Below are positions 1 through 64,000 of a stretch of DNA of 64,000 bases, piece by piece. Made by a program: the position numbers and the translations under genes. Positions within the stretch are counted from its first letter, which is position 1; each line of letters starts with the position of its first letter. Source of the DNA: Botryllus schlosseri (lineage: Eukaryota); contig CM119371.1 in the NCBI GenBank assembly GCA_051294905.1, positions 1,180,001 to 1,244,000 of the forward strand. Reading direction: 5' to 3'. The notes under the pieces were generated by a model, which saw only the letters and a program-made list of their open reading frames with translations, was not told where the DNA came from and did not search any database.

Positions 1-74
1 CAATCAATTACATAACTTACATTGTTAGTTGTGTTTTAGCTAGTTGCGGATTTTCAAAGGTCATTAGCTCTCGT

Positions 75-502
75 TGAGGTTGCATTTAAAACAAACGGTG
101 TTTTAAAAAAACATTGTCTAAAACATGTTTCAAACAGTTTGTAAACAGAAGTCGTTAAAAATAAAATTGTGTAAAGCTATGCATGCCATAGGTGCGTAAA
201 TACTTTCCCAACAACATTGTATGAGCCGAAGAACAATTGCGACCCAATATAGCCGACGTATATCGATATTGGATGGTTGGAACTCTAAAAATAGGTGGTT
301 CAACAGTAAAAGTACATATATTTCGTCAAAGGAACTATATTCATCCTATATTTTCAATTGTCAATGCCAATCCAATATGACATCACAATTGAATATTCGT
401 GAAGTCGTGACTTGAATAAAAATTAAAACAACATGCTTTAAACTAGGGCTTTGTTTATATCATGTTTGTTTTAAATTGATTTTTGTTTTGAATCCAACCC
501 TA
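75..502. mobile_element. MITE with T(A/G)(G/A)GGTTG...CAACCCTA termini
   Basis: Imperfect TIRs (tgaggttgcatttaaaacaaa / tttgttttgaatccaacccta); an inverted copy of the same family starts at ~15013 (tagggttgcatttaaaacaaaaatcaattt). Confidence 0.65.
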
Positions 503-1371
503 GTTTTAGTTATAGTTCTAGTTGTCAGTTTTGAAAGTAAATTTTTTCAAACAATAAATATGATTATATTGGTATTTTCTGTTGATGCTCATGAATGACA
601 AGATTTTGAACATTTTTAGTCTCAAAATCTCACAATATGAACATTTATTGTTCGACAATAATGCGCGAAATGAGAGGTAAGGCGCAGGACGGGCCAAGCC
701 TCCTTTAATTAATGCAATAATTCATCGTAAATAGCTTTGAATATATAACCGATGTTAATCGAATTAAATAATCACACTGATCCCGAAGTTCTAGATATTG
801 ATCGACTTCTCAATTCTAAAAGTATTCGACGGTAACGTAATGTTGCGCTATACGCCTACATTTTAGCGGCAGTAGTAGAAAGGCACTTTTAGCAATCAAG
901 AACGTGGATATCGCTATGGTACTGTTTGTAAGTTGAATTTGTAAACGTGCATGTCACCTGCACGGCAGTTCATTTGTCGCAGCAGATCCAGACAGAAGTA
1001 AAGTGGGTAATTTTGATTCACAGATGATGAATGACATTACAGAAATTTCTGACTGCTCTTAAGATACTATATTTCATAAAATTTGTTCGACAAACACTGC
1101 GCACTTCCGCTTTTTTGATGTAATTAACCAGGAATGTCAAACGCATTTCCACGCAAATCGTGCATCACGCGTGAGGATTGGGGCTCTTCAAAAATGACTT
1201 CTTTTCTCAAATCGTACTGGCTACTTGATAAAATAGTTAGGGTACCTGATTTAAACCCACACACCCAATTTGGTTCAATTCCAACCAGTAGCCGCATTGC
1301 TACAGGAGAAGGAAGTTTCTATTTATATAACAAAAAATTGAAAATTTTCTGTTTACCCCGGTTGTCTAGAG

Positions 1372-1739
1372 CAGTGGTTCCCAACGTGGGCGATTTGGCG
1401 GTCTAGGGGGGGCGAAAATGACGAAGGGGGCGACAGGGGGGCGAAAATGGACAAAGGGGGCGACGGGGGGCGAAAATAGCAAAGGGGGCGATAGGGGGGC
1501 GATGGCGCGTCAAAACGGCTTACCTTTTTTTTCTTAGTCAACCCACGGAAATTTAGTTACAAAAGTGTGTCAAACTAGACATCGAGCTGAAAATTTGACC
1601 TTTTTTTTTAGTCAACCCGCCTGTGATTACAGTTTGTATTGTTTGTATTCCCAATTTTCGGTACACAAAATTTGGGGAGCGATGATCGGTGTTGACCTTG
1701 AAAAGGGGGCGATGGGTCGAAAAAGGTTTGGGACCACTG
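1372..1739. mobile_element. hAT/Charlie-type MITE, copy 1
   Basis: TIRs cagtggttcccaac / gtttgggaccactg; flanked by gtctagag / gtctagac (NTCTAGAN target typical of Charlie elements); internal ggggcga repeats. Confidence 0.85.
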
Positions 1740-1754
1740 GTCTAGACTCTAGAG

Positions 1755-2071
1755 CAGTTGTTCCCAACGTGGGCGATATCGCCCCCCAGGGTGCGATTTG
1801 GCGATCTAGGGGGGCGAAAATGACGAAGGGGGCGACATGGGGGCGGAAATGGACAAAGGGGGCGACGGGGGGCGAAAATAGCGAAGGGGGCGATGACGCG
1901 TAAAAAACGTTATTTTCAGCTCTGAGCGGAGAAAGATGGCCTATTTTTTTAGTCAACCCGCCGGTGATTACAGTCTGTATGCCCATTTATCGGTGCACAA
2001 AATTTGGGGGGCGATGATCGGTGTTGACCTTGAAAAGGGGGCGATGGGTCGAAAAAGGTTGGGAACCACTG
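1755..2071. mobile_element. hAT/Charlie-type MITE, copy 2 (tandem to copy 1)
   Basis: TIRs cagttgttcccaac / gttgggaaccactg; perfect TSD ctctagag at 1747-1754 and 2072-2079. Confidence 0.9.
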
Positions 2072-3481
2072 CTCTAGAGCAAACGCTGTTCACCAAGTTT
2101 GGTTCAATTTCAAACAGCGGAAGCAGAGTTATTGCCGTCAAAAAATTGGGATTTGAATAAAATAGTATTCACGGTGGGCACCACTATGATAAATAATTGA
2201 AGAATTGGTTACCGTAATTACTAAACAACCGTAATTACAAACCAAATTTGGTGTGTAGGCTTAAATTAGGTAACCTAATAATTTTATCAATTAGCCAGTA
2301 CGATTTGAGAAAAAAAGTCATTTTTGAAGAGCCCTAGTGAGGATACTTATACTAGCAGTCACCCACAGTTCAAGTATGTATTTCCAAGCTTACAACAATC
2401 CGAAATAATGATCTCTGCGGCCGGAAAATCTGTAACTGATGTAGTTTCCTCAACTTTACTTCTCAATTCTCAAATTCATCGCCTGAACTACAAGCCTATA
2501 TTTTGACGGCAGTGCAGGCACGTTATCTAACAATCACATTTTGGATAGCTAGTTTGTATTTCGGATTCGTCAACGTGAACATCACTTCCAAACGAGTTCA
2601 TTTTACTCTCGTGATTAGGACAACAATGGTGATTTGAAAATTACATTATCACACATTATCATATTACCATGCCATGACTGCTCTCCTCTCCGATGAATCA
2701 ACCTTAAACCTAATCCAGCCTTCAAAGCAATATGTCGGGGAAAGCGTATTAGCGGGGAATATTGATTGCCTGTATGTATGACAGCAATTCTGATTTCGAG
2801 CCCCATTTAGATTATATTGATTGTTTGCTATAGACTAGAATTATATTGCATAGAATTCTAAAATGTGAAGAAATGTCTCGCGGCACCCTTGCGAGACGTG
2901 AATGGCACATTAATTTGGGGCGGCACACCGGTTGAAAACCACTGCCTATGCGTTCCTTTACACTTTCAATCGACACAAACAGACCGTCTAAATTCGCTAT
3001 TACAATTGTTATGCCAAGTGGGCAACGACTTGGATCGCAAATTCACTACTGTGTGCGTCGTTACTAGTTTCTTCACATTTCGAAAACAGTCCGGTTATCA
3101 GGTTGTGAGATGTTCTCCTAATAGTGAACTACCGGTAATCGGCGGAATTTGGTACCATCGTTGGCCGTGACAGTTGCGATTCCAATGTGTTTGGTATTTA
3201 TTAGGCACAACACTGATTCCTGATCACATAGCGATTTTTTTACAAGTGCGAGTTAATGAATGAACACTATTTTTAAAACATACTATACTCTGATGACAAA
3301 TTCATATGGCCGCATATTAAATGTGGAACTGGACAGATTTTCTCGCAACTATTTGTCGGTGAATTCATGGCGCTCATTGTCCATTATTGCTTACCCTCTC
3401 ACTCACACCTGACACCATTACGTAATCAAACTGATCGGTTGTATCAAATTTGATCGCGCGAGAAAACATAATCAGCATGGA

Positions 3482-3625
3482 TCAACCAAACCCCACATTT
3501 TCGACGAATCGGTACATTGGTGCTTGTAATGCTATCCTTGGCGATATTACTGAATTTGGTTTGGCATAAGTGGCGAATAATTCGATATCATACAATCGAA
3601 AATGGCCCCTTTCTATATACTGTTT
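3482..3625 (-). CDS. NLR/NACHT gene, putative terminal exon 5 (KQYIERGHF...VGFG*)
   Basis: Acceptor tctcttccAG; phase 0 matches the exon 4 donor; 47 open codons ending in TGA. Confidence 0.6.
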   Translation of the reverse strand, partial: KQYIERGHFRLYDIELFATYAKPNSVISPRIALQAPMYRFVENVGFG

Positions 3626-4022
3626 CTGGAAGAGACCAAATCGGAAGAAAAAATTATTGTTGTAAGCCGGGTTAAAATTTTAAACTTAATCTGCGGCGTA
3701 TTAATTCTGGTTCTAAATTTCGGGCAGTAAAGGATATCTTTACTCGAGATGCTAAGCAATATTTCCTCGAAGCTGCGCACGTGCGCAATTGCGCAGAAAA
3801 TCTAAGTTGCCGCACAAAAAATCCGATGTGATGATCTTTTTTTCAGTCGGTACGCACTGCTGTCCGCGAAATTATGACCCAGAATGGATTGCTACGAAAA
3901 GATGTGAATATTGCACCATATCATATCTGAAGAGGGGAGGCTTCAAAATGAGATAAATTCCAGAATAACAAACGATATATAGTTTTCCTACGAAATGAAT
4001 CATTTGAAAAAGTATAACTCAC

Positions 4023-4336
4023 TCGTATTCGATTTTCCAGACACCTTGCAATGATGCCCAAAAGCTCGTCGTCGATACTGCAGTAGCTTAAATTCAAAGA
4101 AGGAAGGCTTTGATTCCTTGCTGCGAGCGATCCAACGATATGAGCTTCATCGCGATTTAATGAGATGTTAGATGTGTCGATGACGGAGAGATCTTTAATA
4201 AGATTGTCGTCGCCAGATTCGTAGATTGCTGTATATAGTTCCATGCGAACGAATCTGTCTTCGTATTCAGTCTTATCATGAAGTTGTGAACGGATCGATT
4301 GATATAAAGCTTGTTGCTTCTGTGTTTGATCCGAGA
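4023..4336 (-). CDS. NLR/NACHT gene exon 4 (helical domain plus RI-like LRR)
   Basis: Acceptor gtgacAG (phase 1), donor GTGAGT (phase 0); encodes 'ELYTAIYES' and LRR-like 'LPSLNLSYCSIDDELLGII'. Confidence 0.8.
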
Positions 4337-4544
4337 CTGTCACGCAATACACAATGTCAATGTCATTGTCGTTGTCATTGTACCGGTATTCGTAATGTTT
4401 GCCTAATCGTATACGTAACAATGAATAATTCACGCGACTGTGATGAGGCAGGGTTCAGATGGAGTCATTGAGCTCAAATGTCTAGTTTACAATAACAAGA
4501 GCATTTCATGCGCATCAATATCGTATGTTCGACTAACATCGGCT

Positions 4545-4743
4545 CCAGAATTCATACCTAAGTGTTGGAGGTTTATTTAGGCTCACCCTCCGGAAGCTAT
4601 ATCTTTCAAAGAGCTTAGAAGTGGGCCGTGCTACAAGTCGGCGGATGCGAAATCAAAAATACAAAATATCGGCCTGGCGTAAATGACACCTTTAGTCGAC
4701 AGACACCATAAATACACGAAACAAACAATCAAACAAACAAACA
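4545..4743 (+). repeat. SINE-like interspersed repeat with (AAAC)n-type tail
   Basis: Shares gggccgtgctacaagtcggc and downstream sequence with ~42085-42290; ends in aaacaaacaatcaaacaaacaa. Confidence 0.45.
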
Positions 4744-5006
4744 ATGTCACATAGTGATCATCGATGAGCCCTGGTAGCGCTCACGATCAATAACCTGTGA
4801 AGTTATGCACATTTTAGATACATAAGTTTTATTTAGCCGTCTGAATGTAAAGACTTATTTACCGGCCGTGTATGAATTTAAGATCTTTCGACTATTTCAC
4901 CCCTTCGATTGTGACGATACCATCAAATTCATGATAAACTATAAGCGACCCATAATAATCAATCGGTGCTGTGGCAGAATAGCCGCGGAAAACCATGATT
5001 ACTCAC

Positions 5007-6446
5007 CGCTGTGAAGATCGTTATTAGATTTCATGTAAACGATGCCTGTAACGAATCTTCGAACCACGGACCATCGTTTCTCATGTAGATGTTGGCCATC
5101 AAAGCGAATGAACATTTCGAGCTCCATTTCTGAGATAAAACTAGCTGCCAGAAATTCTTGCATACTTTGATGACAGAAGAAGAATGTGAAGTCGCCTTCC
5201 ATCAAGCGACGGCTGAGGATGTTAGTGTCGGGAACTTTTGTCATCAAATCTTGTACTTCGTCCGCGGAAAGTTCAAAGTGATCTAGGTCCGTCTTGTAGA
5301 ATACGACTCGCCCCTCTTTCATGCCTTCAAACGCCATTGCCTTCAATTTGTGGATAATCGAGAGGATTTCCTTATACTTTCGGATATTTTCCACACTCCG
5401 TAAGACTAACAGGATCCTGCTGTAAAGTTCTGTCACGGTAGACGGAGGAGGTTTTTTTGGATCAATTCCCATCACCACTGCTATCAAAATTAGGAAAACC
5501 GGGACCGATAATAGATGTATCAATCGCGGTGACATGATTTCAATCTTCTCCCAGAGATGCTTCCCGTTGTCACAGAGAAGACTAGTGAACAGTTTATAAG
5601 CATCTTGTGGTATGAGACCATTGAGTGTGATTATTTCTTCAGGGCGTGCTGGTGCCGGTAATTCGGAGACTTTGAATTCACGGGACGAGACGATGATCTT
5701 GACGTGACAAAGGATCTTGCGGGATAAGATATTGAACATGATGATCGCAGAGCTCGCTTTTTGATACGGTGTAATTTTTCGGACGCTACACTCCTCAAAA
5801 CCCCATTTCATTTGATCAAGCCCGTCAAAAATGATAGTTGCATCAGTTTGATTCTTGTCCAGCAATTCGAAAGCTTCGTCCTCTTCAGATTCATCTTTGA
5901 AGAGACCGTCGAATAGAAACTTGGCTGTTTTTATACCGTTCTCGTCTTCCTTGTTCTTCAATTCAATGTAATGTATCATTTTTGGTTTCGGTTCACCGGT
6001 TTCTTTCACAGAGAAACTTCGTACCGCGTTTTGAGCAATTCTACGCATGAGAGTAGTTTTGCCAGATCCTGCAGACGCGACGATAGCAGTGTAACCAATT
6101 TTATCATTAGGAGGTAATTTCTCAGACTTTATCACCGATTCCATTATCTCTTCCATTGTTATTGTTCTACTGTTATTGTCGGATTGATGGTAAAACCCTA
6201 CTTCCTCGATCAATTGACTTTGAAAGCCTTTCCTTCCATATCCGCTAACAGCTTTGACATTTGAAGATTTCTTTTCGCGAAAACGCCCTTTGTAGTAGTC
6301 ATCAACACTGACTTTTTTCATCAGCGGGAAAACTTCAAAGTCTGGTTCGCGAAGAATTTCATTTTTGAAGTCTTCTCGAATTCCACTTGCCGTTTCTTGT
6401 CGAGTGTTGTCGTTTATAACCTGAATCAATCTACTGGGATCAACAC
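5007..6446 (-). CDS. NLR/NACHT gene exon 3 (NACHT NTPase plus winged helix)
   Basis: Walker A ASAGSGKTT, Walker B IIFDGLDQ, sensor-1 IIVSSR, 'SVPVFL', winged-helix FCHQSMQEFLAA; acceptor ttttttgcAG, donor GTGAGT, phase 1-1; 1440 nt open. Confidence 0.93.
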
Positions 6447-6515
6447 CTGCAAAAAAGAGAGCTTGAATTAGGAAATATCTCGAGAGTGCTATATCGAGCG
6501 GTAGGCTATATATCT

Positions 6516-6723
6516 TGTCGTGTTGTGCCGGATTCGCTATAGCGTATCACGTGAGCGCTGTCATGCCCCATGGGCCATGAGCGATCATGGTGCTGCCTGC
6601 GCAGTAATCATTCATTTATGCATCTGACCTTACTTAGTGAGGATCGCTAGTTTATTGTGTCAGCGCTAGTCGGGATATTGTTAATAAAAGCCTACCATAA
6701 GCTCATTGGTCTGGTTCATCACA
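6516..6723 (+). repeat. 5' LTR
   Basis: tgtcgtg...catcaca; contains AATAAA; near-identical to 12594-12801. Confidence 0.95.
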
Positions 6724-6766
6724 ATTTTATTAACAATATCCCGACTAGCGCGCACACAAGAAACGG

Positions 6767-9700
6767 ATGGCGTCTGCCGAAGAGAGATTGTATCATGTTC
6801 CGACTCTCAAAGTTTTGCCGAGTGCTCCGGGAGCTGAACTGGTGTTCAAGCATTGGAAAGATATGCTTGTTAGTTTTATCAAAGCCGCGGACGATCGCCG
6901 TCGTCAGTCTTCTGCGTCAACATCGTCTACGCCCGGCTCTGAGCAAGGTCCGCCTCAACAGTCGGGCAGCCCGAAAAGGCGATCGAGGTCCTAGAGCAGT
7001 GTTTCTCAACCCCGAGTCCGCGGACTCAAATGAGTCCGCGGAAGGTCCTTGGTGAGTCCGCGAACACAGGAATTTTCAGTAACTTAATCGGCTCGGCACG
7101 CTTTTTCTTCCACTTCCGATATGATTTCGGATCATGTAATTGACAGACCTACGGGGCTCGTTCACTTTCGGACCAAAGTCATTGCAGCCTTACGGAGAAA
7201 ATAGCTTTTTGGTCCGAAAGTGAATGAGCCCCGTCCCGGTGCGGTTTCGTCAAATTCCGATTTGAGAATTAGGCCGAGTGATTTGCAAAATACCTATTTT
7301 GAAATGTTAGTAACCTTAATAGCTGTCATAAAAAATGCATAGATACCTCAAATATGTGACTGGCGGCACTCAACTTCAATAGTGCTTTCAGAACTACATT
7401 CATTGCAGTAGAATTTATTACCTCGGTGACTTTTCGGGTTTCCCTTATCAAGAATTAACGGCACCATAAAAAGGATAAAGAGTTTTTATACAATCTTTCA
7501 ATATTCCGCTGATTGTATAATTTGATTCTCTAATATCTCTTTATTATGACTACCGGAGTACCGGTACAGCTGACTTTGGCCAGCTACCGATCCTTTTTCT
7601 CATTGCATTGTTACGTCACATTTTGCCAATTTGAATTTTGTTTGAATCTCTTTCTATATGCTTCTTATTGTGCCGTTACCTCTTGTTGATAAGAGGCATA
7701 CGAAATTCCTGCAAGTTAATAAATTATACTGCAGTGAATGTAGTTTTAAAAGCAATATTAGAGATACCTCAATAGGCGATGTTTGGCCACGTATATTTCA
7801 AATGCAAGAACAACGAAACAGCACCACTACAAATTAATCAGCATTCCAAGCATTATTGGTTCTCCTGAGATTTTCTGTGTCTTGGGCAAACCAGTTGGTT
7901 GCAAGTATCACAGGCAAAACGGGTATGCTTTGCACATCTGTCGCATCATCCTGGTTTGATACCAATCACGCCAGGTAAAAAACCCCTATTATCGCCAACT
8001 GGAATTTTTCAAAATGCCCTACATTTATGTTCGAGGTGGCCTATTGCTAAAATTGTCATAAGCAATTCTATCACGGTCATAAACTCTACAATTTTGGTCG
8101 GATTGACATGAATTTAGTACGAATGGACTCGGAATTTAATGCAGCGTGTTCGCTATTAACAATTCACATACAGAATATCCCAGGTATAAACCCCTGGGAC
8201 AGCTCTTTATACACACGGTTGCGGGACCGTAACTGCCGTACACCAAACCCCCATAATTGAGGGGGGACCTCGAAGGGAGCCAAAACTATTCGTGAATTGA
8301 CATAAATTATAGAGTGTTTTTTTTTTTAATTTATGCAACTTTTTATAAAAATTATATCATTATATCATATTCCGAAACGTCTCACTCAGCTCGACCGATA
8401 AATCTGAATGCATGAGCAGATATGGCATAAAAAATTTACAGCTATATATATATAGATGCAATCCCCGATCCTGTTGACCGATTCAATCATGAATTATGGA
8501 ATATTTTCGCGCCTCGCGCGGTTTATTCGAAACAAAACGACTGAATGAACGGTACAAAAATTTCGCTGAGAAGTGGCGGTAAAAAGGTATCGGAAGGGGG
8601 GGGCTGGGGGTAAAGCCCACCGGAAGTTGGGTTTATGGCCTGTGTGGCCCTAGACCAACGTTTTGTTATTGAGAGGGGCTGACGAAGTGCTGTTATGGTC
8701 CTGCACGTAAGCACATTGCACAGGTTTCCGGCGCGATATACGATGAGTGCTGGTAATTGATTATGGCGACTTGTTAACTTACAGATTATTTGGAAAATTA
8801 CAAATCGTGGGGACATGTGCTAATCACAGAAACAATCTATAGTTGTCTAATATAAGTGGAACTCGAGATGTAGACTGCATTACTGAATAGTTGCTTGAAT
8901 TGCAAAGCCGACAGATGTGGAAAGACAGATTTCAGAAAGCTTCCTTGACTCAATTTTAGCTCATTTTTTTGTTGATACCGTATTACACTCTCCTGGATAG
9001 AAAAAAAAAAAATTTTTCTGTAATATATAGCTTGAGTCCGCGGGTATACTGGCGAGCTTGAGATGAGTCCGCGGGTAAAAAAGGTTGAGAACCACTGTCC
9101 TAGAGGGACTGTATTTGGTGAAGAGAAATATCATATATGCTCGACATACAATCTCCACGAGCACTCAGCAGCCAGGAGAAAACGTCATGGAGTTTTTCCA
9201 GAGACTGTTGTCACTTGCGAAGAATTGCAGGTTCGAGGCCGTGTCAGCTGAGGATCACCGTAAGCAATCTATCAGAGATGCGTTAATTGCTGGCTTGTCG
9301 TCCAATGCAATACGATTACATTTGCTGGAGTTTGATCAGCTGACTCTTGATAAAGCTGTTCAAGTTGCAGATTCACTGGAGAGAGCGCAGAAATGTTCCG
9401 CGATATACATGAATCCTTCAATCGAAGCCGATGATGGCTGGAAGGTTAGTCAGGCCACATCCTCCGAGTCGCAGTCACGATACGAAGAGGACTCTGATGG
9501 ACATTCCTTAGCCGTCTCGCGGAGAAGTGGGAACCGAAACCCGTTGTCGAAGGCAAAGAAATGTTCTAGTTGTGGAAACCGACACGGGCGGGTCTGGAAA
9601 TGTCCAGCAAGGAATGCTGTCTGTTTCAACTGTGGAGTAAAAGGACACTTTGACAAGATGTGCTTGAATTCTATTCAATCCGACGAAGAGTCCGATGAAT

Positions 9701-9879
9701 TAGCAGCCATGATTGCTTCAATTCCTGCCTCACTTTCGAAAGCGGCAGTGTTCATTGCTATTAAGCGAAAGAAGTTTGATGGATTGTTGGACAGCGGAGC
9801 CTCAGACAATTATTTGAGTCTTGAGATAGTGCGGGGGCTGAAACTCAAATGGTTTGGTAAAAAAAAAGCATCAAGTTAG
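6767..9879 (+). pseudogene. gag: gag-protease, interrupted by a hAT insertion and frameshifted
   Basis: N-terminal 'VFKHWK'; removing the insert restores EKAIEVLEGLYLVKRNIIYARH in a different frame from the ATG; zinc knuckles CSSCGNRH..C and CFNCGVKGHFDKMC; aspartic protease LLDSGAS. Confidence 0.85.
6997..9097. mobile_element. Non-autonomous hAT (Charlie-like) DNA transposon, 2.1 kb, inserted in gag
   Basis: TIRs cagtgtttctcaacc / ggttgagaaccactg; perfect 8-bp TSD tcctagag (6989-6996, 9098-9105); subterminal gagtccgcg repeats; no transposase ORF. Confidence 0.93.
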
Positions 9880-9911
9880 CAGATAAAGGAAAGCGATCAA
9901 CTGTTCACGGA

Positions 9912-12509
9912 ATGCTATATCTGTCATTTGAGCTGAACGGGCGGAAGTATTCTGATGTAGTGTTCGGTGTTATCGAGTACTTATGCGCTGATGTGGTCTT
10001 AGGCCAATCATTTATGAAAAAGCACCGTAAAGTATTTGAATTAGGGGGACCTTTGAACCCCCTTGTTATTCCTGGACGAGACGAGGAACACACTTGCAAC
10101 TTGACTGCAGCAAATGTGGGCACCCCGCCAAGAATATTTCAATTTCTCGATGGGTCGTGTAAACCTATCGCAACTCCATCTAGATCGTATAGTGCTCCGG
10201 ATCGAGAGTTCATCAAGAAGGAGATATCTCGATTGAAAAATGAAAGGATAATCGAGGATTCTAACTCCCCGTGGAGAGCACAGGTGCTAGTCACTGGTGG
10301 ACGACGTCACAAGCAACGCCTGGTCATTGATTATTCCCAAACGATTAATCAATTTACCTTTCTAGATGCGTACCCATTGCCGAAGATTGCAGATGTCGTG
10401 AACGAGGTCGCTAAAGGCAAAGTGTTTAGCTCTATCGACTTGAAGTCGGCGTACCATCAGGTTCCGTTGGAACGAGCTGACAGGCCATTCACTGCATTCG
10501 AGGCCTGCGGGTCACTCTATCAGTTTCGTAGGTTACCCTTTGGCGTCACTAATGGGGTTAGTGCTTTTCAGAGATTTATCGATTCGTTCATCGAAAAGAA
10601 TGCGCTTGAAGGAGCAGTCGCATACTTGGCCGACATTACCATCTACGGCTAGGATCAGAAGGAACATGACGAACGTTTGAAGTCCTTCATGTCAGCAGCG
10701 AAGTCCGCCAATCTGACGATCAACTCCGAGAAATCGACATTTTCTGTAGAAGAGTTAAAGCTCCTTGGGCATCGAATAAGAAGAGGTGAGATCATGCCTG
10801 ACCCTGAGCATTTGAAGCCGCTTATGGAACTGCCACCTCCGAAGAGTGCAAAAGCTTTGAAGAGCTGCCTAGGCCTCTTTGCATAGCCTACTATTCTAAA
10901 TGGATTCCGAGATTTTCCGAGCATGCGAAACCTTTGTTCCATAACGAAAATTTTCCTCTTGAAGGATTGGTTGTCGAAGCCTTCGATAAGTTGAAGAGAT
11001 GTCTCCGTCGCGCTTGTTTAGGTTGCATTTTGGAAGAGGAACCATTTTCCGTCGAGACCGATGCTTCTGATACCACCACAGCTGCTATCCTGAGCCAGCG
11101 TGGAAGACCGGTAGCCTTCCTTCACGAACTCTCATCAAGTCCGAGGCGAAGTATCCGGCCGTGGAAAAAGAAGCGTGTGCAATTATCAGGGCGGTGAGAA
11201 AATGGGGCTATTACTACACGGTAGACGATTCAAAATAATAACCGACCAACAAGCTCTTTCATTAATATTTGACAAGCAGCACAAAAGTAAGATCAAAAAC
11301 ACCAAGCTGGCTCTGTGGCGATTGGAGTTGAGTGAATATACCTACGATATCGAACATAGACCAGGTTTGGAAAATGCAGAAGCTGATGCCTTCACCAGAC
11401 TATGTTCGGCCACTAGTGATTATGGCCTGAGTTTGGAAGAACTTCACGTCTCTTTGGGTCACCCGGGTATTCGCAGACTAATGCATTTTGTACGTTCGAA
11501 AAATCTTCCTTTTTCAGTCGAAGAAGTGAAGAGACAATGCAACCGCTGTAAAGAGTGCGCTGAAATAAAGCCGAAATTCTACAAACCTCCGGCCACGCCG
11601 TTGATCAAAGTGACCAGACCTTGGGAAAGATTGAGCGTGGATTTCAAGGGACCTGTGGACGGGAAAAGGCGGTACCTTCTCATCATGGTTGATGAGTATA
11701 GTCGTTTCCCTTTTGTATTTCCTTGTTCGGATATGCGAGCGTCAACCGTTATTTCACAATTTGTGACGCTGTTCAGCATAATGGGACTTCCCGAATACGT
11801 CCACAGTGACCGATCTCAGTCTTTCATTGGAAACGAAGTGTCACAATTTGTGAAGGAGAAAGGAATCGCGACGAGTCGAACCACGCCCTACCACCCGACT
11901 GGTAACTCCCAATGCGAGCGCGTAAACCAGACAATATGGCGTACAATCAAGCTCATGCTTGCTTCTCGCGGTCTGCCCGACAGCAGTTGGGAGAAAGTAC
12001 TTCCCGATGCATTACACTCGATTCGTTCGTTGTTATGTACCGCTACTAACGAGACTCCGCATTCCAGGTTATTCAAGTTTCCTCGTAAATCAAGCATGGG
12101 CACATCTATGCCTGATTGGCTCTTGGACGGTGGAACTGTGCTCTTGCGACGACATGTCCGACGAAAAGATGAACCTATCTGCGAGCCGGTTGAACTCCTC
12201 GAAGCCAACCCTCAATACTCGTTGATCGAATATCCAGATGGACGACAAACAACCGTATCGAAAAAAGATTTGGCTCGATACCCATCAGAGTCGGATATCG
12301 TCGATACAACTCCTATTCAAACCACGAGTGTTGGCCCCGATGATGACGCTACTGATGACATTAACGTCGAGGAGTCCACTCCCGAGATGGAGACGAGCAG
12401 CGGGACGAACGTCGGAACTGAAGAAGAACTGCGGGCATCTGAACCCCCTGAAGTGCCGTTGAGACGCTCAACTCGTATCAGAAAGGCGCCGGACAGATTT
12501 CAGTACTGA
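9912..12509 (+). pseudogene. pol: pol (RT, RNase H, integrase), disrupted
   Basis: RT motifs SPWRAQV, RLVIDY, IDLKSAYHQ, LPFG; catalytic YxDD reads YLAD, followed by an in-frame TAG at 10650; RNase H VETDAS; integrase HHCC and DDE (SVDF, HSD, QCER); frameshifts between segments. Confidence 0.92.
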
Positions 12510-12593
12510 GTTGAATTATTTTGTAGTGCTATATTTAGTATTTCACGTTGCATTTCATTGTGATATGTCACCCTAATTTTCAGAGGGGGAGAT

Positions 12594-12801
12594 TGTCGTG
12601 TTTTACTGGATTCGCTATAGCGTATCACGTGAGCGCTGTCATGCCCCATGGGCCATGAGCGATCATGGTGCTGCCTGCGCAGTAATCAGTCATTTATGCA
12701 TCTGACCTTACTTAGTGAGGATCGCTAGTTTATTGTGTCAGCGCTAGTCGGGATATTGTTAATAAAAGCCTACCATAAGCTCATTGGTCTGGTTCATCAC
12801 A
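12594..12801 (+). repeat. 3' LTR
   Basis: Directly follows the PPT; followed by TSD tatct. Confidence 0.95.
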
Positions 12802-14149
12802 TATCTTGATAATTATATTGGCTATCGGAAATAACACATAGAATAAAGCGTATCTTGAAACATACAGGAAATGAAATATATTGGTAAGGCTGTATTATGG
12901 TTATCACATATAGTATCTCGAAACGTTATACAGCAAATGACAACTCGAGAGTACAAGTTATGTGATATAATATGTGCAATGTGCATGGTGAAATACATAT
13001 ATATGGTTGTGTGACGCAACGTAAATATTCATTAATTTATTGAATTCGGATATTCATTCAACATTTCACTTTGGTACGATTGCCTCAATAAAAGTTACAA
13101 GTGGTGGAGACAGAAACGAAGAGACTTGGCCGTGTGCGTGTGTACGAGACAGAATCTGTGGTTCGTAATTCAACAAGCCGTTCCACTGCCGTCGAAAGTA
13201 AAGATATACGCAGTGAATCCTACAGTAACTTTCTGTAATCAGATTATACAAGTTCAACACCATCAAGGCCTCGCCCTGCGTTATAAGTGCCACATCATCT
13301 CACTCGTGCGAAGTTCCAGCAAATGGTATTTTCTTGAATTAGGACAGTGTCAGCAAACTTACTCCCGTTGCCGCTGCATCAGTATGATGACCACCTCCAA
13401 AGAACCAAAGATCAAGTGTCGCTTAGTGCTACTTAAAACAAATATATTGTTTCTTCCAAAGCTAATCCTGGTATAAAGTTTCTTTTCTGTGTTTGTATTT
13501 TTCAGTACTCATGATTAGGAATAGTTCGAAAACCTTCCGAGTTATTTTTTAATCAAATGGTATTCTATGTATCATGACGTCACAACATGGCGGTAGGAAG
13601 ACGGAAAACTATAATCTTCGACCGCTAGACTTAGAATATTGATATATTTCATATAGTTAATACTTTACAGGTGTCCAGATGCAGCCTTTCTAGTTTCTTT
13701 CGTGTTCAATTGTTCAAGTATAAAAATGGCTATAAAGCTGTTCAAATAAATGCTCTGAAGCTTTGAAAATGTGCTCATTAAAGTATATTGAACTTCTTCT
13801 GAATATCACGTGAATGTATTCGGGTTATCGGTCAAGGTGTGAGATATCGGTTTTATCGGTATCGACCCAAAATCCAATATCGGTTGGGCTCTGGAATATA
13901 GGCCTACCAAATATTATTAGCTGGTATCTTTGAGCTCGAATGTCCTGCAGCGATAAAGTGCCTTAAAATCGCATTGGAAGTTGAAAAAGTCCGTTGTAGA
14001 TGTCCCTGGCACTAACATAATTACAGAAAGGGAAGTCAAATTGATAGACGAACTTTACCAGAAGTGCAAAAGGACAAATATTTGAACATTATATTTTTAG
14101 CAAAGAATGACCTTTGAACTGTAATTTTTTTCTATTGACATTAATGAAG

Positions 14150-14595
14150 CCGGTTGCCCAAATCTCACTCGCTTGGTGACTAAATTATCAGGTTGTCCAA
14201 GAAAACGATCCACACCAAATTTGACTCAATTCCAACCAGTAAAGGGTGTGCAATCTTGAATTGAAATTTTTAATTTATTAGGAAAAATAAAAAAATCTGG
14301 GATTATCAACGAGAAACTCAAATAGCTCCACTTCTATTAGTTGGAATTGAGTCAAAGTTGTTTTGCATGGCATTTGAAGACAGCCCAACATTTTCATGGG
14401 GTTATCAGAAAAATTTGAAAAATTTTCATTTTTTCATTTTTCTCAATAAATTAAAAATTTCAATTCAAGATTGCACAGCCTTTACTGGTTGGAATTGAGT
14501 CAAATTTGGTGTGCATGGTTTTCTTAGACAACCTGATAATTTAGTCACTAAGCGATTCAGATTTGGAAAAACAAGTTTTTTTTTTAACAACCCTA
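14150..14595. mobile_element. Palindromic MITE (aattccaaccagta family)
   Basis: Long inverted arms (gtgactaaattatcaggttgtc...caccaaatttgactcaattccaaccagtaaagg versus its reverse complement); related to 1179-2336 and 50124-50737. Confidence 0.7.
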
Positions 14596-15770
14596 ATGTA
14601 CAATGTACACACTGTAGTCAGCAGTATCAATTTATCTCAACGTAAGGCTACATATACAGTTTATTCTCGCGTGCTTGAGCTTGACATTGTAGTAATATTT
14701 GATTATTTCCGTTTATCTTTTCTAAGGCTTCAGTCTGCATCCTTGTTTCATCAATCAGTGTGTTGTATACTGGCGAGTAATAAACACATGTACTCTACAG
14801 TCTGTCGCTAAGCAGCTATTACTATAGACATGTGTGCATTAAATCCGAGAAATTAAAAAAGGTCGCTTTCCGTTTTTCCCAAAAATTAGTTAACCAGGCC
14901 CCCCAAATGCTTTCTTACGGACCCCCAGGGATTCACTGGTCTACACCTTTTGTAAAGACCAACCATCACTACGATAACTGGCCTCAAGTTTGATCTATTA
15001 CTGTCGTGCAGCTAGGGTTGCATTTAAAACAAAAATCAATTTAAAACAAACATGTTTCAAACAAGGCGATTGTTTCAAACATGTTTTTTTTCTTTTTTCT
15101 AAAGTCATGACGTCACGAATATTCAACTGTGACATCATAAGAGATTGACATTGACAATTGAAAATATAGGGTAAATATAGCTCCTTTGACGAAATATCTA
15201 CGTACTATAGCAATTGAACCAACTATTTTGAGGGATCCAACCATACCATACCATATGGTATACGTCGTAGGCACATACAACATGTTTTTTGTAAATTATT
15301 TACACAATTATGCCATATTCATGCAACTAAAAAAAAACATTTTTTAAAGGCATTTGTTTAAAACACTGCTTGAAACATGTTTCGAAAAAAGTGTTTCAAA
15401 CAACCATTTGTTTCAAATACAAACATACGTGTAGCTATTTGTGATGCTTATATTCAAATCCAGATACAGATTGCCGAGCTTCGACTGGGTCACATATCGA
15501 CCTTTATTTTTTGTCATTTCCGACTCTGAGGCTTGAGATGACATCATTGACGTAAGTCTCAGCTCACAAGGCAAGGGAATGTGAACCGTGACAGTTCTAT
15601 CGTGCGTTGCATGCAAAAATAGGTTAACTGTATGCAGGACAAGTTATATATGATGAAGGCGAGGAAAGTTATATATGATTAAGGTAGAGGAAAGTTAGCT
15701 TATCACTTCACAACCCAAATAAGTCAGGTTTACATTCATTCTGATACAGTCTAGCCACGTTGCTGAATAC

Positions 15771-15995
15771 CTGGATTTACTGCATTGTCTTGTTTTTCAC
15801 AATCTTTACCATGACTCTGCTCCGCGGAATCAGCAGCTTCTGCAGGTAGCTGATTGTTCCCCGCTACAATGCTAGTAAGACCTTGATTTTCGTTGATGAT
15901 TTTCCCCTTATTGAGTGTTCCAATAGCAGCTCCTTGAATTACATCTCCAAAAACGTTGATTACTGTCTTTACATTTTGTTCGCTCCCAGCCTTGC
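15771..15995 (-). CDS. NLR gene exon 2 (RHIM-like motif and low-complexity linker)
   Basis: Acceptor ttttgcatAG, donor GTATTC, phase 1-1, 225 nt open; GKAGSEQNVKTVINVFGDVIQGAAIGTLNKGKII...NPG; joins the NACHT exon in frame. Confidence 0.7.
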
Positions 15996-17859
15996 CTATG
16001 CAAAATATCATATTATATTAGCATCATCACTATATTGCTATATTGACTTGGGCAAAAATCGAATTTCATATTCGAGAACTCTCTCATCAACAGTCATAAC
16101 CTCCCATGCCATCAAACTATCCGTCGGGATAGCCATCATTCTAGTTGCCTTTTGCAATATGACAATAAAGGAGGCACAGAATTTTTCACTGTCGTAAAGG
16201 AGGGCGTGTCTAAAAAAGGATGAAAACCACTGCTTAACAGAATTGTCTTTAAACGATTGCAGATAGCAGCAAAAGTCTGCGAGGCCCGAGACGCGATTAT
16301 TCAGGCCATCGACGATATCTTGCGCATGACATGTTACAGATGCGATTGCTCAGGCCAACGATTATATCGTGCGCACCAGGCCTGTTGGAGGTGCCAATGT
16401 TTAGGCCAGCGATTATATCTTGTGCACATGGCCGGTTGTTGACGCAATTAATTAGTGAGCATTGAGCGCGGGTGCAGCTATCAACGACCTAATTTTTCTT
16501 GTGTACTAATGACAAACCAACTCAGCACGAGATGGCGTACTGTAGAGCAGCGCAGACGAATCTTGCTAATTGGCAACACACTTGTTGCTAATTGGCAGCT
16601 CGTAACACTGATAATAGGCGGGATGGCCGAATGTGAATCGAAATTAACAACAAACATGAAGAAAGATGCGATTTGAAGTTTTATTTGGAGGGAGATTTTT
16701 TTCAAGAATTGTTGTACCCAACATTAAAATACATTTACTGGTACCTTTGATTTAATTTTATTAGGTCTATAACAAAATAGGGGCTATGGTTCTGTCTGTA
16801 AGGATCATGAGAACTTCTCAATATCTTTTTTAACAGCATAAGGTTCGCCTGTGCAACTAGAAAATATATATATTAGAGATATACAGTGGTTCTCAAACTG
16901 TGTGTCTCCACAGAATCTCAGGTGCCCGCGAGTCTTTTTGGGATTTCCAAAAAATCACTGTATGTGTATAATATTGAAGATTGGGCATGCAGACAAGCAG
17001 ATGTGACTTGAAGGCGGTCAAACTTTTACAGCATACTGATCGATAAACAACAGAGGACGAAGTGCATTGTCCATGAAACAAATCCTGGCATTGCCGATGA
17101 ATAGGGTAATGTCCAAATCATAAATTGGGCAACTATGCCTAGATAAAACTTGATTTTGATTCGCTTCAAATGAACTCATAAATACGGAATCGTCCCGCAA
17201 ATCATTGCACAGTAGCTAGAATTCAATTTAGACATCAACAATACTTTCCAGGAATCGCTGTAAACATATATAGGCGAGTAATCAATTCATTTGGAAGCAA
17301 TTGTTTTACAAAAGAAGAACAGCTCATTGATTTACTGATTGCTGCTATTTTTTAAACTATGATTTCACGAAAAATTTGGGATATCCATTTCAAATCCTAT
17401 TCCATGAAAAGTGCAAACAAAATTTATTGTCATCTGCACCTTAAAAGGTTTATTTGTATAGCCTATATGTTTCTTCATGTTGACTGAAATAAAAAGCCGT
17501 AACCGAGATACGGTACACTGCTTGCAATACAACAATATGCAGGCATGTTATTCAACAATTAAACATCGTTTCAGTGCAATATATATCTGTATAAACAAGC
17601 ATAGCCAACGCATACACGTGAATCGATTTTTAAGCAACCGCAAATGTGTTGCAATATGCCTAAAAACTTTGATAAGCACTGTATATATATTAGGGCTGTT
17701 TATTCTGTAGATTATCTGCAAAGTAAGCCATGGATACGCAGTATTCCAAACATTTTTCAAATTTTGAACAACCCTAATATATACCCTAGGCTATAACCAT
17801 TTAATATTGATAATATTGATCACATGAATAGGAACTCAAATAATTAAAGATATCCTTAC

Positions 17860-17932
17860 CGGTAGCTCCAGCTGACAACGATGAAGGCACCTCAGTGATA
17901 CCAGAATCTTCACATCGACGCCTTTTCGCCAT
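17860..17932 (-). CDS. NLR gene putative first coding exon (MAKRRRCEDSG...GATG)
   Basis: atcATGG start context, donor GTAAGG, phase 1 compatible with exon 2. Confidence 0.6.
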
Positions 17933-20900
17933 GATAACAATCACGTGATATCAAATAGTTAGACTACCGCATCATGCAATACTGATAATGCAACAAAAGC
18001 AATAATGTTACATCATGAACTCTATAGGCACGACATGTCAAGACTCAAAAAATTTGATTGGACTGTTCAAGTTAGCAACTGCGAACGGTCACAAATTTAC
18101 AAGTCCCATTATCCATGTGAAATTCGATTACCGTTCAGTAACAAATCACATCAACTGTGATAGAAGCAAAAAATTATTTATATGTTCATGTCATTTCCCA
18201 GGACTCCAACTCCAACCTAGCGATCCGTGACAGTCAACAACTAAGCTTCTAGTTCAGGATTAATATTCCAGTAAATTTTCATAATCCCTGGCATATCAGT
18301 TCCATAAAATAATCTACAAGAATTTCAAAACCTATTATTCTCAAACCAACTACACTATCAGAGAACAGGTTTAGATGTGAAGCTGTTTTAATTCGAGCGC
18401 GTATGATCCAGGACTGGCAACCTGTCATTCCTTTTATGAGTCTAAATACCACTCATGAATGTCAAGCAATACCGTCGAAATACATGCCGGGATAATTCAA
18501 CCACTCTGAAGTGTAACTGCCTTACCAGTCTGTCTGACATTGATCAATTTATTGAAATTCAGGAGGTTCTCGTTCAAACGAATCAGACCAAATCAGATTA
18601 TTTATACCACTAAGAATCTGGTGTTCAATGAGTATTTGACAACGTGGTTCAACACCTTTCACTGCACAATGCGCCACTTGATTAACGAATTACACTATGC
18701 ATCATGAGTGACAATAACACAAGTGTGAAAACGATTACAAAGGTGACAGTAAGCATCCAATCGGATCAGTAAATGTTCCTTACATGCAACACAACATCAG
18801 GGTTCTCTCAGTTAACATTGAGTAGTTCACATCGCGGTTATTGTTTGCTGATTAAAACGGTGTTTTGGACATTGCTGCATTTCTTGATTACCGTGATTTT
18901 CCATGTATAATGCGCAAAATTTTACCGATTATTTGCCCTATAATAGGGGTGCGTGTATTATACATGGGTACAACGAGCCTTGAAAAAATCTCCCTCGCTA
19001 AAAAACTTGAAATCACACTTTTCTACTTGTTTCTACTCGCACATCACATTCAGCCATAGTGCCCCGCAATCATTACTATCAGTGTAACGTCACAACGTGC
19101 TGCCAATTAGTGAGAAGCGTGTTGTCAATTAACGAGAGTCTTTTGCACAGCACGCGATCTTCTGCTGAGTTAGTTTGCCATTTATACGCAAGCGAAATTA
19201 GGTCATTGATTGCTGCACTTGCGCGCGACAATCCACGCTAATTCATCGCGTCAACGACAGGCCTGAACAATCGCATATACAGCAGGCCATGTGCGCATGA
19301 TATAATCGCCTGCCTAATTAGTCGCATCTCCAGCAGGCCTGGTGCGCACAACATAACCGTTGGCCTCGCAGGCTTTGGCTGCTATCTACTATCGTTAAGA
19401 GACAATGCCGCTAATTGTATTATGATTAGCAATTGTTATGTCATGATTATTCAACAGTGAAATCGCAAAACAGAATGACATCGAATACTAAAACACAACA
19501 ATTCATGAACTGAAATGCAGGGTGCGTACTGTAGGGCTACATGGGCACAGGCTTTTCCCAGAATTTGCATGCCATTATAAGGGTGAATATTATACATGGG
19601 GTTGTACTATACTTGAAAAACTACTGTACCGTAACTGTTACAACACCTTGTTGAAAAAACGTTACTATTCAAATTTGCTGTTATATATAGTAACACCATT
19701 AAATTCTGCACTCCAATTAAAAATGGGATGGAATAAAATGGAACTTGTATGGGCGATACAATTCATTTCAGAGAGTGTATTAGCTCATCTAATCGGCAGA
19801 ACACAGAGAGCACGGTATTTCTAAGCGCAACATGGCTATTTTAAAAAAGGAGCTTTACCTGAACTCTCGTCGTTTCGTGTGATTACTAAGTAGGGATCTA
19901 AATAGTCACACACAAACTAAAGAGTCTTTCGTCAGACCGGGAAAAGCTAAATAACTAGAGATCGCACATTTTGAATCACACAATCGGCCAGCGAAGATAA
20001 AATTGTAGGTATACACACAATAATTGCATATTTGCAAGGTGTGCGTGGCAACTCTTGCATATACACATGTAGCCTTTGGCACCTGTGGGTCTTGGCCCAT
20101 TCTTCAAGAATCCCTGATCTAGCGGTACCTGTAGGTTAATAACACAACGACATGAAGCTGTGCGGTTAACAAGTTCAATGTTTGTCCCTGAGACACTGTG
20201 CTATCCTTTAATTTGTCGATATTTATATAGACCTGGTAAAATTTAAAGCTGAGCGATTGTCCCTACCAAACAATCGATCATGTAGGGTATGTACAATAGG
20301 ACTGGTCAATAATTACTTTTTTTCTAATTTCACAGGCTAGGCCTATACTTGATGAAATTTTTAGCTTAGCTAAAAATCGCTGCACACCAAATTTGGTACA
20401 ATTGCAACCTGTAGCCGCATTGCTATAGAGAAGAACGTTTTGGATTTATTATATGAAAAATAAAATAAAAAACTAATTTTTCTGTCAACAACATGAAATT
20501 GTTAGGTTGCCGAAAGGAACGCTCCACACGGAGTTTGGCTCTGATTCCAACCAGTGGAACCAAGTTGTGATATACCAATTTGGATTTGACAAAATAATAC
20601 TAATAGACTAATTCTAGGTCACCGTGAATATACTATTTTTTTTAATCAATAATTTTTCCCTGCCTGGTGCAGACACCATCCCTGTGATCGCAATTGTAAT
20701 CACCAGTTGATCAGTGGCTTTATTTAGTGAGCCTATACATTGGGGTGGTTTAAAAATAACTTATTTTGTTTGATGAAATTGTCAGGTTGACTAAATAAAT
20801 TCTGCAATCTGAATTCCGCTCAATTTCAACCTACAGAAATATTGCCATTAGACGAGAAAGTTTTCGATCTGTATTAAACAAAATCAAAAACATTTAAAAT

Positions 20901-22374
20901 TTTACTAGGCTAGCCTACTTTATGAAATTGTTAGGTTGTTGTAAAAACAAATCAGAGCAAAAGTTGGAAAAAAATCGACACAAAAACAACAAATCCAATT
21001 TATTTCTGGTACTCAGCCTATGAATACTTTCCGGTTCCCTCAATTTTGGCAATAAGGCATAGTCGTTTGTGACATTGTTGACACAAAATGTCACTATAAA
21101 TTTAATAGCGTACATCAGTCAAGTTGCTCGAAACTGATCCAACTATTAGGATATGTCTGTGGAAGTCGAACATGCACCAGAAAAATTACGACATACCGGT
21201 GGGTATCCTCATATGTAGCAAGGCCAAGACGTTACAAAGAATGTCAAACATTCAAATATTATCAATGTGATAGCCATTAATACATTTTTAATACAAAATC
21301 CTACAAGTGTCGAGTTTACTGGTTATCATGTTTGCAATAACAGTCAAGAAGGCATATAGGGGTGGTCAAACAATTTGTTGGAAAGCACTGTCTCCTCTAA
21401 TTTTTCACGAGTGTGCGAGCACTCATCAACTCACTGCACGGTCCCTTGGACAACAGTGCGTAACAGCTAAAAAAATGTCGTCACTTTGGATTTTATTCGC
21501 GCAGCGTATAGATTTTTCTGTGTGCAGATACCGTGTCAGCACTGCACAATTGCCGCATGTGCGGTTGTGCGCAGCTTAGAGGGAACATTGTTGGAAAGCA
21601 TTTTTAAACCAGCAATTCATCATGTTTCATGGCAACTGTAAATAAATTCAATGCCTTGTCTACAGAAAGTACTGTTGAAAGTCAGCAACTATAACCAAAT
21701 TACGATAAGAGCAATTTCGAGCTTCCGTGGAAGACCAATTCAATTTTCGTGTAGAAAAACGACAAATCCTACTAAAAAAGAGGACACATCGTAGTACTAT
21801 TTAAAACAGAAATATCATGTAGTCTTTACCGTCTGCTGTGTAACCTCGACAACAAACTAAACTTCATACCAGTAAATTCTGTCTATGCTATTACTCCTAT
21901 ACCACTACCCTTGCGTCAGGAAGTCAGTCAGTCAGACTGTAGCGTCAGCGTGGGGAACGGGGATCAGCTCGTCGACTAAAGTATCATTCAGATCTTTACC
22001 TTAAGAGTCATTGAGAAATCTATGTACCTTTACTATCTCCTCTGCATGGTACCGCTATAGCTGGTGAAGTTGTAAGTACTTAAAACCAATTTTTATAATT
22101 CGCACGCAGGACCACAGCTGATTAGTACTGCTGTCATCTGGGCCGAATACTTGTATGAAATTTCCAAAGCGGAAAAAAGATATGACCTACCATTACCATT
22201 TTTAACGAACTACCTCCGGGAGGATGAGTTAATACCTTTTCTGGATTCAATAGTGGTATAAATTACATACGAATATGAGATAACTTATTTCCAGATGCAT
22301 AAGTACCGATAAATGTCCACCAAAATTTCTGTGATGTGATCGCATTCGCAACAATACACCATTGCTTCGATCAA

Positions 22375-25300
22375 TTCGACCCTGTCAATATATCTTATCA
22401 GTAGGGTAACTTATACTTTGTTCCGGAAGATAAGTTATACCTTTTCTGAATCTAATAGTCATCCATCTTACACCCACACTAGAGACAACTCATTTCAAGG
22501 TACACAAGTTACTCTAAAATCCACCTAAATATGTCGTATAATCGCTACAAAGGTCAATTAACATTCGTTTCACACAACTCGACCATGCCAATATATATTA
22601 TCGGTAGGGTAACTTATACTTTGTTCCGGAAGATAAGTTATACCTTTTCTGAATCTAATAGTCATCTATTTTACACCCAGACTAGAGACAACTAATTTCG
22701 AGATACACATAAGTTACTCTAAAATCCACCCAAATATGTCGTAATATCGCTACAAAGGCCATTTAACATTCATTTTACGCAATTGGTCCATGCCAATATA
22801 TGTTATCAGTAGGGTAACTTAAACTTTGTTCCGGGAGATTAATTACACCTTTTCTGAATTTAATAGTTATCTATGTTACACCCAGACTAGAGACAACTCA
22901 TTTTGAGGTACACAAGTTACTCGAAAATCCACCTAAATATGTCGTATTATCGATACAAAGGCCAATTAACATTCGTTTCACGCAACTCGACCATGCCAAT
23001 ATATGTTATCATTAAGGTGACATAAACATTGTTCCGGGAGATGAATTATGCCTTTTCTGAATCTAATAGTCATCTATGTTACACCCAGACTAGAGACAAC
23101 TCATTTCCAGGTACACAAGTTACTCTAAAATCCACCTAAATATGTCGTATTATCGCTACAAAGGTCAATTAACATTCGTTTCACACAACTCGACCATGCC
23201 AATATATATTATCGGTAGGGTAACTTATACTTTGTTCCGGAAGATAAGTTATACCTTTTCTGAATCTAATAGTCATCTATTTTACACCCAGACTAGAGAC
23301 AACTCATTTCGAGATACACAAGTTACTCTAAAATCCACCCAAATATGTCGTAATATCGCTACAAAGGCCAATTAACATTCATTTTACGCAATTTGTCCAT
23401 GCCAATATATGTTATCAGTAGGGTAACTTAAACTTTGTTCCGGGAGATTAATTACACCTTTTCTGAATTTAATAGTCATCTATGTTACACCCAGACTAGA
23501 GACAACTCATTTTGAGGTACACAAGTTACTCTAAAATCCACCTAAATATGTCGTATTATCGATACAAAGGCCAATTAACATTCGTTTCACGCAACTCGAC
23601 CATGCCAATATATGTTATCGGTAGGGTGACTTAAACTTTGTTCCGGGAGATGAATTATGCCTTTTCTGAATTTAATAGTTATCTATGTTACACCCAGACT
23701 AGAGACAACTCATTTTGAGGTACACAAGTTACTCTAAAATCCACCTAAATATGTCGTATTATCGCTACAAAGGTCAATTAACATTCGTTTCACACAACTC
23801 GACCATGCCAATATATATTATCGGTAGGGTAACTTATACTTTGTTCCGGAAGATAAGTTATACCTTTTCTGAATCTAATAGTCATCTATTTTACACCCAG
23901 ACTAGAGACAACTCATTTCGAGATACACAAGTTACTCTAAAATCCACCCAAATGTGTCGTAATATCGCTACAAAGGCCTATTAACATTCATTTTACGCAA
24001 TTTGTCCATGCCAATATATGTTATCAGTAGGGTAACTTAAACTTTGTTCCGGGAGATTAATTACACCTTTTCTGAATTTAATAGTCATCTATGTTACACC
24101 CAGACTAGAGACAACTCATTTTGAGGTACACAAGTTACTCTAAAATCCACCTAAATATGTCGTATTATCGATACAAAGGCCAATTAACATTCGTTTCACG
24201 CAACTCGACCATGCCAATATATGTTATCGGTAGGGTGACTTAAACTTTGTTCCGGGAGATGAATTATGCCTTTTCTGAATCTAATAGTCATCTATGTTAC
24301 ACCCAGACTAGAGACAACTCATTTCGAGGTACACAAGTTACTCTAAAATCCACCTAAATATGTCGTATAATCGCTACAGACGCCAATTCACATTCGTTTC
24401 ACGCAATTTGTCCATGCCAATACATGTTATCGGTAGGGTAACTAAAACTTTGTTCCGGGAGATGAATTATACCTTTTCTGAATCTAATAGTCATCTATTT
24501 TACACCCAGACTATAGACAACTCATTTCGAGGTACACAAGTTACTCTAAAATCCACCTAAATATGTCGTATTATCGCTACAGACGCCAATTCACATTCGT
24601 TTCACGCAACTTGACCATGCCAATATATGTTATCGGTAGGGTAACTTAAACTTTGTTCCGGGAGATTAATTATACCTTTTCTGAATCTGATAGTCATCTA
24701 TTTTACACCCAAACTAGATCGAACTTATATCAAGGTACACAGGTAACCATAAAATCCAACTGAATACGTCGGATCTGATCGCATTTTGCGACAACGCACA
24801 ATCGCTTCACACGATTTGACGATATCAATATATCTCATCGGTAGGGTGACTTATACGTTGTTCCGGAAGATGAGTTATACCTTTTCTGAATCTCAAAGTC
24901 GTCTACTTTACACCCAAACTGGACAGAACGTGTTTTAAGGTACACAAGTCACCCTAAAATCCAACTGAATACGTCGGATCTGATCGCTACAAAGGGCAAT
25001 GCACAATCGCTTCACGCAATTTTACTATGTGAATATATCCTATCGGTAGGGTGACTTATACTTTATTCCGAAAGATAAGTTATACCTATTCTAAATCTAG
25101 TACCCATATATTTTACGCCCGAACTGCGGACAAGTCATTTCGAGGTACACAACCCTTTGCTGCAAAATTCAACTAAATAAGTGTGATATGATCGCATTTC
25201 GCGACACACAAACCACAATTGCTTCGCTCATTTGACCATGTCAATATATCTTATCGGTAGGGTAACTTATGCCTTGTTCCGGAAGATAAGTTATACCTTT

Positions 25301-26130
25301 ACTGAATCTAATAGTCGTCTATTTTACACCCAGACTAGAGACAAGGTATTTCGAGGTACACAAGTAACCCTAAAACCCACCTAAATATGTCGGATCTGAT
25401 CGCCTTAGAGGGCAATTCACAGCGTTTCATGCAATTTGACCATATCTACATATCTTATCGGTAGGGTAAATTTAACTTTGTTCCGGAATATGATTTATAC
25501 CTTTTCTGAATCTCATAGTCGTCTACTTTACACCCAAACTGGAGGCAACTTATTTTAAGGTACACAAGTAACCCTAAAACCAACCTAAATATGTCGGATC
25601 TGATCGCCCCAGAGGGCCATTCACAGCGTTTCATGCAATTTGACCATATCTACATATCTTATCGGTAGGGTAAGTTTAACTTTGTTCCGGAATATGATTT
25701 ATACCTTTTCTGAATCTAATAGTCATCTATGTTACAACCAGACTGGAGATAACTTATATCGAGGTACACAAATAACTGTAAAATCCACCTAAATACGTCG
25801 GGTCTGATCGCTACAAAGGGCAATTCAGAATCGCTTAACGCAATTTGACCATGTCAATATATCCTATCGGTAGGGTAACTTATACTTTGTTCCGGAAGAT
25901 GAGTTATACCTTTTGTGAATCTCATAGTCGTCTACTTTACACCCAAACGGGAGAGAACTTATTTTGAGGTACACAAGTAACCCTAAAAGCTACCTAAATA
26001 TGTCGGATCTGATCGCCACAGAGGGCAATTCACAGCGTTTCATGCAATTTGACCATATCAACATATCTTATCGGTAGGAAAAGTTTAACTTTGTTCCGGA
26101 AGATGAGTTATACCTTTTCTGATTGCAATC
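22375..26130 (+). repeat. 203-bp tandem array, left arm (~18 units)
   Basis: ttccgg anchor at 22421 and 22624 (period 203); same-type variants recur every 609 bp (23142, 23751, 24360). Confidence 0.95.
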
Positions 26131-26235
26131 GTCATATACTTTCAATAAAAACAATAGTTATGAGTGATGACCGATGTTCAGGTGTGAAAACAATAATTTT
26201 TATTATCAACGAAAATGAAAGAATGATTGATTTTT

Positions 26236-27072
26236 TTACAATAAAGCTGCGTAGAACAATATTTGCCCATTTGCTCTGATGAAATCGAAGGCTTCTTTGA
26301 CGTCCACGAAATGTACCTGATAGTCGTTGAAACATATAGCCCCCCCCCCCCCCCCAAGGCAATTGAACGAGTACGAAATCCAGTGACCACCAGCATCATT
26401 GCAACGTTTATGAGTTATTGCGGATTTCAAAGTATATGTACGCCGTACGGGTACTACCAGCTTGAAGCAATACTTTGATCTTTTCGTCAATTTGAATTGG
26501 CGTAGCGGCTGTTGAGGTGCCAGTTGATTGTCTTGCCAACGAAATGATTAGAACATTAGAGATCGACGTCAAACTAATTCTGGCCAAGTTATTGGCGGAG
26601 TTGCAAACGCTGCAATGTCTGAAATCGATTTCGTTTTTGAAATGGTCCAAAAAAGTTTTTATGCTTGTGCAAGAACTGGGTACTGGGAGCATCATAGATC
26701 TATTCTTCGATTATTCTGCTTATTAATTGAATTACCACAGCTGCAGCATTGAGATTCACGTTCGACGCTCACGAATGGTACGCAGTTGAAACATTCCAAG
26801 GCAGTTGATACGTAAGGAGATGATAGAAACTCTTCAGAATCCAACTGATCGCCATACACGAAATCGCAGAAATCGCATGCTTCTTTAACCGATAAGTCAT
26901 AAAAATCATCAGCAATCTCCTGTCTTGTCATTACCAGCTTCAATAATTCGGCATATTTATTGCCTGGTTTGAACGACATCAACGAATTCGTCTCCTTCAA
27001 AATATGACATAGTGACTGTGTCACAGCATTAAACCAGCATGTATTTCGGGTGTTTTTCAATGCCGGATATGC
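26236..27072 (-). pseudogene. Ubiquitin-specific protease (peptidase C19/USP) domain with two frameshifts
   Basis: Cys box ALKNTRNTCWFNAVTQSL; QLDSEEFL; zinc pairs CCSCG and CSVC; 'NVLIISLAR'; His box YTLKSAITHK..DAGGHWISY; CFNDYQV; GQILFY, spread over three overlapping ORFs. Confidence 0.88.
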
Positions 27073-27124
27073 TTTAGTGAGGACTCCATGCTTTATCAGC
27101 CTTTACCAAACATTTCATTTCGAA

Positions 27125-27412
27125 TTAGAGTCCGTCAATTTTGAATTTCCGGAGAAAAAAACCCTTAAAATTGCTTTTCAACTTCGATACCAAACAACCT
27201 AATAATTTGTGATCAGCCAGGGAGTTTATAATCGCAATTTGGCTATTTGCCTTTGAAAATGAAATGAGTATAAAATGATCTTCCCATATCAGTGGAAACA
27301 GCAACAGGTCGCACACTTCAACGTCATCGTTTTCGAGTCGACGATGAAATTTTTTAAAATCTCATCCGTCAATAATACTCCTGGTGACATCACACGGTAC
27401 TGCGCAATTTTT
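27125..27412 (-). pseudogene. Ulp1/SENP-like (peptidase C48) fragment
   Basis: 'LLTDEILKNF' then 'LLFPLIWEDHFILISF....IAIINSL', matching the L.D..I / P....HW.L / .YDS motifs; frameshifted; the catalytic Q..DCG segment is not seen. Confidence 0.55.
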
Positions 27413-29715
27413 TTATAAATCATATTCCGGAACAAAGTTAAACTTACCCTACCGATAAGATATGTAGATATGGTCAAATTGCATGAAACGCTGTGAATTG
27501 CCCTCTGTGGCGATCCGATCCGACATATTTAACAGGGTTTTAGGGTTACTTGTGTACCTCGAAATAACTTGTCTCTAGTCTGGGTGTAAAATAGATGACT
27601 ATTAAATTCAGAAAAGGTATAATTCATCTCTCGGAACAAAGTTTAAGTTACCCTACCGATAACATATATTGGCATGGACAAATTGCGTGAAACGAATGTG
27701 AATTGGCCTCTGTAGCGATAATACGACATATTTAGGTGGATTTTAGAGTAACTTGTGTACCTCGAAATGAGTTGTCTCTAGTCTGGGTGTAAAATAGATG
27801 ACTATTAGATTCAGAAAAGGTAGAATTCATCTCCCGGAACGAAGTTTAAGTTACCCTACCGATAACATATATTGGCATGGACAGATTGCGTGAAACGAAT
27901 GTGAATTGGCCTCTGTAGCGATAATACGACATATTTAGGTGGATTTTAGAGTAACTTGTGTACCTCGAAATGAGTTGTCTCTAGTCTGGGTGTGAAATAG
28001 ATGACTATTAGATTCAGAAAAGGTATAACTTAGCTCCCGGAACAAAGTTTAAGTTACCCTATCGATAACATATATTGGCACGGAGAAATTGCGTGAAATG
28101 AATGTGAATTTGCCTCTGTAGCGATAATACGACATATTTAGGTGGATTTTAGAGTAACTTGTGTACCTCGAAATGAGTTGTCTATAGTCTGGGTGTAAAA
28201 TAGATGACTATTACATTCAGAAAAGGTATAATTCATTTCTCGGAACAAAGTTTAAGTTACCCTACCGATAACATATATTGGCATGGACAAATTGCGTGAA
28301 ATGAATGTGAATTGGCCTCTGCAGCGATAATACGACATATTTAGGTGGATTTTAGAGTAACTTGTGTACCTCGAAATGAGTTGTCTCTAGTCTGGGTGTG
28401 AAATAGATGACTATTAGATTCAGAAAAGGTATAACTTAGCTCCCGGAACAAATTTTAAGTTACCCTACCGATAACATATATTGGCACGGAGAAATTGCGT
28501 GAAATGAATGTGAATTTGCCTCTGTAGCGATAATACGACATATTTAGGTGGATTTTAGAGTAACTTGTGTACCTCGAAATGAGTTGTCTATAGTCTGGGT
28601 GTAAAATAGATGACTATTACATTCAGAAAAGGTATAATTCATTTCTTGGAACAAAGTTTAAGTTACCCTACCGATAACATATATTGGCATGGACAAATTG
28701 CGTGAAATGAATGTGAATTGGCCTCTGCAGCGATAATACGACATATTTAGGTGGATTTTAGAGTAACTTGTGTACCTCGAAATGAGTTGTCTATAGTCTG
28801 GGTGTAAAATAGATAACTATTAGATTCAGAAAAGGTGTAATTAATCTCCCGGAACAAAGTTTAAGTTACCCTACTGATAACATATATTGGCATGGACAAA
28901 TTGCGTAAAATGAATGTTAATAGGCCTTTGTAGCGATATTACGACATATTTGGGTGGATTTTAGAGTAACTTGTGTACCTCGAAAAGAGTTGTCTCTAGT
29001 CTGGGTGTAAAATAGATGACTATTAGATTCAGAAAAGGTATAATTCATCTCCCGGAACAAAGTTTAAGTTACCCTACCGATAACATATATTGGCATGGAC
29101 AAATTGCGTGAAACGAATGTGAATTGGCCTCTGTAGCGATAATACGACATATTTAGGTGGATTTTTGAGTAACTTGTGTACCTCGAAATGAGTTGTCTAT
29201 AGTCTGGGTGTAAAATAGATAACTATTAGATTCAGAAAAGGTATAATTCATCTCCCGGAACAAAGTTTAAGTTACCCTACCGATAACATATATTGGCATG
29301 GACAAATTGCGTGAAATGAATGTGAATTTGCCTCTGTAGCGATAATACGACATATTTAGGTGGATTTTAGAGTAACTTGTGTACCTCGAAATGAGTTGTC
29401 TATAGTCTGGGTGTAAAATAGATGACTATTAGATTCAGAAAAGGTATAATTCATCTCCCGGAACAAAGTTTAAGTTACCCTACCGATAACATATATTGGT
29501 ATGGTCGAGTTGCGTGAAACGAATGTTAATTGGCCTTTGTAGCGATAATACGACATATTTAGGTGGATTTTGGAGTAACTTGTGTACCTCGAAATAAGCT
29601 GTCTCTAGTTTGGGTGTAACATAGATGACTATTGGATTCAGAAAAGGTATAAGTCATCTCCCGGAACAAAGTTTAAGTTACCCTACCGATAACATATATT
29701 GACAGGGTCAAATTG
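27412..29715 (-). repeat. 203-bp tandem array, right arm, inverted (~11 units)
   Basis: Reverse complement of the left-arm unit (ccggaacaaagtttaagttaccctaccgat). Confidence 0.95.
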
Positions 29716-30870
29716 ATCGAAGCAATGGTGTATTGTTGCGAATGCGATCACATCACAGAAATTTTGGTGGACATTTATTGGTACTTATGCATCTGGAAAT
29801 AAGCTATCTCATATTGGTATGTAATTTATACCACTATTGAATCCAGACAAGGTATTAACTCATCCTCCCGGAGGTAGTTCGTTAAAAACGGTAATGGTAG
29901 GTCATATCTTTTTTCCGCTTTGGAAATTTCATACAAATATTCGGCCCAGATGACAGCAGTCTGATTAGTACATTTACCTAAAATATTTCTAACCACAACA
30001 AACCTAAATTGTCTTGTGCGGCAAGTGCGGTACGATCGGCCATACTTTGTCCACAATGCTAGCAACAACAATATATTTTAACAGTCACAACATAGTGTCT
30101 CATTGGACACTATGGTCACAATAGGTGGGAATACACTAAAATTCCAGTCGTTACAAGTTTGATCGATACCAACGTGGGAACAGGGTCCAACTATCACCCA
30201 ACTGTATTCACCAGTGTACATTCTGATTCATTAACTTTTTGACCCCTTCAACTTTACATGCGCGTAATCGTAAAATCGCTCGGCCTCAGGCAGGGCCCTT
30301 TTAGATTTGTTTAGAGCCCCTTGAGGGACGTAATTTCGTCAGTTTGTTTTAGTGATAGCAATAGAGCATAAATTTCTCGATCAGCTGATCTCACTCCATG
30401 TTTGACACGGGGCAGGACAATCGATATACGTGAAGCATTAGCGCCATCACACAGGAGTGAGACCAGCGACAAATTGATAGCAGTCATCCAGATCGATATT
30501 ATATTTACTTTGTATTCAATTTAGTTATTTTCCAGTGCATAATGTTATTATTGCAGAAGATGCGATGCGAATCATCGACATTTAAAAGAACTATACGGGG
30601 TATTCCCTAAATCGAGTCATGTTTGTTTCTGGAGCCATAGAAAATAGAATCGCGGCAGACATGGATGAGGTGGAGTGGAAATAACTTATTTTTTAGATCG
30701 AAAAAGGGGGTTCTCGAATCCCGACAAATGACCTGAAATTTCAATAAAATTTGACTTCAGATGATTGCCCCCATTTTACAGCTGGTATTTTCCCAATTTT
30801 TGCGCGCGAGGTGGTAAAATTGCCCATCTGCCATCTCAAGAATTACTGGTCGTACAGTCATGATATTTAG

Positions 30871-31282
30871 GAGAGATGAGCGGATTTGAAATTTCTATGT
30901 CCTAATCCAATCCAAATCCGAACCTTCAAATCCAAATCCTAATCCATAACTTTTTTCATATTCAAGTCCATGTCCAATCCTAATCCGATTCCAACTGGAA
31001 ATTCAGAAAAAAAACTAATTTATGCAATGGAGGGATTCGAAAAAATTTCTTCCACAACCAACGATTCACTTGATTCAAGATAACCTAGAAACCATAAGTA
31101 CATTAATAACTGATCTGAATAAAGTTTGACGCCATTCGCCACACAACATTTCAATCTCCTAGAAAATAGGTAAATCCAATCCAAATCCTAATCCATTCTG
31201 AAAAAAATGTCTAATCCAAATCCGACAAAATTTCACAAATCCTGTTTTTTCAAAACCTAATCCTAATCCATGCTCATCTCTG
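30871..31282. mobile_element. hAT-type MITE with aatcc repeats
   Basis: TIRs gagagatgagc / gctcatctctg; TSD atatttag at 30863-30870 and 31283-31290. Confidence 0.8.
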
Positions 31283-33850
31283 ATATTTAGCTCAAAAGCT
31301 GTCAAAACATCATTTGTCAATCAGTCTTACGAAGAAAGTTTTCTCAATTGTCCAGTGGACAGCAATCTTTTCTAAACAACATACGTGTATACTGTATAGT
31401 ATATTTGTTGATGGTGCAAAACCAAAACATGCAGGCATCGACACTTATGGTGTTGCTTTGACAATCGTCCACTATGAAAGGTTAATACCACCGTGTCGTG
31501 TAACAAGGAAGAGACGAATTTGCCTAGCAATCTTCTCTGTTAGCGTGATGTGCAGTATCGAGCGCATTTATAATAAGAAACTGTCCTGAGTTCTGAGGTA
31601 AGCTACATTAGGATTACATTTGTAAATTCCGATACCTTTCAGCCTATATGGAATCTCGGTTCATTTTTTGAAATAAATCCTTCGTGATGAGAGCTTTTCT
31701 ACATATATTAAATCAAGTAATTAAACAGAAAATCCTGCGTGACATAGCCACCAATTCCATTCTGGCCTTTCAGTGATAACAATGGCTTACTGGCAGACTT
31801 CTGATAACCCACCTTATAAATCACAACAATGTAATCACATGTTTGTGCAATGCAGAGTCACGTTGAAACTATCAACTCTATTTTGACTCTTGTGTTTCTT
31901 GTGAAAGAAATACGACTTCACCGTTTTCTATCTTCCATTGTACTGTCAAATTTCATCGAAATGTCCGGTAGAATTTCGTCAAACCTTATTCGAAAAGTCT
32001 ATCATAGCTTTCACATATTACTGGTCATGTTTTTTCGCAAGATATACACTAACTAATGTAGGCTAGCAATGGCATGATACAGTTTCACACGATCTGTCCA
32101 TGTGCAGTTTTAACTGATTCATATCGCTGAAATTGATGAGAATTTGAGTAGGGGTGCACCATTCTGGTGTTTTCCAGTTCTCTTGCCAGGCAGTTCCAGC
32201 AGGCCGGTCAATATCATTTCCGAGCAGAGTAGTGAAATTCCACGATTCTTCAAGGGCTATCTGGACCATCTCGGCCTTTTTGGATGTTGTCTTGGCAAGG
32301 TCTCATTCTCTTTAGAACGCTGCATCACATTGCATTGCGTCCACATCGTTTTCGGTCTGCAAATAAACGAGGGGTCAACACTATATCGGGTCTATCACAG
32401 CTTGAAAAAAAAATCGGTATTTGCCATTGGAGGTGAAAAATATCGCCAATTTTCATGGCATCGCAACACAGTACAGTACAGGAGTTAGAGAATTATAATT
32501 TACAAAGGCTATACTGAGAATATCGATCTATTTCTTATAGCTTACAAAGTGGTCACGTAGTCATTGTTTGTGCTCAAGTACAAGTATCGTCATACAATCT
32601 CGAGTACAAGCATACCGTAATTTTCCAGGGATGATACACCTCAACGTATAATATGCACCCCTAAAATGGCATGTAAATTCTGGGGAAAAGCCTGCACCCA
32701 GTTTATCAAAGCACTCCTCATAGAATAATTTCTAAAAATCAACGTCAACACAGAACGTAATGACGACAACAGCATGCAATTTGAAAACAAGTATCTGAAC
32801 GTTAATTAACTGAGAAATTTCCTACGGACCCTTTGATATCACTCCAAAACTAACAAGAAATATATGCACATTTGAGCTGGATACCTTGTGATACGGAGAT
32901 AAACAGTGACCTTGGATATATAAAAACCATTTTAAGAAATTCCACAAATTTTACATGCCAATTATCAGACCGCTTCGGTGACGTGTATACCCAATATTAT
33001 ACCCTTTGCGACCCATGTGTTACATAGGGTTACCATACATCCTTTACGAGGATTTGGCCTCATTTTCAAGGTTTTTGAAAATGTCCTACTTTTGGAGATT
33101 TTGTCCCGAGATACTGTAAATCAGCACTGAAATAACGCTTCACCGGCTATTTCGGGAGCTGAGCCAAAAAGTTGACCTTTCTTTGGTCAACCGACCGCTA
33201 AATATTGACTGTATCTTTTAGAGACATCTGGGAGTATAATAGAGTCTCGCCCACACCAAATTTGTAGTCTTTTGAAAAGAAATTCAACAATCAGAATAAA
33301 GTTAGAGCTTGTTAATGGGACTTCGGCTCGCGTAAACTTCAATAAACTCACATGTAACGAGCATGATATCGAAAAGGCACTAGCAGCTGTCTACTTGAAA
33401 TGAGCCTCCGATATTTGATTTCAAGTTGCACACTTGCCTTGAATACAAGTTAGGTTTTTTTTGATGACTGGTCTGGAGTAGGTCAGCACCACAATACTGA
33501 AAAGCTTGTGCCGGATATCGGCCCTCATGTACCAGGTGGAACGAGACCTTACCTGTCGAGATACGAATTTCTCTTGTCCTACTTTTCATTATTTTTCTTC
33601 TTCTGTTGATTGAGAATCCTTTTCATATCATTGCTGCAGTCTGCTTGATGCACTCGAATCTCTTTACCGTTGAGGATTTCGCCTGAAATGGCAGCCACAC
33701 ATTTGTTTACAGACACACTTACGAACTACCAATCTAGTCAGTTGGCGATCAACCAACTACTGATTATGCAGTAGTTCTAGTTGTGGATTTGGAAAAGAGA
33801 GTAGTTCTAGTTCTAGCTCATGTTGTGGATTTCATAAAGTTAGCAGTGCT

Positions 33851-35119
33851 AGGGGTTCTTCTACTCGAGTCACTATTTTTGGTGACTCGAGTCATTTCTA
33901 CAAATGCGTAAAATGACTCAAATCGACTTAATTTGATTATTGACTCGAACCAAGTCATATGACTCGAAACTAGGATGGTCAAGACCAATTGTAGCTTCGA
34001 ATAATAGTTAAGTAATCATTTGGGCGGTTTTTTATTTTACCTAAAAAAAAAATTTGACCTAAAAAAGAAAAATTTTGGCTTTTTTTGACCTAAAAAATCT
34101 AAATTTTGACCAAATTTTGACCAAACGTATGCAAATTAGGTGTTTTCCCACATAATGTTAGAATTGCACCACTTATCTTCATTTCTGGTTGGAACTGACT
34201 GTCCTAACAAAGTAGTTTGGCCTGAAAAAAACATTTCGTGGCTTAGAAACAGGCAATTTTTTACATGAAAAAAACAATATTTTAACGAAATCTGGCCCCA
34301 TGAAGAATTCCAGTGGTTACAATAGGTATTATGGTAGAAATAATTGAAATATTTTGCAGTACAACGAGAGATACTTTCCTATATTCTTGGGTAGAAAGTT
34401 CACGTTCTTACTAAGAAGCTTGCCAAGGACATTCAACCTGCAGCAGTTGTTGGCCGCCAACAATTAAGTTGTGCGTACACTGCTGGTGCTGGTGACACAC
34501 TGTGTAGCTTCATTCTGACAAGTCTACATCACAATTTTTCATCATGCGCTTCTTAATATAAGAATGATACAATGCACAAGAAGTCTTTCTTCAGTTAGGA
34601 TATTGCGGTGCGTTAGCCATAACACCATGCCTACCTCTTATTTGTTTTATTTGACTGTTTATGATTCACAATGAGCAGACGAATGGGTTTTTACAACGGT
34701 AGGCCTATAAAATAGGCTTAAAGCGGTATTATATCAAATTATAAGTTCACCGACAGTGCAAAATCTACGATACTAACAAAATGACAAAATGACAAATTTT
34801 GACCTAACGCTACAATTTTGACAAAATTTGGACAAATTTTGGCATGTCAAAAAAAAAAACGCCCTAGTAATCATATTATTGGTATTTCGGCTATCGGTTA
34901 GGATATTCGGAAAGTAGGGTCAGGAACTGTTAGAATTGAGGAAATTTACGATATTATGAATGTGGGCAATTCTATATCACTAGAGCACAGTTGAAAAAGT
35001 GGGTTGAATCGGATTGAGATCAAAACTTAACAGTGAACACAATGACTCGTACTCGAGTCAAAACTATAAAAGTGAGATTGACTTGTGACTCGGATCCTTG
35101 CGACTTGGTCCCAACCCTG
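33851..35119. mobile_element. gactcgagtc-rich hAT MITE with a nested element
   Basis: Subterminal gactcgagtc motifs; ends in caaccctg; interrupted at 34020-34866. Confidence 0.6.
34020..34866. mobile_element. Nested hAT-type non-autonomous element
   Basis: Termini ttgggcggtttt / aaaacgcccta; TSD gtaatcat at 34012-34019 and 34867-34874; an inverted relative lies at ~48720-49310. Confidence 0.8.
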
Positions 35120-35584
35120 ATTTGTTTTGCCTCGTTTTCCCAGACAACTCAACAATTTCATGAGGTTGACAGTAAAATTTGGAAAAAAAATTTATATATA
35201 TATATATTTATAATAAATTAATAAATTTCAATTGGCTCTGTGTCGGCCTCTACAGGTAGGAATCGAGCCGAATTTGGTGTGCAGCGTTTTTAGGCAACCT
35301 AACAAATGTGTTGTGAACCACTGGCCTGTGACTCTGTCGATTCCCTTAATCGTATTGGTGTATTCATTAAACATGTTGAAGAAGATGCATTTGAAATAAT
35401 ACACCTGACACCTATTCAACACAAAATCATCGTTAAGTGATTTCACCCAAAAGTTTCCAAATAAATCAGGCTGGGAAAGGATGAACTAGGCGAATATTAG
35501 AGACTGCGAATTCTCCCATTGTATACTATGGGTTAGTTTTGTAACATCTGACGTGGTCAGTGATGAAGTATTTTTACTTTTGGT

Positions 35585-36077
35585 CAGGGTTGTAACCTAG
35601 TCACAAGGTTCCGGGTTGCAAGTCAATCTCACTTTTATAGTTCTGACTCGAGTCAAGTCGATTCATTTTCAATTCACCACCGGGTCAAGTCCGAGTCCAA
35701 GTCAGCGAGAAGAGGGTCCAGTCTTGTTCAATCCACTATTTTTATAACTGTTCGGTGATATCGAGCGGTTCGCATTTATACTATACTAATTTTTCTCACT
35801 TTTAACAGTTTATGATCGCATTTTCAAGTACCGCTAACAATAAACAGAATACCAATCGCGTGGTTACTTTACTATTTTCCAAAATTACAATGAAATGTCG
35901 GTCTTGGCTGCCAAAATATCGAGTCATATGACTTCGCCATAGTATTACGGAATGACTCGAGTCCAAGTCGAGTCATTACACAGTTTGACTCGAGTCGAGC
36001 TGTTTCCGTACTATGAGAAAATGACTCGAGTCAAGTTGAGTCATCAGAAAATCGTGACTCGAGTCATTACAATCCTG
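35585..36077. mobile_element. gactcgagtc-rich hAT MITE
   Basis: TIRs cagggttgtaa / ttacaatcctg; TSD cttttggt / attttggt. Confidence 0.8.
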
Positions 36078-38047
36078 ATTTTGGTAATGCTCAAGTACTG
36101 GTAGGCTTGTCTAGTTACACTACCAACACATTTCGTTATGATTTTAGACTGCTTCCACTTGTACTTCACACTTTCATGTAAAACCAGCCTACTTACTTCT
36201 GAACCATGATGATTTGTCAAGTGGAAGTAGTTTGGGGATGAGCTTGCGTGATTTTTTGAGCTACATTGGCATGACACGTGGGCGAAATACCCCTTCATCA
36301 CAAAATCCAAATATATTTTAGAAAATTGCACATAAACCTATATGTCGTGTCATTTGTCAGTCCACGTTACTCACGGCGATGCACATGCAATTCCGGAAAT
36401 ATCAAACTTCGATTACTTGCTAAAAGCATGTAACACGCCCAACAAATTGACTTTTTCGGACTACTTACTCGTTTACTTTTCAGACCCTTCATTTCGTACG
36501 TACACTTGACGTAAACATTGAAAATCTATTTGAAATCGAGTACAAAGTTACGGCTATCTTCCACCTCAATATGAGTTTCTTCATTGACTACTTGGATCAC
36601 GTAGTAACATACCGTACAGTTTTCCAGTTGCATGTTCAAACTTACGGACACTTATTTTTCGCATCATGTTCAAGGACTGCGTCACGCACATTGCTCACCA
36701 TGTTAGTAGAATAATAGGCATCAGTCTACACCACACAAGAAACGCGTACAATAGATTTCTACTGCCAATGTAGATTGTTGACGTTATACTTACTCCAGGC
36801 TTTTTATAGTAGGCCTAGTTTTAGTTCTAGTTGCAGGGATTAAAAAGTGGGTAGTCCTGGTTCTAGATTTTCGATCTAAAAATCCCGCAGCTCACACAAG
36901 ACTCGCGGACTGGCGACCAGTGATGCAACGAGACACAAGTTACAAAATAAGCTCTACCTTGGCATCGTAAATCTGACCATGCACCGGAAAAGCCTCGGCC
37001 AAAACGTTTTCCAAAAATGGACAGATTTCAAACAAACAATACAGCCGTCCTTGTTGAACATCATTAGACGTCTTGGGATCGCGTTTCGTCTTGGACTTAA
37101 TAACTAAAAGCAAACAAGAACTAAGACCAAGCACACACAGCATGCGCTCGAAATGCCGTTTTGCTGATCTCTTAAGGGAGTAGCTATTTTGCTAATGTCG
37201 CCAATTACGGTATACTGCTTGAGTAGCAATATCTCGTGAACTATACTGAAGTGAGAGACAAGGCGCTCATTTTCGTTGGTATATTCCTATAACGTTGAAT
37301 TGCATAAAATCTCGAGGCACTTTCATGCTATCTTGAACAATGGGTATAATAATTGTGAGCGATATATACAGCAGACAACAAGATGGATAAAAAGAGCTGT
37401 TCAAAAATAACTTCATCTTTTAAATTTCACTGGCTACGTGATAACATTATTATGTTGGCTAAAACAACGCGGCACACCCAATTTCGCTCAATTCCAACCA
37501 GTAGAAGCAAGACTCTTGCAATAGAAAGTTTTGAATTTAACATATAAAAAATAAAATTTCAAATTATTTCGGCCGACCCCATAAAATTGTTACGCTGTCA
37601 GTAAAGATGATACTCACCGAATTTGGCTCAATTCCAACCAGTAAAAGCGAAGTCATTGCGGTAGAGAAATTTGGGTTTGAATAAATTAGTATTTACGGTG
37701 GCTAACTCTGGAATTATTATTTATTATAAAATCATGGAATTAGATATTTTGCTACTGCAATAAGTTTGCTTCTAGTGGTTGGAATCGAGCCACATTTGGT
37801 ATGCATCATCTCTCTTGACAACCCAACAATTTATGGGGTGGACAGAAAAAATTTGAAATTCATTTTTTATATGTATTCCAAATTTTCTACTGCAAGAATC
37901 TCGCTTCAACTGGTTGGAATTGAGTCAAATTTGGTTGTAACAAGTCTTGTAATTGCTTAAAAATGAACAGAAATACTTCTACTTCAATCGCCAGATAGTG
38001 TAAAGCTAGAGTCCAACATAAATAACTCGATTCAAGTCACTTTGTCT

Positions 38048-40156
38048 CAGGGTTGTAACCAAGTCACATGGTTCCGAGTCACGAGTCAATCTGACTTTTG
38101 TGGTTTTGACTCGAGTCGAGTCGAGTCATTTTCAGTTCATCACCGACTCGAGTCCGAGTCCAAGTCACCGTTTTAAGGGTCAAGTCCGAGTCATAGTGTT
38201 ATGACTCGAGTCGAGTCCAAGTCACAGTATTGAAGTCATGTTCAACTTATGTTTCCAATCCTGCTTGGGTGATATCGAATTCCTTGCTTGCCAAACATGC
38301 TTATTTTGTCCCTATCATAGTCTTGGCACAAGTTTAGTTAGTTGGGCAGATAACAGGCAGTTCCTGGCCTCATATACCGATGCTACAGATAGACGAGACA
38401 GGCCGCCAATACGATAACGTTACTAATCATAGAACTTTAAATCAAATATCTGTCTTGTCAGTCTGATATTTCACAAATAAAAGCATTCAGTTTTTATTAC
38501 GAGCACATCGACGACCGCTCACAAATAGCTTATAGAGAATAAACGAATTCACGTCTACATACTATCTGATAGAGAACCTACGAATTCACGTCTAGCTAGA
38601 TAAAAGCTGGTAAAGAATCAACAGATAAACGCTTGTGTAGAGGTAGAGTTTCGATTTCACATCATATCAGGTGGTTGACCAGAAAAAAAGGTCAACTTTC
38701 CTGCTCAGCTGCCGAAATAGTCGCCGGAGCGTTACTTTAGTGCTGATTTACTGTTGTCTTAGTCGAATTTGCCCTACATTTACCAAAAGAATTCCCAAAA
38801 ATGAAGACAGAATCTCAAAAAAGAGGCTACTTCTTAAAATTGTTAGATTATCGAAAAGAACTTAAATTTGGCTTAATTCCAACCAGTAGAAAGCAATGCT
38901 AAGAGAAAATATTTTGCATTAATTACAAATAGAGACTTTCGAAATATACCGGCTACCTCATGATATTGTTAGATTGTGTAAAAATGTGATTCATAGAAAA
39001 TTTGGCTCAATTCCAACTAGAAGAAGCGGAGTTATTTGAGTGGAATATTTTGGATATGAAAAATAGTCGACTTACTGCTAGTATGTAATTATATTATATG
39101 AAATCATTTCTCACTAAAAATACTCCATGTATTTTCAAATCCCAAATTTTCTCCTCTCATTTCATTGATTCCACTTTTTCAAATTAGGCCAGATTCAGTG
39201 TTCTTTTTATGCAACGTAGCAATTTTATCAAGTAGCCACCCAGTAGAATAAAAAAGAAGGTATTTTTGATCGGCCCTATTGTACAAACATCACACAATAT
39301 TAGCCATTCATTATTATCACATGCACACTGCACATACCTAACAAAACGTCAAATGGACGGAGGGTATTATGTGTTTTCACAGACAGCAGATCAAATCAAT
39401 GAGTTACACTTGAAAAATACTAAAGTGGAAAGGAGATTCTCATATATGTTGAGGCGGCATGGCCTTAGAATAATCCACATCCCCTGGATACACGTTCCTC
39501 TGGCGCATTTGATGCAGGAATTGAAAAGCAATTTTGAACCACACTGAAGAGCATTAGATACTCATCCATTCTAGTCGGCCAAAAATGCAAAGAATCATCG
39601 CCTTCATATCTACACATGAGCTTATCAGTCTCTTCCAAGTAGGCTACTTGACCATCTGAGTCATTTCTTTGGCGCTAATTGGACTTTGCTTCGATTGTTT
39701 GCTTGTATAATTGAAATGTATTGAGTACTTTGATGGCGGAGGATCTATTACCTCTTCATCACTGGATGATTTTGTACAATGCATTGCTCTTTGCTACTAT
39801 GTACCATTGTCTTTTGCTTTTACGGCGGCGCATATCTGATATCAGACGAGTGCAACGAAAGCAGTGGTGACAAATAGCGATGTCGACAGAATTCGTCACA
39901 TGCGTTGATCTAACCATTGTGATTCGCAACTTTCTTCACCTTCAAGTCACATAAAATAAGCCGAGTCAATGACTTGAGTCGAGTCATGCGAAATGACTCG
40001 AGTACAAGTCGAGTCAATCAAAATATTGACTCGAGTCGAGTCGAGTCATTTTCCCATTTCAAGAAAATGACTCGAGTCAAGTCGAGTCGAGTCACAAAAA
40101 AATCGTGACTCGAGTCTGACTCGAGTCGAGTCATGACTCGAGTCATTACAACCCTG
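38048..40156. mobile_element. hAT deletion derivative with a transposase C-terminal relic
   Basis: TIRs cagggttgtaa / ttacaaccctg; perfect TSD ctttgtct; minus strand ~39400-39620 reads 'DSLHFW...EYLMLFSVVQNCFSIPASNAPEERV...ILRP..LVFFKCN' (hAT dimerisation domain). Confidence 0.88.
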
Positions 40157-42422
40157 CTTTGTCTATTCATTCCAATCGAGTGATTGTCAAATTTTAATAT
40201 AATGAGCGTGGGTCATTTAATAAACGGGCCGTTTCGTGAATTTATTGAAAAGTTTGAGAACCACTTGGTTACAAAACCATAATTGTAATGCACCTACAAT
40301 GTCGCTGCCAATTCTAATTGTGTCTTGAAAAGTATGTCGTGATATTAAACTCACCTTGTACTACAATTGAAAATGTCGTTGCTTCAAATTTGCGCAAATT
40401 ACTTGAATCTGATCGATAAAAAGACCCTTGTCTGTAATGACAAAGAAAAGATACGTCGATTCAAAATCGACTCAAATTCAAATTCAACATTTAACCAATG
40501 TGTTGAGAATTTTTGTTACATACAGTAACCAAGTAATCATATTGGCGGTGATGTCACAGAATGAAAAACTCTCATATCCGAGATCATTGATTTAGGGATA
40601 AAACAAAATCTGAACTTACCCATATGGTGCCTTTCAGTCTTTCAGACATTGATGTTCGTCAGATTACATCTGATCGGTTGCGATTGCATTTTGAATTCTT
40701 GATGCTTTTTACATTAGCTTCACCTTCCTACGTCTCGGCATAATATTGAGCAGCATTCGACCAGCTACCCCAACGAGTAACTGCTTTAGCTTCTTAGTGC
40801 TTGATTGCTTCATCGCTAAAATTGGTACTTTTTATTTAAACTATACTAGAAATATGACTTTATAACTTTTAAGCAGCAAAATATGACTTTATATGAATTC
40901 ATAACTTTCTTAATATACCCCATAGGGATGCGGTTTTTGCGTTAAAATTGATTTCACGACTTACTGATGCATAGAAAAAAATATGACTTCAATGACTTTA
41001 AATGGCCCTAGTCATTTCTCATTACAATTCCCATACACATAATGTAGGTTAACATGCAAAAGGTATGACATAATTGCAAATTGGAGGGTGTGCGATCTGA
41101 CTTCCTACTGACCATGTTAGCGTACATTAGCACAGTGTATTCGAAGATTCAACACACCGTGAACAGCATACATACGGCACACAATTTAATGACAGACAGT
41201 AATTTCATATATAGAATGTTACTTAGAAGTATCCACTGAGAGAACAGACTAACGGAATATATGACTTTTTCATTAAGGAAGACACTGATTCTTCATTTGT
41301 ATGACGAACTTACACTCATTGAGAACCATGAGTTGCAATTCATCCATTTTTCAAGATTCATTCTAACTTGACGTTTTTCTGGACAGTTAAAGAGAGACAT
41401 CTGACAATATCAGGTGCATTAAAGATGAATAGCTCTTCGCTGCTCTTATATAAATGTGCTCCGATTAAGAGGAGCACTGACTGCTTTCACATAGCTATGT
41501 AATGCCTTATTACTACCGATTTGAAGTGAAGAGAAATGATTCATATAATTGGAATTTTTTGTCAACTTGACTTGAGTAGAGCAATTTTCTTGAAAAATGG
41601 AAATGAAAAATGACTCGAGTCAACTTGAGACACTTTATGTGTGATGTCAAGTTGTATAGACCTACTACAGTCATTGCACAAGTCTCAATGAAGTCATATG
41701 ACTCAAACATTATATACAACTTGATTGAAGTCTCGTGTATCAGGATCAATACTTGACTCTGCGACTCGAGTCAAGACGAGTCAAGTCATGACTCCATTTA
41801 TTACAAGCCTGAATGTAGCCACCGTATTGTCATAAAAGGATATTGTTACGAAAATCTTGTCTATCCGCGTTTCTGTTGCTCATTATCAGTTACTCAAAAA
41901 GATGATTCTTGCCATTTTAAAAGCTAGTACTGGGAAATTATTACCAAAAGCCTGCGTCTCATTCAGACAATCTATTTGATGAAACAACTTACACTCAAGT
42001 ACTCATCAGAACTTCTACTTTTGAATATTACTTCAAGTAGTTGTAACAAGTCTCAAATCACTCATAATTGATGAGAAATTAAGGGGTCGACTTCAGACTT
42101 CCTACCAAGTGTCGGAGATTTATCTAGGCCCCTCCTTGTCATATCATCTGTGTAAGCAGTGTCTTATAAAAGCCCAGACGCGGGCCGTGCTACAAGTCGG
42201 CAGCTAAAGGATGGAAATGAAGAAAATTGGCCTGGTTTTAATGACCATGGTAGTCAACAAACACCATGAACACCACAAACAACAACATAATTACTTCTAC
42301 TTCAACCACAAGATAGTGCAAGGCTAGAGCTAGAGCTAGAAACTGTGTTTACCTGTAGTCATACACATGTTAGGAGTGAAAAGAATGAGTATATCATGGT
42401 TTTTACTGGTGCTGCCAACAAC

Positions 42423-42989
42423 CAGTGTTGGGATGACTCGAGTCACTTTTTTCGTATGACTTGACATGACTTGGCGCGTCAGAAATGTGGTTTGACTCGT
42501 GACTCGAAGAAAAGGTTTCGAGTCAATTTCAAGTCATCAAGTAACAGTGTCGATAAAAATGGCTGATCTTGCATATATTCGAATTGTTCTCGATACGCTG
42601 GTGTGACATGTAAGAGTGAGCAATCACTATTTTGAATGATAATTATAGATTGAGGCTATACGGTTATATGAGTACTTTATCAGTTCTACGCATGCGTGGG
42701 CGATACGAAGCCTTTTTTTACAAGTATTTTATACTAGGTATAGTCGTCCCACGGTTCCAAACTAATGGCAACTTCCAAACAGCTACCGGTATCAAAATGC
42801 GATAACGCAATTATGCTTCGTACTTCAAAAAATCAACTTGAATTGAACTATGACTTGACTCGTGACTTGACTTAACTCGACTTAATTCGAGCCACCTTTG
42901 AAAATAGGATGACTTGACTCGACTCGAGTCAAATGTCAATGACTTGAAATGACTCGTGACTCGAAGGTGGTGACTTGGTTCAAACACTG
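42423..42989. mobile_element. gactcgagtc-rich hAT MITE (cagtgttggg family)
   Basis: TIRs cagtgttgg / caaacactg; TSD ccaacaac / ccgacaac. Confidence 0.8.
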
Positions 42990-45011
42990 CCGACAACACG
43001 CCACTATTCGGATCTGAAATCATGGATTTGCCAAAATAATGTAATTTATAATTTATACACTTTTCGCCTCCTCGTGTGTCAGTCGAACATTTATGTTTGT
43101 CAGATTCCGACTGAACGGTTGAGATTGTCATGCAAACGTCATTCACGAAAGAAATTTAGATGTATCGGAGGAACAGCCTCTCAAATGAGATGTTATGTAC
43201 GATGATATTCTGATGGCGATCCACTGTAATAAAATTAGAAGTAGCCTAGTTGTATAAATTAGATTCAGTAAATCTAACCATCTATAAAAGGATAGCACCC
43301 GACTATATTCATCTATTTCCTATAGTCACAGGCTGAAATAGTCAGGTTTTCCTCAGTGTTACTCAGGTAGAAGTAACATCATACGTTTCTACTCAAGTGC
43401 AATTTACAAGCAACTTGAAAGACAAATGCCAGTTTTGCCAGAAAAATGAAAACTGTTCAGGTAGAAGTGTAAGTAGTCCTAAATCATAACAACTCGAGTA
43501 CGGTAATTAGTACAAGTATGCAAAACTTATTTGAGATTTAAGTACTTTAAAAAAAATTTAAATGACTTCATTACTGACCATCACTGCTTGCAGAGGACCT
43601 GATTTGGTTTTCTAGTTTATTTCACGCCCAAGCTTAGCAATGGATGGGTGTGCTTGAAGCGAGATGAAATATATTTTGAGAATCGGCGGCTACATCGGAA
43701 TGATCAGCAAAGGTTTAGTTATCGGTTTGATGGGTAGTTCATGAGATATCCGGTAATAGTCACGCTCTAGTTCAACACACAATGGCAGGGGGCAGACTAG
43801 TACACCATACTCAACCAACCGTTGGACCGGGAACTACTTAATTTTTAAAACAAGCAACTACAACTACTTATTTTCAAAACTAGTAACTAGAATTACTCAT
43901 TTTTCAAAATTCGCTACTAGAAATTGAAATTTAATTACTCAATTTTTAACAATTAGCAAATTGAGTTGGAACTACGCTATTTTTGAAATCCGTCACTAGA
44001 ACTAGAACTACTTATTTTCAAAACTAGCAATTAGAACTGGAACTACTCAAGTTTTCAAAACAAGTAACTTGAAATAGGAGTATAATCACTCAATCTTTGA
44101 AAATTAGCAACTCGAGTTAAAACCTACGATCTTTTCAAAATCCGTAGCTAGAACTAGGACTGGCTACCAGGGTGGAGTGAAAAATGGAAAATTTTGAATT
44201 TTAAAACGGACACTTGATATGTGGTGCCGAATTAAAAAAAAAAAAAATTCTATAATAATTTTGGGCTCGTGCACCCTCTAGTTGTCGAAATTGACTAGAC
44301 TTTACTATAGTCAATCTGTATAATGACTCAGTTTGAACGCGAGTCATTGCGCATGACTCTGACCAAGTGATATGACTCGAGTCTGAAACGGCCAAGACCA
44401 ACATACCATTGCAATTTCAAAGAATAGTGAAGTAACCACAGTGTTGGTATTTCAACAATTGCTACTGGTACTTGAATATGCAATCTGAAGCTGTTCAAAA
44501 TGCGAAAATCAGTTTATATGTTTTAAATGTTAACCATTCAATATCGCCAGATATCGTTATAAAAAGTAGTTTTAACAAGACTAAGTCGAAACTGAGCAGT
44601 CAACGCAATGACTTCGACTCGGACTCGAGTCATAATATCATGACTTGGACTTGACCCTCTGCTCGCTGACTTGGACTCGGAATGACTCGATGGTGAATTA
44701 AAAATGACTCGAGTTGAAACTATAAAAGTAAGATTGACTTGTGAATCGGAGCCTGTATGGCTGTCACTAAATGATTATGAACTTCAACGTCACAAGATTT
44801 GAAAATAATACGTTCTGTTTTGGAATGACCGCAATATCAAACTACAGCTTCAATGACTACATCTACTTACTCAACCTTGTAAATTGTGAATTTAACACTC
44901 ACACACATACCTACACACAATCCCGAAGCCTGTACAATACATAAACAGAGCACGTCAGCACCACAATACCGACAAGTTTGTGATGAATATTGAATATTGG
45001 CTCTCACGTAC

Positions 45012-46192
45012 CTGGTCATAGGAGGTCGAGACACAAATTACTCTTGTCCTCCTTTTGATTCTTTAGCTTCTTCTGTTGAAGCACATTGATAGCTTTGAAT
45101 CTCACTCCCGTTCATGATCTTGCCCTGAAACAATACCCGAACACACAGTTACAGCCAGATTTATACATACTACGAATCTAGTCAGTCGACGGTCATTAAC
45201 TACTGGTTATCCCGTAGTTCTAGTTCTAGTTACAATATTTTTACTGCGAGTAGTTCTAGTTGCATTACGGAATAAGTTAGTTGCGAAACTATAAAACACG
45301 TGTCACCGTTCTGTGAATCGTGATATCGGTGTTCTATTGTGCGTTGTTTTTGCATTGCTAGCTAAGAGTCATCACTACTAAAAGTGATTAAGCCCGGTGG
45401 TGGGTTTTGATTCACAGAACCCCTTTCCTCGCAAGCTCGATATCCTGGCCTTTTGTAATGCCGAATCTATATCCAATATTTGTTAGGTTGTTTGTGATTC
45501 AGTAATTCGTATTATCCATTATTAGTCAGCTCTGTTTTAGTTAGTTGGTTTCAAGTTATCAAAGATGGTTAGTTCTATAAAATATAGTCTAGTTGTGGTT
45601 GCGAATTTTGGAAAATGAGTACCGTACAGATTTTGCAAATCCAATAGTTAGTAAAGGTCTTGTTGCAGCGCCGTAACAGTGGATTGAAAGTACCACTTAG
45701 CACGGACGCATATACACTAGTGCGAAGCATGGACCGGAGCCGGGTTGGATATCCGGCCGGATTTTTTTAAATTTTGGTTGGACCGTATCGGAGCCGGATC
45801 AGTACTTCTTTGATATGGCCAGAATCTCTATGGATTAGCATGACGTTTGTAATAAATAACTACCAACCAACAACACCCAAGTAACCGCCAAGCCAGTGCG
45901 AAAAGAAACGAGCTATATTTTTAAATTCATGGAACCACCGTACCGTGTTAGGTCGGATTTCCAGCAGGACTTTTTAATTTTTGGCCGGAGCCGCATCAGT
46001 ACTTTTTTCTGATACGGCCGGAGCCGGAACAGAGAATTGACAAACCGGATCGGAGCCGGACCAGAGAATTTGTCAATCCGCTCCTCACTAATATACATAC
46101 GTTTCCTCGTCATTCAGCTCGCCGATACAATTTGTCGTTTCTTCCGGGGTCTTGGATTGGACGTAAGCACATCTCTTGGAGTGGCCGATGGG
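45012..46192 (-). pseudogene. RBM28: RBM28-like relic, copy B (exons 46101-46192 and 45012-45124)
   Basis: 'IGHSKRCAYVQSKTPEETTNC' (RNP1 of RRM3) and 'GKIMNGSEI/..QQKKLKNQKEDKSNLCL'; intronic flank similar to that of the 33553-33682 relic. Confidence 0.65.
45718..46090. mobile_element. MITE with ccgga-rich subterminal repeats
   Basis: Termini tagtgcgaagc / gctcctcacta; multiple ggagccgg motifs. Confidence 0.6.
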
Positions 46193-46489
46193 CTATGGCA
46201 GAATTGCTGACGAACTAAACAATATATATTGAAAATGTGACAGCGACGTATTCAAATACACAAATACATGCAGAAAAACACTAGTTATACAGCGTATAAG
46301 GAGTCTTACATTATTTTTTTTCAAATTCAACTGACTACATGATAGAGTTGTTAGTTTGGCTATAAAAACTGACTACACCAAACTTGGTTTAATACCAATC
46401 AGTAGCCGCGTTGCTACAAGAGATGAAAGATTTGGATACAGCCTAATATATAAAAATTAAATATTTTTTTTTCAATACTTTCTGATCAC

Positions 46490-47076
46490 CAGGGTTGTAA
46501 CCAAGTCACAAGGCTCCGAGTCACAAGTCAATCTCACTTTTATAGTTTTGACTCGAGTCAAGTCGAGTCATTTCAATTCACCACCGAGTCAAGTCCGAGT
46601 CCAAGTCAGCGAGCAGAGTGCCGAGTCCGAGTCATGGAATTATGACTCGAGTCCTAGTCCAAGTCATTGTGTTGACCGCTCAGTTTCCAGTTGAAGTCTT
46701 GGTAAACCCGCTTTTTATAGCTCTGTTTGGTGATATCGAATGGTTCGCATTTATAATATGCCAATTTTCCTCACTTTCAGCAGTTTATGGTCGCATTTTC
46801 AAGTACCAGTCTACCAACAGACGAAATCCCAATAGTGTGTTGGCTTCAGAATTACAATGAAATATCGGTCTTGGCCGTCTGAGTCTCGAGTCAATGACTT
46901 GGTTCGAGTCTTGCGCAATGACTCGAGTCCAAGTCGAGTCAGCACACAGAATGACTCGAGTCGAGTCGAGTCATTTCCGTATTTTGAATAAATGACTCGA
47001 GTCAAGTCGAGTCATCAGAAAATTGTGAGTCGAGTCGGACTCGAATCGAGTCATGACTCGAGTCATTACAACTCTG
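46490..47076. mobile_element. gactcgagtc-rich hAT MITE nested in a palindromic MITE
   Basis: TIRs cagggttgtaa / ttacaactctg; perfect TSD ctgatcac. Confidence 0.88.
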
Positions 47077-48295
47077 CTGATCACCCCATGAAATTTATAG
47101 TTTTTCGACAGAAACGCTGCCAAACAAATTTGGTCAATTCCAACCAATGGAAGCGGGGTTATTGCAGTCGATAAATTAGGATATGAAAAAATTAACAACC
47201 TGCCCACCGTGAATACGACACCAATTATTCATATCCAAATTTCCGACTGCAATAACTCCGCTTCCACTGGTTGGAATTGGGCTAAATGTAGGATTGATGT
47301 TGAAACTTCTCAAAGCTTCAAAAGCGTGTTCGACTTTTCATGCTTGAAATCGATGAATGCGTAACAGAGCTATCTTCTAACTTCTAATATTTACGCAGGG
47401 ATTTTTCAGATCTCGTATCACTCGAGATTCAGTGATAACTACACCGCGTCGATCTTTGTATTGAAACAGGAGAAGTTGCTGAAATAGGATGGCATCATTT
47501 TATCAAAGAACTCATAGAGTAAACATGTTAGCCGATTCCAAAAAAAAAAAACATTCGACTCCGCTATTTTGGACAGTGTTGTTCTGCTCCCTTTTGGCCA
47601 AATTAAGTCGAGACACTGCTTTGTTCAAGTTAACCGAAAATTTAATTGCTCCTTCATGGGTGTGCATTACTGTATTAGGACTGTTCAAGAATAAGCTTTT
47701 TTCTGGATTCCAACCATTCGGCGAATAAATAGTCAGGTTACCCTAAAAAAGGCTGCACACCAAATTTGGTTCAATTCTGACAAGTATAAGGCTCCGCAGA
47801 TCAAATTAAAATTTTCAATTTGCTAGGGAAGATATAAAAAAAACAATCAAGGATAATAATCAGAGAATTATCAACGAAAAACTCGAATAACTTCTCTGCT
47901 ACTAGTTGGAATTGACTGAAATTTGTTTTGCATCGTTTTTGAAGACAGCTCAACAATATCATGGGGTTGACAGTAACAATTTGAAGTTTATTTTCAATTT
48001 GACCTAATAAATTAAATATTTGAATCTGATTTTGAAAAATTGTGTAGCTTTAACTGTGATTCTGATCTAATTTGAAAAAAACAGTCCAATTATAATTCTA
48101 AATGTAGTACAATTTGTACAAAAAAACTGTAGCTTTTAGCTATCATTCTAATTCCAATCTAATTTGAATTTGAAAATGATCTAGTTGTCCCAATCTGGCT
48201 GCGAAAACCCAGTTATCGTGTGAACCCCGGTTAGAAACCCCTGCTACAAGTTAGCGTAATGAGAAAATATGCTAATAGTTGTGGTTATGACATAC

Positions 48296-49472
48296 CTTCA
48301 GCTTTTGACACTTCTAGTAAGATTGCCAGCACATAATCGAGTTGTACGTCTGCATTTTTCAGTTTGGCCCGATTTGCATTTTCAATCTTCACATGTTTCT
48401 TCCCTTCTGTTGCGTTGAGACCTTCGGGGGCTTGCGTTTCTACACAGAAAAATCACAGGTGGTCATGTAGTCTGCATCGCACTTTTCTACAAGTGTTAAT
48501 GGGAGGTGGCTACCTAGCTTCACGCTGGGTTGCTATGACTCGATTTACCGGTGACTCAACTTGACTCGAGTAATTTTTTCAAATAACTCTACTCGAATAA
48601 ATTGATGTGTTGAATCAACTGGCCTCGAGCAATTTCTTCAATAGACTTGACTTTAGGATCACCATATTCTGGAATCGGGAAAGGGGGACACTTTTTCAAA
48701 ATATTTAAACTTGGAGAAGTCAAAATTATGTCAAAATTGTAGCGTTAGGCCAAAAATTGTCTAAATTGTTTACAAAGTAATAACTTTTTTGCAACCTGCG
48801 TTTCGTTCATTTTGTATATTTTGCAGTGTCTGTGAACTTGTCATTGGACATTTCACCGCTTGTAGCCTACTTTATAGGCCTGCAGTTGTAGACGGCCCAT
48901 GGTCTGCTTATTGTGAATCGTAAACATTCAAATGAAACAAATAGGTCAACATGGTGCTCAACGTACCGCAATATTCCAACTGAAGCTACACTCTGTGGAC
49001 ATTGCAAGGTTCTTATATCAAGAAGTGTTGTGCTACTAAACATTTTAATTATCTCTACCATAATCCGTGGTGTAATTTCTGCAATTCTTCATAGGGCCAG
49101 ATTTTCTTGAAATAAAGTTAGAAAAAATGTTTTTTTCAGGCCATACTACTTCGTAAGGAAAGACAGTTCCAACCGGAAATGAAGACAATTCTAACGTTAT
49201 GTGGGAAAACACCTCATTTGTATACATTATTTTTTTAAAGTCGGTAAAAAATGTCGAAATATTGATTTTTAGGTCAAAATCGTTCATGTTTAGGTTAAAA
49301 ATAAGCCTAGTCAAAACCATACACGTCATCAAATTCTCCGTTGGGATTGCCAGCATTCTGATTGCATTTGCATTTTCCTTACCATTCAGTGAGTCGAGAC
49401 AATTTTAAACTTTGTCGAAGGTGAGGTCTTGAATCGGACGAGAGCACATCGCTTGGACATGCCAATGGCGAT
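48296..49472 (-). pseudogene. RBM28: RBM28-like relic, copy C (exons ~49411-49472 and 48296-48439)
   Basis: 'GMSKRCALVRFKTS' (RNP1) and 'TQAPEGLNATEGKKHVKIENANRAKLKN/TTRLCAGNLTRSV' (RRM3-4 linker and RRM4 start, cf. AAEG...KLK...TRLC..NLP). Confidence 0.7.
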
Positions 49473-50123
49473 CTGAATAGAAGATGTTATAAATGTGACA
49501 GCAACGTATTGAATTTGAAACATATGAATACAAGCAGGGAAATAATATTCATGCATCTGAGATCTTATGATCATACATACAACACACTTGATATCAAAAA
49601 GAAACCATCAAGTTTCGCATTAAATTCAAATTTCTGATATTTATTTATTTATTTGATATTTTTGGTATTTGGCATCGCCATGACCCAACATATCCATCAC
49701 TGTTTCAATTCAATAGTGAAAATCACCTAATAGTTTTATGGTCTTGTTCTACGTTCACTTTAGTTACAGCAAGTAGTAGAGGTGGACCGATATCGACCTA
49801 GCCGATGATCGAGGCCAATGTTTGGAACATCGCTCCGAGTTCTCAGTCTCAGGAAATCGACGACACAAAGGGGGCTGCGTGACAGATTGCCCTTGCAGGA
49901 CAAGTTGAACTGGGTGAGCATGCAGTGAAACTATGCTTCCTGCGTCACAGCCTACCTCTACTGGACTGATCTGTGATTCTGCATCATCTTTTGCTCTTTG
50001 GGATATCCCACATTTCAATGAATGTGCACAATTAAGCAATAATTGTTTTATAGTTTATTGATCAGCTTTCTGCGGCATGTACAAGAGACAACTACCATAA
50101 TCGAACAGAACAGAATAGAACGG

Positions 50124-50737
50124 TAGGGCTGTTCGAAAAAATCTTTTTTTTCTGAATCTTGTTGGCTGCATCATTAAATCATTAGTTTGGCTTAAAAAAC
50201 GATGCACACGAAATTTGAATTCATTCCAACCGGTAAGCGCAGACTTTGTACAGTTTGAAAATTTTGAATATACCCAAAAATGCAAAAAAAAATTTCAAAC
50301 TTTTGGTCAACCCCAAGAAATTGTTGCGCTGTCTTCAAAAACGATCCAAAACAAATTTGACTCAATTCCAACCAGTAAAAGCGGGGACATTTGAGTTTTT
50401 CTTTGATAATTCTGGGATTATCCTTGATCGGTGGATAATCCGAGAACTATCAACGAAAAACTCAAATAACTCTGCTTCTACTAGTTGGAATCGAGTCAAA
50501 TTTGTTTTGGATCGTTTTTGAAGACAGCACAACAATTTCCCGAGGTTGACAGAAAAATTTGAAAATTATTTTTTATGGCATTTTTAGGTAAATTCTAAAT
50601 TTTCACACTGTACGAATTACGCCCTTACCGGCTGGAATGAATTCAAATTTCGTATGCAGCGATTTTTTAAGGCAACCTAACGATTTAATCACGTAGCTAA
50701 CAAGGTTCAGGAAAAAAAGTTTTTTTGAACAGCCCTA
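50124..50737. mobile_element. Near-palindromic MITE (~614 bp)
   Basis: Termini tagggctgttc / gaacagcccta; the arms are complementary nearly to the centre; no clear TSD. Confidence 0.8.
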
Positions 50738-51269
50738 CTGCACGCCTGTCGTAGTGGTCTGGCGGAAGAGATGGACATGGCCTATTTTGCACCATTCACC
50801 CATGATTCGGCAACTACATGATACTGCACTATAGTCGTTCCAGACGCAAATGAATAGCTTTGCACAGCATAGAGGCAACTAGAGTGGAACATGGCGTTAC
50901 TAAAAAATATTGACTTTGCAGTTCCAATACAGCAGTTTTCTGAAGAAAATAGCTACAACCAAAAAAAATTCATGATTTTATCTTTAATTTGATACTACAT
51001 TAGTTTTAGAGCAAAGTGACTCTTGAAAACAATAATTTTTGAATATGTTTATCCGACAACATTTTTCAACAACTGATGCTTCAGCAATCACGTGTTAAGA
51101 CCATGCACACACCGTATGCACCGGAAATATCGTTTTACTGGCCTCTTAGGAATGCATCTATTTTCCCAATGTCGCTATAGGCTACAACTAGAGTAGCAAT
51201 AATCGGCAACTTTATCAATTTGAGAGACACGGCGCTAATTTTTGTTCGGGTCTTCATATAACGTTGAAC

Positions 51270-52166
51270 CAGTGTTGGGATCAAGTCACTACCTTCGAGT
51301 CACGAGCCATTTCGAGTCGTTGCACATTTTGACTCGAGTCAAGTCAAGTCAATCGTTTTTCGAAGGTGACTCCGAGTCAAGCCAAGTCACTCGATTTTTA
51401 GAGTTGACTCGAGTCGAGTCAAGTCAAGTCAAGTCGCAAGTCAAGTCACAACTCAAGTCAAAATGCCTTTTCGGAGTATGAGGCATGCTTATTTTTTTGC
51501 ACTCTGCTAGCTGTCTGAAATACAGATTAAGTGGTCATTGATTCTAAACAGATAAACGATTATAGACTGAATATACATGAAAGAAAGCGCTGTTTCATTC
51601 ACATATAGCCTACGTAGAAACCCTAAACTACGTAAGCAATTGCATAGCCTCAGTTTATACTTACCTGTCAAAATAGATCATCGAGAAACGAATTGATAAG
51701 ATGCAATACATTACCCATTTACAAATTGATATGATATGATACCAACTCAAGCCTGCGCAAATAGTTCAGGACTATATGAGCTATATTCGTTTTTAATTTA
51801 AAAAAACAAGAGGTTCGGTTATGACAGCGCAAGCTTCACTTCGGTTGTGGTCAATATATTTATGAGAGAACAATGGAGGCTCAGTAAAACGCACGATCAT
51901 TGGATGATTGGCCGTTCTCACGATTTAACGTTTCGTGAACAATCCGACCATATACAAAATACTGTGATTTTTATCGACGTCTATTGCTTGGTGACTTGAA
52001 ATTGACTCGTGAATTTTGCTCCAAGTCCCGAGTCAATCCACATTTCTGGCACGCCAAGTCAAGTCAAGTCATTTTAGCATAGTGACTCGAGTCAAGTCAA
52101 GTCATACGAAAAAAATGACTCCAGTCTGATTCGAGTCAAGTCATGACTCGAGTCATCCCAACACTG
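51270..52166. mobile_element. gactcgagtc-rich hAT MITE (cagtgttggg family)
   Basis: TIRs cagtgttgggat / atcccaacactg; perfect TSD cgttgaac; empty paralogous site at ~37290. Confidence 0.92.
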
Positions 52167-52729
52167 CGTTGAACTGCATAAATTCTTGGGGCAGTTCCAT
52201 GCTATCTGTAAGAAAGGGTGCCGTATAATAATTGTAAGGGATATATACAATAGACATCCAGGTTGAGATAGATGCCGACATTAATGCCACTCAAGTAGAT
52301 TAATGAAATATTTTCAGGCAGAGTCATGGTGGTAGCAAACATTGTTGCTACTCAAGAACAGTACCGTAATAAAGTACTAGCTGGGAGAGTCTAGAGATGG
52401 TTCATAACATTGATGCTAATCACTGTAGTTGTCGAATTTTTCAATTTTCGGCAAAAATTTCAAAGTGGACAGAAAGGAGAGGTAGAATCCTATAATATTG
52501 CCACGCTTGACTGATTTCTATAGACAATGACCCATAACACGAGCTACATTTAGGGCCGAGTATCAAAAATAATTAGGCCTAACCTCTTACTTACATGACA
52601 GAATAGACCTATCTTTATACCAAAACATAGTAAATAGGATTTTAAGGTCAAACTACCTCAATTATAGACGCAATTTCAAATCCGCCATAAAAAGCCCCTC
52701 AATTTCACAGTTGAATGATCATTAAAATC

Positions 52730-55700
52730 TTGCTTTTCATCATGCTATAACTTGGAAACTATACTTATGGTATGTAATTCATTCAAAATAAATTGATATT
52801 TACTAAGATATATTTCACTAGGTTATAAGCCAAATTTCTGAAAAATATGAAACTAGATGGAGTCCAAATCTATTATCATGGCACAAGCAATCCGTTACTC
52901 TGGATTGATCACAACTCAAGGTTTAACTTGATCAGACTCGCAGCATTGTTTTACATTGAAATACATATTATCAATAGGACTGTGACACAACGATTTGCGT
53001 ACCGGTACTCGAATCTGAATCAAGTATCATCAACTCCACAGATTCGAGTCAAGCAGTGAAATATGATTTTTGGACTAATGAAGTTCCATCAAAAAGTTAT
53101 AATTGCATACATTTTCTGAAAATTCGATTGGTCACATCGCAACATACGAAATATGTTGTACAATGCTATGAACGTTAGTGGAAATGACATTTCTGTGTAA
53201 CTGTGATCGACTTACAACTTTGTCACAAAGTCAAATAAAGTATTTTCGAAAAATACCAAATCATCATTATGTGGTGAAGAGGCGGCCTTATGTTACGTAG
53301 TTACATGAAAAGTAGGCTACATATTCAAGCTTTTGGGTCTCCCATATACTTATATCGTCATCATGAGTGCTTATCAAAGCCTAATACTTATTCCGAGAAT
53401 CACTCAGGTACCGGTATTCGATTCTGCCCAGATGTAATCCGAGTACATACCAGCAAATCTTTTCCCAGCATGATTTCGTCTCCAGCATCATCGTCCATCG
53501 GTAATTCCATTTCAAGTCAACAACACAGCAACCCAATAGGTCTTAGATTTTCATGTCATTTTAGGAGTGCATCTGGTATCTAGCACTGAGTGTGGAAAAC
53601 ATTATTTTTTCAATATTCATACACTGAAACCATTTTGTGCTCACTCAACGACGAAGTTCAATCAGTTTCACATTCCCTGTTACAGTAAAGGTCATAAAAT
53701 AGCATTATGATGTAGTGGAGAGCGGATTATGATGTCTAATAACAGAATACAAGAAACTCTTGATACTGAAGGGAAAATTTTCAACAAGCAAATGGGGTAA
53801 AGGGTCAATATCAGTCTTAGTATCCTAGCCCTTTCAAAATCGATCATGTGTGACATAAACTTGGAACATTTTTAGCGGAATTCTGTCTACACAGAAATTA
53901 TCAAGTTACTTGATATATGAAAGCTGGTTGAGGGGAGAAATATGAGTCACATGCTTTGCTTTATAATATTTAATTGGTAGGCTAATAGGCCTAGTCTAAA
54001 TCAACTCCGTACATAGATACTGTTGAATCCAATCTGTAATTCAGTTTCAGATCAAACAAAAATTAGACTGGGTATCAATAAAGTGTGAGATTTTGCATGT
54101 ATTTGGATCAAGACAATATAAACTATTTCCAAGTTGACATGATAAAACGGCAATTTATTTTAACGGAATTACCGGTAGGCCCAAAGCGGTTATCAGGTTA
54201 TTATATGTAAAAACAAGCTTTTTATGCTCATTTAACCGTGAAATGGAAGTTTTTTCAAGCTCATTTGATATAATCTGTAAATGAGATACTCTGGCAATAA
54301 ATAGTTGTTCTCATTGTTATGTTACATAAGATGATTGTTTTTATCATGCAAGAGTTGAGGTAATAAGTTTAGGTATACATCCCCCAATTTCTCCCTCTCA
54401 TTTCTGTTTATATCGTAGGCTTGCTTCCAAAATTTTGTGAAGGGTGTCATATGAATTCTGTTGAAACACACTTATTAAATGAGTTTGATGCCAAAATTCG
54501 TCTTACAGTAAGTGAGAAACTAGAATCTGGAGCATAATTTTCAGCAAAATCACCACATTTTTATAATCTTAAATATTCCCTTTAGTCACAAGTTTGTTAG
54601 TAAATATTACATAAAACTCAATTCCTAAGGATTCAATGCCACAGGAGGTATTATACGACACTGTTTACAAAAATTTTCAAGTAAACAGAAATGATAGGGA
54701 GAGTCCTGAAATATTTTTAGGCATGAGTTATTTTCATGGGCTCTACCTTCCTTCAGCTACAGTCATGGCTTGGCACCAAAGATGAATATTTTCTCACTGA
54801 CTTGCTGAATTTATCAATTTATACAACATGACAACATTCTCAAGTCTAAGTAGCTCATTTATAGAGACATAAGTTCAGATCTGCTAAAAAAAACTTGGAT
54901 TTCACGGTTACATGAGCAGAAAGCTTGTTTTCATCATGCGATAACTTAAAACTTCATTCAAAATGGATACCCGTAGCTATCTACTCCGCTATACAGACTT
55001 TCACAAGGTTATGAGTCGAATTTCAGCAAAATCTGCAACTCGATGGAGACCAAATCTCTCTTTGGTTCATTTGACATGGAATTACGGTAATTACCTACAG
55101 CAGTTACCTAATGTCACAAACAATCCAGTAAGCAGACTTGATCATCGCTCAAGGTTGAACTTAATCAGACTTGCAGCATCATTTTACATTCAGTAATTTC
55201 ATTCTCGAGCGAGGCAGGAAGGAACGATCGATACTCCATGGAAACTCGAAAATCATGTTTGATAGAAGCTGGAAGCCAATATGGAATTGGCGTCTCGTCC
55301 AGACTAAGGACTTTACTGAAGACACACTGGTGTGAAGCAAAACGCTGAGAACCGTCTTGGCACACCAATCATATCACGCTAAACGTATCAGGATTCACTT
55401 TTCGAGCATATTGATTGAATACCTAAACACTTCTCTCTTGCCGAGGGCGATTTCCAGAGTCCGGGGTTACCGGTATCGACTATCAAGACATCTTACCATT
55501 TCAAAAGATTTCACATCAGACCAAACCTTTAGTAACACACTGATGCAGCCAGAGAGCATCATAATTTCGAGTTTCTGACCTCTATTCCTGTCGATATACC
55601 AAGACTTGTACTTCAGTAGCCTATGTGAGCACAGTAGAAGCGCGAAACGGTATGCCAATTGCCAATATTGCACTGGCCAACAATCAACCAACAACAAGTC

Positions 55701-55730
55701 GCTATGGGTTAGGTTTGCGCATTCGCCCAT
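52730..55730 (-). pseudogene. Possible death-domain relics (duplicated, decayed)
   Basis: Fragments 'YWQLAYR..VLLKVW..TLEIAL', 'VLSLDET.I..CKMMLQV*', 'WEKICWYVLGLHLGRIEY'; 52730-52960 duplicates 54930-55190. Confidence 0.35.
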
Positions 55731-58700
55731 TCGGCATCGTGGAGATTCATATATTCTTCCTAAATTCAGGTCAATCAGGTGTAAGTGAGTCAGCCTGTAC
55801 TCTGAAACATATTAGCTATATCTCCAACGTGCGATTGAATTAAACCTGATATTAGAACACTCAATCAGCTGATTTCATTCCTTGTTTTGACTCAGAGCCA
55901 TTCATGCACGTGAGACATTAGCTCCACCACGCGGAAGAACGAAAAGCGTTAAACTGATAACACTCATGCAGTTCGATATCACATTTCCTTCTTAATCTAT
56001 TTAGTTTTGTCATCTCTCCGAATTTTATTCTCCCGTACACATCGATATCATCACATTTAAATAGGGTACGTAATATAAACATTTAAAAGAACTATACTGC
56101 CAGAAAGGTGAGTAGCCATCGATGCATGATGCCCTTGGAAACCGAGGAAACCGCTTGCCTAGTAACCGCTGTATGTATATTGTATATATCGTTTTGCACT
56201 TGCCGTATGCCAGGGGCGGGCAACTTCTCCGGTCGGTGAGCCGGATATGGGAAAATTAAGCTCTTGGCGGGCCAGATTACAGAATATATACATTATACCT
56301 TAATCGCGTCAACTTTCTCGCTCAGCGCCCAAAATACCGTTTCGTACTGCACATTGTCAGGCGGTTGACTAAAAAAAGGTCAACTTTCCGCCCAGAAATA
56401 CCCGCCGGAGCGTCACTTCTGTGCTGATTTATGGCATATCAGTCGCATTCTGCTATAAATACGACCTAAATTCTCAAAAAAGAGGACAAAAGGACGTCCT
56501 CCGAGGACACTTTTAAAAAAAAGAGGACAAATCCTGTTAAAAGAGGGCGTATGGCAACCCTACCTTAGTAAAGACTGCCAGCGAACATCAGTTATATTGG
56601 AACGAAGCCCTCATCGCTAATGTTCGTGGCAGTGTTGGGATTAAGTCACTGCCTTCGAATCACAAGTCATCTCGAATCATTGCACATTTTGACTCGAGTC
56701 AAGTCAAGTCACTCGATTTTTGGAGGCGACCCGAGTCACGTCGAGTCAAGTCAAGTAACGAGTCAAGTAACTATAGTGAAGTCAAGTTGACATTTCAAAG
56801 TACTATACATGATTCAAAGTCATTACTAGAGCGATTTTTTTGACATGTCAAAAGAGTCAATTTTTTTTACATAACGAGTTTGATTTATTTAGCTGTTCTT
56901 GTGTAAATCACAATAACATGTAACTTAGTTACTCCCGCCATTTACCGGCTTCAAAAATCTAGTGTTTTTCGGCTGTAACTCGTTTTGTGTTCACAATAGA
57001 CAAAACTTGCTTCTAAGACAGATAGAAATATGTTTGGTAGCTTTCATGCCAGTGATTGTCGAGATGGGCAATTTCACCCCTCTCGCGCAGACATTTGGGG
57101 GGGTGCTGGCTGGAAAATGGAGGCAATCCCCTAAAACCAATTTTATTCAAGTTTCAAGTCAGCATCCCCTTTTTTCGTTTTGAAAAAAAGTCATTTTAAC
57201 TCCACCCTACATTCCAATAATTAACGACAAATGACGATACATATCCTCACATCTTCACCAAGTCTATCTACCTCTCATTTGAATTAAGTTCTGGCACATG
57301 AAACGATTGTCTGTCATTTATCCTGATTGCTGCGCAACCTTCTGTCACATTGTACGCATTCGCGTAAAATACATTGCCTCTCTATATTCCGATAACCCAA
57401 CGAAAATGCGAGGCTCAAATAACTAATTAATATTTATTTCAAACAAATTCTATACATTTCATAGCACGGAAACGCAGTGTAATACAACATAAAATCATGA
57501 AAATTCCAGCCACTACTCTTTAGGTCTAAGATGAAGATAATTATTAGTAGTCATTAACAAGACTATGAGTTAAGAGTAATTTTTAGAATGTCAAGCAGCA
57601 AATCATGATATCTCAGTAGAAATGGAATATTGAATCAACTCCATAAGATTATCTGAAATTTCGATTGTTATGGATTGACAATTGGCCTCTTTTTCAGTTA
57701 ACTATGGTGTATAAAGTCATTTAGAATCAATTATTCACATATCAATAATAGACGAGCTCATCAAGAGGGATAAGCCAATTATATTATGCTTGAAGCATTT
57801 AGAAACAACAAGGTAGCAGAAAACATGGTCATTGGTCATAGAAGCAAGGGAAATGGTTGGCTTGAAGTGCAGCGACCATCATTCTACAGAATATTATCAA
57901 GGTCATGAAATATCTCGCTAATGGAAGTTCTCAACTCGGTAAGTTTACCATTCAACACTCTCCTGAAGTCAACTGTACTAAAGGTATGGAGAAAGATCAC
58001 AAGATCATGATGGAGCATGGAGAATCCTACATAATTGATATTACAATGGATTTCATACACTGCACTACATTTATTTTCAACAAAATTTTATATTTTCTAA
58101 TTTTTTTTGGGGTCTTTTGAAGTATTTAATTACTATCATAATACATCTCACAAAATATAACAACACTACACACTGCACATCTAAGATTATAACCATTTTT
58201 TAAATCATTTTTCGATATCTATGTATTTTTTGTAACTTCTATTATAATCAATTATTTTCTAGGTGTAAGACGATGAAATACATTTCTTTTATCTAGCTAT
58301 TCGACTCTACCTTGCGACTCAATCATTATAATAGCAAGAAATCAACAGGATAACGGCTTGAACTGTAGTAAAAGCATCAGCACATTCAAATCAACGTGAA
58401 CATTCATTTATGGAAATATTTAGGATTGTCGAGACGTTTACGATATTACGATGGTTTTCGTCGAATTGTGAATTTTTTTTGCAATTGTTTGGGTTACCTA
58501 ATTGTGAAATGCAATATGCACAATATAAATACCATCGTGAAATTGCATCAATTAAACATGGAATAGCCAGTTACAATTCTTAAATGAAATGCGGTAATTC
58601 TACTCTCCATATTTCAATTTCACGGATGAGGAATTGTTGGCTCTTGTAAACGATCAACGATGTTGCTTCTGTTACTTTCCATACCGCTGACTGGAAAACA

Positions 58701-59134
58701 AGTACCTCTGAATAAATCAATATCCTAGTTAATCAATCATGTTTCTTAACTATTCGGACCATGAGCCGGAGATGGACTGTAGACGCGGGCACCTTATTAC
58801 ACTGCACAAAATGCAATTTGAATTTTTGTAGACTACCTGGGTTCATAGTCGGATAGATTTGAGGGATTTATTCTACAGGTAGATTGCGCATTTATATTTT
58901 CGCTATACGGTTCTCAGGTATCATGGGCACACAATTCAATATACGGAAACATATTTAGTCAGTAGCCTACTCCCATTTCATGAAAATAAACCTGTACGCA
59001 ACACATCGTATCCCAGTGAGCGGTATTGGGTGGGAAGGTTTACTTGCTAGAGGATATTTTTGACAGTTTACATTTCAATTAGGAAAATTCCGGTGCAGTT
59101 AACAATATCAGGTATCAATGTTTGATAGAAATTC

Positions 59135-60095
59135 TATTTTTAATGCCACAAGGATCATCTCTATGAGTGGAAAATTCATCGAAACTAGGGACTTACGTTT
59201 CTTCTTCAAGGTAGCCTAAAATAGGTGACGATAAGCGCACTTCTGTGATACTTAGATGATTAGACAATTCAAGTTGTCTGATTAGACTAGCTTGAGCGAA
59301 ATGCCGGTAATCTAATTTGAATCTATTTTGTGAAATGATTCTCTGCTCTAATTCTAATCTAATTTGTCAAATTTTTATATGTTCTCATTTTAATTCAAAC
59401 CCTGTAAATGCTACTGAGAGAACTGTAAAGTGCGAAACGAGCCAAACTTGTTTCACCGACATTTTCTATTATCATGCTCATAAGAATAAACCATGATTTG
59501 ATAGTAACGGAACTGGATTCAATGACCTGGTTTTTGCGGATTCAGTAATTTTAATTCCAATCTAATTTGGAAAAATGTATAATGATACCTGCAGTTTTAA
59601 TGTATTTTAACAGCTTGTTTCATGAAAAGTATATTTTTAATGCCACTAGGATCATCTGTACGAGTGGAAAATTCATCAAAAATAGGTACATGCGTTTTAT
59701 CTTCAAGGTTGCCTAAAATAGGTGACGATAAGCGTACTCCTATAAGACTTGGATAATTAACTAATTCTAGTTGTCTAATTAGACTAAATAGAGCTAAATG
59801 CCTGTAATCTAATTCGAATATAATTTGTGAAATGATTCTTTGCCGTGATTCTGTGAAATTTTTAGATGTTTTCATTTCAACGCAAAATAAGCCTATCTCT
59901 GGTTTTCCTGTAAATGCTACTGAGAGAATTAATTGTATAGTGCCAAACGAGCCAAGCTTGTTGGACAGACATTTGCTACTATCATTCTGATTTGATAGTA
60001 ACGGAACTGGATGACCTAGTTTTTTTGCGGATTCGGTAATTTCAAAAACAATCTAATTTGGAAAAATGTACAGCTACAACTATAGTTTTAATGAA
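59135..60095 (+). repeat. Diverged tandem duplication, ~500-bp unit
   Basis: taatgccac.aggatcatct...gagtggaaaattcatc at 59141 and 59638; shared blocks throughout. Confidence 0.85.
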
Positions 60096-61662
60096 TTTTG
60101 AGAAAATTAATGCTGTGTAGCGTCAATTCTAATTTTACTGTATGTTGAAAGAAAATTTAACTGTAATTATAATACTGATCAATTTTGCATTAGCAGGAAA
60201 TCTTCTAGATGACCGAGTCTGACTGGAAATTTATCTGAAATCTTGTCGATTTGCAGCACAACTATTGAGCACATTCAAGACGGAGTTTACGAAAAATTTG
60301 TAAGTTGTCACTTGCGATTACCTAAGAAAAGTATTCGACAACCAGTCCCAGTAATAATATTTGAAATGCACATACTCCAGTACTTTTCGAACTTTCATTT
60401 ACACTATTGCTACATGTACCCGTGCAAAAAATGAACGGGATCACTCCAACTTCTGTTCGAGTTTATTCAATGACTATTTCGACAGTCTCCTTAAAAATTA
60501 TGTGACAATATATTACGACCAATAACTATATTTATTTCACCCCCAGCAGCTGAACAATTCGGACGCATTAATTCTCGACCTACGCCTCATTGACATAAAA
60601 ATTCTTCGAGTATCTCATCAAATCTCAGTTTCATAAATACAACAAATATTTCTTCCAATAAAATGAAATCTGTGTGGTCTGAATGCAGCAAGTAATCATG
60701 AATTGAAGTGTCGCATTACTGCCGAAGATCAACTTTAGTATATATTGACAGAGGTGGTCAGAAACCAACTAACTCCACTTTTTCAAAGTATAAAAGTACG
60801 TTTTGCCCACTTACACTACTTACTTACGTAGTTATCAGTTCAGACTACTTCTATTTGACAACTTTCATTTTTTTCAGCAAAACTAGGAGTGATGTGAAAA
60901 GTATGTTGCGACGCGATGTGAAATGATGCATGACAGCGCTATTATATTCTTGCAGAATAAACGAAGTCTTTTTTCCACAAAGCTACGTGTGATGCACCGC
61001 GTGTCAACGTTATGACGTCACTATCCGACATCACATCAGTTAATATTGGATATTAATTTATATAATACACAGTTTGCGTCACAATATTTCTAAGCTGTTG
61101 TTTGAGACCGGATGTGCATGAGAATGGATCGACGATTTAATGGAAGGACAAATCTCAACTCTCATTTTAGAACGGTCAGACTTCGCAACATCTACTCACC
61201 TAGTATAAAATTCTATGTCAAGTCGCACCCATGCATCTTTTTCTCGGAACACTGAAATAAGAAATAAGTTATATAACTTTAAATGCTTGTTAGCAAAAGA
61301 TGTATGCATCCTATGAATTGTGCTCTGTTGCTGAGCCTATTGCGTAATATCTGAAACAGTCATCAGGCTCAAAGAGAGTTAAAATCATCAAAAATTCAAA
61401 TTAATTATGTCCTACGATTTACGTGGTTTAGTTATGACAGGTAGGCGTACGGAACTTGCGCTCATCTACTATTTTAAATCCGAATCCTATTCCTGATGAT
61501 ACATTCAAATCCAAGTACAAATCCATATTTTATTTTGCTCGCGTCCATATCCACGTCCAATCCGGTAATGACTGAAACTTGATCAAAAAATCGCATGAAA
61601 ATCTAATGTCAAAGTACGGATGAAAATCCATCTTTGAATGAATCATGAACCATTATGTAAAG

Positions 61663-62007
61663 CATTGGTTCCCAACGTCAGCGATTTGGCGGTTGAGGGG
61701 GCGAAAATTACCAAGGCGGTGACCGGGAGCGAAAACTGCCAAGGGGATGATAGGGGGCGATGGCGCGGTAAAACGGATATATTGGAGTAAACTCGCAGAA
61801 ATGACCTTTATGTTTAGTCAACCCACGAAAATTTAGCTGCAAAAGTGTAAAACTTCGGTATTGAGCCAAAAGGTTGACTTTTATTTATTCAACCCGCCGG
61901 TGATTATAGTTTGTATGCATATTTTTCGGTTCACAAAATTTTGGGGGCGATGAGAGGTGTGGTGCTTGAAAAGGGGGCGATGAGTCGAAAAAGGTTGGGA
62001 ACTATTG
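61663..62007. mobile_element. Charlie-type MITE, older copy of the 1372/1755 family
   Basis: TIRs cattggttcccaac / gttgggaactattg; TSD atgtaaag / atctaaag. Confidence 0.8.
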
Positions 62008-62100
62008 ATCTAAAGCCAGGCAAAAGAGATGGCGCGTGACTTCAATACCATAGAGATGCATAGAGTGGATTCGTAAAATCGTGAAATTAGTTGTTATAGT

Positions 62101-62256
62101 CAGGGCATGGTATGGTATGGTATGGTATGGAAGTAGGGTATGGAATGGAACGAAATTTTGGTATGGAATATGGAAGAGTGCAAGTATGGTATGGTATGGA
62201 AATTTCCCAAGTATGGTATGGAAGGTGTTTTCCATACTTCCATACTTTTTCCATAC
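62101..62256. repeat. (TATGG)n-rich end of a repeat element
   Basis: cagggcatggtatggtatgg... pentamer-rich tract. Confidence 0.6.
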
Positions 62257-64000
62257 TTTTACAGTTTTGCCAGAACCATGACAATAATCCTACTTTCGAT
62301 TTGTCAAATTGATTGCATACCGCAGAAAATCGCTCATTGTCTATGTTCATTGTTCATATCTCAAATTGTGATTCACGACTCACCCTTCCCGGTCGACATT
62401 TATTTGAAGACAGCTAAGTTTCGCGATGCACATATGAATGAAAATAATATTAATGAATATTATTCTGATTTAAATATCATAAAAATGAATGATATTCGAC
62501 GGCGAGCACGTTACAAGTGCATTTCACTTATCGTAACTCCCACTACGTAAATAACCAATGTAGTTTTAAAATCGTAGACTCTGAGAATGTAGAAGTTACA
62601 TGAATATTTTCATCAATTTGTTGAACTTGGAAATAATTTTCTGCGCTTGGCGCGGATGATCATCACGCAATATCTATTTGACATAACCACCATTGTGATT
62701 CAAAAATATGTAGCTCGTCTTGGAGCGACGTTACCATATGCCGGCCTACAACACGCATTGTAACTTCATGAAATCTGGTTATTTCTGATATAATGGACAG
62801 AGGACACCTTGATATGGCTAATAAAGCTAACGAGTGTGATCGACCCACAGATTGGCGGAGAAAATAGACATTTGATTAGCTGTCGCAAAATGATTGTAGT
62901 GATGTAAAATTATATTTAAAGAAATATTCTCCAACCAGTGGAGAATATACCCCAATTGTGGGGAATTTAAGGCCCTCTGGTTGGGAAAAGACTCACTTTG
63001 GAAAACATATTCTTTACAGTTTACATTATCAACTTCGTTTATTAAACGTTTGTATGAAATGCCGATCGTATATATCTATAATAGTTCTTCGCTCATTTGC
63101 AATTCAGCAATTCGTATTATCACTGCCTCCAATGAGCGAGAATCGAGTGGACAGCGGCACGCGATCTCCCTCATATAGTTTGTTATTCATTCGTATACGA
63201 AATGGTGTGATTGAAATCACCTGATTCGTTAAAATAAAAGTTTATATGTAGAGATCGTGTATGGAGATCGTGGAATCGCTAATTGATAGCATAGCCGGAC
63301 TTGTTACTGAGGAAATGACATATTTCTTACTGCTCGAGTAATAGTAGCGTGCGACAGTATAGGTTATGGTGGCTTATATCTACCATACGCATAAAAGTTC
63401 GTCAACACCAAGAAGTTTATCAGACCCATGCAATATATTCGGCATTTACACATGTAAAGTGATGCTACCTTGGCACATTTGAAAAAAATTCAAACCCTTC
63501 CTATTTTTCTGTCAGCTTATCTCACATATCCATTTTACGGAGGCGCAACATTGCGTGTACGGTTACCAGTTCACTGCTCATTAATTTCATTGCGTGCTGT
63601 TCCATTTTGGGGGTCTTAACTTTCGCCAATAGCAAGTCTTTACAAAATAAATTCAATTCTAAAGTGTATAAAGGTTGGGAACCTATCTTATAATTTGACA
63701 ATACCTTTGTGTTATGCAATTCTGTAGATGAGGTTACTGCTAGCACGTTACCACACTAGATTTACATGTCATGAGACTCTGTTGTGATTTCCAAATAATC
63801 CCGTGTGTATAGGCCTATATACGTTTTTACACCGTTGTCGACATATGCTATTAAGAAACTGGGGATATCATTGAAGCATCGGGGCTGTATAAATGGATAA
63901 TCTCATCCAAAATAATTAGAATATAATACACTGGAACATTTCCACACGTCAAAAATAGAATATCCCTTGAGAGGTTGGCCAAGTTGCGAAAGTATGGAAA

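Follow-up and report, generated by a model that had tools for sequence, protein, structure and literature searches.

A probable non-autonomous Rehavkus-like foldback transposon with relics of two proteases in Botryllus schlosseri

The foldback element at 22127..29960 of the CM119371.1 window (the whole 64,000-nucleotide stretch analysed, in which all positions are counted) had both ends and an inner loop present, and is very probably a copy of a Rehavkus-like (Mutator/MuDR-related) transposon that carries internal deletions and is non-autonomous. Its loop contained the remains of a C48 (Ulp1-type) and a USP (C19) protease, which are dead passengers in this copy, so that any function would be that of the parent element. 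The features of the element were as follows (strand in brackets, a dot for none).

22118..22126 (.) 9-bp target-site duplication (TSD), left copy, equal to 29961-29969
22127..22371 (+) outer left terminal inverted repeat (TIR), ~90 bp of unique tip and one degenerate array unit
22372..26122 (+) left arm on the gene's 3' side, array of 18.4 units of 203 bp
26236..27093 (-) USP (C19) domain relic and linker, from ORFs, Pfam and the relatives' profile
27094..27104 (-) internal deletion junction, with one additional base in the window copy, from spacing against the relatives
27104..27403 (-) C48/Ulp1-type (CE clan) protease fragment, relatives' profile positions 34-133 of 206
27414..29715 (-) right arm on the gene's 5' side, array of 11.3 inverted 203-bp units
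29716..29960 (-) outer right TIR, matching the left end
29961..29969 (.) 9-bp target-site duplication, right copy, equal to 22118-22126

The 9-mer matched exactly at both flanks (chance of ~6e-6 at a fixed place); an 11-bp duplication was ruled out, as the two additional matching bases would make the ends asymmetric. The outer ~245-250 bp were inverted, with 244 of 250 positions identical between the two ends, and the degenerate unit in the outer left TIR had 69-75% identity to the other 203-bp units in a unit matrix. The outer units of the left arm formed a 3-unit higher-order repeat and its inner units were older (69-93% alike). Part of the right arm was a 2-unit higher-order repeat, and its inner edge (27414) would mark where the large deletion took out the transposase. 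The central loop was 1,291 bp long and single copy within the 64-kb window. An earlier note on this DNA had already recognized the 9-bp TSD, the long TIRs with internal tandem arrays, a loop of ~1.3 kb and the coordinates of the element, all of them correctly. No ORF and no profile match for a transposase were found anywhere in the window, and the copy at 22127..29960 thus lacked the DDE transposase of an autonomous element. Frames inside the arrays were only short and repeated, and an ORF there was dismissed. An Rfam scan of the window returned no family, and a bacterial promoter scan, irrelevant here, was at chance level.

Rehavkus elements have a 9-bp TSD, a TIR, a few hundred bp long, with tandem arrays in subterminal position, a length of 5-18 kb and a PHD finger in their one ORF (PMC6446971, PMC12581902), and those in Repbase (Rehavkus-1_HR, -1_TC, -3_TC, -1_DY, -2_NVi, and 1_AP) are classed in or beside the MULE/MuDR superfamily. 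The window element agreed with them in TSD length and in the type of TIR and array (PMC6446971, PMC12581902), having the 9-bp TSD and the long TIR with subterminal tandem repeats of a Rehavkus/MULE foldback, but had no transposase. Type 2 foldback MULEs, such as Muta1 and Muta1NA1 of Aedes and Tm1 of Meloidogyne (PMC5499845, PMC3169594), likewise have composite TIRs, unequal repeat numbers, an 8-9-bp TSD and non-autonomous derivatives mobilised in trans, and their repeats strengthen transposase binding and excision (PMC5499845, PMC3169594); their units are 12-14 bp as opposed to 203 bp in the window, and they have no protease domains. Ginger was ruled out for the window element by its 4-bp TSD and TGT ends.

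The USP was read in three frame pieces on the minus strand (26692-27102, 26408-26710, and 26236-26547), with the Cys codon of the Cys box at 27039, a His box (His near 26385, Asp near 26325), two conserved CxxC pairs, and a terminal stop at 26238-26236. The near-complete, intron-less USP domain of the earlier note was found with its Cys box, CxxC pairs and His box, but its frame was broken twice, by 2 additional bases near 26694 and by a 7-base duplication near 26438, so that the window copy lacks an uninterrupted reading frame. With both indels corrected, ~280 codons would be open, all catalytic residues included. Singly, the three pieces remained under the Pfam cut-off (E 0.0011, no match, and E 0.01), and the frame holding the Cys and His boxes, translated with stops as X, reached 32.6 bits for Pfam UCH against a cut-off of 23.9 (E 7.9e-8), bearing out the C19 assignment.

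The C48-like fragment lies upstream of the USP on the same strand, as the earlier note had it, and scored 31.6 bits on a profile of nine relatives, a value reached by none of 2,000 shuffles (maximum 9.9). It fell below the Pfam Peptidase_C48 cut-off (15.2 bits against 20.7, E 0.02), and its catalytic Cys was absent. Within the His-Asp-Cys triad and Gln of such proteases, the His at 27277 was kept, Asn occupied the Asp position, and the Gln and Cys were among ~58 codons deleted at 27094..27104; the front helix was also lost. The deletion was evident in the His-to-Cys spacing across the junction, 79 codons in the window versus 134-143 residues in six of six relatives. Two stops interrupted the fragment, at 27364-27362 (variable in other copies) and 27127-27125. 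Sequence searches of the PDB with the C48 part reached SENP1/SENP8 at only E 0.028-0.34, and a word-indexed search with a 136-aa piece among longer proteins confirmed none of 128 candidates.

A search of 1.84 billion representative proteins gave nine matches, of which the top three, and six overall, were ENA proteins of one family (best match E 2e-7, 31% identity). These relatives are single ORFs of ~2,300 aa comprising a PHD finger, a Rehavkus-type Mutator DDE transposase, a CE-clan protease and a USP, and their family profile matched the loop collinearly, C48 then USP. In P0037 (2,334 aa) and P0051 (2,316 aa), full ORFs obtained by following these matches, the motifs came in the order PHD, D, D, CxxH, E, C48, USP; by motifs, P0037, P0051, and P0060 each combined a PHD finger and a Rehavkus-type DDE with its CxxH in one ORF. 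The DDE region of the relatives fell into MULE clusters of the ESM Atlas (0.91-0.95), and its motifs, compared by eye only, were alike to those of six Repbase Rehavkus DDE sequences (PMC13359780 supplement). From motifs and this comparison, the relatives would be Rehavkus-type by protein. Pfam matches of the relatives to MULE (E 0.041), PHD (E 7.5e-5 to 2e-3) and C48 (E 4.2e-4) were all under the cut-off; for Peptidase_C48, the best relative was P0029 (20.6 bits against 20.7), with none in the other relatives scanned. For UCH, they reached 65-89 bits, the whole of P0051 being without a match. In JGI metagenomes, none of 593 stretches found with the relatives' transposase alignment was confirmed, and the TIR tip had no matches.

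Catalytic residues were kept across these lineages at ~30% identity. In the C48 domain of nine relatives, His and Gln were present in 9/9, Cys in 8/9 and Asp in 7/9 (Asn in the other two), the triad being complete with Asp in six, or in eight if Asn is allowed. The USP Cys, His and Asp and both CxxC pairs were invariant in all nine sequences, the window reading included. The predicted model of P0026 confirms both protease folds for this relative, not for the window protein: residues 295-476 matched Ulp1/SENP structures (Z 10-10.8, rmsd ~3, 130-160 aligned; Z 10.7, rmsd 2.9 and 134 aligned for Ulp1 1euv), and residues 499-775 matched USPs (VIA Z 17.9, rmsd 4.7, 262 aligned; Foldseek E 4e-15). 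The mean pLDDT of this model was 42, higher in parts of both proteases; the AlphaFold model of P0023 (pLDDT 30) was unusable. For the CE-clan fold of P0026, proteases acting on SUMO, NEDD8 and ubiquitin tied within 1 Z unit, so that the fold does not single out SUMO.

On a profile from eight relatives, the window USP scored 128 bits and the next-best other USP 63. Its identity to the relatives was just 19-26% in a global alignment, barely more than the 16-25% to unrelated USPs. In the tree it fell outside the relatives' family on a long branch, grouped with USPs of rodents and others (86/94, drawn open); of the five loci that a viral-contig scan returned, whose USP matches were weak at E 6e-5 to 8e-4, three served only as outgroups of this tree.

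Proteases are known from other transposons. Ulp1-bearing Mutators, i.e., Kaonashi/Vandal of Arabidopsis and MuDR of Hydra and lancelet, carry C48 on a DDE transposon, sometimes with PHD (PMC2836005, PMC13317346), the MULE Ulp1 domain having no known function (PMC13317346). Ginger1 transposases occur with Ulp1, OTU or PHD (PMC2836005). Unlike the relatives, these have a single protease and no USP; in addition, Kaonashi is a separate gene on non-TIR elements, and Ginger has a 4-bp TSD and a Gypsy-like integrase. As for USPs, which the earlier note considered much less familiar as transposon cargo, there are precedents: a Trichomonas IS5-like transposase has a Peptidase C19 (PMC2836005), and HLE2 Helitrons have UCH, with UCH and Peptidase_C48 both among the domains of Helitron-like elements (PMC11417382). 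Zebrafish Helitron VTD domains were proven active (PMC9741609). In the Trichomonas, HLE2 and Helitron VTD/OTU cases, a deubiquitinase is fused to the transposase as in the relatives, but the elements belong to other classes, and no tandem CE-clan and USP pair on a Mutator-type foldback is described there. The published Rehavkus descriptions consulted (Repbase Reports entries aside) list no protease; in the relatives, the transposase is followed by a CE-clan protease and a USP. Each addition is known singly in other transposons, and no published description was found of the tandem pair fused to a transposase.

The loop was multi-copy in public sequencing runs, with 682 contigs of run X5 on it, and is not the one-off, found in no other copy, that the earlier note would have counted against its own reading. 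Both frameshifts were common to the window, run X1 and most of the X5 depth, implying that the copies multiplied after inactivation. One contig of run X12 had neither frameshift; it departed from the window sequence at the 27094..27104 junction, continued in frame past the point of the ~58-codon deletion, and entered the array ~115 bases past the USP stop, so that an intact USP and the arm are neighbours. Three X5 contigs carried on at 27414 into non-array sequence. The two undeleted extensions are known over just 30 and 26 bases. Runs with a small share of matching words were left out of these comparisons.

The proposal that the element derives from an autonomous one with C48 and C19 is upheld by the distant relatives, which hold exactly that pair fused to the transposase in one ORF. 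In the direct parent, likewise, a single long ORF without introns would have encoded the PHD finger, the DDE transposase, the CE-clan (Ulp1-like) protease and the USP, the transposase being placed in this ORF by analogy with the relatives. The end of this ORF would adjoin the 3' arm; the parent seems to stop right past the USP, and most relatives carry a further C-terminal domain. A large deletion would have cleared all sequence between the 5' arm and a point within the C48 domain, and another the catalytic half of C48. With both arms kept, the remnant could have been moved in trans by an intact transposase, by cut and paste with a 9-bp duplication, the arrays most likely serving as transposase binding sites, and would have multiplied while the protease relic decayed.

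It is quite unlikely that the C48 and USP loop instead came from another mobile element, e.g., a Helitron-like HLE2, and was picked up between unrelated foldback arms. Both domains do occur in Helitron-like elements (PMC11417382), no piece of transposase links the loop to the arms directly, and the window USP is distant from the ENA family, outside of which the tree leaves it. Yet all of the nearest proteins were members of the Rehavkus-type fusion family, in which C48 and USP have the same order and spacing; the TSD and arm type match Rehavkus, and the frame-intact contig passes from the USP stop into the array. Still less probable is that a host gene, or a retrocopy, with C48-like and USP parts was captured in the manner of a Pack-MULE. 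Host fragments are common in non-autonomous MULEs (PMC5499845), and in the tree the window USP sits loosely among USPs from outside the family; against this, the 1.84 billion representatives contained no close cellular USP, and the relatives with the domain pair have the transposase in the same ORF. Cellular SENPs and USPs are not known to form a tandem fusion.

Hardly credible is a working USP, as helper or domesticated deubiquitinase, expressed by the non-autonomous family and explaining its spread: the repaired frame and the frame-intact X12 contig, the only long one in that run, would speak for it, but that contig is the undeleted form outside the non-autonomous family, and multiplication followed inactivation. 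Moreover, variation among the loop copies looks neutral, with 3 of 16 listed variant sites synonymous (21% expected at random) and one creating a stop; neutrality among copies is one of the outcomes that the earlier note had named against its own reading. Since variation is neutral-looking and the frameshifts are shared, no present protease function is supported for this copy or its sub-family, contrary to the role suggested in the earlier note. None of the runs containing the loop is on record as RNA, X12 being only guessed to be so; the raw RNA run X22 yielded 0 reads, a result that carries no weight either way.

Preferring descent from a Rehavkus-like parent, we tentatively favor, among roles for the parent's proteases, that the PHD finger and transposase would tether them to the element's own arrays and transpososome, where SUMO and ubiquitin could be stripped from local silencing factors and transposase. 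Pure shielding of the transposase from the proteasome is a lesser possibility, steering of break repair would be unlikely, and self-processing of the polyprotein more unlikely still. A fuller but rather doubtful scenario is that an active autonomous parent persists in the host and is transcribed, as the frame-intact undeleted X12 contig may indicate, and that its polyprotein would be a self-targeted eraser: the transposase binding the 203-bp arrays, the PHD finger reading chromatin, and a pair of active isopeptidases, each from its own clan, clearing the element's copies of the SUMO and ubiquitin marks that belong to the silencing machinery. In Drosophila, piRNA-guided transposon silencing depends on SUMO (PMC10363806). 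If this scenario is true, the VANC anti-silencing system of plants would have an animal counterpart in the parent, from which non-autonomous copies like that of the window would profit in trans.

Of the ubiquitin- and SUMO-type proteases found on many transposons, only Helitron VTD domains have been assayed (PMC9741609). Joining a Rehavkus-type transposase to a PHD finger and to proteases of two clans, whose catalytic residues persist between lineages at ~30% identity, the architecture of the relatives offers compact domains for direct assay. The window locus itself is a dead relic, yet it marks a further, very divergent lineage with the C48 and USP pair and points to a frame-intact copy still in public data.

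The element at 22127-29960 was flanked on both sides by an exact 9-bp duplication (sequence comparison; chance ~6e-6), and its two ends were identical over 244 of the outer 250 bp. Two arrays of a 203-bp unit, in opposite orientation, enclosed a loop of 1,291 bp, of which the window held no second copy:

22372-26122, left array, 203-bp unit, 18.4 copies
27414-29715, right array, inverted 203-bp unit, 11.3 copies

The earlier note's 9-bp target site duplication and long terminal inverted repeats with tandem arrays were thus confirmed, and the anatomy is that of a foldback element. In the left arm, the outer units formed a three-unit higher-order repeat (96-100% identity at three-unit spacing) and the inner units were older, as judged by unit identity, while a two-unit higher-order repeat occupied part of the right array. 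Despite these differing higher-order repeats, one right-arm unit was 99% identical to a left-arm unit type, which suggests exchange between the two arms.

The USP (C19/UCH deubiquitinase) domain of the loop lay on the minus strand in three pieces. The frame with both catalytic boxes, with stops written as X, scored 32.6 bits on Pfam UCH, for which the cut-off is 23.9; the domain described earlier as near-complete is therefore recognizable, but split by two frameshifts. The second frameshift was a 7-base near-tandem duplication at 26438-26451, perhaps a footprint left when some other element departed. The C48-like (Ulp1-type protease) piece upstream of the USP fell below the cut-off in the Pfam scan that the earlier note had proposed for both domains (E 0.02), but scored 31.6 bits on a profile from nine relatives, which none of 2,000 shuffles reached. 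The piece corresponded to profile positions 34-133 of 206, without the front helix and the half holding the Gln and the catalytic Cys. Since the C48 His and the USP Cys were 79 codons apart, compared with 134-143 residues in six of six relatives, about 58 codons have been lost between them. No transposase sequence was left in the window, by ORFs or by profile search.

Elsewhere in the window, the following features were annotated:

3921-6546, minus strand, NLR-type gene pieces, NACHT and winged helix (Pfam E 1e-14)
6515-12801, Gypsy-type LTR retrotransposon, 209-bp direct repeats (6515-6723, 12593-12801), 98% identical

An LRR-like frame followed the NACHT and winged helix. The Gypsy-type element, with a gag zinc knuckle and frameshifted RT and integrase ORFs, lies where the NACHT ORF begins. 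The NACHT gene and the Gypsy element mark the host as an animal. Numerous short dispersed repeats with palindromic micro-arrays at 33000-57300 probably represent several MITE families.

The loop, whole or partial, was present in 20 of the 24 listed public sequencing runs (13 studies, 5 organism labels), four of which were compared with it at contig level. In the DNA run X5, 682 contigs fell across all 30 bins of the loop, which is therefore multi-copy, although this figure gives no copy number. Near-identical loop sequence (window 26100-27450) occurred under at least two organism labels in X1 and X5; one species under different labels, mixed samples and transfer between species are all possible. 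Run X1 covered ~99% of the loop and had both frameshifts and the deletion in common with the window, so copies that were already broken went on multiplying. USP variants at 16 listed sites comprised 3 synonymous and 12 residue-changing changes and 1 stop, against a random expectation of 21% synonymous; on these small numbers, this looks like neutral decay, and a present function of the proteases was not supported for this copy and its sub-family.

Less-deleted copies also exist. A 1,170-base contig from X12 (an RNA run only by guess) lacked both frameshifts, diverged from the window where the deletion lies and extended 124 bases further, the 30 visible bases of this extension being open in the USP frame and resembling the relatives' linker (hand translation). 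Because the same contig retained the stop after the USP and then entered the array, the undeleted parent seems to have ended at the USP. Three X5 contigs likewise ran beyond 27414, the inner edge of the right arm, into non-array sequence, with the C48 frame open in the few codons visible. No transposase was seen in the short stretches visible of the X12 and X5 extensions.

Among 1.84 billion proteins, nine matched the loop, six from one unnamed ENA family and three being unrelated USPs; full ORFs were reached via cluster members of the first matches and two further searches. Two full ORFs, P0037 (2,334 aa) and P0051 (2,316 aa), had the motif order PHD, D, D, CxxH, E, C48, USP, followed by a further C-terminal domain. 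The DDE (transposase catalytic) region of the relatives adjoined MULE clusters in the Atlas, and its motifs at both Asp, CxxH and Glu agreed by eye with six published Rehavkus DDE sequences (PMC13359780). In most relatives the USP scored 65-89 bits in Pfam (P0051, scanned at full length, gave no hit), and matches for PHD, MULE and C48 stayed below the cut-off. In a structure model of P0026, residues 295-476 matched Ulp1/SENP proteases (Z 10-10.8) and residues 499-775 matched USPs (Z 17.9). The lineages were 29-54% identical in USP, with the triad and zinc-finger cysteines invariant (9/9, including the window), and the C48 residues comprised His and Gln in 9/9, Cys in 8/9 and Asp in 7/9 (Asn in two). 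This pattern, kept across lineages, indicates that both active sites of the intact family have probably been under selection. The last 170-190 residues of P0002, P0013, P0026, P0037 and P0051 formed a conserved helical domain without a Pfam match (P0015 scanned), which P0013 retained while its USP His box was lost.

The family profile matched the loop collinearly, C48 then USP, and when built without the window it gave the window USP 128 bits (best other USP, 63). Counted against close kinship were a global USP identity of only 19-26% to the relatives and a tree in which the window stood apart from the family on a long branch, a placement that lacked firm support. On these comparisons, the best reading of the window element is a sister lineage, only distantly related, that shares the family's pair of domains.

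Rehavkus elements are described with 9-bp duplications, long terminal inverted repeats, arrays and PHD (PMC6446971, PMC12581902, PMC13359780), and Tm1 elements as foldback (PMC3169594). Ulp1 and PHD are known from transposases of Mutator and Ginger elements, and C19 from an IS5-like one of Trichomonas (PMC2836005); HLE2 Helitrons have a UCH domain (PMC11417382), Helitrons have active VTD deubiquitinases (PMC9741609), and Kaonashi has an Ulp1 of unknown function (PMC13317346). Neither Ulp1 nor Rehavkus is mentioned in the accessible portion of a review of giant transposons (PMC6431247). In the literature searched, no paper was found to describe a Mutator-type transposase that carries C48 together with USP; subscription journals, Repbase Reports and bioRxiv supplements could contain one.

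The element is very probably a dead, non-autonomous Rehavkus-like foldback element, and would mark a divergent transposase lineage with a tandem CE-clan and USP module. Its proposed descent from an autonomous C48 and USP element is favored by the fusion of both to a transposase in the relatives and by the multi-copy loop, but no transposase is left here. A Rehavkus-type parent would have passed through two deletions to give the present family. Non-autonomous foldback MULEs with unequal arms are moved in trans, and subterminal repeats increase transposase binding and excision in foldback MULEs (PMC5499845).

The parent's putative proteases might have shielded against the proteasome, affected repair or served self-processing. 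The role favored here, with some hesitation, is removal of SUMO and ubiquitin on the chromatin and in the transpososome of the element itself: a DNA-binding transposase and a PHD finger would have held the proteases there, and SUMO plays a central part in piRNA silencing (PMC10363806). The substrate of the C48 protease may be SUMO, NEDD8 or ubiquitin.
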